Positions 1 through 64,000 of a DNA stretch of 64,000 nt are shown in pieces. This DNA comes from Macrostomum lignano (Eukaryota), in NCBI GenBank assembly GCA_002269645.1, contig NIVC01000856.1, forward strand, positions 248,001-312,000. Direction: 5' to 3'. Positions within the stretch are counted from its first letter, which is position 1; the number at the start of each line of letters is the position of its first letter. The notes beneath the pieces are model-generated. The model was not told the origin of the DNA and searched no databases. It worked only from the letters and a program-made list of their open reading frames with translations. Made by a program: the position numbers and the translations under genes.

Positions 1-119
1 TGTGACAGTACTTCTGTAGCTTTAATTAAGAGCTTGGATACCCCCTCCGACCAGGAACGTTTAAAACTGCATGGTGATTTCTGAATTTTCATTCAGCTAC
101 CAATAGTTCGCTACAATAC

Positions 120-2599
120 CTTCTTCCTTCCGTTCAGCTTCTCCTGCTCCATCAGAAAAGCGTCCAGGAAGTCGTTTGGCGAGCTGACTCCGGCCAGCTG
201 GGCCCGGTGAGCGTCGATTTGCATCTGGCAGAAGCCGTGCGTCACCTTCAGATTCCGCTGCACAACGTACACGTCAACGCCGAGCAGCTCTAGCAGGCGC
301 ATCACTCCCGGGATCTGGTACAGCAACGGAAATCCCACCGGGATGAATCTGGCCAAGTCGCCGCCCTGCAGATTCTCCTGGGTGGCCGCGAGGAAAGCTT
401 CGAACCGGTCGTCCTGGGAGCCAGCCCGATAGCCGAACAGCATCACGCTGATGACGTTGGCGATGGCCCGGCAGAGCACTTCAGTGGTGTCCACGCCAGC
501 TTCGCCAGCCGTGTTGAACTGATCGCGCAGGTCCTGCAGCTCCTGATGGATTGAGTCCTCGGTGCCGGCTCGCGCAAATCCGAAATCGCGAAGAACCTGA
601 CGATGTGTGGAGTTGCATGGTACTTACGGTGGTGCAACATACTCACTGGGTTGATCATTCATTACTTAAACTCTACTGTGAGGTGTTCCTAATAAAGAAC
701 GTAATTTTTAAGATTATAAAATCTGGAAAGGTTTATATTTGTGCCTTGGGCATCTCAAATGTCCACGTCCGACCAACGAAAGGCCCACCTTGAGAGCAAA
801 CCGCCTGTGCTCGCGCCACAGCTCGCCTTCTGAGGACACGATGCCCTTTCCGTGCGTAAGGCTGTTTATATAGTTGGAATTCATCCGACCGCTGAACACA
901 TCGCCGAATTCCTGCGAGGCCAGAGCCTCCTTGACGGCCGCATAGCTGTTCAACACGACGAACCGACGTGCGCCGAGTCTGTAGCTGACCAGGTCGCCGT
1001 AGCGTTTGCGCCAATCTGCGTGAGCAGCCAGGAATGTCGGCCGAGGCAGGTTCGGCAGGTTGCCTAGCAGAGGCCATCCTAAAATGAGGATTTATTTGGG
1101 ATTTCGCTTTGATACGAGCTGCATCTCAAAACCTTTGAAACCGGACAAAATTTCACGACGCCTAATGGCACCTCAACTCAACCACGGATTGATCTCAAAT
1201 TGGAGATTAGTACCTGAATTTTATTATCTCTAATTGGAGATTAGTACCTGGATGACGTGATTTCTAATTGGAGATTAATACCTGGATGATGTGATCTCTA
1301 ATTGGAGAAATTAGTACCTGGATTTTATGATCTCTAATTGGAGATAAATACCTGAATGATGTGATCTCTAATTGGAGAAATTAGTACCTGGATTTTATGA
1401 TCTCTAATTGGAGATAAATACCTGAATGACGTGATCTCTAATTGGAGATAAATACCTGAATGATGTGATTTCTAATTGGAGATAAATACCTGAATGACGT
1501 GATTTCTAATTGGAGATAAATACCTGAATGATGTGATTTCTAATTGGAGATAAATACCTGAATGACGTGATTTCTAATTGGAGATAAATACCTGAATGAT
1601 GTGATTTCTAATTGGAGATAAATACCTGAATGACGTGATTTCTAATTGGAGATAAATACCTGAATGATGTGATTTCTAATTGGAGATAAATACCTGAATG
1701 ACGTGATTTCTAATTGGAGATTAATACCTGGATGACGTGATCTCTAATTGGAGATAAATACCTGAATGATGTGATTTCTAATTGGAGATAAATACCTGAA
1801 TGACGTGATTTCTAATTGGAGATAAATACCTGAATGATGTGATTTCTAATTGGAGATAAATACCTGAATGACGTGATTTCTAATTGGAGATAAATACCTG
1901 AATGATGTGATTTCTAATTGGAGATAAATACCTGAATGACGTGATTTCTAATTGGAGATAAATACCTGAATGATGTGATTTCTAATTGGAGATAAATACC
2001 TGGATGACGTGATCTCTAATTGGAGATAAATACCTGAATGATGTGATTTCTAATTGGAGATAAATACCTGAATGACGTGATTTCTAATTGGAGATAAATA
2101 CCTGAATGATGTGATTTCTAATTGGAGATAAATACCTGAATGACGTGATTTCTAATTGGAGATAAATACCTGAATGATGTGATTTCTAATTGGAGATAAA
2201 TACCTGAATGATGTGATTTCTAATTGGAGATAAATACCTGAATGACGTGATTTCTAATTGGAGATAAATACCTGAATGATGTGATTTCTAATTGGAGATA
2301 AATACCTGAATGATGTGATTTCTAATTGGAGATAAATACCTGAATGACGTGATTTCTAATTGGAGATTAGTACCTGGATTCCATAACCTCTAATTGAAGA
2401 TTAATACCTGGATCAGGGTGGTCAGTGGGTTATTAACTGCGAACACCAGCATACCTGGCGGACCAGGGGGCGAACGGCGGCGGCGGTGCCTGGCGCCTCT
2501 GTAGAACAGCCAAACTGCGGCTACAGTCGCCACCGAAACAGCGGCAATGGTGGTCACGGATGACGAAGGAAGAGACCGGTTTAGCTGAGACAGCAACAT
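120..2599 (-). CDS. Cytochrome P450, CYP2-clan-like, 5' part (exons 2599-2455, 1078-789, 596-120; continues beyond the left edge)
   Basis: Spliced reading gives a hydrophobic N-terminal anchor, then RRRRSPPGPPG/WPLLGNL (proline-rich hinge), VVLNSYAAVKEAL, FSGR, GIVSSEGELWREHRRFALK/VLRDFG (WxxxR C-helix), AIANVISVMLFG and DFLDAFL. All introns are GT-AG with phases 1,0,0. The heme motif lies outside the window. Confidence 0.93.
1190..2412. repeat. 34-bp minisatellite filling CYP intron 1
   Basis: Unit tctaattggagataaatacctgaatga(t/c)gtgatt repeated about 35 times; T and C variants often alternate. Confidence 0.95.
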
Positions 2600-3849
2600 G
2601 ACAAAGTCTGCTGCGATTGTCTGCTTGGTGGCTCAGGTAGTGCACTGGATTCTGCTGTGTCCAAACTATAGCTACAGCAAGCTTATTGCTTTTTCGACAG
2701 TGAGTGCCTCTACTCTTATCTTTTCTAATCTATCAGGTTGAGCTTTATTGAGCTGCGGGGACGTGGAGACTTGAGCTTGAGTTTGAGCTGTCTCCAACGC
2801 TATTTAGCCTATTACTTATGTTTAATACGTCTGTCATGCCGACATATATCAGATAGCTATTCGCTCGTATCGCAGGTAAATGTACAAGGGGCCCTTGCTA
2901 TGAAATTAGGATTAGGTGTCAAGATTCGAGAGTCTCCTCGCTTGTAACAATTATTAACTCTTAACCCCATCTTATAAAGTTGCGCAAAACCCCGCCTCCT
3001 AGCTGCACTCTGTCGTTCTTAGGACAGACCACAGATACTATAATGACTAGATCTGGGCCACTCAGCACATTTGCGTGTAAGCTACTTTCAGTTCAGTAGT
3101 AAGTTAAACTGAAGCATTTTTAAGACAAGCTCATTTTTTGGCTCGTACCCCCCCCCCATCCAAGCTTAAACCCTCAAACTCCACCCAGAACCTCTACCAC
3201 TGCCCCGCGACCCGATTTTTACTACCTTCTTCGGTTGTTCCAACCTAAATCTGCCATGTACACTTCAGTGGCTAATGTACATTATGGCTGAACCAATTAG
3301 CAAGCTGTTTACGCTGCAGGCGTAACTTGGCTTCTAAACTTATCAAAGTCATCTCGGCTGCCTTTATTTTTATAAAATAGCTTATGTATTCTTCATTGCT
3401 ACTGAACTGAAAGTAGAAAGCTGTTTCACTAAGTATATATGCCTGCGCCAAGGAATATTGATTCTTTTATCTGACAAATTTGCTGTTGCTAGCCATGATT
3501 TATGCAACAATTCGTATTTTTAACAGAAGAAAATATTGTTTGTAGTCCTGCATGCGCAGTGAACAGACAAGGGTCAAGTACTTGCGTACTCGGATCTTTA
3601 CCTGGCTGCAAAATTTATTCAGCCAACATAGCCAACAAACACTGAACTGACAAGTCCCATTACACGTACAATAGGCAGAATTTATAACGACAAAGGATTC
3701 AGACAAGCATGGGAATAATCAGAACGAGAAATATGGCTAAAATTAGGCACCCGTCAGAGTAAATTATTGTAATGTCTGTTTCTACGAGTATTTAATTTTA
3801 GAAGCTCCATATTTTAGAAGCTCCATAATAATAATATTAATAATAATAG

Positions 3850-4112
3850 ACTACACCTGTCCTAATAGGCAGATGTGCAACCGACAGCTCAGCCGCAGCT
3901 ATTGCGCGGCACATCTGAAGGTTGCAGTACGGCTGTTCAGTGCAAGGACTGGGTGGTCGCCACACACACCCTCAATTACCCCAGCTAATGCTGGCACCCA
4001 TTTTACAGCTGGCTGAATTGAAGTAGTGCAGAGTTGAGCGTCTTGCTCAAGGACGCAAATTGTTCCGAGTGACTCGAGAATCGAACCCCCGACCTTTCGT
4101 TGTGCTTGAACG
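3850..4112 (-). mobile_element. tRNA-derived SINE family A, copy 1 (5' end degraded)
   Basis: Reverse-complement match to the copy at 11061-11335; contains gaatcgaaccc (B box on the minus strand). Confidence 0.85.
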
Positions 4113-4307
4113 CGGCTGTCTATGGCATGATATAATTTTAGCTTCCATTAAGAAAGCATTTAGAGGTTTTGCGTTTTGGACGAATTCAATTGCAAATAAA
4201 ATGAATATTTGTGCAATCCCGGATGCCTGACACTGATGGATGAGTGGTGCGCTAATCTAGAGTCACAGTCACAATCCGTGTTGGGCGAGTATTGTTTAAG
4301 TCACTTC

Positions 4308-4630
4308 TGCGTACCAAGTACCGAGTACCGAGTACTGAGTATCGAGTACCGAGTACCAAGTACCAAGTACCAAGTGCCGAGTACCAAGTACCAAGTACCG
4401 AGTACCGAGTACCAAGTACCAAGTACCGAGTACCGAGTACCGAGTACCAAGTGCCGAGTACCAAGTACCGAGTACCGAGTACCGAGTACCGAGTACCAAG
4501 TACCAAGTACCGAGTACCAAGTACCAAGTACCAAGTGCCGAGTACCAAGTACCAAGTACCGAGTACCGAGTACCAAGTACCAAGTACCGAGTACCGAGTA
4601 CCAAGTACCAAGTGCCGAGTACCGAGTACT
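4308..4630. repeat. 7-bp microsatellite (cc[g/a]agta)n
   Basis: Direct inspection; explains the spurious STEYRVP/VLGTRY ORFs. Confidence 0.95.
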
Positions 4631-4826
4631 CGTCCAGCCCTGGCAGGAAAAAAACTAACAAAAAACTGACTTTTTCCGGTGAAGTTGTTGCATTGTAACT
4701 CACAATGCAACGCAATGGCTGCTGAATCAGAAGTTTTCAGGCCATGAATTCAGTAAATAATAGTTTTGTCAATATACGAGTTGTTGTATTTTACATGAAG
4801 TAGGCGCACATTTGTACGAGAAAATA

Positions 4827-5243
4827 CAGGTAGTGTTGGTTTTTGCATGCCAAGTGAGACACTTTTCAAGCAATCTGAGACTGAATAGCAAAAACACTAC
4901 TGTCTATGGCCACCCCTCGCTGCAGCCCAGCTTTTTGGGATCGCCTTGCAAGCAAAGTGAGAAATTTTTTAAAGCTAAGTGAGAACCATATTGAAAACAA
5001 AGGGGTGGTTTTACGAAATTAAAAGGGGTGGTTGCTTGTTAGACGCAGTTGATTTGCCATAGCCCAGCCTTTGTTTTCAATATGGTTCTCACTCAGCTTT
5101 AAAAAATTTCTCACTTTGCTTGCAAGGCGATCCCAAAAAGTTGGGCTGCAGCGAGGGGTGGCCATAGACAATAGTGTTTTTGCTATTCAGTCTCAGATTG
5201 CTTGAAAAATGTCTCACTTAGCATGCAAAAACCAACACTACTG
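4827..5243. mobile_element. Fold-back / MITE-like element with about 175-bp inverted arms
   Basis: 4830-5003 (gtagtgttggtttttgcatgc...gaaaacaaagg) is the near-perfect reverse complement of 5068-5241, with a spacer of about 65 bp. No clear TSD. Confidence 0.8.
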
Positions 5244-5703
5244 CTTTGTCAGCTAAGTTGAGCGAGAGAGACGAGTCTATGGGAGAAATTGCTGCTGGCA
5301 TTCTTTGTGCTGATGTCTATGACCGAATTGTCTATGGACAAATAAAGGCCAGGCCAAGGCATATCGGCGAGTCGGCCCGGTTTTGTAAAGACCCAAAAAG
5401 CCTTCACTTCCAGAAGATCTACTGGCTAGATTTCTATGGGTTGGCTCAACTATCGACTTGGCTGACAAAAGCAACTCTTAACCAAACATTGCTGATAGCG
5501 CAGGTTTTCAGAAATAATTTCTTGTACGTTTAGTTGGTAGCATGGTAGCAAGGTAACACACAATAAGACACAGCGATACATTATAGTGCACTTATACTTG
5601 TGCACATAATACAATAAGCTGCAGTCAGTAAAGTTTTGTACTAAAAAAACTTCAAGAGTACGCCATTAGTCTATCTGCATTTTTGCCGCCTGATCGCGGC
5701 TGT

Positions 5704-7430
5704 CTATTCGGGCAGCTCGCTGAATCCAAACGAGGCGCCGCCCTCGCAGGAGGCCGACAGCTGCTGCTCCTCGGGCAGCGGCAGCTGACGCGGCGGCTTG
5801 GCGGCGGCCACCGTGGCACCGTCGAGGGTGAACTTGTATTTGGTTCCCCGTGGTCCCGGCAGGATCCAGATGCGGGCCTTCTTCGAACCCAAGTCGAAGT
5901 CCACGGTGGAGCCCATGTCGCTGAAGTCGTCCTTGGAATTCAATTGGTGTCGTGAGTTCGAAAGGAACAGAGAGATCAAAACTAAAGCAGCTTACCGTCG
6001 TTTCCATGAGCTGATCGTTGCACCAGACCTCCAGTGTGTCCTTGCCTGCAAAAGTCAACGGTGATCAATCAATTATAGCTGTTGCAAGTGCATTAAAAAG
6101 TTATAAATTATTTAGTGGATGAAAGTTGGACGGTAAACCAGGTAGAGACCACCAGAAAATTGATAATCTTCACACTCGCAAGTTCCCAGTGGTAAATTCG
6201 TAAACTAACAGCGTTACAGTTGGGCTTGAAAAGCGACGATGAAATAAAAAATTCGCCCCACAGGCAGATAGAGGGTTTTTTATCAATGATAAAAAAGTTT
6301 ATAAGGGAGGCACAGTAAAAAGGGGGGTTGATCACCAGAAAATCGATTAATTTGACCCAGTCCACACGGGTAGAGGGTTTTTTATCAACGATAAAAAAGT
6401 TTATAAGGGAGGCACAGTAAAAAGGGGGGTTGATCACCAGAAAATCGATTAATTTGACTCAGACCTCACGGGTAGAGGGTTTATTGTCAACGATAAAGAA
6501 GTTTATAAGGGAGGCACAGTAAAAAGGGGGGTCAATCACAATCACCAGAAAATCGATAAATTAACCCATACCTCACGGGTAGAGGGTTATTGTCAACGAT
6601 AAAGGAGTTTATAAGGGAGGCACAGTAAAAAGGGGGCTTGAACACCAGAAAATCGATTAATTTGACCCAGTCCACACGGGTAGAGGGTTATTGTCAACGA
6701 TAAAGAAGTTTATAAGGGAGGCACAGTAAAAAGGGGGGTTGATCACCAGAAAATCGATTAATTTGACCCAGTCCACACGGGTAGATGGTTTTATTGTCAA
6801 CGATAAAGAAGCTTATAAGGGAGGCACAGTAAAAAGGGGGGTCAATCACAATCACCAGAAAATCGATAAATTAACCCATACCTCACGGGTAGAGGGTTAT
6901 TGTCAACGATAAAGAAGTTTATAAGGGAGGCACAGTAAAAAGGGGGCTTGAACACCAGAAAATCGATTAATTTGACCCAGTCCACACGGGTAGAGGGTTA
7001 TTGTCAACGATAAAGAAGTTTATAAGGGAGGCACAGTAAAAAGGGGGGTTGATCACCAGAAAATCGATTAATTTGACCCAGTCCACACGGGTAGATGGTT
7101 TTATTGTCAACGATAAAGAAGCTTATAAGGGAGGCACAGTAAAAAGGGGGCTTGAACACCAGAAAATCGATAACTCTCACCCAGCCCACACGGGCAGAGG
7201 GTTTTATTATCAACGATAATAGAAGCCGATTCAACTCACTAAGAGCGACGCTAAAGTGCACCCCATCGACGCGCACATTCCACACAGCGGTCTCCTCCGT
7301 GGGCAGGTAGGAATCAACAGGCATGGCGGTTCGTGGCCGGGCAACCTTTTTCGGCTTCTGCTTCGGTTGGCGCAGCTTAGAAGCGGCCGACTTGCCCGAG
7401 GTCAGAATGATCGACATGGGGCGATATTTC
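5704..7430 (-). CDS. FAIM (Fas apoptotic inhibitory molecule)-like domain; exons 7430-7240, 6045-5996, 5931-5704
   Basis: Spliced peptide ETAVWNVRVDGVHFSVALS/KDTLEVWCNDQLMETT/DDFSDMGSTVDFDLGSKKARIWILPGPRGTKYKFTLDG resembles the FAIM C-terminal domain as I recall it (TWVLHMDGENFRIVLEKD.MDVWCNG...ETAGEFVDDGTETHF). GT-AG sites are phase-consistent (1,0); stop TAG at 5706-5704. Confidence 0.8.
6270..7215. repeat. About 103-110-bp tandem repeat in the FAIM intron
   Basis: Recurring accagaaaatcgattaatttgacccagtccacacgggtagaggg...gtttataagggaggcacagtaaaaagggggg, about 9 copies. Confidence 0.9.
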
Positions 7431-8084
7431 CTAGAGAAACTAACCAGCGATGTAAAGAGCCAAAATAGGAGTCGGCAAGAATTGACTAGGCTGGTCTGCT
7501 TGACTTATTACCGCTTTTGCTGGCTTGTGATCCCCTCTCGGAGTGGGAATGCCTCTCGTACAATTCCTTCCCTCAGCCTCGCTATTGTTTCGCTCCCTGC
7601 CGTGTCTCTTCGTCTCCCAAATCTCACTTTCAAGCAGGCAAGCCTCCTCCTCCACGAGTACACTCGGCCAGACTCCTCTCCTGTCTTCCATCAGAAGTCT
7701 CTCTTCCGCAGGCAATTCCTCTCCCGCTCGGAGAAATCTCGTCGCTATGGCAAAGAGAAAAACCATTTTTTGCCTAAACACATTAGCTGCTATGGGCCGC
7801 CTCCGTCACAGCCAACCAAGAGACAGACAGGCACGAGCACGCCACCTAAACTGTTTTCTCCTCTGGCCTCCCGCTCTACCAAAAGCTGAAAACACTTCCC
7901 CAGCCCTTGCCCGCAGTAACTCTGGTCCGTCCAGAGGAAGTACGAGTGAGAGCTCCACGCTGAATCGATACCCGCGTCGAAGAAAATAGCCTGCTTGCTG
8001 GGAACACGTTCCGTCCTTGACGTCCACTTTTACTCTCGGTCCACTGCCTTTCAGCTGCTCTTGAGCCCTGCTTAACTATGCATC

Positions 8085-8970
<886 letters not shown>

Positions 8971-9398
8971 TGTCTTTCTACCACTTCGAGCTGACAGAAG
9001 TAAATGTTTAAATTGTTAAGTTAGTTGATCTATTTAAGAGCTAAAAACGTGTGACAAAGGCGCCGAATGCAATCGGTTCAAGGTACAATTACGAGCTACG
9101 TGCAGATATTTGCGGTGCATGTTGTAGACTAATAATTTAAGTTACTTATTAGTAGCATTTTAAGCGCATTATGGGAACTTTTTATGCTTTTTGATTCGCA
9201 ATAAAGCGAGATATTCAGAGATATAAAAATGGTGGATAAGCGGTTTTTGTATCAGCGTAGATATAAAAAGAAATGGCACTAATAAACATTGTGTGGCTAC
9301 ATGGCTGGATTAACATCAGAACAGGATTGTGGATAAACAAGAGCTGTGGAGTAAAATTTGGAAGTTCAACGCTTGTACTGCGACACGTTCTTTTTCTG

Positions 9399-12300
9399 TT
9401 ACTTTTTGTTCTGCTGATTCCCAGAATTCTGTTTTCGCTGCGTTGATTGAGCAGCCTTTTTTGGCTTCGGATTTTCCTCCACCTGTGGACTGTCGTCGGT
9501 CTTGCTCGTCTTGGTCGGAGTTTCTGAAGGAGCTGAGGCCTGCACTGCGGGTGGCGAGGCGTTTTGCGTGTTAGTTTGTACGGCAGGTTGCACGGCAGGT
9601 TGCACGGCAGGTTGCACGGCAGGTTGCACGGCAGGTTGCACGGCAGGTTGCACGGCAGGTTGCACGGCAGGTTGCACGGCAGGTTGCACAGCAGGTTGCA
9701 CGGCAGGTTGCACGGCAGGTTGCACGGCAGGTTGCACGGCAGGTTGCACGGCAGGTTGCACAGCAGGTTGCACGGCACTTTGCACGGCAGGTTGCACGGC
9801 AGGTTGCACGGCAGGTTGCACGCCGGTCCCAACATTGGCCGCTTCTCCAGCTGGCACCGGCTCGGTGGAAGGCGGGGCGCCATCTTTCAGCTTAGCCTGG
9901 CGCTGCATCCGCTGCACAGCTCGCACAATGGAGCGCAACTTCATGAACCTTTCGCTGACAGCCCGCTTCTCCGGGTCCTGCTGCAGCAGACTGCTTGGGT
10001 CGCGGTTTAAGTTCACCTTGAGGAAGCCGCGGCGGATGGCTTCGGCAGCGTCAAGGCGAGCTCCGTCGCCAAGGCCCGAGTAGCTCCCGTCGGCCGGGTC
10101 GAGTAGGCCGAGCTCAACGGCGCGGGAGAAGCCGACAATTTCCTGGACAGTTGACAAATTTGGTAAGTCAATTAATCTTCTTTGACCCAGTGCGGTCGGG
10201 TACCATGCAATACGCAACATACAAGGACGCAATCTCCTGCGTAACCTGCGTCAAAAGCAGTTCACGCGCACTGGTGCTTATACCTTATTTCGCTGGTCAA
10301 CAACTCCAACAACTGTGAAACTCTGCATGATCTCTTCTCCCTCTTCCTCGGCGCCGCCGCCGCTGCCGCCGTAGTAGTCCACAGCAACCAGTCCCTGACG
10401 GAGGGCCTCCGTCATCGGCAGGCCGACGCCGCCGGCGCCGCGGTAGAGTCCTGCGGTCGGGTCGATGATGCCCGATTCGATGGCCGCCTTGGCTGTCAAC
10501 CAGGCGCCATTAGATGGGTCCACAGCGTGGCTGACTACAAACGGACGCGTCTCCCGTCGAGTTCGAATAGTGATGACGCCATAGCTGCGCTCCTCGTCTT
10601 TTGTGACCTCGCTGGTGGCTGCCTCGACTCGGATTAGTTGCTGGGTCATTGCCTCGGCCGTGGCCAGACGCTCGCGGGTGGCCGTGTTCACGTAGCTGGA
10701 CATGTCCGCGCTGATTATGCCGCAAGCGATGGCGTCTTCTAGAGACACATAGTCATTCCGCCTGTGATCTGGTGGCGGCAGCGGTGGGATAGAACGCTAA
10801 GAAGTGACTTTTTGTAAGCAATGCTTCTCCGGCACCATGGGATAACAAAGACGTAAATAATAATTCGGTGTGATTGATATCTTGAAGTTACAAGTGTGCG
10901 CATCCATTGTGGACCACAGATACTAAAATCACCGCGACTTTTTATATGGTCGATTCTGATTCATTAAAGGTAAGTAAAAGTCCAGCATAATTTAATTTGT
11001 AACAATAATACCATTTCCATACAGAGCTTTTCATACCAATTTCATCCTGGATGATTCCATGGGGTTGCAGCCTAGTGGTCAGAGCGTCGGACTCACGGCT
11101 GAAAGGTCGGGGGTTCGATTCTCGACCCACTCGAAACAATTTGTGTCCTTGAGCAAGAGACTTAACCTAGCTGTAAAATGGGTGCCAGCATTAGCTGGGG
11201 TAATTGAGGGTGTGTGCGGTGACCCCCCAGTCCTTGCACTGAACAGCCGTACGCAGCCTTCAGATGCGCCGAGCAATAGCTGCGGCTGAGCTGTCGGTTC
11301 CACATCTACCCATTGAGGCAGGTGTAATCAATTATTTGTATTACCTGGATGATTCTGGTTCCGGAATCCAGTCGTAAAAGCCCCTTAGTAACACAAAAAC
11401 GATTGCAATGTGCTTTTCCATTTTCCTGACTTATCAAGAAATTTGTAAAAACATGTCGGAAAGTTCAACTCACCGAATATTCCAGTGATAACGTAGCGCG
11501 TTTTCTCCTCTTTGGAGTGACGTCTCAGCTCGGACGAGTCAGTGGTTGAGTGCTTCTCAGCCGTGAGCAGAAAAGGATCATCCCAGGCCTCCTTCTGAGT
11601 GTCCGTTTCCAGCTGAATTTCGGATAGCCAGAGCCTAGAGAGGGTCATTTTCAGTAGCTAGTGGTTCTCATATGAGGTTGATTAAGTCACGTGACTCACT
11701 TTGACAAATCGTCTTGAGTAATTGCCTTCAAATCTAGCAGAGATTTGTGCACCAGCATGTGACCCTGGGAGGTCATGACCTCATCGCGTGCTCCCATGGC
11801 AATCCAACGTTGGATGACCGGCTGCGGGGTGAAAAATCTCATTGCAGTGAGTTTCCATTGAGCTTCGATATAACAAATTACAGTACTTACTCTTCTAATC
11901 TATTCTTACCTCCAAGAGCTTGAACACGGTGACAATTACTGTCGTGTCCTCAAATAGGAAAAAGTCATCGGCAGGAAATAACGACTTTCTGTCGCCGTCT
12001 GAAAGAATGTTATTTTGTCTTTGTGATTGGCAAATATCTCTACGCAGGCTTAGTTTACTGGTACTTGGCTTTTTCTAATAAAGACGTGCGTTTATCCATC
12101 AACTTATTTCTATACCTTTTCGCACCGAGGAGTCCAGCACGGCGGACAGGTATTTGAGCTTGTCATTAGCCAGACTGAAGCCCGGGTGGCTGGACCAATT
12201 GGAGCTGAATAAGTGCCAGAATTTCTGCACTAGGTAGCGCAGATCTCTGATCTCGCACTCGGACAGATAGTTGAAGTACTGCTTCTGAAATGTCCGGTCA

Positions 12301-14125
12301 GGGTTGCCATGCACTTAGTTCACTTTCTGGACGCCTGTGCTTAGGTGATCGAGTTTTACTTCGCCAAAAAAAGAAAGCTCTCTGGTATTCATTCTGAATG
12401 AGTCGACAAATATTAAAAATGATAATAATAATAAGTGATTACACCTGCCCTGATGGGCAGATGTGCAACCGACAGCTCAGCCGCAGCTATTGCGCGGCGC
12501 ATCTGAAGGCTGCGTACAGCTGTTCAGTCCAAGGACTGGAGGGGGGTCGCCACACGCACCCTCAATTACCCCAGCTAATGCTGGCACCCATTTTACAGCT
12601 GAGTGAATTGAAGCAATGCAGAGTTAAGCGTCTTACTCAGGGACACAACTTATTCCGAGTGAGTCGAGAATCGAACCCCCGACCTTTCAGTCGTGAATCC
12701 GACGCTCTTAACCACTAACCTATAACCCCTCAAACATCAAAGATGTGTTCAAACATCACATCGAGAAAAATTCTTGCTTATCAATGGGAAACTTCACCTC
12801 TCCGCTGTTGTACTCGTGTATACCGATAATGACAATCCAGAAGATGGTCTTGGTGACCAGTTTCAGACATTCAGTGACTGTGTTAAAGAAAAACAGACGC
12901 AGCTTCCCGGCTGCATCGATCGCTTTCGAGCAGGGCGGAGGCAGCAGGATGATCGGAGCGGGGACAATCAGAGTGCGGCCGGCCAGGTTTCTCACCTGGA
13001 GTTGACAACAGAGTGAAAAATTAATAGATAAAAACAGTCAAAATTACAGCAGTTGATGGTTCGACTAAACTCACTTTCCACAATTCTTCGCTTGAGTTGT
13101 CAACTAGCAGCAGGTCCTCTCTGGGCAGCACGCAGGTCTGTTGGAATGTCAAATACCCAGTTGCGATATCAACATCGATTTTCCAAAGCTTCTGTAGCAA
13201 TACGACTTTCCTGATTGGTTGGCGAAGGTTAACACCATTTCCCCTTTCCGACCCTTACCCCGGAGAGCGTCCTGATTGGCTGTCAATGGTTACCCCATTC
13301 TCTTTCTGACCCTTACCCTGGAGAGCGTCCTGATTGGTTGGCAATGGTTACCCCATTCCCTTTCTGACCCCTACCCCGGAGAGCGTCCTGATTGGCTGGC
13401 GAAGGTTACCCGATCTCCTTTCTGACCCTTACCCTGTAGGCCATCCTGATTGGTTGGTGAATTCGACAATAATCAGTCTTACATGAGATCCGTCAGAGCC
13501 ACTGTCGGCGCAGAGTGCAGAGTAACGAACCAAAGCTTCGCACCAGATGCCACCATTTTGCACCTGGAGCTGCTGCTGTATGCCATTTCTAAGGCGAAGC
13601 GAGCACGGAAAAATGCGATGCGACTGCTCCTGTTTCTGTGTAACTTTAAACTGCCAGGTTTCCAACGCCTCAAATAGGGCCTAAAATTCGTTAAAAAGTC
13701 AACGAAATAAAGAATTATGTGTTAGACGCCCGAATCATCGGTGTGCAAAAATCCCCCCTCACCTGACAGGCAGCCACCAGACCGGCCAATCGCTCAGCAT
13801 TGATGGACCTGACCCGTGAGTGCAGCCAGCCGCCGATGGACTCGCTCAGGCTGGCCAGGTTCTGCGCCATGGCGTCCTTGACGATGTGCAGCTCGTAAAA
13901 GAACACCAAGTACTCGTTGGCGTTTCGCTGCTGCAACGCCGCGCAGTCCTCCAGGGCCGACAGCTCGTCCAGCGTCTCTCTGAGCACGGAAACTTTGCTG
14001 AAAATTTTTTGATTGCAGTCGCGATAGTCGGACACGTCAATGCCGCGCTGCAGGCAGTTGTCGGCCCACTTGGCAACCGACTGCGCTTCCCTGGTTACGC
14101 TGCATTCGGTGCGAACTACAGATTC
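9399..14125 (-). CDS. Plakin-like protein (SH3-containing plakin domain plus plectin repeats); exons 14125-13763, 13680-13483, 13137-13075, 12995-12798, 12284-12116, 11998-11910, 11821-11700, 11634-11474, 10768-10284, 10142-9399/9403
   Basis: Phase-consistent GT-AG model. IWCEALVRY...LLLVDNSSEELWK/VRNLAGRTLIVPAPIILLPPPCSKAIDA matches the plakin SH3 and its PPP motif. YVITGIF/DHRRNDYVSLEDAIACGII, VVSHAVDPSNGAWLTAKAAIESGIIDPTAG and VVDQRNK/EIVGFSRAVELGLLDPADG are plectin-repeat-like. 5' exons are unresolved. Confidence 0.8.
9580..9822 (-). repeat. 12-bp tandem repeat, in frame as (AVQP)n
   Basis: Plus-strand unit gcaggttgcacg, about 20 copies, inside the open frame of the last plectin-repeat exon. 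Confidence 0.9.
11061..11335 (+). mobile_element. tRNA-derived SINE family A, near full-length copy
   Basis: tRNA-like head with A box (tagtggtcagagc) and B box (ggttcgattctc), then gtgtccttgagcaag...cttaacc...ctgtaaaatgggtgcc, resembling conserved SINE central domains (CORE/Meta-type). Intronic in the plakin gene. Confidence 0.88.
12436..12728 (-). mobile_element. tRNA-derived SINE family A, copy 3
   Basis: Reverse-complement homology to 11061-11335 over the whole length. Confidence 0.88.
13210..13455. repeat. 58-60-bp tandem repeat (about 4 copies) in a plakin intron
   Basis: cctgattgg recurs at about 13210, 13271, 13329, 13387 and 13445. Confidence 0.85.
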
Positions 14126-14224
14126 CTGGAATTGATGAGAATTGGCCTGACCTATTGATGCGAAAGGTCTGACCTCCATGGAATCTATTGAGACAAACTG
14201 GTTGTCCTTATGAGCAGCCTCACT

Positions 14225-14765
14225 CTATCAGAATGGCGGAGCCGACAATCTCACACCAATGAATGCAACAGAGCCGACAGTCTCACCCCCTACGAACAGC
14301 GGGGCCTCCAGTCTCGCTCCCATAAACAGTGAAACCGACAATCTCACCCCCATACAAACGCGGAGCCGACAATCTCTCTCACATGAGAACAGGGGAGCAG
14401 ACAATCACTCTCACATAAGAACAGCGGAGCAGATAATCTCTCTCACATGAGAACAGCGGAGAAGACAATCTCTCTCACATGAGAACAGCGGAGCAGACAA
14501 TCTCTCTCACATGAGAACAGCGGATAAGACAATCTCTCTCACATGAGAAAAGCGAAGCAGACAATCTCTCTCACATGAGAACAGCGGATAAGACAATCTC
14601 TCTCACATGAGAACAGCGGAGAAGACAATCTCTCTCACATGAGAACAGCGGAGAAGACAATCTCTCTCACATGAGAACAGCGGAGAAGACAATCTCTCTC
14701 ACATGAGAACAGGAGAGCAGACAATCTCTCCCACATGAGAACAGCAGAGTCAACAATCTCAACCC
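14225..14765. repeat. 32-bp intronic minisatellite
   Basis: Unit gacaatctctctcacatgagaacagcggagaa. Confidence 0.92.
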
Positions 14766-14776
14766 AAGTCTCTCAC

Positions 14777-14990
14777 CAACAGTCCGTCGGCCAGGTCTTC
14801 GCTGCCTCGCAGTGCGTGCAGCAGAGACTCGTCCAGCCAGTCGGAGCCTCCTCCGTCTCGGCTGTCGCCGGCCCTGTTCAGGTGCTTCCTAGCCGCTCCG
14901 GTTTTCAACAGGTCCAGGTGGCCGGGCTGCCTGGCCGAGCTGAAAGCGAACCGGCCGCTGAAGACTGATGTGGCTCGCTGACCACCAGCC
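14777..14990 (-). CDS. Probable additional upstream exon of the plakin-like gene
   Basis: GC-rich open frame ...GGGSDWLDESLLHALRGSEDLADGLL ending at a phase-0 donor (TTG/gtgaga) compatible with the 14125 acceptor; acceptor position uncertain. Confidence 0.5.
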
Positions 14991-15714
14991 AGTAGCTGAG
15001 TGTGAGCAGTCGGCTCCGACATGGCAACACGAAATGACTCACAAGTCGAAATGTAACAAGCCTGTCGCGAATCGCAAATTTATGCGATTAAATAATTTCC
15101 CACGGCTTGAAGAGATTGCCTGGGAACTCTCTGCGACTTTTGCTCTAGATATATACAGCTCCTTCGCATGCCCCCCAGAGTGTGCAGAGTTCCGAGTTGA
15201 TCCGCAAGTCCAACTCTCCCCGCCTCTCCTAGCGACTTCTGCCCGGGCGAGTCAAACAGTAAACACACGCCAACAGGGGTTTAGGAAATAAGCAAACAGA
15301 CAAGAAGCAGTTGGGTCTTGACTTCACATAGAGCCAAAACTCTTTCTTGGCATTCTCTCAGGCTACAATAGAGAGAAAGCTTCTCAATCTCAAGTGCCGC
15401 ACTCAACAGCCAAGAACGGTAAAATAATATTAATAAATGCTTCCAAAAGCAGATTCGTAGAGAAATAAAAAGCCGCTTTGCTTTCTGATGTCAAATATTG
15501 CGCTGGAGCAGCAAAGAGCAGTAATTGCTTTAAAAACCTGCCTAATTAATACCTAGGCTTACTCGCATCTCCTACACCTGCCTCCAGACTCAATTCGAAT
15601 GTCTATAAAAATCTGTTTTTTTGACAGGGCATGCTGCTAAATAGCTGCATCAATTACGCATATACTTCTCCATTTTATGTCCCATTTAAGTCCGAGCGTG
15701 CGATTATGAGGCTG

Positions 15715-16622
15715 AGGATGGAGATTAGGATTCTGAGGATGGAGATTGGGATTTTGAGGATGAAGATTGGAATTCTGAGGATGGACGTAAGGATTCTGAG
15801 GATGAAGATTAGGATTCTGAGGATAGAGATTGGAATTTTGAGCATGCAGATTGGGATTCTGAGGATGAATATTGGGATTCTGAGGATGAATATTGGGATT
15901 CTGAGGATGGAGATTGGAATTTTGAGCATGCAGATTGGGATTCTGAGGATGGAGATTGGGATTCTGAGGATGGAGATTGGGATTCTGAGGATGAATATTG
16001 GGATTCTGAGGATGAATATTGGGATTCTGAGGATGAATATTGGGATTCTGAGGATGAATATTGGGATTCTGAGGATGGAGATTGGGATTCTGAGGATGAA
16101 TATTGGGATTCTGAGGATGGAGATTGGGATTCTGAGGATGAATATTGGGATTCTGAGGATGGAGATTGGGATTCTGAGGATGGAGATTGGGATTCTGAGG
16201 ATGAAGATTGGGATTCTGAGGATGGAGATTGGGATTCTGAGGATGGAGATTAGGATTCTGAGCATGGAGATTGGGATTCTAAGGATGGAAATTGGGATTC
16301 TAAAGATGGAGATTAGGATTCTGAGCATGGAGATTGGAATTCTAAGGATGGAGATTGGGATTCTGAGCATGGAGATTGGAATTCTAAGGATGGAAATTGG
16401 GATTCTGAGGATGGACACAAGGATTCTGAGGATGAAGATTGGGATTCTGAGGATGGAGATTGGGATTCTGAGGATGGAAATTGGGATTCTGAGGATGGAA
16501 ATTGGGATTCTGACTCTCTGAGGATGGAAATTGGGATTCTGAGGATGGAGATTGGAATTTTGAGCATGCAGATTGGGATTCTGAGATGGAGATTGGGATT
16601 CTGAGGATGAAGATTGGGATTC
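15715..16622. repeat. 21-bp minisatellite
   Basis: Unit ggattctgaggatggagattg; source of the spurious MEIGILR ORF. Confidence 0.95.
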
Positions 16623-17224
16623 AAAACAATAGAGATTGCGTGAAGGACGAACTCTTGAAAGACATAACAGAGGCTTATTTATGTATTAGCAAATTTATAT
16701 AATTCCTTCAAAATGAAGACACGCGGCACACATTCGCATACTGTATATTATTAGTCAATTGTAACAAAGACTACAGTACGCATATTGTAAAGCATGAATC
16801 GTCAGTGAGCCAACTAAGCATTCTTTGAACGCAGAATTTTCTGAAAAAAAAAATCTGCGACAATGGTTTCTCGCGCACTATTGTATATACCGGATCTGAT
16901 GCTCGGCATTGAAGCAAAGCTAATTAGAGCATACAATAAAGCATAGTACTCTGATACAAATTCCAAATTTAAATTGCAGTTCCCGTAGCAGCGGACAAGC
17001 GGTTTTAAACAAATCAATACGGTTAAAAGACACAAGAAAAAAGCAAATCAAGTGTTAAAATAAATATTACCAAAAATAGCAAGACTTCATCATGATGAAC
17101 TCATGAAAAACATTCGCCGGAGAGGGCGAAGGTTCAAAAATAGTTGTCGATCGGGTTATAAAAAGAACAGTTGGAACTTTTTCTGGACTAAGACAACAGC
17201 TTGTGCTGCTGTGCGCATGATAGG

Positions 17225-17318
17225 GACGGACAGACAGACAGACAGACAGACAGGAAGACAGACAGCCCGACAGACATAGATACACAGACAGACAGACGGG
17301 CAGATACACAGACACACC

Positions 17319-17349
<31 letters not shown>

Positions 17350-17408
17350 AAGATACACAGACACACCAGACAGACAGACAGACAGACAGAAAGATACACA
17401 GACACACC

Positions 17409-17451
<43 letters not shown>

Positions 17452-17469
17452 AAGATACACAGACACACC

Positions 17470-17548
<79 letters not shown>

Positions 17549-17651
17549 TTGAGAGACAGACAGACAGACGGAAAGACAGACAGACACACACACAGACAGA
17601 ATCTAAGACAGACAGACAGACGGAGAGACAGACAGACAGACAGACAGAAAG

Positions 17652-17692
<41 letters not shown>

Positions 17693-17713
17693 AAGACAGA
17701 CAGACAGATAGGC

Positions 17714-17746
<33 letters not shown>

Positions 17747-18110
17747 CACCAGACAGACAGACAGACAGACAGACAGGCAGACAGATACACAAACAGACAG
17801 ACACACCAGACAGACAGACACACCAGACAGACAGACAGACAGACAGGCAGACAGATACACAAACAGACAGACACACCAGACAGACAGACAGACAGACAGA
17901 CAGACAGGCAGGCAGACAGACAGACACAGACAGACAGACAGACAGACAGACACAGACATGCAGACAGACACGAAGATCAAATTTGGTACAAAAAGCGTAG
18001 AAAATGGCAACAAGATTATGATAAAACTAAATACAAGGATTCAAAGACGTCCCAGCGACAGACAGACAGAGCAGACACACAGACAGACAGACAGACAGAG
18101 CAGACACAAG
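17225..18110. repeat. (GACA)n microsatellite, interrupted
   Basis: Direct inspection. Confidence 0.95.
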
Positions 18111-18669
18111 CCGGTAGAACGCGAGCTCTCCGCATGAGAAGCGCAATTTTCGAAGAAATATTATTAAAAGTAAAGAAATAATTAATCCAGTTACCTAGCA
18201 ACAGCAAATGTCATTTGATATAGCTAGTTTGATATACTACTCTGAGTAGCTGACATGTAAGGCGACAAGGCGTTTGGGCTACTCCAGCCAATTAAGTGAA
18301 ATCTGGATTCCAAATACTTATTAATAAAAAGCATTATAACATGCGATTAACTGAATTCAACAACAATAATAATTGCTGCAATGTACGCATCTGCCTACTA
18401 ATAAGTTGATTAAGAAAAAAGCTGATTTGCATTTTCAAGCAGCGCCGAAAAAAAAAACTACTGCTCGTACAACTAATTATGAGTTTAAAATATAAATAAT
18501 GTAAATTATTCTACAATATAGTTGAGAAAGATCACTGATATGCGAGCGCAGACTCTCGAAACAGGACTAACTGAACAATAAATAAAAGAAAGTTTAATCT
18601 CTCTACTTTTCTATTCAGTAGCAACTATAGAGAGTGGCAGCTATTTTCTGCTAGGAAGAGAAATCAAGA

Positions 18670-18810
18670 AATCACGTGACTCGCCAGGTTTATCATTGCA
18701 GGGACATTGTACATTCATATTGGAGCGGCAGATAGACTGTACATCTTGATTGGCTTGACTTAATCATCTCCCAGAGTTGCTATTGGCTCTGGGCAGTCAC
18801 GTGACAACTG
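18670..18810. promoter_or_regulatory. Possible promoter cluster (two CACGTG E-boxes plus ATTGG boxes)
   Basis: tcacgtgac at 18672-18680, gtcacgtgac at 18796-18805, ATTGG near 18750 and 18782; upstream of the minus-strand plakin-like gene. Motif-only evidence. Confidence 0.25.
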
Positions 18811-19140
18811 TTTGTTTTGGAAGGTCACAACAACCGTGCTGATCATCAGTTAAGTTTATCATTCTTTTAGGAATTGTTTTGAGTATTATCAGCTAGAATA
18901 AGCTTAAGATCTTAGTTAGCCCCGCTAAGATATTGTGACGTAGGCTGACAGGAGCGTCAACAGGGGGGGGCATAAGCCCCCTTCCAGTTAAAGTTATGGG
19001 CCGTTGGTATTGCTAGCTGACATGCTAGTGCCATTCCAATGAAAGTATATGGACTAGCCATGTTCGCCCCCCCCCGTTGGGGGACCACAAAGCAAAAGAA
19101 CTAAAAAATGAATAAACTATACATGCATTTTTTATTAGAA

Positions 19141-19472
19141 GCAGGGGGGTTGTGTGCACCCTGGTGCACTTTAAGCAATATAGGCACACAACCGGCGAGA
19201 GGCATTACTGCCCATTCCGCCGACTCCTCTGAGCAGGCACACAAGCGCGCGGATACGTACGCAGGAGTTTACAGCGGCCCTAACTTTATTTTATCGTTAG
19301 GCATGTACACTTCACTGCGCCTTGGGGGGTTGGCTCTCAAGGCCGTTAATTGCACGAGCAGAGCCAAGCCGAGATTCCAATTCAGCCCCAAATTAATGTG
19401 ACTGCACTTGGAATCGAGCCTGGGCCGCTGGCACACCAGAGCAGCTGCGCTACCGCTGGGCTACGCCCCCCC
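19141..19472 (-). mobile_element. tRNA-derived SINE family B, copy 1
   Basis: Minus strand begins ggggggcgtagcccagcggtagcgc (A box) ... ggctcgattcc (B box); second copy at 33950-34260. Confidence 0.85.
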
Positions 19473-19740
19473 TGTCTACTTGAGTTAGTACAAAGTTAAG
19501 CGCTAACACAACGACTCTTTCGCAACTCTTTTTACGATTCTACAGCTCACGTGATGCGCTCGTGACTCTTGTAACAGTCGTTCTTGTCGATTCTTGTCAC
19601 GGTAACGTTTTCAACCGGGTTTGTCACCACATCGATGCACCCGAAACGGTACTCAACGCCTTGATTGATTGACTGTTTAACTTCCTAGTTAGTATGTTTG
19701 TTAGCAAAGTCAAAAAGCCCTAGCATAATACATTACTAGT

Positions 19741-20268
19741 TTAGCCAGCCTTAGCGTACAGCTGAGTCCACTCCCTAGCATTCTTAATCGCCTCCCGCTC
19801 GTTCCTCTTCCACAGCTCGGCAATATCGTGCTCCAATGGGTCGTCCGGATTTGGCGCGCTGAGCAGGGCTTGGACAGACAGCAGCACAGTGCGAATCTGC
19901 AGCGCCGGGCTCCATTTATCTTTTAGAATGTCCAGACAGATTCTGCCCAGTCTGTCAATGTTGGGATGATAGATCTTGGTCATGAAGCGCACTTTTGGAG
20001 CACTCATCGGATATTCCTCGGGTAGGAACAGTTCCAGCCTGAATTTGGTCAGTGGGGTGGTTGACAGTAGTATGACTAGCGCTTGTTTGATTTATAAATA
20101 ATAGCATTTAAAGCTGCCTACAGTATCTATCTACCTGCCTATCTATCTGCATATCTACTTGCCTATCTATCGTATCTACCTGCCTATCTATCTGCTTATC
20201 TACTTGCCTATCTATCTATCTACTTGCCTATCTATCTATCTACTTGCCTATCTATCTACCTATCTATC

Positions 20269-20314
<46 letters not shown>

Positions 20315-20530
20315 TTATCTATCTATCTACCTATCTATCCACCTTTATCATCTATCGTACGAGTAGATATACCTGAAAATGCCGCCCTCATAGGCGCTCT
20401 CCTTTGGGCCATGCACAATAACGTGGAAATAGCGAGCATTGGCTTCATTAGGCGTAGCCTCGATGCCCTCAACAGGCTCAGACATGAGACGCTGCGTTTC
20501 CTTAATGATACGTCTGGGTAAGTTGGCCAT
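19741..20530 (-). CDS. UBE2N: Ubiquitin-conjugating enzyme E2 N (Ubc13); exons 20530-20373, 20038-19741; 151 aa
   Basis: [15 protein letters not shown]...[74 protein letters not shown]; phase-2 GT-AG intron containing (TATC)n. Confidence 0.97.
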
Positions 20531-23500
20531 TCGTCTTTACAGGCTGTTTATTTATCAGATATCAGCTCGACGGTCAAGTTGCATGCAAATAAAATATTAA
20601 ATTTCATGTATCAGTCAAAAAATGAATATGAAACAAAAAACCAGCATCTCTATCCTAACTCTACACTTCATACTGCTGAGTCTAGCACCACACAGAAATT
20701 GCAAAAGGCTGTATACTTCATGTTTATAGACTACTCAAATACTTAAAATACTCAAGAGTGGTAAGAAGTCTTTCAAATTCTATTGATACTATAAATAAAA
20801 TAGGAAATGTAGAAATTTATAGAACTTAAATTAATGGTATCCAAATAGGAAAACAGGGTTCCAGTTTGTATCGGGGGTTTAAATTAACTTTGACTTGTCA
20901 ATATAAATAAAAAATTGCATAACAAAAACTAAAAGTTTAAGGCAAGCAATTTTTTTGGCTATTACTAATAGAACTGAATTTATCATATAACATTCTGGCA
21001 TGAATATACTTTCGTATATAAAATGCATTTTAATTTTGTGTCAAAAGGCATACTGTTAGATATATAAATATAAATACTTTTTAAATATTATAGTAATACA
21101 ATATCCTAGGCTTTATCCTAAACCTAAGCTTATACAGTTGCAAACTCTGAAAGTACATTAGCCATGCAATATAGTTTTGACTAAAACTCCAACTTAGTAC
21201 TAAAGATTATATAGAAAAAAAAGTAAAAAAACCCTCAAATTTTTGTCTCATTTTGTCCTTGGTCTATCACAGTTTAACTTCATTGCCATTATACATACCC
21301 AACTACAAATTAACCTGGCAGATCTAGCCAACATTATAAATTATGGTAGACCAAAGCAAAGGCAAGTTGTAAATTTGTAAAAAATCACTATGTAAGTTCT
21401 TGACAATTTACTATTTGAACAAATTTAAATGACAAATACAATATTTTTTATAGGAAGGGAGGGCTATTACTAATTATTGACTGGCTGATTATTAAACCTT
21501 TACTCAGTTTGTGCCTTGCTTATTTTACCAAGCACATATCCTACTAATATATATATAGCAATGTGCATACATGTCCAACACCTATCCAACCCATCTAAAC
21601 CAGACAGGTAAAATGGCCACTGGCCAAGGTAAGTCACAAAATTGAAAACACAAGAAACAAAAAATTGGGGGAAGAAAAAAAGGAAAGGAAGAGAAAAGGA
21701 AAAGAAAAGAAGAAGAGAGAGAGAGAGAGAGAAAGAGAAGAGAAAAAGAGAAAAAGAAGAAAAGAAAAAGGGCAAGAAAAGTCATATCCAAAGTGAAAAT
21801 TAAGCTGCAATTGGGAGAACTAAGTTGAAATTGAGAAGAACTAAGTTGCAATCAGGAGAAACAAGTCGCAAATCTGGACAAAACTAAGTCACACTGGAAA
21901 AGTGAAATTTTGAGGTTGGGCATGTATCATTATATGGCAATGTGTAAATAATGTATTTAATATTCCAACTTTTTTAGTAACTCAAATATCATTTTATTTT
22001 ATATATTATATGTACACTTTTTACTTTGTTCAAAATAGGCCTAAAGCCCTAAACTAGAACTAATTTGTATTTTTAATAAAATAAGTCATATATATAGGCA
22101 TATGGCCAATATAATTTTAGAGATTGCATATTATACACTATATATAGTCATAGAAAGAAAGAGAGATTATTATATTTTAGTTTAAAGTTTATAATATAAA
22201 AGTGCATAATTATAACATATAGTAGCAAGGCCTAATTGTTTCAATGATTTATATACATTTAAACAGAAAGACTGAGAGAGAGATCTATAAATTATTTAAA
22301 TTAAAATGGAATATCTTGTTATATTGCTAATGACATGTTGCTAAAAAGTTCTCACTAGGCGTAGGCCTATATAGTGACTTGCTTATGTTACCAAAATGGT
22401 TTTTATTGAAATTGACAATCATCTTTCTATCTATAGCCATAGATTAGGATACGCCTATATCAATTAAAAGGGCCTTAAAATATCAATAAAAAAGCAATAT
22501 ATTCGGAATATTCATATTTATAATCTATAATGTGCAACACATCAACGCAGTATTTGACGCGGTTTTTACCACACGGAACCAAAGTCGCATACTAGAAAGA
22601 CGTTCCAAGGACAATGTTGAAATTTTTTATCTTATTAAATTTCTGTTTAAATAGGCCTATTAGCTATCATACTAGGTCTAACTTAAAATTTATTATATAG
22701 ACCTACACTATAGGTTACACACTATAGGTTAAGGTTACACTAAGGTTAGGCTTTTATTAACTTGATATAATTTTATAATTATATAAATAAAGTTAACAAC
22801 AACATCTGCAACGTCAACTGGTTATCTAAAAGCAAGAGACATTGATTGGGGTTCGGGTCAGTACCGCAAATGAACAACAGAACACAATGTAAGTCATTTG
22901 GTAGGCCCATAGAAAAGGCCTATTATTTGGGCCTATAAAAAGAAAGCTTTTTGACGGTGCTTTAATCCAAGATATAAACAAAATGAAAAACAAATTGACT
23001 GCTAATATCTGTAAATACATTTATTCTAATACTTTTGCCGTAAAAAATATTTATTTTCTTTATATACATCTTATTTTAAGCGCTATTGAGTCACGGAATA
23101 TAAGGGATTAACTATTTAAACGTATGGTTCTAAATATACGACCGCGGAATGCTCGCGCTATATAAATATCGCCGCACAGCCTTACCAGCTGCTATCGAAG
23201 CAGCGGTAGTTGCTATGCTAGGCACGAGCACGACCCCGGTATTTCGAGTTTCTTACTGCCAGACCGGCTGGCATTTTCGGTACTGGTTGATTTTAGATAT
23301 CATTGTGATCATAAAATGCATTGATCAATGATCACATGATCATGCTTCGCAGCTTCGGCTTAGCATCCTTAGCCTTTAGGTTCGAATTCGAATGCAGGCC
23401 AATGCGATAAAAAAATCGACGACAGAAATTTAACAAAACAAGGAAAAATTCGGCAAAGCAAATTTGGGGACAAGTCTTCAATAGTTCTCTATAGCTAAAG

Positions 23501-25287
23501 TTAAAGCAAATCACAAGTACATGTAAGGGTGTCTTAAAATGCTCATGAAAGTTCCATGCTCCCCGAAATACTGGATAAAATAAACTCAATTAAAAGGTAA
23601 AGTTAATATGTAATAGTATTGACTAATGCCATTGCACTGGAAGAATCTAAGGTTAGGCCTATAATTGTTCTTTTTTATTTTGTCACTAAATTTGCTTTTG
23701 CCAAGTTTGTTTGTTGCCAAATTGGTTAGTACCCATTCCACTAATATATTAATATTAATAAATATTTAACTTCTTTATATATTTTTGCACTTTGACTTTT
23801 TAGCTCTTGTTTTTCTTGCAGTTTAACTTTTATATAATTAGCATTATGACTCTATGTACTAATATTATGTTTGAGTTATCAATGCTGAAACTGAAAAAAA
23901 AGATTTTTAATTGAGCTAAATAGTCAGAAAATGTTGATTATAGAAATAATATTTTAATTTACTTCAGCAATATAATCTTCAAATAAGAATATAAGATTTA
24001 AATATGATCTGAGTTAAATTTGTAGCTATATAACACTTTAATCACAATCAAAACTCAAAATATTTTATTTCTTTGCTTAAGTGTTTTTCTTTACAATAAA
24101 TTTGGGCTTACTGATTATAGCCTAAACAATTTTTAGCTTGATATTTTTTATCAAATATATACTATACAGTCTTTATATTTGTTATTTGAATGTATCTTAT
24201 AAAAAGCACAAAAAAATATATATATATAACATTTTGATAATTTTAGAATTATTAATTTTACTAAAATGAGTTGTTTTAACAAAAAAATAATCCTAAATAT
24301 AGCATTTCTTTGTTTTAAAAGCATTAATATAGCACAAGCTTTGTTGTAAAAGACCTATTAAAACTTATCATTTAATATATGTACCAAATACCAATGACCT
24401 TGTTTTTTGAAAGTTATTTTCTAAGAACTGCAAACTATATTTTTATACTATCCTTTTTATATTATTATATTCTTTTGTAGGATTTTCAGATTTAGAAGAT
24501 AGGCCTAGCCAATATTGTAATGTTTCTTACCATAGATTTACAAGTACAAGACATTCAATAGTAAATTGTTAATTTAGTAGTGCAACAAAAAATGTTATAG
24601 GAGTTGCAGATTCTGGAGGGTAAAGACCCAAGGGAGAAAGGTATTTGTATTTGCTTTGTATTTTGGCAAAAGTTTGCTTGGCCCCCCTTTTGAATTTTTT
24701 AGTCTTTACCTAAGCAGCCACTAGGTTAATTTCAGGTTTTTTAGACAAAACTGCATATTAGCTCCATTGTTTTGATTCTTTTTTCTTTATACCCTTTTGT
24801 ATTCTAGCAAAAATATCATTCTCTGCTTTTATTTAAAACAACCTTCAAACAAAAGTTTTAGTAAAAGGTTTTTCAATACAAAAATGTATAATAGGTTCAT
24901 TCTCTAATAGACAAAAAAAATATAGACCACATTGAACAATGCTATAGATCAATTAATGTATTTTGTAGTCTATAGCCAGCTTTTTATAGGTCTTATATTC
25001 AAGCTACTAGCATTCAATTAAAACCATCCAGGGTCTTCCACAAAAAAGGTGCCAAAATATGTATAGCTTTGTATGATAGTAACTTTTATAATAAATAACT
25101 GCTTTCTTTTATCTAAGGGCCCTAGAGGATAAAGTCTAAAGGGATAGAAATTAAAATCAGTTATCAACTTTAAACCTTAGCCACATTGTTACTTCTTTGG
25201 TATTTACTTTAATAATTTTATTATAAAAGCAAAAAATATCTATTATTTGCAAAATTGAACCTAATATTGCTCTGATTAATTATCTGC

Positions 25288-28200
25288 ATGGTCAGAATGG
25301 AACAGTTGTCTGATATGGCCAATGGCCAAACATATGCTAGCAATGGTTACCAAGATAACAACAATGAGTCTGATCGGCTGCCTGAATTAAGGCGCATTAG
25401 TTCCGCATCAAATTTCTATGACTGGGAAGCAGTTAAAAATCGTTATAAAAAGTTTCACTCAGACCCCAATGTGAACTACTTTTGGTAAGTACTGGTAGCA
25501 ATTCTTCATGAAGTTGTCTATTTAATTTTCACTACAAATCCGCCTTTTTAATGGAATATTTCAGGCGTGCTCATACAATCACCTGTCTAGTCCTATTTTG
25601 TGCTACTCTCCTGTACCTGTCTGTTTTTGAGACATCGAACTTTGATACCGAGTATAATACAAAGAGGTGAGTATTGTAAAAATACCCCCTAGCAATGTAG
25701 TTGCTGGTCCAAGACCCTCTCAGATCCTCCAGTTGTCACAGGCCACCGCTAGCCTCCCAGATCCTCAGTTGCTGGGCCATCGCTATAATCCCAGATCCTC
25801 CGTTGCTGCAGGCAGGACCACCGCCAGCCTCCCAGATCCTCATTTTCTGGGCCACCACCAGCCTCCCAGATCCTCATTTGCTGGGCCATCACCAGCCTCC
25901 CAGATCCTCAGTTGCTGAGCCAGCCTCCCAGAGTTTCAGTTGCTGGGCCAGCCTCTCAGATTCTCAGCTGTAGTGCCAGCCTCCCAGATCCTCAGCTACT
26001 GAGCAAGCCTCCCAGATCCTCAGCTACTGAGCCAGCCTCCCAGATCCTCAGCTACTGAGCCAGCCTCCCAGATCCTCAGCTACTGAGCCAGCCTCCCAAA
26101 TCCTCAGCTACTGAGCCAGCCTCCCAAATCCTCAGCTACTGAGCCAGCCTCCCAGATCCTCAGCTACTGAGCCAGCCTCCTAGATCCTCAGCTACTGAGC
26201 CAGCCTCCCAGATCCTCAGCTACTGAGCCGGCCTCCCAAATCCTCAGCTACTGAGCCGGCCTCCCAGATCCTCAGTTGCTGGCCCTGAGCTGAGCGTTTC
26301 AACATGTTACCCCTCATAACCTTGCAGAGGTCTGCTAGCAGTAATCCTGTTCTTCCTGCTCTATGGAGTGATCTACACGCCGGATGGGCCGTTCCTGCGA
26401 CCGCATCCGGCATTCTGGCGATTCATTCTCTGTCTAAGCGTTGTCTACGAGTTGGGCCTGATTTTTCTGCTGTTCCAGGTTGGCAGTTGTATTGGCATTA
26501 TTTTGTACTGGAACGTGTGTGTACTGCTGTACTCGTAATATCGTCTTCTAAGTCTAGGAAGTGCCTGTCTAATTTTATTGCCAAGGTCATGTTGAGCTGA
26601 CCGCTCAGTGAGATAAGTGAAGCGGCATTAGACCTGCTCATTCCTGGCTGATCACGTGTTAGCACGTGTCTTCTCTGTACAGAAATTTGCTTTGCCTTAT
26701 CTACTATTTCTGTAGGTTTTTCGGATTGGTTCAAACAAGTTTGAATTAGAAGTTGGCAAGGCTTTTTGGTTTGACTACTTTGTGCATTTTTTGTAAAACT
26801 ATCGACTTGAGGGGGCCGGGCGCTCAGTTTCTCTCGTTTGAAGAATTAATTATCAGTTCACCCAAACTAGTTTTGGGTTATTGTTGACTCGACTGTATAA
26901 ACTAGTTTGCCTGACCGGTTTTTTGAGTTCTATAATTTTCAAAATAATGAAAATTTAACTTTTCACTTAAGCGGGATCTTGTGCTGTTTTTTTCTAGGAA
27001 AGCTTGCTAAAGGTTAGAATCACATTAGAGATTCATATTCTCGCATTAGAGATCGATAATCTCACATTAGAGATACATAATCTCATATTAAAGATCTATA
27101 ATCTCGCATTTTAGATTTAAAATCTCGCACTAGAGATCCATAACCTCACACTAGATATTCATAATCTCACATTAGATATCCATAATCTCACATTTGAGAT
27201 CTAAAATCTCGCACTAGAGATCTCTTTCTCATGTTGGAGATCCAGCATCGCAGATTAGAGATCCTGAATCGCGTATTAAAATTCAAAATCCAAAGATACA
27301 TACCCTCGCATTCCTACCCAAAAAGAACGCCTCAGACGCCAGGCACATGCTGAGCTACCTGGACCCTGAGCTCGGCAAGCCGCTGCCAGAGAAAGATTAC
27401 GGCGGCAGCTGTTTAATCTACGATCCGGCCAACACAACTGATCCGTTTCACAACATGTGGGACAAGATGGACGGCTTCGTTACTATGCACTTTATTGGCT
27501 GGTGGTTGAAGGCTCTCATATTGCGGAACTATTGGATGTGCAACGCCATCAGTTTCCTGTTTGAGGTTCTCGAGTACTCGCTTGAGCATCAGCTGCCCAA
27601 TTTCTCAGAGTGCTGGTGGGATCATGTGAGTTTCTTCTGCTTTGCTATGCATTCTGTGCTCACCCTGTGTCTTTATTTCACTTCTCTCTCTATACTTACT
27701 GTCCCTGTCATTGTGTCTCATTGCTGTGTCCCTGTCATTGTGTGTCTCATATAGCTGTGTCCCTGTCATTGTGTGTCTCATATAACTGTGTCCCTGCCAT
27801 TGTGTGTCTCATATAGCTGTGTCCCTGCCATTGTGTGTCTCATATAACTGTGTCCCTGTCATCGTGTCTCATATAACTGTGTCCCTGCCATTGTGTGTCT
27901 CATATAGCTGTGTCCCTGCCATTGTGTGTCTCATATAACTGTGTCCCTGCCATTGTGTGTCTCACATAACTGTGTCCCTGTCATCGTGTCTCATATAACT
28001 GTGTCCCTGTCATTGTGTCTCATATAACTGTGTCCCTGTCATTGTGTGTCTCATATAACTGTGTCCCTGCCATTGTGTGTCTCATAACTATTGTGTGTCT
28101 CATATAACTGTGTCCCTGCCATTGTGTGTCTCATATAACTGTGTCCCTGCCATTGTGTGTCTCATTAACTGTGTCCCTGCCATTGTGTGTCTCATTTAAC

Positions 28201-31120
28201 TGTGTCCCTGCCATTGTGTGTCTCATAGTAATTCTGTCTTTCCTGTGTATCTCGTATATAATAATTCTCTGTCATTTTGTAATGCACTGGAATGTATTCT
28301 CCAGCACAGCCACAAGTCACGCGGGCATTTAGTGCACTCTGCCTTAGGCGCCTAAATTCTCTGTCTATCTGAACTTACCTACACACGACATATTTCCAGT
28401 GGATAATGGACTTTCTGCTCTGCAACGGGCTGGGCATCATCATTGGCATGAAGACGTGCAACTATTTGTCATTGAAGCCCTACTACTGGACCCCGATGTG
28501 GAATATTCCCAGTTACAGGTAGGCCCACCGCCTAAGCTGTGTAAAAATTCCGTCGCTGTAATTGCTGCTTTTTTGTAAATCTATTTTTAGAATGGAAAAA
28601 CCCGCCCACCACTCGCCGCTGAGTGGAGTGGAAATTCTCTAGTTTTGGCTTTGGCTGGTCAAACTCTGCGGGTTTTATTTAGTTGCAAAGAAATGTTCCA
28701 CCTTGCTGCTTACCCGAGCTAATTTGTTAGCTGAATTTATTCTGGGCCTGTGCTGGGTGCATTTAGTTAATGATTGTGCTTGTCCTCCAGGCAGACTAGG
28801 TTGCTTATAGTATTGCTAGAATCGCCTATCTTTGCTCTGAAATCCCCTGGAATGGGCGATCTTCACCCTGACCCCCCTAGAATAGGTGACCTACACCCTG
28901 ACCCCCTAGAATAGGTGACCTACACCCTGACCCCCTAGAATAGGTGACCTACACCCTGACCCCCCTAGAATAGGTGACCTATACCCTGACCCCCCTAGAA
29001 TAGGTGACCTACACCCTGACCCCCTTGAATGGGTGACCTACACCCTGACCCCCTAGAATAGGTGACCTTCACTCTGACCCCCCTAGAATAGGTGACCTAC
29101 ACCCTGACCCCCTAGAATAGGTGACCTACACCCTGACCCCCTAGAATAGGTTACCTTCACTCTGACCCCCCTAGAATAGGTTACCTTCACCCTGACCCCC
29201 CTAGATTAGGTGACCTACACCCTGACCCCCCGAAATTGTTTATCTTCAACCTGACCCCTTAGAATGGGCGATCTTCACCCATACCCACCTGAGCATGAGC
29301 AGAATCGCCCACCCATTCCCACTTGAGCATGAGCAGAATCGCCCACCCATACCCACCTGAGCATGAGCAGAATTGCCCACCCATACCCACCTGAGCATGA
29401 ACAGAATCGCCCACCCATTCCCACCTGAGCATGAGCAGAATCGCCCACCCATTCCCACCTGAGCATGAGCAGAATCGCCCACCCATTCCCACCTGAGCAT
29501 GAGCAGAATCGCCCACCCATTCCCACCTGAGCATGAGCAGAATCGCCCACCCATACCCACCGCAGCGGCAAGCTCAAGCGCATGGTACTGCAGTTCACTC
29601 CGTACCGCTGGACCGAATTCGATTGGTCGCCAACAAAGTCGTTGAAACGCTGGCTGCTGGTTCTGCTGCTCATAGCCATGTTCCTGCTTGCTGAGCTGAA
29701 CACGTTCTATCTGAAATGGGTGCTCTGGCTGCCGCCCCCGCATCCCCTGTGCATGGCCAGGCTAGTGTTCATTCTGTGCATGGGCGCCACGGCTATTAGG
29801 GAGATTTTCCAGTATACGGACGACTCGTGAGTTGAACTCGCTCAGCTGTTCTCGTATTAGCTAAATAATCGTTCTTTGATTTTTGTTGGATCTAAATTTT
29901 CAAGTCAATCATCTTGAAAACTGTAATGTGAAAACCAGCATGAGAATAGCCTCAAACTGAGTATCATCTCAAGCCACCATGAGAATCATCTCTAGTCACC
30001 ATGAGAATCATGTCTAGCCACCATGAGAATCATCTCTAGCCACCATGAGAATCATCTCTAGTCACCATGAGAATCATCTCTAGCCACAATGAGAATCATG
30101 TGTAGCCACCATGAAAATCATCTCAATCCACTGAGAATCATCCCAAGCCACCATGAGAATCATGTCTAGCCACCATGAGAATCATCTCAAGCCACCATGA
30201 GAATCATCTCAATCCCCTGAGAATCATCCCAAGCCACCATGAGAATCATCTCTAGCCACCATGAGAATCATCTCTAGCCACCATGAGAATCATCTCTAGC
30301 CACAATGAGAATCATGTGTAGCCACCATGAAAATCATCTCAATCCACTGAGAATCATCCCAAGCCACCATGAGAATCATCTCAAGCCACCATGAGAATCA
30401 TCTCAATCCCCTGAGAATCATCCCAAGCCACCATGAGAATCATCTCTAGCCACCATGAGAATCATCTCTAGCCACCATGAGAATCATCTCTAGCCACCAT
30501 GAGAATCATCTCTAGCCACCATGAGAATCATCTCTAGCCACCATGAGAATCATCCCAAGCCACCATGAGAATCATCTCTAGCCACCATGAGAATCATCTC
30601 TAGCCACCATGAGAATCATCTCTAGCCACCATGAGAATCATCTCTAGCCACCATGAGAATCATGTCTAGGCACCCTGAGAATCATCTCTAGCCACCATGA
30701 GAATCATGTCTAGGCACCCTGAGAATCATCTCTAGCCACCATGAGAATCATGTCTAGCACCTGAGAATCATCTCTAGCCACCATGAGAATCATCTCTAGC
30801 CACCAAGAATCATCTCTAGCCACCATGAGAATCATGGCACCCTGAGAATCATCTCTAGGCCTGTGCTGACTGCCATCATTGTGACGGAGGCGTTGATCTG
30901 TGTGAAGTTTGACTGGCCCACCGTGTCCAAGCCGCCGCCAACGCGGATCATAGTGATCTGGTCAGTGATAATCTCACTGACTATCGGCTGGACTCTGTGG
31001 CACTTCTGCCTCAAACAGCTCATCTTTGCCAGACAAGCGGAACTAAAAGATCAACAGGGTGCTGGCGCTGTTGCTGCTGCTCCTAAGAGTCGCAAAAATC
31101 GACGACGCAAGGACGACTAA
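25288..31120 (+). CDS. PTDSS2: Phosphatidylserine synthase (base-exchange type, PTDSS2-like); exons 25288-25484, 25565-25666, 26328-26478, 27326-27625, 28400-28518, 29566-29826, 30859-31120
   Basis: [89 protein letters not shown]. All junctions are GT-AG and phase-consistent. Confidence 0.95.
25740..26285. repeat. 28-bp minisatellite, PTDSS intron 2
   Basis: Unit gcctcccagatcctcagctactgagcca. Confidence 0.92.
27695..28225. repeat. 31-bp minisatellite, PTDSS intron 4
   Basis: Unit tgtgtccctgccattgtgtgtctcatataac. Confidence 0.92.
28860..29560. repeat. Two adjacent minisatellites (29-30 bp then 34 bp), PTDSS intron 5
   Basis: ctacaccctgacccccctagaataggtgac (28860-29255), then gagcatgagcagaatcgcccacccattcccacct running up to the acceptor at 29564-29565. 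Confidence 0.92.
29960..30858. repeat. 22-bp minisatellite, PTDSS intron 6
   Basis: Unit ccaccatgagaatcatctctag; abuts the last exon. Confidence 0.93.
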
Positions 31121-31269
31121 CTGAGCTCTGGGAAATTTCCGGAATAGGGGAGGTCTTGTGACCTTGGTTCTGCACTGTTAGAGTTTGGTGCTTGTGCTGC
31201 CTTACATGTATATCAAGGTTTCAGTGTAATTTTGGTCCTTAATTTTTACTTTGCACTGGACCTAATTTG

Positions 31270-32272
31270 TCTGTAAAGGGTCAAGTGAGGTCATTCGTGT
31301 TTTGAAGGTTCAGATGAGATCATTTGTTTTTTAAAGAGTCAAGTGAGGTCATTTGTTTTTGAAGTGTCAAATGAGCTTATTCCTGCTTTGAAGGGTCAAG
31401 TAAGGTCATTTGTGTTGTTGAGAGATCAAGTGAAGTCATTCGTGTTGTTCAAAGGTCAAGTGAGGTTATTCGCGTTGTTCAAAGGTCAAGTGAGATTATT
31501 AGTATTTTGAAGAGTGAAGTGAGGGTGTTCGTGTTTTTGAAAGGTCAAGTGAGGACATTCGTGTTGTTGAAATGTCAATATTCGTGTTGTAGAAAGGTCA
31601 AGTGAGATTATTAATGTTTTGAAGGGTCAAGTGAGGTTATTCGTGTTGTTGAAAGGTCAAGTGAGGACATTCGTGTTGTTGAAATGTCAATTAAGGTTAT
31701 TCGTGTTGTAGAAAGGTCAATACTGGTCATTTGTGTTGTTGAAGCGTCAGGTGAGGACATTCGTGTTGTTAAAAGGCCAAGTTAGGTCATTCGTGTTGTA
31801 GAAAGGCCAAGTTAGGTCATTCGTGTTGTTGAAAGGTCAAGTGAGGTTATTCGTATTGTTGAAAGGTCAAGTGAGATTATTGGTGTTTTGAAGGGTCAAG
31901 TGAGGTTATTCGTATTGTTGAAAGGTCAAGTGAGATTATTGGTGTTTTGAAGGGTCAAGTGAGGTTATTCGCGTTGTTAAAAAGTCAAGTAAAGTCATTC
32001 GTGTTTTTGAAAGATCAAGTGAGGTTATTCGTGTTGTTCAAAGGTCAAGTGAGATTATTAGTATTTTGAAGAGTGAAGTGAGGGTATTCGCGTTCGTGTT
32101 GTTGAAAGGTCAGGTGAGGTCATTCGTGTTGTTAAAAGGTCAAGTGGGGTTATTCGTGTTGTAGAAAGGTCAAGTGAGGTCATTCGTGTTGTTGAAAGGT
32201 CAAGTGAAGTCATTCGTGTTGTTGAAAGGTCAAGTAAGGTCATTCATGTTATTATCTGTCAAGTGAGGTCAA
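31270..32272. repeat. About 30-bp diverged minisatellite downstream of PTDSS
   Basis: Unit gaaaggtcaagtgaggttattcgtgttgtt. Confidence 0.9.
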
Positions 32273-32809
32273 AAAGACAGATGACCGCAGAAATGTTCTA
32301 TAGGTGGCAAGTCATGCTTTGTAGTTAAACTCATTTTGTAATGTTTTCGTTTGCAAAACAGAATTTGTTTCTTTTTATAAGGTGTCACTTTTTGACTCAA
32401 TCAGTTTTACATGTATTTCGCCATCCTAGCATTCTATCATTGTTTGAGTTTTCCCGCCTGATTGACCTTTTCCACCTGGTGTCCTTATAGATAATTAGTG
32501 CAATAAATCTATAATCTATACTAATCATCTTATACAGGTCGTGCACTAACCGCTAAAACCCACTAATAGCAATTTACTTTCAGGCCTTTTTTGCCTGCAG
32601 TGTTTTCAGATTCATATCGTCTGTTTATTTACAAGCTAATTTTGTCAATGCCGTGTGTTATTTTGACCAATGATTCCATAATTGATTTTTTGCATAAATT
32701 CATCCAGATCGCGCTTCGGTTTGCTTTGTTGCGATTCTCAATGCAACCCATCTTTATTTCTTGTAGAGTTTTAGGGAATGAAGTCAATTAGCCAACAAGT
32801 TCAAAACTT

Positions 32810-33222
32810 AATAAGCAATTTCCCTTGAGCCCTAATCCGAGCCTTAATCCACCTGACCAATTCCCCTTGAGCCCTAATCCACCTGAGCAATTCTCCTTGA
32901 GCCTTAATCCACCTGAGCAATTCTCCTTGAGCCCTAATCCACCTGAGCAATTCCCCTTGAGCGCTAATCCACCTGAGCAATTCCCCTTGAGCGCTAATCC
33001 ACCTGAGCAATTCCCCTTCAGCCCTAATCTATCTGAGCAATTCTCCTTGGCCCTAATCCACCTGAGCAATTCCCCTTCAGCCCTAATCCACCTGAGCAAT
33101 TCCCCTTGAGCCCTAATCTATCTGAGCAATTCTCCTTGGCCCTAATCTATCTGAGCAATTCTCCTTGGCCCTAATCTATCTGAGCAATTCTCCTTGGCCC
33201 TAATCCACCTGAGCAATTCCGC
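32810..33222. repeat. 30-bp minisatellite
   Basis: Unit ccacctgagcaattccccttgagccctaat. Confidence 0.92.
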
Positions 33223-33310
33223 TTGCTCAAGGATACAAATTGTTCCGAGTAGGTCGAGAATCGAACCCCCGACCTTTCAGACGTGAGTCCGACGCTCTAA
33301 CCAATAAGCC
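33222..33310 (-). mobile_element. SINE family A, tRNA-head fragment
   Basis: gtcgagaatcgaacccccgacctttcagacgtgagtccgacgctctaacc matches the head of the other copies. Confidence 0.8.
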
Positions 33311-33458
33311 GAAAAAGCCCTTTAGTTTTGCAGCCTGTAAGTGTAATTAACACTGACTAGGATTCGAACCCCGCTCCCTAAAAATACAAATTAGACGCTA
33401 AAATCTATATTCACCTACTATTAGTAGCCAAGATAAAATATCGTATTTTTTATCATTC

Positions 33459-36255
33459 ATGCCAATGTCGGCCATCAAGCGGCAGCAGCAATACAAGCAG
33501 CCAAGTCGCAGCCAAAAGCAGAAGCCCGGCTTCTCAGCCGATCTGCAATCTGCCGCCGCTAATTGGCTTCGCCGACTCTCAGCCGCTATCGCCGGCGGTG
33601 CCAGTCTCGTCGGCAGCGACGCCGCGCTGGCCGAAGCGGCTCGAATTCTCGGCTCCATCGCTACTAATTATTGTTGTTCTTCGCCTAGCGACACTGTCGC
33701 TATTGGCAACGCTGACGCCGCATCGTTGGCGTCAATTCAAATCCTACTGGAGCGACAGCTGGGACCGGGGGTGGCCAGCAGCGTCCACTGGCGCTCCGTG
33801 CTGGACGGAGTGACTAAAGATGTAAAAATACGGTTACTCACTTGTAGCTGTGCCGATATGTATCGAAAAAAACTTTATAGCTCAATTGTAACGATATGTT
33901 TCGATATTAACTTTCCAGATTGAATAGCTTGTTGTTTATTTAGTTAGAGCCAGGGGGCTGTGTGCACCCTGGCGCACTTTAGGCGACATTGTCACATAAC
34001 CGGCGAGAGGCATTGCTGCCCATTCCGCCGACTCTCCTGAGCAGGCACACAAGCGCGCAGGCACACACTCACACAGGAGTGTACAGCGGCCCTAACTTTA
34101 TCATCGTTAGGCATGTACACTTCGCTGTGCCTTGGGGGTTGGCCCTCAATGACGTTAATTGCACGAGCAGAGCCAAGCCGAGATTCCAATTCAGCCCCAA
34201 ATTAATGTGACTGCACTTGGAATCGAGCCTGGGCCGCTGGCACATCAGAGCGTCGCGCTAGTTTCAAGGTTTACCTGGGACTGAGGCATTAGTTGAACGT
34301 ACTAGCCGATATGTATCGATAAATGAGTTTCCCACTGTGCACGGAATCAAACCCGGGGGGCTATTTTAGCGCCTTTGATTGAGATTGCTTGATCTTTTCT
34401 GACTTTTTGCTATTTATTCTACTATTAGTAATCGAATTAGAATGCAAGCAGTCCTGCTTCAATCTGCAGGAAAGCGGCACCGATATCGACACGGATGACG
34501 GCGGTTTCGGGTCGCCTGACTGTCAGCGGCAGCAGCAGCTCACCCGAATCCGACTGCTCATCCTGGCTGCCGCGTTTCGGCGTCCTCGACTGCGCCCGTT
34601 TGTGCTGGCGTCGGCGATCGCATCGACAACGACAACAGCGGCAATGTTGTCGGAGCCGCCGAGGTCGGAGCTGCGGCTTCTGGCTGCAGCGGCCCGTTGG
34701 CTGTTCCCATCGACCTCGTTGGCGGCTAAGGAGGATGCCGAATTCAAGGAGGTCGTTGAGGCTGTCGAGAGTTTCGATGCGGCGACTGCACTCAACAGAG
34801 TGGCCGTCGATTGTCAGGAACATCAGGAGACCGACGATGACAGCGGCGCCGATATTGACGACTCATCGGACGTTGCTGTCGACGACGGCGCCTCGGACGG
34901 CTGTCGAAGGTGCCGCGGACTTGCGACCGAGGTGGCGGCGCTGCGCGCTGAAGCTCTGGAACGAGAGCTCCGGTTTCATCGACGCTTTGAAGCGTTCGCC
35001 AACGAGTTGAGCGGCCTGGAGGTGGTGAATCGGCGACTGCTGGCCGATCCGGCGCTGCTGCTCCTGCCCGACTGCGGGCTGGCGCGCCTGCAGGAGGAGA
35101 TCAAGGTGAGGCTGAGAGTGACAGGTGAGGCTGGGAGTGACAGGTGAGGCTGGGGGTGACAGGTGAAGCTGGGGAGTGACAGGTGAGGCTGGACAGGGGA
35201 GTGACATGGTAGACAGTAGAGTGACATGGTGGACAGTAGAGTGACAGGGCAGACAGTGGAGTGACATGGCAGACAGTGGAGTGACATGATAGACAATGAA
35301 GTGACAGGGCAGACAGTGGAGTGACAGGGCAGACAATGGAGTGACATGGCAGACAATGGAGTGGCAGCAGACAATGGAGTGACATAGCAGATAATGGAGT
35401 GACAGCAGACAATGGAGTGACATAGCAGAAAATGGAGTGACATGGCAGACAATGGAGTGACAGCAGACAATGGAGTGACATAGAAGACAATGGAGTGACA
35501 GCAGACAATGGAGTGACAGCAGACAATGGAGTGACAGCAGACAATGGAGTGACATGGCAGACAATGGAGTGACAGAAGACACTGGAGTGACATGGCAGAC
35601 AATGGAGTGACATGGCAGACAATGGAGTGACAGCAGACACTGGAGTGACAGCAGACAATGGAGTGACAGCAGAAACTGGAGTGACATAGCAGACAATGGA
35701 GTAAACGCCCCCCCCACCTCTCACCGCCAGTCGCTCCGCCGCGGCGCCCGTTTCCAAGCCTCGGCCAGCGAGCGCGAGCGCCTCAGCCAGCTGCTTGCGG
35801 CAGCCGAGCGCCGCTCCGGCCAGCTGGTCGGCCAGCTGGAGTCGCTAACCCGCGCCCACGACAGCTGCCTGCGCCGACTGCGGCGGATGCGCGCCGACCG
35901 CGACCTGGCCGCTGCCAGGGCTGAGCGCCTAGCCGACCGCTGCCGCAGGCTGCTGCAGCACCGACAACTGCCGGTTGCTCACGCTGGCGTCCATGGCTAT
36001 GCCTGCTGCTGTCAGCGGCCGCTTCCGGTGTCGCTTCCGGTTCCGGTCCAGCTGCCACCGCCGCCGCCGCTTCCGCCCCATCATCATCAGCAGCAGCAGC
36101 TGCAACTGTCAGTATCTTCCGGTTCCTCATCTCTGCACGGCATCGACGCTGTCCCGGTGCGAGAGCGACGTATTTCTGGCGGCGGCGGAGGCGGCTGGCA
36201 GCAGCACTTCCGGCATTTGCTGCCGGGCCGGCTTTCCGGCAAGCGGAAGTCTTGA
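33459..36255 (+). CDS. Uncharacterised acidic/coiled-coil protein; exons 33459-33821, 34470-35105, 35731-36255
   Basis: Three GC-rich open segments joined by phase-0 GT-AG introns; heptad-like C-terminal half (ATEVAALRAEALERELRFHRRFEAFANELSGLEVVNRRL; ERERLSQLLAAAERRSGQLVGQLESL). Family not recognised. Confidence 0.7.
33950..34260 (-). mobile_element. tRNA-derived SINE family B, copy 2 (intronic)
   Basis: High similarity to 19141-19472. Confidence 0.85.
35110..35702. repeat. 18-20-bp minisatellite in intron 2 of the coiled-coil gene
   Basis: gagtgacaggtgaggctggg grading into gacaatggagtgaca(g/tg)ca. Confidence 0.9.
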
Positions 36256-36764
36256 CTTTCAGCTTGCTGCAATCGATTTTATTTTTATTGTTTTATTCTT
36301 CACTCTCTTTGTGCTGCCGAATTTGCGCAGTTTTTAATTATCTATTTCAAAAAATACTGCTAATACGCTTTTTGACTACTGCTACTAAATTATTAAGTAG
36401 TGTAAATGGCATTTTATTGATATTTTTATTGAAAATTGTGAAAAATTAACTTTGTGAGCCGCGTTCTATTTTATATTTTTCTGCATTTTAATCCGCTGTT
36501 CTGAGCAGTCATTAATGATTTTTTATTTGTTTGAATTTTTTGGACCTTCAGACTCGTATTTACAAGCTTTGCTTGCTGCACAGAAGGAAATGTAATGCTT
36601 TTAAAAATGTCTCGAGTTGCCGCATTTTAATGACAAAATAAACAGCTTTTTTACTCATTTTATCAAGTCAAGGCCCTGTGATTTGTTCAGGCTTGTCTCT
36701 TTAACAAAACCCCAACACTCCTTGCAACTTTTGCTTTTTAATTATCCAGATGTCCTTGATTCTC

Positions 36765-39700
36765 ACATGAGATTGGCGCTTGAGTCTCACTATGAGATTG
36801 ACGCTTGAGTCTTACTATGAATGAGATTGACGCTTGAGTCTCACTATGAGATTGACGCTTGAGTCTCACTATGAGATTGACGCTTGAGTCTCACTATGAA
36901 AGAGATTGACGCTTGAGTCTCATTATGAGACTGGCTCTTGAGTTTCACTATGAATGAGATTGACGCTTGAGTCTCACTATGAAATTGACGCTTGAGTCTC
37001 ACTATGAGATTGGCCTTTGAGTCTCATTATGAGATTGGCCTTTGAGTCTCATTATGAGATTGGCCTTTGAGTCTCATTATGAGATTGGCGCTTGAGTCTC
37101 ACTATGAGATTGACGCTTGAGTCTCACTATGAAAGAGATTGATGCTTGAGTCTCACTATGAGATCGGCTCTTGAGTCTCACTATGAGATTGGCCTTTGAG
37201 TCTCACTATGAAAGAGATTGATGCTTGAGTCTCACTATGAGATTGTCCTTTGAGTCTCACTATGAAAGAGATTGATGCTTGAGTCTCACTATGAGATTTA
37301 CGTTTGAGTCTCACTATGAGATTGACGCTTGAGTCTCACTTTGAGATTGACGCTTGAGTCTCACTATGAAAGAGATTGATGCTTGAGTCTCACTATGAGA
37401 TTGACGCTTGAGTCTCACTATGAGATTGACGCTTGAGTCTCACTATGAAAGAGATTGACGCTTGAGTCTCACTATGAAAGAGATTGATGCTTGAGTCTCA
37501 CTATGAGATCGGCTCTTGAGTCTCACTATGAGATTGGCCTTTGAGTCTCACTATGAAAGAGATTGATGCTTGAGTCTCACTATGAGATTGGCCTTTGAGT
37601 CTCACTATGAAAGAGATTGATGCTTGAGTCTCACTATGAGATTGACGCTTGAGTCTCACTATGAGATTGACGCTTGAGTCTCACTATGAAAGAGATTGAC
37701 GCTTGAGTCTCACTATGAAAGAGATTGATGCTTGAGTCTCACTATGAGATCGGCTCTTGAGTCTCACTATGAGATTGGCCTTTGAGTCTCACTATGAGAT
37801 TGATGCTTGAGTCTCACTATGAGATCGGCTCTTGAGTCTCACTATGAGATTGGCCTTTGAGTCTCACTATGAAAGAGATTGATGCTTGAGTCTCACTATG
37901 AGATTGTCCTTTGAGTCTCACTATGAAAGAGATTGAAGCTTGAGTCTCACTATGAGATTTACGTTTGAGTCTCACTATGAGATTGACGCTTGAGTCTCAC
38001 TATGAAAGAGATTGATGCTTGAGTCTCACTATGAGATTTACGTTTGAGTCTCACTATGAGATTGACGCTTGAGTCTCACTATGAAAGAGATTGATGCTTG
38101 AGTCTCACTATGAGATCGGCTCTTGAGTCTCACTATGAGATTGGTGATTGAGTCTCACTATGAGATTGACGCTTGAGTCTCACTATGAAAGAGATTGATG
38201 CTTGAGTCTCACTATGAGATCGGCTCTTGAGTCTCACTATGAGATTGGCCTTTGAGTCTCACTATGAAAGAGATTGATGCTTGAGTCTCACTATGAGATT
38301 GGCCTTTGAGTCTCACTATGAAAGAGATTGATGCTTGAGTCTCACTATGAGATTGGCCTTTGAGTCTCACTATGAAAGAGATTGATGCTTGAGTCTCACT
38401 ATGAGATTGGCCTTTGAGTCTCACTATGAAAGAGATTGATGCTTGAGTCTCACTATGAGATTGACGCTTGAGTCTCACTATGAAAGAGATTGATGCTTGA
38501 GTCTCACTATGAGATCGGCTCTTGAGTCTCACTATGAGATTGGCCTTTGAGTCTCACTATGAAAGAGATTGATGCTTGAGTCTCACTATGAGATTGTCCT
38601 TTGAGTCTCACTATGAAAGAGATTGATGCTTGAGTCTCACTATGAGATTTACGTTTGAGTCTCACTATGAGATTGACGCTTGAGTCTCACTTTGAGATTG
38701 ACGCTTGAGTCTCACTATGAAAGAGATTGATGCTTGAGTCTCACTATGAGATTGACGCTTGAGTCTCACTATGAGATTGACGCTTGAGTCTCACTATGAA
38801 AGAGATTGATGCTTGAGTCTCACTATGAGATCGGCTCTTGAGTCTCACTATGAGATTGGCCTTTGAGTCTCACTATGAAAGAGATTGATGCTTGAGTCTC
38901 ACTATGAGATTGTCCTTTGAGTCTCACTATGAAAGAGATTGAAGCTTGAGTCTCACTATGAGATTTACGTTTGAGTCTCACTATGAGATTGACGCTTGAG
39001 TCTCACTATGAAAGAGATTGATGCTTGAGTCTCACTATGAGATTTACGTTTGAGTCTCACTATGAGATTGACGCTTGAGTCTCACTATGAAAGAGATTGA
39101 TGCTTGAGTCTCACTATGAGATCGGCTCTTGAGTCTCACTATGAGATTGGTTTGAGTCTCACTATGAAAGAGATTGATGCTTGAGTCTCACTATGAGATC
39201 GGCTCTTGAGTCTCACTATGAGATTGGCCTTTGAGTCTCACTATGAGATTGACGCTTGAGTCTCACTATGAGATTGGCTTGAGTCTCACTATGAGATTGA
39301 CGCTTGAGTCTCACTATGAGATTGGCCTTTGAGTCTCACTATGAAAGAGATTGATGCTTGAGTCTCACTATGAGATTGGCCTTTGAGTCTCACTATGAAA
39401 GAGATTGATGCTTGAGTCTCACTATGAGATTGAGCCTTTGAGTCTCACTATGAAAGAGATTGATGCTTGAGTCTCACTATGAGATTGGCCTTTGAGTCTC
39501 ACTATGAAAGAGATTGATGCTTGAGTCTCACTATGAGATCGCGAGCTCTCACTATGAGATTGGCCTTTGAGTCTCACTATGAAAGAGATTGATGCTTGAG
39601 TCTCACTATGAGATTGGCCGAGTCTCAACTATGAGATTGACGCTTGAGTCTCACTATGATGGCTCTGAGTCTCACTATGAGATTGTTAGTCTCAGATGAA
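36765..39700. repeat. About 2.9-kb satellite of 25/29-bp units
   Basis: Constant core gagtctcactatga(aaga)gat plus a variable 7-mer (tgacgct, tggcctt, cggctct, tgatgct, ttacgtt, tgtcctt). Confidence 0.95.
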
Positions 39701-40139
39701 AACTCAAAGCTCAGAGACCCCTGCAAAGCTGTTTTAGCCTAACCCAGTCACTTGTTAATTTAATACAGTAATTTAGCCAAGTAGATACCACCTGTTCTCC
39801 CTCATCAATCACAGGAGTTTGGAAATGGGATTTTTATTGAGCTGCCGCCCACTGCCTTCCTCTCCCCCAGTGCCACAGTTACGGCAATCGCAATGGCAAT
39901 GAAGATATGCCAAATATGGGGTGGGTGTTTGTATTGGAATTTTTTGATAGCAAAGAGCAGTTTATATTACAAAAATGGGAGGTAATAAACATAAATTTCC
40001 ACTGGAATATTTTTTAAGTCAGCGGCGGTTTCTCTAATTAAACACCACGGTTGCCGGGTTAGATCTGCATCATCTGCTCCATTCTCCCCCAGCCTCCTCT
40101 GCCTCTCCGCCCTTGCGTGTTAGTAATCCCTTCTCATCT

Positions 40140-40866
40140 GTCTCAGCTTGTTTTCTCTATCTCTCTACCTCCTCTCTCTACCTCTTTACCTCCCTCTCTT
40201 TCACCCCTCTCTACCCTCTCTACCTATCCCTCTCCCCTATCTACCTCCTATCTCTCTCCTATCTCCCTCCTATCCCTCTCCCCTATCTCTCTCCTATCTC
40301 CCTCCTATCTCTCTCCCCTATCTCTCTTCTATCTCTCCCTTATCTTCCTCCTATCTCTCTCCTATCTCCCTCCTATCCCTCTCCCCTATCTCTCTCCTAT
40401 CTCCCTCCTATCTCTCTCTCCTATCTCTCTCCTATCTCCCTCCTATCTCTCTCTCCTATCTCCCTCCTATCTCTCTCCCCTATCTCTCTCCTATCTCTCT
40501 CCTATCTCCCTCCTATCCCTCTCCCCTATCTCTCTCCTATCTCCCTCCTATCTCTCTCCCCTATCTCTCTTCCTTCTCTCCCTTATCTTCCTCCTATCTC
40601 TCTCCTATCTCCCTCCTATCCCTCTCTCCTATCTCTCTCCTATCTCCCTCCTATCCCTCTCCCCTATCTCTCTCCTATCTCCCTCCTATCCCTCTCCCTC
40701 TATCTCTCTATCCTCTCTCCCTCCTATCTTCCTCCTATCTCTCTCCTATCTCCCTCCTATCCCTCTCTCCTATCTCTCTCCTATCTCCCTCCTATCCCTC
40801 TCCCCTATCTCTCTCCTATCTCCCTCCTATCCCTCTCCCCTATCTCTCTCCTATCTCCCTCCTATC
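40140..40866. repeat. CT-rich satellite (ctcctatc / ctcccctatc)
   Basis: Direct inspection; resumes at 43168-43220 after the transposon. Confidence 0.9.
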
Positions 40867-40986
40867 CAGTGCTGCTACAGGCTGCGTTTTTAACGCAGCT
40901 GCGTTTTTTCTTTGAAAAATCTGCGTTCGTGCGTTTTTTTCTGCGTTTTTTTTCATTCTGCGTTTTTACTTGCTAGCTGTTTACAG

Positions 40987-41319
40987 CACCTGGAGCGGCA
41001 GCGGGAGGAGAATGAGGAGAAGCAGAAGAAGTTGGCAAAGGAGAGAGAGTTGGCAGTAGAAATTGCACAGGAAATTAAGAAGGCAACACACTCTGCACAG
41101 TTGCAGGCAAAGGAGGAGAGCATACGGAAGAGGAGACTGGAGGTAGATGCGCAAGCGGACAGAGCTGCCGCAATGCTTGACGAATATCAGCGACAGGTAG
41201 CTGCCCTAGCGATTGAGCGCAAGACACTGGAGAAGGAGACTGAGGGCCTCAAAGAGAAAAAGAGAAAGTTGGAGGAGAAGGCGACCGAGTCTACCATCGC
41301 CAGTTATTTCAAAAAGTGA
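40987..41319 (+). CDS. Coiled-coil exon fragment inside the hAT-type element
   Basis: Acceptor tgtttacag, then an open, highly charged helical frame ending ESTIASYFKK*; no upstream exon inside the element. Confidence 0.5.
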   Translation, partial: HLERQREENEEKQKKLAKERELAVEIAQEIKKATHSAQLQAKEESIRKRRLEVDAQADRAAAMLDEYQRQVAALAIERKTLEKETEGLKEKKRKLEEKATESTIASYFKK

Positions 41320-41376
41320 CGCCGGTAACTTTTGGTAACAATGATTTTTGGGCTTACATAGACATAAATAGATAGG

Positions 41377-41594
41377 CAGTGTTGGGCAAGTTCACGAAAA
41401 AGGAACTTTCGTACAACGAACTTTTGAACTTTATGCAAGGGCATTTCCTACTTGGCCAGTCATGCTCGAGTAACAACCATTTCTTTACCTCATTCTACTG
41501 CCAAACAGTTAAAAATGATCTCATTCTGCTATTCTTTCAATATCATTTTAAAAATGAATTGAACTTTTCCAAAAATGAACTTTGCCAAACACTG
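41377..41594. mobile_element. Nested MITE with CAGTG-type TIRs
   Basis: cagtgttgggcaagttca ... tgaactttgccaaacactg imperfect inverted termini; flanking 8-mers match at only 5/8. Confidence 0.65.
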
Positions 41595-41885
41595 CATATG
41601 GGATACAGGGTTTGCAACAAAGATGCATCCAGGCATGATCTAGGCATCAGTTTTATTTTACATGCATTTTATTACGAACAGCTATGCTCGCAATCTTGCT
41701 CTTTGAGTGACTGAGAGGGTAGAGACAGTGAGAACTGAAAGAGTAACAGATGACATGAATTTTTACATTTATTCTTCAAGTTGTTGCATTGTTGTTGTCG
41801 TGCTGTTTCCATGTATGTTTGCATCGGCCATCGATCGAGATACACATATTGCATGTATACGTACTCACTGTCGCTCTTATATGTA

Positions 41886-42379
41886 TAGGTTGTCCAATGT
41901 CTAGAAAGTTCTATCCATTTTTTTATACAAATGTTCGTTCGACTATTTTTCATGAATAACCTGGTTTCAGTCGGTAATGTATGCGACATCGGTGTCCACG
42001 GTCCACCACCTGTCGCCAGCGGTGTGGTGTGGCAGGGAACCAACGCCGTCCCTGTAGAACTGCTCTGGCCGAGAGTCGAAAAAGTTGCCGATCTCCGAGA
42101 TGAGGGCCAGTTTGTTGTCGAAGCTCTTGCCTTGCAGATGCCGGTCAATGGCGCGGAATAGATAGATAGAGCAAGCAGTGCAAAAGGTGCTCCTTATCAT
42201 GTGCCATTCTTTGCTGGAAAGAAGCAACTTTCAGTTAGATGCAGGTGGTGGTAGAAAGGTGAGTAACATGCATTGCTAATAGGCAAATATGAAAAACAAT
42301 GGATAATAGATAAGAAAGTTTTAGTATAAGGAAGTTAGACCATGTGAAAAAATTGGACAGAACTTTCTGGACAACCCAA
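41886..42379 (-). mobile_element. Internally deleted mariner element nested in the hAT-type element
   Basis: TIR-like ends (t)aggttgtcc..agaaagttc / gaactttctggacaacccaa flanked by TA; minus-strand peptide YLFRAIDRHLQGKSFDNKLALISEIGNFFDSRPEQFYRDGVGSLP resembles the mariner transposase C-terminus. Confidence 0.8.
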
Positions 42380-43934
42380 TAAGTGCAGGATAAGTTGCGT
42401 ATCCTAGTTTGTCTGTTAGCCAATATCCATCGGCCAATTTTTGTGCACTCGCTGGCCGCTGCTGATTAAAGAGGAAAAACATAAATTTTTGCATGTGACC
42501 ATTTATGACATCTGCTGGTTGGCTGGTAGCCGTGTTGATTTTGGAATAAAATGTACTGATGTACTCTCAGCCTTTTTACTATCGTATTGCTCAGCATCGT
42601 CGTGATTTTCTATTATGCATTAGATATAAGAACATGTTTCGTTGCTAATGTATCTTGTTGTTAATCATCCTAGGGCTGCTAGTCACTTGTGTGCATTTAT
42701 ACAGTATAGTTGTATGTCCAGGGCACAGTGCTAGGATGTTTCAGGGCCTAGATCATTTCTCAATTTCCAGCTCTGTATTCTACTAATAGTGCAATGTAAA
42801 TTTGTTCCTCGAACTCCTTGATGTCGTTCATCATTATTTGCTCAACAGACAAGGGTACAGCCTGCAGTTGTGCAACTCGAGAACAGCTTCTTAATACTTG
42901 TATTAGCTACTGACTGGCATCTAACATGTAATGTACTAGCAGTTCGCATCTAAAAATTAAGGACAGCAGGCTTCGGATTTGTTAAGAAAATTGTTGCTTT
43001 ACACGGTGCCGTGTACATATGCAAAAACACAGAGCACACCCACGTAGGCAGGGCAGAGGCATGAATGTACAATAGAGTAGTTCTGAGCTTCATTATAATT
43101 TTTAGTACTGCCTGCGTTTTTTTTATCGGCTGCGTCTATTTTTTTTCAAATGCCTGTAGCAACACTGCTCCTATCCCTCTCCCCTATCCCTCTCCCCTAT
43201 CCCTCTCCCCTATCTTTCTATTGCTGTATCCTAAAAATCATCTCATTTTCAAGTATCATCTTCCCATATTTTAGCCAAGTTATTCGCCTATTTTCCTTTG
43301 ATTTATCCCCTTCTCCTCTTCTCTCATTTTCCCATTAATTACTAAGCGCGCAAGCCTTATTGGGGCCAGTTTTCTATTTAGCCATTCTCAATCAGTTTAT
43401 AACTAATCAGCTTCTGCAAATAGCATTCGCTTACCTGCCCTAACTAGCTGGCAACTCGCCTCCCCAGTCTCCTCATTGGCTCCATTGGCGCACCTGCAGA
43501 GGCCAAGCATGCAGTTGTGTTGCGACTGTGAATTGTTGAGAGAGCCATTATCCAGCATTAACTAACCCCAGCTCCGCTCCCATCTGGACAGAAGCAGCAT
43601 TGGGATAGAGCTAAACAAGTGACTGCCCCAGCCAGCCTCCCTTCCTTCCCCATCAGAGAATTCTCTAAATATCTGCAAATATCGATTCCTCAGTCAACCC
43701 GAGGCCCGATGGTCTGCAACAGAAAAACAACAAAATGGTGTGCGCGCAAGAACTCACACGTACAGCTAGCTCTGCTATTGGCCACAGCGCCTGCCAGCCC
43801 GGGGAGCTCTGCCTGTAGCATCTGGACTGGTTGGGTGGCTAATCTGGTCAGGGTATCGCCCCTTCCATTCACACAGCCTGCTACACTATTCACAAAGCAC
43901 TACTTCCATTCACACAGCCCCTGTACATTCACAC

Positions 43935-44420
43935 AGTCCCGTCTATTCACAATCCCGTATTTTCACAAAAGTCCCTCACATTCACAAAGCGCCCTTTCCA
44001 TTCATACAGTCCCCTACATTCACAAAATCCCCTACATTCACACAGTCCCCTACATTCACACAATCCCCTACATTCACACAACCCCCTACATTCACACAGT
44101 CCCCTACATTCACCCAATCCCCTACATTCACACAATCCCCTACATTCACACAGTCCCCTACATTCACACAGTCCCCTACATTCACACAGTCCCGTATATT
44201 CACACAGTCCCCTACATTCACACAGTCTCCTACATTCACGCAGTCCCCTACATTCACACACATTCACACAGCGCCAGTTCCATTCAAATACTCCCCTACA
44301 TTCACACACCGCTTCTTCCATTCACACCGTCTTCACACAGCACTTCTTACATTCACACAGTTAGAGTCCCCTTACATCCACACACCGCTTCTTCCATTCA
44401 CACAGTTCCCTATATTCACA
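43935..44420. repeat. 18-bp minisatellite
   Basis: Unit cattcacacagtccccta. Confidence 0.9.
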
Positions 44421-44840
44421 CATCGCTCCTTAAATTCAGACAGCGTGCCCCTCAAGTTTGGTTTCTCCCTGTTTCACTCAAAATTAAAACCAACATTTAA
44501 CAAGTATTTTGTCCAAGGTAAAGAATTAAATTCGACTAACTAGTTTATTTCATCACGCAGCTGTTACACAATTGATGCATTGAATTACTTGCGAGATTAT
44601 TATTAATTGTTTTTAATGTCATAGGGCCTCTTTTAGTAAAAAACTGCAGCTCTTAACAACCAGTTTCCAATCCAGCGACGTCTAGTTCTAGAAGTCCATG
44701 CCAAGTAGCAGCCACCCCACCGCCGGGAGTATGTATATTATCCAGGTGATGCAATTCAGCTCAGGAAACGCCTATAGCATCTCGGATTAGTTCTGATTCT
44801 CAATCAATCGGTAAAGAGAGCGACTATCACCATTGACACC

Positions 44841-47800
44841 ATGCGTCAGCTGTGGCCGCTGACTCTCACCGTCTGTCTGCTGGGCGGCGCCTTCGGGCCC
44901 AGCGGATGTGCGGCCGCCTCGGCTGGCACCTACTATTTCCGTGAGCTGGCGGGGGGCTCTGGGCGTCTGGGGGATTGTGGAGGGGTATAGAGAGAGTGGA
45001 GAGGGTTCAGGGGGTCTTGAGAGGGGAACAGAGAGGGTGTCCGAGAGGGGAACAGAGAGGGTGTCCGAGAGGGGAACAGAGAGGGTGTCCGAGAGGGGAA
45101 CAGAGAGGGTGTCCGAGAGGGGAACAGAGAGGTTGTCCGAGAGGGGAACAGAGAGGGTGTCCGAGAGGGGAACAGAGAGGGTGTCCGAGAGGGGAACAGA
45201 GAGGGTCTCCGAGAGGGGAACAGAGAGGGTGTCCGAGAGGGGAACAGAGAGGGTCTCCGAGAGGGGAACAGAGAGGGTGTCCGAGAGGGGAACAGAGAGG
45301 GTGTCCGAGAGGGGAACAGAGAGGGTCTCCGAGAGGGGAACAGAGAGGGTGTCCGAGAGGGGAACAGAGAGGGTGTCCGAGAGGGGAACAGAGAGGATGT
45401 CAGAGAGGGGAACAGAGAGGGTGTCCGAGAGGGGAACTGAGAGGGTGTCCGAGAGGGGAACAGAGAGGGTCTCCGAGAGGGGAACAGAGAGGGTGTCCGA
45501 GAGGGGAACAGAGAGGGTCTCCGAGAGGGGAACAGAGAGGGTGTCCGAGAGGGGAACAGAGAGGGTGTCCGAGAGGGGAACAGAGAGGGTCTCCGAGAGG
45601 GGAACAGAGAGGGTGTCCGAGAGGGGAACAGAGAGGGTGTCCGAGAGGGGAACAGAGCGAGGGTCTCACAGCTGTCTGTTTGTCTCCCAATCCCCAGTCG
45701 GTGTTTACGAAGCGACCACCCGAGACCTGATGGCGGCCGCTGAGAAGGCCATCAGCGACATCAACTCCGCCTCGCCCAGCATCCTGCCGGCTGGTAGCTT
45801 CATCAATCTGACTCTGATGGAGATCGGACCGGAGTCGCTTTTTCAAAGTGGTGAGCTGCTCCTCGAGTTCGAGTGGATTTTAAAAGTTTTGTACTCAAAC
45901 AGAGACAAACAACGAGTAGAGACAAACAATGGATAGAGACACAAACTGCAGCTAGAGACACAAACAGCAGCTAGAGACACAAACAGCAGCTACAGACACA
46001 AACAGCAGCTAGAGACACAAACAGCGGCTAGAGACACAAACAGCGGCTAGAGACACAAACAGCAGCTAGAGACACAAACAGCAGCTGGAGACACAAACAG
46101 CAGCTAGAGACACAAACAGCGGCTAGACACAAACAGCAGCTAGAGACACAAACAGCAGTTAGAGACACAAACAGCAGCTAGAGACACAAACAGCAGCTAG
46201 AGACACAAACAGCAGCTGGAGACACAAACAGCGGCTAGAGACACAAACAGCAGCTAGAGACACAAACAGCAGCTGGAGACACAAACAGCGGCTAGAGACA
46301 CAAACAGCAGCTAGAGACACAAACAGCAGCTAGAGACACAAACAGCGGCTAGAGACACAAACAGCAGCTAGAGACACAAACAGCAGCTGGAGACACAAAC
46401 AGCAGCTAGAGACACAAACAGCAGCTAGAGACACAAACAGCAGCTAGAGACACAAACAGCGGCTAGAGACACAAACAGCGGCTAGAGACACAAACAGCAG
46501 TTAGAGACACAAGCAGTGCAAACCAGTCAGTCACACCTTCCCGCCTCCGCAGTCTGCACGCCGGCCAACGAACACGTGCTTCAGGCCGACGCCATCCTGG
46601 ACTTCACGCCCCGCCCATCCTGCGTCGAGGACCTCGCCCGCCATCTGGACACCCCGGTGAGCGGGTGAGTGAACGCCGCAACGTGTCAGCGCGGACTACA
46701 GCGAGCGTGGCCTCGGCTGCTAAGACAATCCACAGGGTGGAGTCATGGTGCTGTAACAGGTGTCTAACAAGTGTAACAGGTATCTAACAGTACCAGGTTT
46801 TGTGGTATCAAGGATCTAACAGGTATCTAACAAGTGTCATATTACTAATCCTATTTCATAGTGTCTATTACACAAGTGTCATATTACACATAGTGTCTAT
46901 TACAGGTCATATAACCGGTGTCTAGTTCTCATATTACATAATAGCAGGTTTCTAACAGGTATCTACAGGTGTCATAGTCTACATAGCATAGCTACATACA
47001 GGTATCTAACAGGTGTCTAACAGGTGTATAGAAGGTTTCTAACAGGTCTCCAAGAGGTGTCTAACAGGTGTCTAACAAGTATCTAACACAGTGTTGTACT
47101 CTATTCTACCTTGCGCCCTGCGCCCTTGTCAATTTGTAATGTACATCAAACTAATGTACATCCACAATACTCAAGTGCACGTTGCTCTCGGAGCGAACCC
47201 TTAGACTTCAAATATAGAAATCGTATTCAATGCCCAAATAGGGGCTAACTTCTTATTCAGCAAATTCTACTGGCCTCGCGTCGATTACTACATTGGCGTC
47301 GCAAGCAAAGCAATGGCTGTCCAACTGCAACTGCCCCCACCCGAGCCATTTGATGCCAACTGCGAACCTCACACTCTCGCTTCGCGCTGGGAAGACTGGT
47401 CATCGCAATTCTTGTGCTTCATCCAGGCCGCAGGAATCAAGGACCCCATCAGAGGCAAGTTCTACTCTACACTGGCGGCAAAGAGCTGGCCCTGTACAAA
47501 CAGCTGAGCAACATCCGGAGACACCATCGATCACTCAATTCATTTAGCCACTTCCCAGTCGCAATTCGTGTTCTCCAGGTAAATTCCCTGCTGCAGCAGC
47601 CTGAACAGAGCATTGACAAGTTCAGCCGACTGTACAAGGCAGCAGAAAGCTATCGACTTCAGGGATCCGGGTCCCTCATCCGCGATCAGATCCCATCGCC
47701 TCCATCCTGAACCTCTATGAAGCTGCTCCAACCCAATCAAATAGCCAAATATGGAGTCGCATCGCGAAGAGGCTGTCAATCATGTGGGGCGCTCAAGAGG

Positions 47801-50800
47801 TGAGCAAATCGACAGGCCAGCCTTCAGACCCAACAATCGGCAAACGTGCTACCGATGCGGCGAATTCGGGCACCGAAGTTGCGATGCGGCCGTAGGGAAA
47901 CCTGCAGCATCTGCAACAAACCGGGACACCTTGCCAAGGCCTGCATGTCCAAGCGAAACTCAAGAGACCGCGTGCACATCCTCTATGATCAAAGGCGGCA
48001 GGACCCGGAGAGCTTCAGCAGTCTACCGAGCGACGATGAGGTGTTCTGTCTGGCTACAGACAAACTGCCGCTGCTGACAGTCTCAATCACGGCCAGCGGC
48101 TGGAAGCTCTCGTCGACAGTGGCGCCAGTTGCAATGTCATCGACATGGCGACCTTTCAGGAGATCAAGACTGGTAAGACGCCACTTCGGCTGCCAGCAAG
48201 GCGGCTTTATCCTTTCGGCTCTCGGTCGCCCCTGGAAACTGCCGGCAGGGCTAAGCTCCTGGTCAGCGTCGGCGGCTCGAAGGACATGGTCGACTTTACA
48301 GTGGTGCGCAACCAGGGCGTCACCATCCTGGGGAGGGCGACGAGTGAGAAATTCGGCGTATTGCGAGTTGGGCTAAAAAGAAAGACGCACATCAGCAGAA
48401 TTGGCAGCGCTGGCGGAATCGAAGCAGCTGAACTTGAGTGTCTGGAGAGCTACTCCGCAAATCTTCCAACTGACCAACTCGGTCAAGCGTTCAACTACCA
48501 CCGAACAGAAGTTTTAACAGCCAAACCGTCGCTATCCACGCTACCGAAGTCGGCATGGTCGATCATCAGTGTCGATTTTATCGGGCCCGTCAACGGTCGG
48601 CATTTCCTTTTGATCGTGGACCAGCACTCGCGCTACCCCATCATCGTAGCAATGAAGTCGATTACAGCTGTAGGCACGATCAATCAGCTGAAATAGATCT
48701 TCGCTATGTTCGGTATTCCGAAGCAAATCATGACCGGCAGCGGTCGGCCATTATCTTCGGAAGCATTCATCCAATTCGTCACCAGTCACCGGATCGGTCA
48801 CGACCGCATCAAGATGCTGCATCCAGAGGCCCAACGCATCACAGAGGACATGAAGCGGCTCCTAAACAATCTGCTCCGCTCCTCCAGCGCCCAAGGAGCT
48901 GCCTGGAGTGTTGCGCTGCGAGACTGGCTCGCCGCGTACAGCAGGACCCCAAACATCGACACGGAAGCCGCGCTAGCTGATCTGCTGTTCAGGAGACCGG
49001 TCCATCACTGCGCCAGCTGATCTGCTGTTCAGGAGACCGGTCCATCACTGCGCCAGCTGATCTGCTGTTCAGGAAACCGGTCCATCACTGCGCCAGCTGA
49101 TCTGCTGTTCAGGAGACCGGTCCATCACTGCGGCCCAGAGACTGGCTAACCAGCGGAGGCCGAGGCTACTATCGCCGATCGTACGCTGTGTTCATTCAAC
49201 ATGGGACAAGTCACGAGCTTTGATTATTTAACTATTGCGAATACGAGCCTATTTTAAGTGCACTTCCTTCTTTTTAATTTCCTTCGAAAATTCGTGTAGG
49301 GGAAAGATGTTGTACTCTATTCTACCTTGCGCCCTGCGCCCTTGTCAATTTGTAATGTACATCAAACTAATGTACATCCACAATACTCAAGTGCACGTTG
49401 CTCTCGGAGCGAACCCTTAGACTTCAAATATAGAAATCGTATTCAATGCCCAAATAGGGGCTAACTTCTTATTCAGCAAATTCTACTGGCCTCGCGTCGA
49501 TTACTACACACAGGTTTCTAACAGGTGTCTAACAGGTGTCTAGCAGGTCTCTAACAGGTGTCTAACAGGTGTCTAACAGGTTTCTAACTGGTGTCCATCA
49601 GGTGTTCAACAGGTCTCAATCAGGTATCTTACAGGTGGCTGACATGCAGGTGTCTAACAGGTTGCTAAAGGATGACTTTGGTGTCCAATAAATGTTTAAG
49701 AGGTGTCTAACAGATGAAAAAGGTATCGAAGCAATTTAACAGTGTACAAAGATATCTCTCAGTCCAATAGGTGCAGTCTAACATCAGCTTAACTCCCACA
49801 ATGGAACCGAACTTCAGCTACCCAAATTCTCCGGCGTGATGGGCGGCGTCAACTTCGCCGGCACGCTGCGCAACACCGACTCGACTTTCGCCGTCACGCA
49901 GCTGCAGTTCAACTCGGCCGGGGTCGCCAGCAGCGCTAAGGTTTCCGCGAGCGAAGAAACTGCCCAATATTTTCTCGCACTACTAACAGTAGTTTTCAGA
50001 CATGAAATATTTAATTTACGCTTTTCCAACTGCAGGTTGGCACCTGGACTCGAGCCGGAGGACTCGCTGGCGACGTTTCATCAGTTGAACTGACCTACCT
50101 GACCAAGCGGACTCTGAATGTCCGGCTCATTCACGTGAGGAGGCTGCGACCTACTTTTTAGTGAATATGGGCTCGAGGATGACAGTAGATGGGAGAAACA
50201 GATGAGAGGGAGGGAATTAGGCGACACAAGAGAAAAAGTAGATAGTGAGATGGTGCAAAATTGGCAGAGAAATAGGCAACGAGAGGGAGAAAAGTCGGCA
50301 ACGGGAGGGAGAGAAGTAGGCAACGGGAGGGAGAGAAGTAAGCAACGGGAGGGAGAGAAGTAAGCAACGGGAGGGAGAGAAGTAAGCAACGGGAGGGAGA
50401 GAAGTAGGCAACGGGAGGGAGAGAAGTAGGCAACGGGAGGGAGAGAAGTAAGCAACGGGAGGGAGAGAAGTAGGCAACGGGAGGGAGAGAAGTAGGCAAC
50501 GGGAGGGAGAGAAGTAAGCAACGGGAGGGAGAGAAGTAGGCAACGGGAGGGAGAGAAGTAGGCAATAAAAGGGAGAATCAAGGGGAGGGAGAGAGGTAGG
50601 CAACCGGGAAGAGAAGTAGGCAACGGAAGGCATGGAAGTAGGCAACAAGATAAGAGAAGTTGGTATCGAGAGGGATATAAGAAAGAGAGGGAGAGAAGTA
50701 GAGGGAGAAGTAGATAAATCAGCTCAGTTCTACAGCCGCTCCACTCCCGCCCCAGGACCCGCCGTTCGTGATCAAGCTGCCGAACGGCACCTTCACCGGC

Positions 50801-51237
50801 TACAGCGTCGAAATGCTGCAGGGCATCGCGGAGCGGATGAACTTCGACTACAGGCTGGTTGAGCAGCCCGACGGCGCCTACGGAGTCATGCTGGCTAACG
50901 GCAGCTGGAACGGCATGATGGGGGCGCTTGAGCGGGGGGTGAGAGTCATGTGTGACATTGTGACGGAAAATTGTATTGTATTATTTGTATTGAGGTATGG
51001 AAGGAAGAGGATTAGGGCTTGGATTTTTGAGATTTCAAAGTAAAAGTGAAACTGAAAGCGTGATGGAGATTGTGAGTGAGAGTGAGAGTGTGAGAGTGAG
51101 AGTGAGAGAGTGAGAGAGGGAGAGAAAGAATGAGAGTTAGACTGAGAGTGAGACGGAGACTGAGTGATAACGAGAGTGAGAGTAAGGGAGAGTGAGAGTG
51201 AGACGGAGACTGAGTGATAACGAGAGTGAGAGTAAGG

Positions 51238-51268
<31 letters not shown>

Positions 51269-51298
51269 GAGAGTGAGAGTGAGAGTGAGAGTGGGAGT

Positions 51299-51344
<46 letters not shown>

Positions 51345-54300
51345 AAGAGAGAGTGAGAGTGAGAGTAAGAGAGAGTGAGATAGAGAGAGAGAGAGAGAAG
51401 AGAGTGAGAGTGGAGAGTGAGAGTGAGAGTAAGAGTAAGAGAGAGTGAGAGTGAGAGTGAGAGTGAGATTAAGAGAGAGTGAGATAGAGAGAGAGAGAAG
51501 AGAGTGAGAGTGAGAGTGAGAGTAAGAGAGAGTGAGAGTGAGAGTAAGAGAGAGTGAGAGTGAGAGTAAGAGAGAGTGAGAGTGAGAGTAAGAGAGAGTG
51601 AGAGTGAGAGTAAGAGAGAGAGAGAAGAGAGTGAGAGTGGAGAGTGAGAGTGAGAGTAAGAGAGAGTGAGAGTGAGAGTGAGAGTAAGAGAGAGTGAGAT
51701 AGAGAGAGAGAGAAGAGAGTGAGAGTGGAGAGTGAGAGTGAGAGTAAGAGAGAGTGAGAGTGAGAGTGAGACAAGCTCAGATCGAGCACCCAGTTCAACC
51801 CTGGATTCCCAACCCGCTGCCAGGACGCGGACATGGCCATCGGGCCCATCACAATCACGGCCCAGCGGGAGCAGGTCGCCGACTTCTCCGTGCCCATCTA
51901 CGACTACGTGTCCCTGCAGATCGTGCTCAAGAAAGCGGCCGCCAGCAACGATCAGACCTTCTTTTTGAAGGCCTTCACCTGGGACGTGTGGGTCTGCATT
52001 ATTGCGATTGTCACCGTGACCGGCTTCCTCATCTTCTTTGTGGACAAGTGAGAGTCTTGAATCATTTTTTTGCTGCCGTCATCGGCGCCACAAACTGTTT
52101 GGGGATTGGCGCCACAAACTGATGAAGGATTGGCGCCACAAACTGATGGGGGATTGGCGCCACAAACTGATGAAGGATTGGCGCCACAAACTGTTTGGGG
52201 ATTGGCGCCACAAACTGATGGGGGATTGGCGCCACAAACCGATGAAGGATTGGCGCCACAAACTGATGGGGGATTGGCGCCACAAACCGATGAAGGATTG
52301 GCGCCACAAATTGATGGGGGGCTGGCGCCACAAACTGATCGGGGATTGGCGCCACAAAGCTTCCATCCTGACGGCCATAATTGAGAATAATGATTATGAA
52401 GAATGCCGCCCACACAGAACAACGGATGCCGCCCCCACAACAAAGGATGCCGCCCCCACAACAAAGGATGCCGCCCACACACAACAAAGGATGCCGCCCA
52501 CACACAACAAAGGATGCCGCCCACACAAAACAAAGGATGCCGCCCACACACAACAAAGGATGCCGCCCACACACAACAAAGGATGCCGCCCACACACAAC
52601 AAAGGATGCCTCCCACACACAACAAAGGATGCCGCCCACACACAACAAAGGATGCCGCCACCACACAACAAAGGATGCCGCCACCACACAACAAAGGATG
52701 GCGCCACCACACAACAAAGGATGGCGCCACCACACAACAAAGGATGGCGCCACCACACAACAAAGGATGGCGCCACCACACAACAAAGGATGGCGCCTCC
52801 GCAACTAAAGGGCCAGAGATCGGCGCCCCCAACGCTCGTCCCCGCCCACCCCGCTAATCCAGGGTGAGCCCGTTCTCCTTTCAAAACCGCTACCGCAACG
52901 ATCAAGTCCGAGACGGCGAGGCCGAAGGCAAGGTGTTCACCGTGAAGGAGTCGCTCTGGTACGTGCTCGGCGCCTACACGCAGGCTGGCGAGAGCTTCGA
53001 TCCCCGCTCGATGTCCTGTCGAACCATCATCGTGGGATTCTGGCTGTTCGGCTACTTGATGATGTCACTTTACACCGCTAACTTGGCCGCCCAGCTCACT
53101 GTTGACAAGCTGGTGCAGCCGCCGCAGGGATTCGACGAGCTCACCACCCAGGCCACGGTGAAGTACACCGTGATCAAGGATACGGCCGCCTACGAGCACT
53201 TCCAGCGGATGATGAACGCCGAGAAGAATCTGTACAGATATTGGCTCACCAGCGGCATCGGGAATGAGGAGACTGTCAACGAGGTGGGTTGATGGGGAAT
53301 GGGGCTGCTGGGGGATTGAGGGAAAGATAGAGGGGAAGATGGGATAGAGGGGAAGATGGGATAGAGGGGAAGGTGGGATAGAGGGGAAGGTGGGATAGAG
53401 GGGAAGGTGGGATAGAGGGGAAGATGGGATAAGATGGGACGGTGGGATAGATGGGAAGATGACATAAGAGGGGAAGATGGGATAGAGTGGAAGATGGGAT
53501 AGAGTGGAAGATGGGATAGAGTGGAAGATGGGATAGAGTGGAAGATGGGATAGAGTGGAAGATGGGATAGAGTGGAAGATGAGATAAGAGGGGAAGATGG
53601 GATGGAGGGGAAGACAGGATAGCTGGGAAGATGGGATAAGAGGGGAAGATGGGATAGAGGGGAAGGTGGGATGGAGGGGAAGATGGGATAGAGGGGAAGG
53701 TGGGATAGAGGGGAAGGTGGGATAGAGGGGAAGGTGGGATAGAGGGGAAGATGGGATAGAGGGGAAGGTGGGATAGATGGGAAGATGGGATAAGAGGGGA
53801 AGATGGGATAGAGTGGAAGATGGGATAGAGTGGAAGATGAGATAAGAGGGGAAGATGGGATGGAGGGGAAGACAGGATAGCTGGGAAGATGGGATAAGAG
53901 GGGAAGATGGGATAGAGTGGAAGACGGGATAAGAGGGGAAGATGGGATAAGAGGGGAAGATGAGATAAGATGGGAAGATATATGATAGAGGGGAAGATGG
54001 GTCGATGGGAAGATGGGATAAGATGGGACGGTGGGATAGATGGGAAGATGACATAAGAGGGGAAGATGGGATGGAGGGGAAGACAGGATAGACGGGAAGA
54101 TGGGTGGAGGGAAAATGGGATAAGACGGGAAGATGAGATAAGATGGGAAGTTATATGATAGAGGGGAAGATGGGTCGATGGGAAGATGGGATAAGATGGG
54201 ACGGTGGGATAGATGGGAAGATGACATAAGAGGGGAAGATGGGATGGAGGGGAAGACAGGATAGACGGGAAGATGGGTGGAGGGAAAATGGGATAAGACG

Positions 54301-57245
54301 GGAAGATGGGTGGAGGGAAAATGGGATAAGACGGGAAGATGGGAGAATGGCAATTTAAGGTGTGAAGAGAAAGTGTGACAGAAGCCATTCACAGAGGCAG
54401 TAACACCCAGTACGCATGCGACAAGCTCCGCAAATGCAATGCCAGCTGGAATGACAACAATCAGGTGGCAGCCCTGGAGACCTGGAAGTACCCGGTTATC
54501 GAGCGCTACACGTCCGTGTGGTCCCGAATGACCCGCTGGGGCTTCGCCGACAGCACCGAGGACGCTTTGAAGAAGATTCGACAGGACGGCATGGCGGTCT
54601 TCCTGGACAGCGCGCTGGTGAAGTACTACTCGGCCCAGTCCTGCGACCTCATGACCGTCGGGGAGCCGTTCGCGCCGAGGCCCTACGGCGTAGCGTTGCG
54701 CCAGAAATCGCCGCTGTTGAAGGCGTTGAATATTGCGTGAGTGCAAGAATGTACACTCTGATATGTGCACTCCAATATGTACACTCCAATATGTACACTC
54801 CAATATGTACACTCCAATATGTACACTCCAATATGTACACTCCAATATGTACCCTCCAATATGTACACTCCAATATGTACACTCCAATATGTACACTCCA
54901 ATATGTACACTCCAATATGTACACTCCAATGTGTACACTCCAATATGTACACTCCAATATGTACACTCCAATATGTACACTCCAATATGTGCACTCCAAT
55001 ACGTGCACTCCAATATGTACACTCCAATATGTACACTCCAATATGTACACTCCAATATGTGCACTCCAATATGTACACTCCAATATGTGCACTCCAATAT
55101 GTACACTCCAATATGTACACTCCAATATGTACACTTAAATTACATGTTAAAGTCACCTCACAACCACAGCAGCTCAACTGATGACATCCCACACAGCCAT
55201 GCAAAGTACAAAAACATTTTTTTTCGATTTTTCTTCCCAATTATCTGCACCGCTGATGGGATAATTATCACCTCTGGGGATCAATCCCTCTGTCTTTAGT
55301 GTCAAATATCCTCAATAGATTTGCATTCCTTCTTCTAATTATTCCCAGCTAAGGTCTCACCTTTCCAAATATCGCAAATCTATCCAGGTAAGCCCAGCTC
55401 AGGGCCGATAATCTTGAATACAAATTGCTTGTTGTTAATCCGGGGAAAACGATCCCAAATCCCAATCTCAAATGACCTCGCGCAGAGTTCTCGGTCTGAA
55501 CGAGAACCGGGTGACGGACTCGCTCAAGCAGGCCTGGTGGTCGGCCAACAAAGTCACCTGTCCGACTAGCGACTCCTCGTCTGGTGAGCCCAACTTTTCT
55601 TGCTTACTACTCAATTCCAATGGATAGTAGCGAGATAGGGGTATTTTTCTATTTTGTATAATCTATGCAATATTTTTTAATTATTCATTACCAGCTGTTC
55701 TGACATCCACACTATTTCATCTGACATCATCACTATATCACCTGACATCCTCACTGTCTCACCTGACATCCTTAATGTCTCACCTGACATCCTCAATGTC
55801 TCACCTGACATTCTCAATGTCTCACCTGACATTCTCAATGTCTCACCTGACATCCTCAATGTCTCACCTGACATCCTCAATGTCTCACCTGACATCCTCA
55901 ATGTCTCACCTGACATCCTCAATGTCTCACCTGACATCCTCAATCAATGTCTCACCTGACATCCTCAATGTCTCACCTGACATCCTCAATCAATGTCTCA
56001 CCTGACATCCTCAATGTCTCACCTGACATCCTCAATGTCTCACCTGACATTCTCAATGTCTCACCTGTCTCACTTGCAAAAGCGGCAGTTTTGAACTCCC
56101 ATCAAATTCTAACAAAAAACGTCTCAAATTATAATCAATTCGAAAATTTTTGCCAGGCCTCAGCCTGCAGACTCTCGGCGGCGCCTTCATCTTCTTCTGC
56201 ATCGGAGTCGGCATCGCCATCATCGTCTTCATCGGCGAGAAAATCGTAGCCAAAATCTACGGCGTGGAATGGGCGAAGGATGTAAGTGAAGAGATGCCAG
56301 AACCCAGTGTGATGGGAGACGCTGAAACCCAGATCCAGATTCACATCCGGTGTGAGACCTCATAACATCCGGTGTGGAACCCCACAACATCCGGTGTGGA
56401 ACCCCACAACACCCGGTGTAGAACCCCACAACACCCGGTGTGGAACCCCACAACACCCGGTGTGGAACCCCACAACATCCGGTGTGGAACCCCACAACAT
56501 CCGGTGTGGAACCCCACAACATCCGGTGTGGAACCCCACAACATCCAGTGTGGAACCCCACAACATCCGGTGTGGAACCCCACAACATCCGGTGTGGAAC
56601 CCCACAACATCCGGTGTGGAACCCCACAACATCCGGTGTGGAACCCCACAACATCCGGTGTGGAACCCCACAACATCCGGTGTGGAACACCACAACATCC
56701 GGTGTGGAACCCCACAACATCCGGTGTGAAACCCCACAACATGCAGTGTGGAACCCCACAACATCCGGTGTGGAACCCCACAACATCCGGTGTGGAACCC
56801 CACACCATCCGGTGTGAGACCGCACAACATCCGGTGTGGAACCCCACAACATCCGGTGTGAAACTCCCTACCCCCCAACCCGCAGGAGACCAAGCAGACC
56901 AAGCAGAACACGCTGATGATGATGGTCGGCCCGTCCACCGCCACCCTCCGAGCCTCGAATTCGTCCATCCGGCCGGCCACCGGCGGCCTGCCGCGGCCGG
57001 TCGTCGGGCACCACCGGTCCAGCGGCCGGGCGAGCAGTCGGGCGAGCGGCCGTCGCAGGAGCAGCGTCGGCCCGTCGGCCGCCTATCGGGTGAACGGCGA
57101 TGACGATGGCGGCAAGTCGACCGCAGCAGCCGCCCCCACCAGCGCCGAGGACATCGAGCTGGGCAGCAAGCCGGATGCGTCCAACTCCGCTGCTGGTGGT
57201 GTCGACAACGTCGTCGAGAAAGGTGTCGACGTGCCACCAAAGTAA
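44841..57245 (+). CDS. Ionotropic glutamate receptor superfamily, IR25a/IR8a-like; exons 44841-44940, 45698-45850, 46553-46656, 49818-49940, 50036-50134, 50756-50938, 51824-52047, 52863-53283, 54411-54736, 55486-55583, 56157-56281, 56886-57245
   Basis: Signal peptide MRQLWPLTLTVCLLGG; S1 DPPFV...GSWNGMMGAL...DMAIGPITITAQREQVADFS; M1; pore WYVLGAYTQAG; M3 SLYTANLAAQLT; S2 with the insert AEKNLYRYW...LETWKYPVIERYTSVW, resembling IR25a LAVWDYPVSDKYTKMW; M4 LSLQTLGGAFIFFCIG. All junctions are phase-consistent. Confidence 0.92.
45020..45655. repeat. 24-bp minisatellite, IR intron 1
   Basis: Unit gagaggggaacagagagggtgtcc. Confidence 0.95.
45900..46512. repeat. 19-bp minisatellite, IR intron 2
   Basis: Unit gagacacaaacagcagcta. 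Confidence 0.95.
46755..49790. repeat. 11-bp degenerate repeat (ctaacaggt[g/a]t)n split by an LTR insertion, IR intron 3
   Basis: Present at 46755-47090 and 49510-49790. Confidence 0.85.
47092..49508 (+). mobile_element. Ty3/gypsy-like LTR retrotransposon, internally deleted (no RT/RNase H)
   Basis: 201-bp TG...CA LTRs at 47092-47292 and 49308-49508, identical by eye; 5-bp TSD cacag; PBS-like tggcg at 47294; polypurine tract aggggaaaga before the 3' LTR; broken gag (PPEPFD...RWEDW, CCHC knuckles CYRC/CSICNKPGHLAKAC); protease VDSGA near 48112-48126; integrase core WSIISVDFIGP...IVDQHSRYP with a stop at 48694. Confidence 0.95.
50275..50715. repeat. 22-bp minisatellite, IR intron 5
   Basis: Unit ggcaacgggagggagagaagta. 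Confidence 0.93.
51070..51772. repeat. (GAGAGT)n-type repeat, IR intron 6
   Basis: Direct inspection. Confidence 0.93.
52080..52800. repeat. Two related 24-bp minisatellites, IR intron 7
   Basis: ggcgccacaaactgatgaaggatt (52084-52360) and gatgccgcccacacacaacaaag (52400-52800). Confidence 0.92.
53320..54345. repeat. 17-bp purine-rich minisatellite, IR intron 8
   Basis: Unit gatgggatagaggggaa and variants. Confidence 0.92.
54750..55135. repeat. 14-bp minisatellite, IR intron 9
   Basis: Unit gtacactccaatat. Confidence 0.95.
55695..56070. repeat. 21-bp minisatellite, IR intron 10
   Basis: Unit tctcacctgacatcctcaatg. Confidence 0.93.
56342..56862. repeat. 22-bp minisatellite, IR intron 11
   Basis: Unit catccggtgtggaaccccacaa. 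Confidence 0.95.
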
Positions 57246-57624
57246 AGCGATCGGGTCGGATCGGGGTTAATGTTTTCTGAAATTCAAATTCACTGACAAA
57301 ATGAATTATACTTTACAGACGCAATTGATATTACTGACAGTAGCACTCGGCACCATAAGCAAACGATTCACCGAAAAATATTATTTTCAATTTTTTTTCA
57401 ACACAAAGTTGCAATGAGTAAGTAGTATAGCCTGTGTTTTTTACTTTTTTGTATTTTTTCTTTGTTCGAGTCTTTTCAATCTATCGCATTATTTTATTTA
57501 TATAGTAATAAATATTTCTGACACAATATGGTTGCTGTGCAACTATTGACTGCGTTGGCTGGTCAAGGGTCACTCTATTAATGCTGCTGTGTATTTATGA
57601 TCTACCCGGATGTGCATCCTGACA

Positions 57625-58245
57625 TACAACCTGACCCCATCCTGACTCATGGCCCACTGCTGACCCACTCCTGATCCGTGTCCTGACCTACTCCTGATCC
57701 GTGTCCTGACCTACTCCTGATCCGTGTCCTGACACACTCCTGATCCGTGTCCTGACCTACTCCTGATCCGTGTCCTGACCCACTCCTGATCCGTGTCCTG
57801 ACCCACTCCTGATCCGTGTCCTGACCTACTCCTGATCCGTGTCCTGACCTACTCCTGATCCGTGTCCTGACCTACTCCTGATCCGTGTCCTGACCTACTC
57901 CTGATCCGTGTCCTGACCCACTCCTGATCCGTGTCCTGACCTACTCCTGATCCGTGTCCTGACCTACTCCTGATCCGTGTTCTGACCTACTCCTGATCCG
58001 TGTCCTGACCCGTGTCCTCACCCATGTCCTGACCCACTCCTGACCCGTGTCCTGACCTACTCCTGATCCGTGTCCTGACCCACTCCTGACCCATGTCCTG
58101 ACCCACTCCTGATCCGTGTCCTGACCCACTCCTGACCCATGTCCTGACCCGTGTCCTGACCCATGTCCTGACCCACTCCTGACCCACTCCTGATCCGTGT
58201 CCTGACCCACTCCTGACCCATGTCCTGACCCACTCCTGACCCACA
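57625..58245. repeat. 23-bp minisatellite decaying to 12-bp sub-units
   Basis: Unit tcctgacctactcctgatccgtg. Confidence 0.93.
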
Positions 58246-58472
58246 TTCTAACCGACATATAAAAAGGACTAATATAATAAAGCCCATATTTGTCTACTAG
58301 CCTCTTTAACCAGCCAACGCTACAAGCAGATATTTTTCTGCGCCATGCTTGACGAACCACGCCTGATAATTTATCCACTACGACGAGCAAATGCCTTTAA
58401 ATATTTTATTCACATTCAGGACACAGAGCGCCTTTGACTATTTATTAAAATCTGCCAGCAAATTCTTCACCT

Positions 58473-59316
58473 ATGACTATGATAAGTACTTCCGGCGCCT
58501 CAGCCTAAGTAAAAAGGCTCTTACGCCACTAGAGATAATTTAGATTCCAGATTGGGAGTGTACTCATGTACACTAAAAGCCAATTAGACTATAGAGGACT
58601 GTACAGGGCAATAACATAAAATCCAAACCTCCCCGGGAGACAGTGACAGCGGTTCGACGAACCAGTCAGGAGCCCGTGCCCAAAAACCAGGTAGAAGGCC
58701 CCTTAGCCTGTTAGGGATGGCCCGAAGGCCTAGAGCCGTGGCAACCATGCTGGTGCCGACCGCCCACCACCCCCGGGTACATATCAAAAACCTCCCCGGG
58801 GCCAGAGGGGGTTGAGTGAACAATTCAGGGAAGCCCGTGCCTACTCCTGGGTTAGAAAGCCAATGCCGGTCATTTGACCGCCCCCCACGGCCGTGGCAAC
58901 CCGAAGGAGCCTCCCCCCCAACTAAACCCCGGGTACTCTTGCCAACAGACAGTCTCTTATCTTTGAAGCGGCAGGAGGGCTAATCGCCGGGACTGTTTCA
59001 CCCTTTGCTTCGCCAACCCGCCATTTCTATTGTGACCGTGCCAACGGTCTCGTCCTGCTCAGACTCAGTCCTGGTTCTGGCACACTCCAGCTTTAATAGG
59101 GTCGCTGGCTGTACGCTCAGAGGGCGCCTGAGGGATACCGTCAGAGCACCTTGGTACAGGTATAGGCCTGCCTTCCTATACAGCTACCCACAGCCCTTCC
59201 CGATCCACTATTACCCTCCAACCCAGCCTACTCACTCATTACAAGCTTTCAGCCAGGCAGAGACAAGTTTCACAGGAGTGACTGCGGTTAGGCGTCTCTA
59301 TGCGAGACAAAACCAG
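58473..59316. mobile_element. 844-bp insertion flanked by a 16-bp direct repeat (probable retroposed non-autonomous element)
   Basis: agcaaattcttcacct at 58457-58472 and 59317-59332; GC-rich interior with no recognisable ORF. Confidence 0.6.
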
Positions 59317-60121
59317 AGCAAATTCTTCACCTCTGAAGCAGTTAGCATTGTGTAGCTTTTTAGATGCAAAAAGATTCAACTTTACTTTTCTTAGAAAATT
59401 TTCGATTAATTTTCATTCACAACTTTCGAGGTACTGTTAGTAGACTCGTTTGAATACTTACGAATTTTTTTCTGTTTTCGCACAAAATATAAAATAACCA
59501 AAGCTGCAAAATGCGGCTAATTCCAAATTGAATTTTGCTTTCACCTAAAAAATATTTTTCAAAGTGCTGAAGTAACTTTCATAACAGTGGAACCAATTAT
59601 AGAAAACAGTTGAAACCATTCCGTCTAATTATTTGAATTTAAAGCATTTCTATACCTCAATCTCAATTGACTTTCGAACTTGATGAATCTGTCAGAGAGT
59701 TCAAAGTACTCACTCATTTTCACATTTTGAGCATAATTAAAACTTGAATTTTATTTGACTAACTTTTGAGCAATTGTTGACTTGACTCAATGCATCTCGA
59801 AATCAATTTTGAAGAGTCTACAAAACTCAGTTCTCAAGCGGTCTGTTTGCGGCTGTAATGCACACACAGTTGATTTCTATTGTGTGAAAAAATTAACAGA
59901 GAATCACAACTCATCTGAGACAGACGAGTCTGATTGGAGATTGCTCAGACAGATCAATTCGATTGTTGAACTAGAGATAATTATAGAATAAATAAAATGA
60001 GTTGTTTTCGCTCTTCTGGCTGCTGAGCTGTGTGATGGAGAGTCTGACTTCCGTGAGTTACTTCATTGGAGAATTGATATTGGAGAGTGAGCTCCACAGT
60101 GAGGGGGTGAGGGATCTGGAC

Positions 60122-60296
<175 letters not shown>

Positions 60297-61589
60297 ATAA
60301 GTTTGAATAGAAATCGATGTAAAAATGGCAAGATTAATGAGAAATGGGCTTGAGAATTGATGCCTGACTGGAATTCATGTTAAGAGAAAGAGAAGCATCA
60401 CGCCCCCCCCCCACTCGAGAGCTCATTCCACTCCAATAGCAGGTTGGCTGTCAGCTGTAGACTGAATTTTAATAAAAAAATTTAAAAGACAATCGATTTC
60501 CATTCAAGTGTAAATTCTCACCTTTGTCAAGTAAATGCTGTTATACCCGTTTATATTATTTGTTATTCCTACAGATCCTTCCAATCGAGTAAATGCTTGG
60601 TGACTAAAATTCGAATCCCTTTGACCCAAGTGACTGGGAATAAATAAAATTCACAGACAGGTGACTAAATTAATTGCTCCAGATGAGTAGAGGACTAATT
60701 AATGGCATCGACTTGTCACTGCGCTGTCACGATCTTTTCCTTTAGCTTCGTGTTTATAGTTTTTTTTGGCTTCTAAAAGCGGAAATTAGGCAGTAGACAA
60801 CGGCTCGGGTGGAATGAATGAGTCCGTTGGGAAGAGCAGCAGGGCTGAGACATCTCGACTATAGAGTTAGATAAGATTCGAAGGCACCGTTTCCATAACA
60901 GATGTGCCGCTTCGGTGTGTGTGCGTCTGCGCCCCAGCATGAGCAAGGAGATCATCGACAAGAACCTAAAATGGATACTCCATGGTTCTGCTTCGCCTTG
61001 GCCAGAGTTTGTGGGGGGAGGGCGGGGGTCAACTTCCGGAGCTGGCCGGGGTTACGCTGTCGCTGGGATCGCAGGCAGCCAAAACTCCCCAAATTTTGTC
61101 TGCCTGCCAGTCCCCTCAGGGGGGTGGGGGCATTGGCACCCAAAAAGCGGCTCCCTGGTTTCAAATTTCATCCGCTCCGTCAAAAATAATAATATCACAG
61201 ATAGCGTGAGGATGTAAGCGCCGGGCGCAGGAAATCTAGCGACAGAACGGCGAGTATGGCCTGTGAAACAAAGACTTGAGAAGAGCAGATTCCCCGGAGA
61301 TTGCGATTGAGAAGGAATAAAGAGTCTGGCTGACTGATAAGCAACAGCAAGCTGGGAGTCATACTCTCCATCCATCTCTGCCGGGGGCTGGTCATGTCTT
61401 TGATTTTCCTGCCGCCTTCGATCTGCGCGGGGGTTCCGCTCCGGATGAGTCCGGATGCAGTGTGTCATTAACTAATCCATCGCTTAATAGGTCTTTTGCT
61501 CGCTTGTAGTATGGAAGCAGACAGGTGGTCTTTGTTCTTCAGATGGATAGCATTTGCTTTCTTCTTGTCTCCTTCTAACTGTCGTGGGG

Positions 61590-62200
61590 CAGCTCTCTAC
61601 TCTTCTGGCGCATCTCTCTAAATTTGGCACCTCTCTCTCTACAGCCTTAGCGTCTTTCTTTTCGGTTTTGGCGCTTCTCTCTCTTTCTCTCTCTACAGTT
61701 TTGGCGCCTTTTTCTCTACCGCTTTGGCGCCTCTCTCTACAGTTTTGGCGCCTCTCTCTACAGTTTTGGTGCTTCTCTCTACAGTTTTGGCGCCTCTCTC
61801 TCTACAGCCTTAGCGTCTTTCTTTTCAGTTTTGGCGCTTCTCTCTCTTTCTCTCTCTACAGTTTTGGCGCCTTATTCTCTACTGCTTTGGGGCCTCTCTA
61901 CAGTTTTGGCGCCTTTCTCTCTACAGTTTTGGCGCTTCTCTCTCTACAGTTTTGGCGCCTTTCTCTCTACAGTTTTGGCGCCTTTCTCTCTACAGTTTTG
62001 GCGCTTCTCTCTACAGTTTTGGCGCCTCTCTCTCTACAGTTTTGGCGCCTTTCTCTCTACAGTTTTGGCGCCTTTCTCTCTACAGTTTTGGCGCTTCTCT
62101 CTACAGTTTTGGCGCCTCTCTCTCTACAGTTTTGGCGCCTTTCTCTCTACAGTTTTGGCGCCTCTCCCTACAGTTTGGCGCCTTTCTCTCTACAGTTTCC
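61590..62200. repeat. 21-25-bp pyrimidine-rich minisatellite
   Basis: Unit ttttggcgcc(tt)tctctctacag. Confidence 0.92.
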
Positions 62201-62939
62201 TTTTTCTACTTTTATTGCAGAGAATTATTTACCTGATCAGTGCGACTTTCACATCGATTTGAATCATTTGGCCTGTCTAAACAGGCTTGGTCAATCATAG
62301 CGGTGTAACGCTGAACAGTTTGACAGTCAGGGCCTCGGGCGGATTTTTCCAACAACGCCGAGAGCCACAGCCGAGTCTCCTCAACCCCTGGAGCAAAACT
62401 ATCATCAGGTGTTAATTATAGAACAGACCAACCGTGGAACTGAGTGCTACTAAGTATATAAGTGAACTGGGGCTCCGCAATGTTTACTAAATAGAAATCC
62501 AATTCTCCAGTTTATCTGGGAGCTGCATTGCAGATCTTTTAGCCTTGAGAAGAGATGGCGATCAGAACTTAGGTGAGAGTGATTGTGCAAGGCTGAGATT
62601 GCAACGCTTCGATAGGCCCTGTTTAGTGTGAATAATTGATCTGATAAGGCAATATCAGTGGACACGGTCGTATTGATTAGACTCTTATCTGTTATCTGTG
62701 TCCCCTGTGTGTGTGATTGTTATGATCTCGGAGGCAAATATTGACTCACTTGGGCAGACTCAATTATTCTGAGTAAGCCCCCCCCCCCTGCAAACCAGTG
62801 TACAGGCGATAGACAAGAGACCATTTAAAAAAACAGAGACCTAGCACTCATATTTTAGAGCAGCAATTATACCTGTTTAATTATTTTGAATATGGCGTTT
62901 TTTGCTACTGACTTAAATTAGGGTCAGGTGTTGCGGGCG

Positions 62940-63392
62940 CCTGAAGGTCTGAGGGAAGTATTAGAGGCCCCCTGAAGGAGGTCTGAGGGAGGTATTAGAG
63001 GCTCACTGAAGGTCTGAGGGAGGTATTAGAGGCCCCCTGAAGGAGGTCTGAGGGAGGTATTAGAGGCTCACTGAAGGAGGTCTGAGGGAGGTATTAGAGG
63101 CTCACTGAAGGAGACCTGAGGGAGGTATTAGAGGCTCACTGAAAGAGATCTGAGGGAGGTACTAGAGGCTCACTGAAGGAGATCTGAGGGAGGTATTAGA
63201 GGCTCACTGAAGGAGACCTGAGGGAGGTATTAGAGGCTCACTGAAGGAGACCTGAGGGAGGTATTAGAGGCAGGCTCACTGAAGGAGCCCTGAAAGAGGT
63301 ATTAGGCTCACTGAAGGAGCCCTGAAGGAGGTATTAGAGACTCACTGAAGGAGATCTGAGGGAGGTATTAGAGGCCCCCTGAAGGAGACCTT
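62940..63392. repeat. 34-bp minisatellite
   Basis: Unit gaaggagatctgagggaggtattagaggctcact. Confidence 0.92.
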
Positions 63393-63814
63393 TTAGAGAC
63401 CACATCTGCTTGAAGTTCTGCTTGTCCGAAATTTTTTTGGCGTCCGTCCAAGAGCACAGCAGATCAGTGGGGAAATTGTGTTTACCGGTTCTTTACAGAG
63501 ACAAAGATATCCCGAATGCAGCTTGTAAAACAAGATAAGGCCGCCGTTAGGCCAAGGCATGGGAACAGAATTTCAGACATTTATCAATGAGCCGCTTCAT
63601 TCTTATCGGCGGGGTCTGGGTGGCTACTAGTACTACGTCAGAACAAGGAGCCTGCTTATTAAACAGTGTACAGGCTATAGGATATCCTTGAGTTGACTTC
63701 CTGAATTACTTTATTTTTTGTTTTGATCACAAGAGACAGCTGATATGCGTGGGTGGCCGCAGTTGCATTCTAAAGGTTACTGTACCATTATCTATGGATG
63801 TTCTATATGAAGAT

Positions 63815-64000
63815 AGAAGATATAAGCTAGAAGATAGAAGATAAATAATAGAAGGTAGAAGATAAAAGATAGAAGATAGAAGAAGAAGATAGATGGAAAA
63901 TAGAAAACAGAAGATAAAAGATAGAAGATAGATAGATGATAGAAGACAGAAGATAGAAAATAGAAGACAGAAGATAGAAGATAGAAGATAGAAGATAGAA
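63815..64000. repeat. (AGAAGAT)n degenerate microsatellite
   Basis: Direct inspection. Confidence 0.88.

Follow-up and report, generated by a model that had tools for sequence, protein, structure and literature searches.

Several classes of mobile elements carry short structured or repeated modules of the kind analyzed here. Tandem monomers are common within transposons, for example in the 5' UTRs of LINEs, and bivalve MITE/Helitron-like non-autonomous transposons carry tandem monomers of ~160 bp. Helitrons insert without a target-site duplication, while LINE-driven insertion typically leaves a flanking duplication of 7-20 bp. Dimeric SINEs of the Alu type combine two related structured arms of ~130-150 nt in one non-autonomous retroposon. 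Retroelements also frequently bear ribozymes (PMC7229834, PMC3185411, PMC3774820). For example, the metazoan non-LTR retrozymes consist of tandem repeats of 150-450 bp with type I hammerheads, have a GC content below 45-50% and show flanking duplications, where these are present, of more than 4 bp (PMC7229834). HDV-like ribozymes are likewise found at the 5' ends of non-LTR retrotransposons such as R2 and L1Tc/NARTc (PMC3774820, PMC3185411).

The locus described here is located in a 64-kb window of animal DNA (the window being the whole stretch that was analyzed) and comprises two tandem modules of ~150 nt, called A and B, that are embedded in an 844-bp non-coding segment. The segment and its parts are as follows.

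58457-58472: 16-bp direct repeat AGCAAATTCTTCACCT, left copy, interpreted as a target-site duplication
58473-59316, strand leaning minus: inserted non-coding segment of 844 bp, delimited by the repeat boundaries and the break in GC content
58473-58624: left arm of 152 bp, beginning with the short repeat ATGACTATGATA and containing the hairpin AGTGTAC-tcat-GTACACT, as read from the sequence
58625-58780, minus strand: module A, 156 nt, a predicted extended imperfect hairpin (minus-strand MFE -74.3, z -2.3; 172 bits under the R1 model)
58781-58787: 7-nt linker ATATCAA between modules A and B, as read from the sequence
58788-58936, minus strand: module B, 149 nt, homologous to A (160 bits under the R1 model)
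58937-59316: right arm of 380 bp, ending in GTCTC-tatgc-GAGAC and AAAACCAG
59317-59332: 16-bp direct repeat AGCAAATTCTTCACCT, right copy, interpreted as a target-site duplication

The 844-bp segment looks like a mobile insertion in that it is flanked by a perfect 16-bp duplication, shows a sharp break in GC content and has no coding capacity. The original prediction had described an 844-bp segment with a 16-bp repeat resembling a target-site duplication, and this description stands. The two copies of AGCAAATTCTTCACCT (58457-72 and 59317-32) are identical at 16/16 positions, enclose exactly 844 bp and are the only two in the window, as compared to 0.09 copies expected from shuffled sequence with two mismatches permitted. 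GC content is 55% in the segment as a whole, 62.5% in the modules and 33% in the immediate flanks, with the break falling at the 16-bp repeats themselves. Since the flanking repeats are identical, the insertion is recent. The element begins with ATGACT, finishes with AACCAG and has no terminal inverted repeats. There are no Pfam domains in the open frames of the segment, and searches of protein collections returned no homologues for a 131-codon frame that spans the modules, for a 123-codon frame of chance-like character in the right arm or for a six-frame concatenate. Additionally, the sequence blocks that the two modules share occupy different reading frames in A and B, as read from the translations. 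Conservation of these blocks is thus not a consequence of coding, and a protein-coding reading was rejected on the grounds of frame, domains and homologues.

The combination of a 16-bp duplication, a lack of terminal inverted repeats and a lack of coding capacity fits a non-autonomous retroposon mobilized by LINE machinery or a retrocopy of a non-coding transcript. The absence of coding capacity is the general property of non-autonomous retroposons, and the perfect 16-bp duplication is of the LINE type (~7-20 bp) that flanks SINEs. As regards a SINE head, ARAGORN detected no tRNA-like gene and Rfam gave no tRNA, 5S or SRP match even at E <= 10. The element is long for a SINE at 844 bp and has no poly(A) tail: its plus strand ends in ...ACAAAACCAG without poly(A), and its minus strand ends in a short repeat (TCAT-AG-TCAT). 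This imperfect repeat is the left end of the element (58473-58484, ATGACTATGATA), which on the minus strand reads ...TATCATAGTCAT-3'. In a minus-sense element, it could represent a 3' terminal repeat of the LINE type. We lean towards the minus strand as the sense strand, with this terminal repeat at the left boundary and the G.U-rich fold described below as the two pointers. A weak pointer to the plus strand is that the 844 bp contain no TTTT run, where about one is expected by chance, which is not a significant deficit. On the minus strand, runs of four to five T residues occur five times within 58473-59316, including 58682-86 in module A and 58786-90 after module B, and a sixth run lies outside the element at 58447; the distribution of these runs in the element is not significant given its composition.

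No second copy of the element was found in the 64-kb window by blastn at word size 9, by an nhmmer profile of A and B or by a covariance model run with filters off. In public collections, in which the host genome is not represented, patterns built from the conserved blocks gave 0 matches in metagenome contigs and in bacterial and archaeal genomes, and only two chance matches among viral contigs, both in GC-rich phage coding sequence. A literature text search with the conserved blocks returned unrelated primers only, and a search of the literature on Macrostomum ribozymes, retrozymes or SINEs found nothing relevant.

The two modules share six blocks in the same order, located as follows.

A 58625-37, B 58788-800: block 1, AAACCTCCCCGGG
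A 58666-70, B 58825-29: block 2, TCAGG
A 58671-80, B 58832-41: block 3, AGCCCGTGCC
A 58692-700, B 58853-61: block 4, TAGAARGCC
A 58735-46, B 58890-901: block 5, GCCGTGGCAACC
A 58771-80, B 58927-36: block 6, CCCCGGGTAC

With the exception of TCAGG, each block has exactly two occurrences in the 64-kb window. All six motifs named in the original prediction are therefore where it had placed them and in the order that it gave, and the five spacer hairpins that it listed for A and B are all present as well. CCCGGG palindromes lie at both ends of each module, and the tandem period is 163 bp. A global alignment of A with B scores 87 as compared to 10.6 +/- 4.4 for shuffled B (z = 17.5). Identity amounts to 108/163 columns in a gap-rich alignment and to 52-53% in MAFFT alignments, for an overall range of 52-66%, and the identities are clustered into four runs of 10-13 bases (permutation p ~0.012). 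A and B are thus clearly homologous, and they go back to an old internal duplication. Because the modules are only 52-66% identical while the insertion is recent, the duplication that formed the dimer must be much older than this copy of the element, and the arrangement of two modules must have been present already in the element or transcript that served as the source. Decay in place after a local tandem duplication is consequently a less natural reading, although decay within a single-copy source gene remains compatible with the divergence of A and B.

Among the described systems, the dimeric SINEs are a close comparison for the locus. As in Alu, two homologous but diverged structured modules of ~150 nt lie in tandem within a non-coding element, and the 16-bp duplication is within the range typical of LINE-driven insertion. 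In contrast to these SINEs, there is no detectable 7SL, tRNA or 5S origin, there is neither poly(A) nor an A-rich linker, the modules are internal with unrelated arms of 152 bp and 380 bp, and the 844-bp element exceeds typical SINE size. The bivalve tandem-repeat transposons are similar in that a few monomers of ~160 bp lie between unique arms of a short non-coding mobile element; however, the monomers here are much more diverged and have compensated stems. Helitron-type carriers differ further, as the element here has a 16-bp flanking duplication and contains neither TC...CTRR termini nor an adjoining microsatellite. With the retrozymes the locus shares short tandem repeats in a non-autonomous non-coding element of an animal genome, and the 163-bp period fits their range of 150-450 bp. 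Unlike in retrozymes, there is no hammerhead core or Rfam hammerhead match, the modules have a GC content of 62.5% where that of retrozymes is below 45-50% (PMC7229834), the monomers are strongly diverged, and unrelated arms are retained on both sides.

Folding of the single sequences is unremarkable, with z values of -1.3 and -1.2 for the plus strands of A and B and -2.3 and -1.1 for their minus strands, and there is no excess stability in 150-nt windows taken out of register. The signal obtained by comparing the two modules is stronger. On the minus strand, RNAalifold predicts a consensus of 38 pairs, 16 of which have changed on both sides and are still paired. In the predicted architecture, the CCCCGGG termini close a long outer stem, the top branches three ways, and blocks 5' and 4' (primes denoting the minus-strand blocks) have a small hairpin between them. 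Pairing of the terminal cccggg blocks, which the original prediction had suggested, thus reappears in this consensus as the CCCCGGG/CCCCGGG closure of the terminal stem. As a null, alignment columns were shuffled within conservation classes and refolded. These shuffles yield 6.9 +/- 2.3 pairs changed on both sides, 0/300 of them reach 16, and the consensus-energy z is -4.0. Two other MAFFT modes give 15-16 compensatory pairs where ~6-7 are expected (0/200 shuffles, z -4.1 to -5.2), and the gap-rich alignment gives 5 where 2.9 are expected (p ~0.1, z -3.4), so that the minus-strand energy z ranges from -3.4 to -5.2 across alignments. Sliding the 3' partners by 1-3 columns lowers the proportion of paired cells from 100% to 33-68%, a control with a built-in bias, since the same two sequences had served to derive the structure.

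The plus strand behaves differently. Its consensus has 24 pairs that are mainly between blocks (1:6 and 3:5), its energy z is -2.3 to -3.5 and its compensatory pairs are at chance level. In the minus-strand fold, G.U pairs account for 17/76 paired cells. On the plus strand these would turn into A.C mismatches, so that only the minus strand can form the fold in full. Shared helices of at least 4 bp number 36 on the minus strand and 9 on the plus strand, a count to be read with the many chance helices that a G+U-rich sequence forms. We consider that there is moderate evidence for a fold common to A and B that leans towards the minus strand. This grade reflects the fact that only two sequences are available, that the result depends on the alignment and that the single-sequence z values are weak. 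The candidate structured RNA of the original prediction is accordingly retained inasmuch as a shared fold exceeds the column shuffles, with the signal being stronger on the minus strand, which is opposite to the strand that had been read.

Additional pairing may exist outside the nested fold. The complement of block 4 on the minus strand (block 4', GGCYUUCU) can pair with the conserved tail GGGAGGUU, which lies beyond the closing stem, to give 8 bp that include four G.U pairs, and the sole difference in block 4' between the two modules, a C to U change, preserves this pairing. The positions involved, on the minus strand in both modules, are as follows.

58692-58700 with 58625-58632, minus strand: block 4'/tail pairing in module A
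58853-58861 with 58788-58795, minus strand: block 4'/tail pairing in module B

If formed, this pairing would be a possible pseudoknot that could account for the conservation of AAACCTCC.

The reading that we favor, tentatively and at somewhat less than an even chance, is that an unclassified non-coding retroposon carries, in duplicate, a structured RNA domain that acts in cis and is likelier encoded on the minus strand. An old internal duplication has given rise to two modules of ~150 nt that are now carried in a young, non-coding, retroposon-like insertion of 844 bp. Each module would fold as a long imperfect hairpin closed by pairing of the conserved CCCCGGG ends, with a variable outer stem that retains pairing through changes on both sides, with conserved blocks 3 and 5 complementary to one another and with blocks 4 and 5 separated by a small hairpin that differs in sequence between A and B and is nevertheless kept. 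The domain may have been maintained because it stabilizes the RNA of the element or because it is recognized by borrowed retrotransposition machinery. This proposed logic, in which a folded RNA domain is kept as it serves propagation, would be the same as that of dimeric SINEs such as Alu. The data show the homology of the modules, the signature of an insertion and a shared fold relative to shuffles, and from there we infer the strand of the RNA, selection on its fold and its function. In support are the A/B alignment (z = 17.5), the clustering of the blocks, conservation that is not due to coding and the 16 minus-strand compensatory pairs as opposed to 6.9 +/- 2.3 in shuffles. Against it are the restriction to two sequences, the weak single-sequence stability (z -1.1 to -2.3), a compensatory excess that shrinks to 5 versus 2.9 in the gap-rich alignment, the abundance of chance helices, the lack of a further copy in the 64-kb window or in the collections scanned, and an element that has no poly(A) tail, no tRNA, 5S or 7SL head and no identified partner element.

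Should the fold be confirmed across many copies, it would constitute a first structured-RNA module for the almost uncharacterized non-autonomous retroelements of free-living flatworms, and it would provide an independent example of an Alu-like strategy in which a duplicated folded domain is carried. At present, the element is one unclassified transposon copy in a genome that is reportedly rich in repeats. Of the original proposal of an unclassified RNA motif, possibly a ribozyme, in a non-autonomous retroelement, the likeness to a mobile insertion is supported and the structured RNA is reasonable as a candidate, whereas the catalytic part, that of a ribozyme, is unsupported.

The strongest rival is that the modules are a neutral relic in which an old tandem duplication, within a transposon or a retrocopied non-coding transcript, has been decaying so that the blocks and hairpins are functionless leftovers. 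We regard this as possible although unlikely. It is in keeping with the only moderate significance of block clustering (p ~0.012), with the unremarkable single-sequence folding, with the loss of the covariation excess in the gap-rich alignment and with the lack of further copies in the 64-kb window. Simple decay would not, however, be expected to leave a consensus-fold energy that exceeds column shuffles in every alignment tried (z -2.3 to -5.2), nor 15-16 pairs changed on both sides in the MAFFT alignments where 6-7 are expected. It would also not be expected to leave conserved blocks that are complementary to one another, as blocks 3 and 5 are, or runs of 10-13 bases that are intact while the spacers are near saturation.

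Rather less probable is a function at the level of DNA, with the units of ~160 bp acting as promoter or enhancer monomers, as protein-binding repeats or as a transposon-borne satellite seed, and with the blocks as binding sites. Short blocks that are exactly conserved while the spacers vary freely, including in length, are what such a function would show, and the 163-bp period is nucleosome-sized, CCCGGG palindromes mark the two ends of each unit and tandem monomers in transposons are common. Yet compensated stems and a strand asymmetry in G.U pairing are not expected of binding sites, and there are only two units, whose divergence is far above that typical of promoter monomers or satellite units.

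More doubtful still is the possibility that the modules represent a new, unclassified minus-strand RNA motif that is dimeric in a Macrostomum retroposon family, with the blocks forming a functional core that may include the block 4'/GGGAGGUU pseudoknot. Such a motif might serve the retrotransposition machinery as a protein-binding scaffold; that it is a new catalytic fold is much less likely.

It is improbable, to a slightly greater degree, that the modules are minus-strand small-RNA genes or precursors, either ~150-nt RNAs with paired ends and an oligo-U tail (Pol III products of the Y, vault or snaR type) or long processed hairpins. The minus strand of both modules begins with GTACCC and finishes with CCCGGGGAGGTTT, a terminal stem joins the two ends and the fold is specific to this strand. 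There is also a T5 run directly after module B, formed by the linker and the first bases of B, and TTT-GGA-TTTT follows module A. On the other hand, a further T5 run within the minus strand of module A (58682-86) would stop Pol III early, and we have down-weighted the Pol III reading for this reason. Additionally, a reading of the sequence gave no convincing A- or B-box match, there is no match to a tRNA or known small-RNA family, the sequences upstream of the two modules are unrelated, and the hairpins far exceed animal miRNA precursors in size and branching.

The proposal that each module is a self-cleaving ribozyme, with a catalytic fold, HDV-like or novel, by which the transcript of the retroelement is processed, was examined against covariance models, descriptors and the structure of the element. 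Rfam 15 gave no match in the 64-kb window at gathering thresholds. With the cut-off relaxed to E <= 10, searches of the 1.1-kb region and, with the laxest filters, of each module by itself returned only compositional noise of the lncRNA and snoRNA type that is far under family thresholds, with no ribozyme family among them. The Rfam comparison suggested with the original prediction has thus yielded no ribozyme for the region or for either module. Specifically, HDV, CPEB3 and drz-type models have no match on either strand at gathering thresholds or at E <= 10, and there is no covariance-model match at E <= 10 for the twister, twister-sister, pistol, hatchet, hairpin or VS ribozymes. The hammerhead core CUGANGA and its relaxed form CUGAN[GA]A are absent from both strands of 58440-59345, with no Rfam hammerhead match.

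A resemblance to HDV-like ribozymes is present in module A, where gcggttc can indeed pair with gagccgt as originally proposed, to give a 7-bp P1-like helix (GCGGUUC/GAGCCGU) that is followed by GG, and where the hairpin GGC-CCGAAG-GCC could supply P3, L3 and P1.1. Together with the retroelement context, this 7-bp helix and GG by a small GC hairpin are what the locus has in common with the ribozymes of R2 and L1Tc/NARTc. In contrast to those ribozymes, the modules are not at the 5' end of the element, there is no covariance-model match, the helix is not conserved in module B and the nested double pseudoknot cannot be completed. The catalytic, HDV-like part of the original prediction is not supported. 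When a descriptor is used to complete the fold of A, J4/2 becomes over-long (>20 nt) and P2 is reduced to 4 bp that reach into module B. Large HDV-like ribozymes with peripheral domains and insertions are known (PMC4908430), so the long spacing between P1 and P2 is not by itself disqualifying. What disqualifies the HDV reading, on the comparison of the two modules, is that P1 is not conserved between them. Although the 3' strand of P1 lies in a block common to both modules, the homologous strand of B (CGGCCGU) has no partner of at least 5 bp within 140 nt upstream. Scanning both strands with a relaxed HDV-like descriptor, a check also proposed at the outset, gave 201 matches on the plus strand, where shuffles of that strand gave 14-133. 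The minus strand, which was not shuffled, gave 814. A descriptor that matches shuffled sequence tens to more than 100 times separates real from random poorly, and its matches are therefore not evidence. Finally, the copy bounded by the target-site duplication retains 152 bp to the left of the two modules and 380 bp to their right, indicating that the RNA template was not cut at the modules, and an intact copy across them is not what is expected of an efficient sense-strand self-cleaving motif. The modules do not belong to any known class of self-cleaving ribozyme, and we consider self-cleavage to be highly improbable.

The Macrostomum genome is reported as rich in repeats, and the 64-kb window combines ordinary host genes with abundant micro- and minisatellites. 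Its recognizable features beyond the element are as follows.

114-1091, minus strand: cytochrome P450 exons (Pfam E = 1.5e-14 and 1.6e-08), an ordinary host gene
8027-8900 (~8-9 kb): (TATC)n and (GTCT)n tetranucleotide arrays
17213-17980 (~17.2-18 kb): (GACA)n tetranucleotide array
19744-20091, minus strand: ubiquitin-conjugating-enzyme exon (UQ_con, Pfam E = 9.5e-38), an ordinary host gene
47804-49017, plus strand: LTR retrotransposon remnant with a frameshifted gag (CCHC zinc knuckle) and an aspartic protease, both by Pfam matches slightly under curated cut-offs
50714-56362, plus strand: ionotropic glutamate receptor exons, by similarity to UniRef A0A1I8I359
57591-58253: 23-bp minisatellite CTGACCCACTCCTGATCCGTGTC, ~26 copies with 88-92% matches, stopping ~200 bp upstream of the insertion
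60124-60296 (~60.1 kb): (ACAG)43 tetranucleotide array

The module pair lies ~2.1 kb downstream of the last recognizable glutamate receptor exon. The concatenated receptor exons are 92% identical to the Macrostomum lignano protein A0A1I8I359, with the second-best match being from Schistosoma at 44%, which identifies the host as M. lignano or a flatworm very closely related to it. The 8% mismatch could be due to a paralogue or homeologue, to a sister species or to rough exon boundaries in the query. The M. lignano spliced-leader sequence is absent from the 64-kb window. The minisatellite CTGACCCACTCCTGATCCGTGTC and the tetranucleotide arrays place the 844-bp element in very repeat-dense DNA. 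Over 281 nt, the array at 8.5 kb is 93% complementary to that at 17.5 kb.
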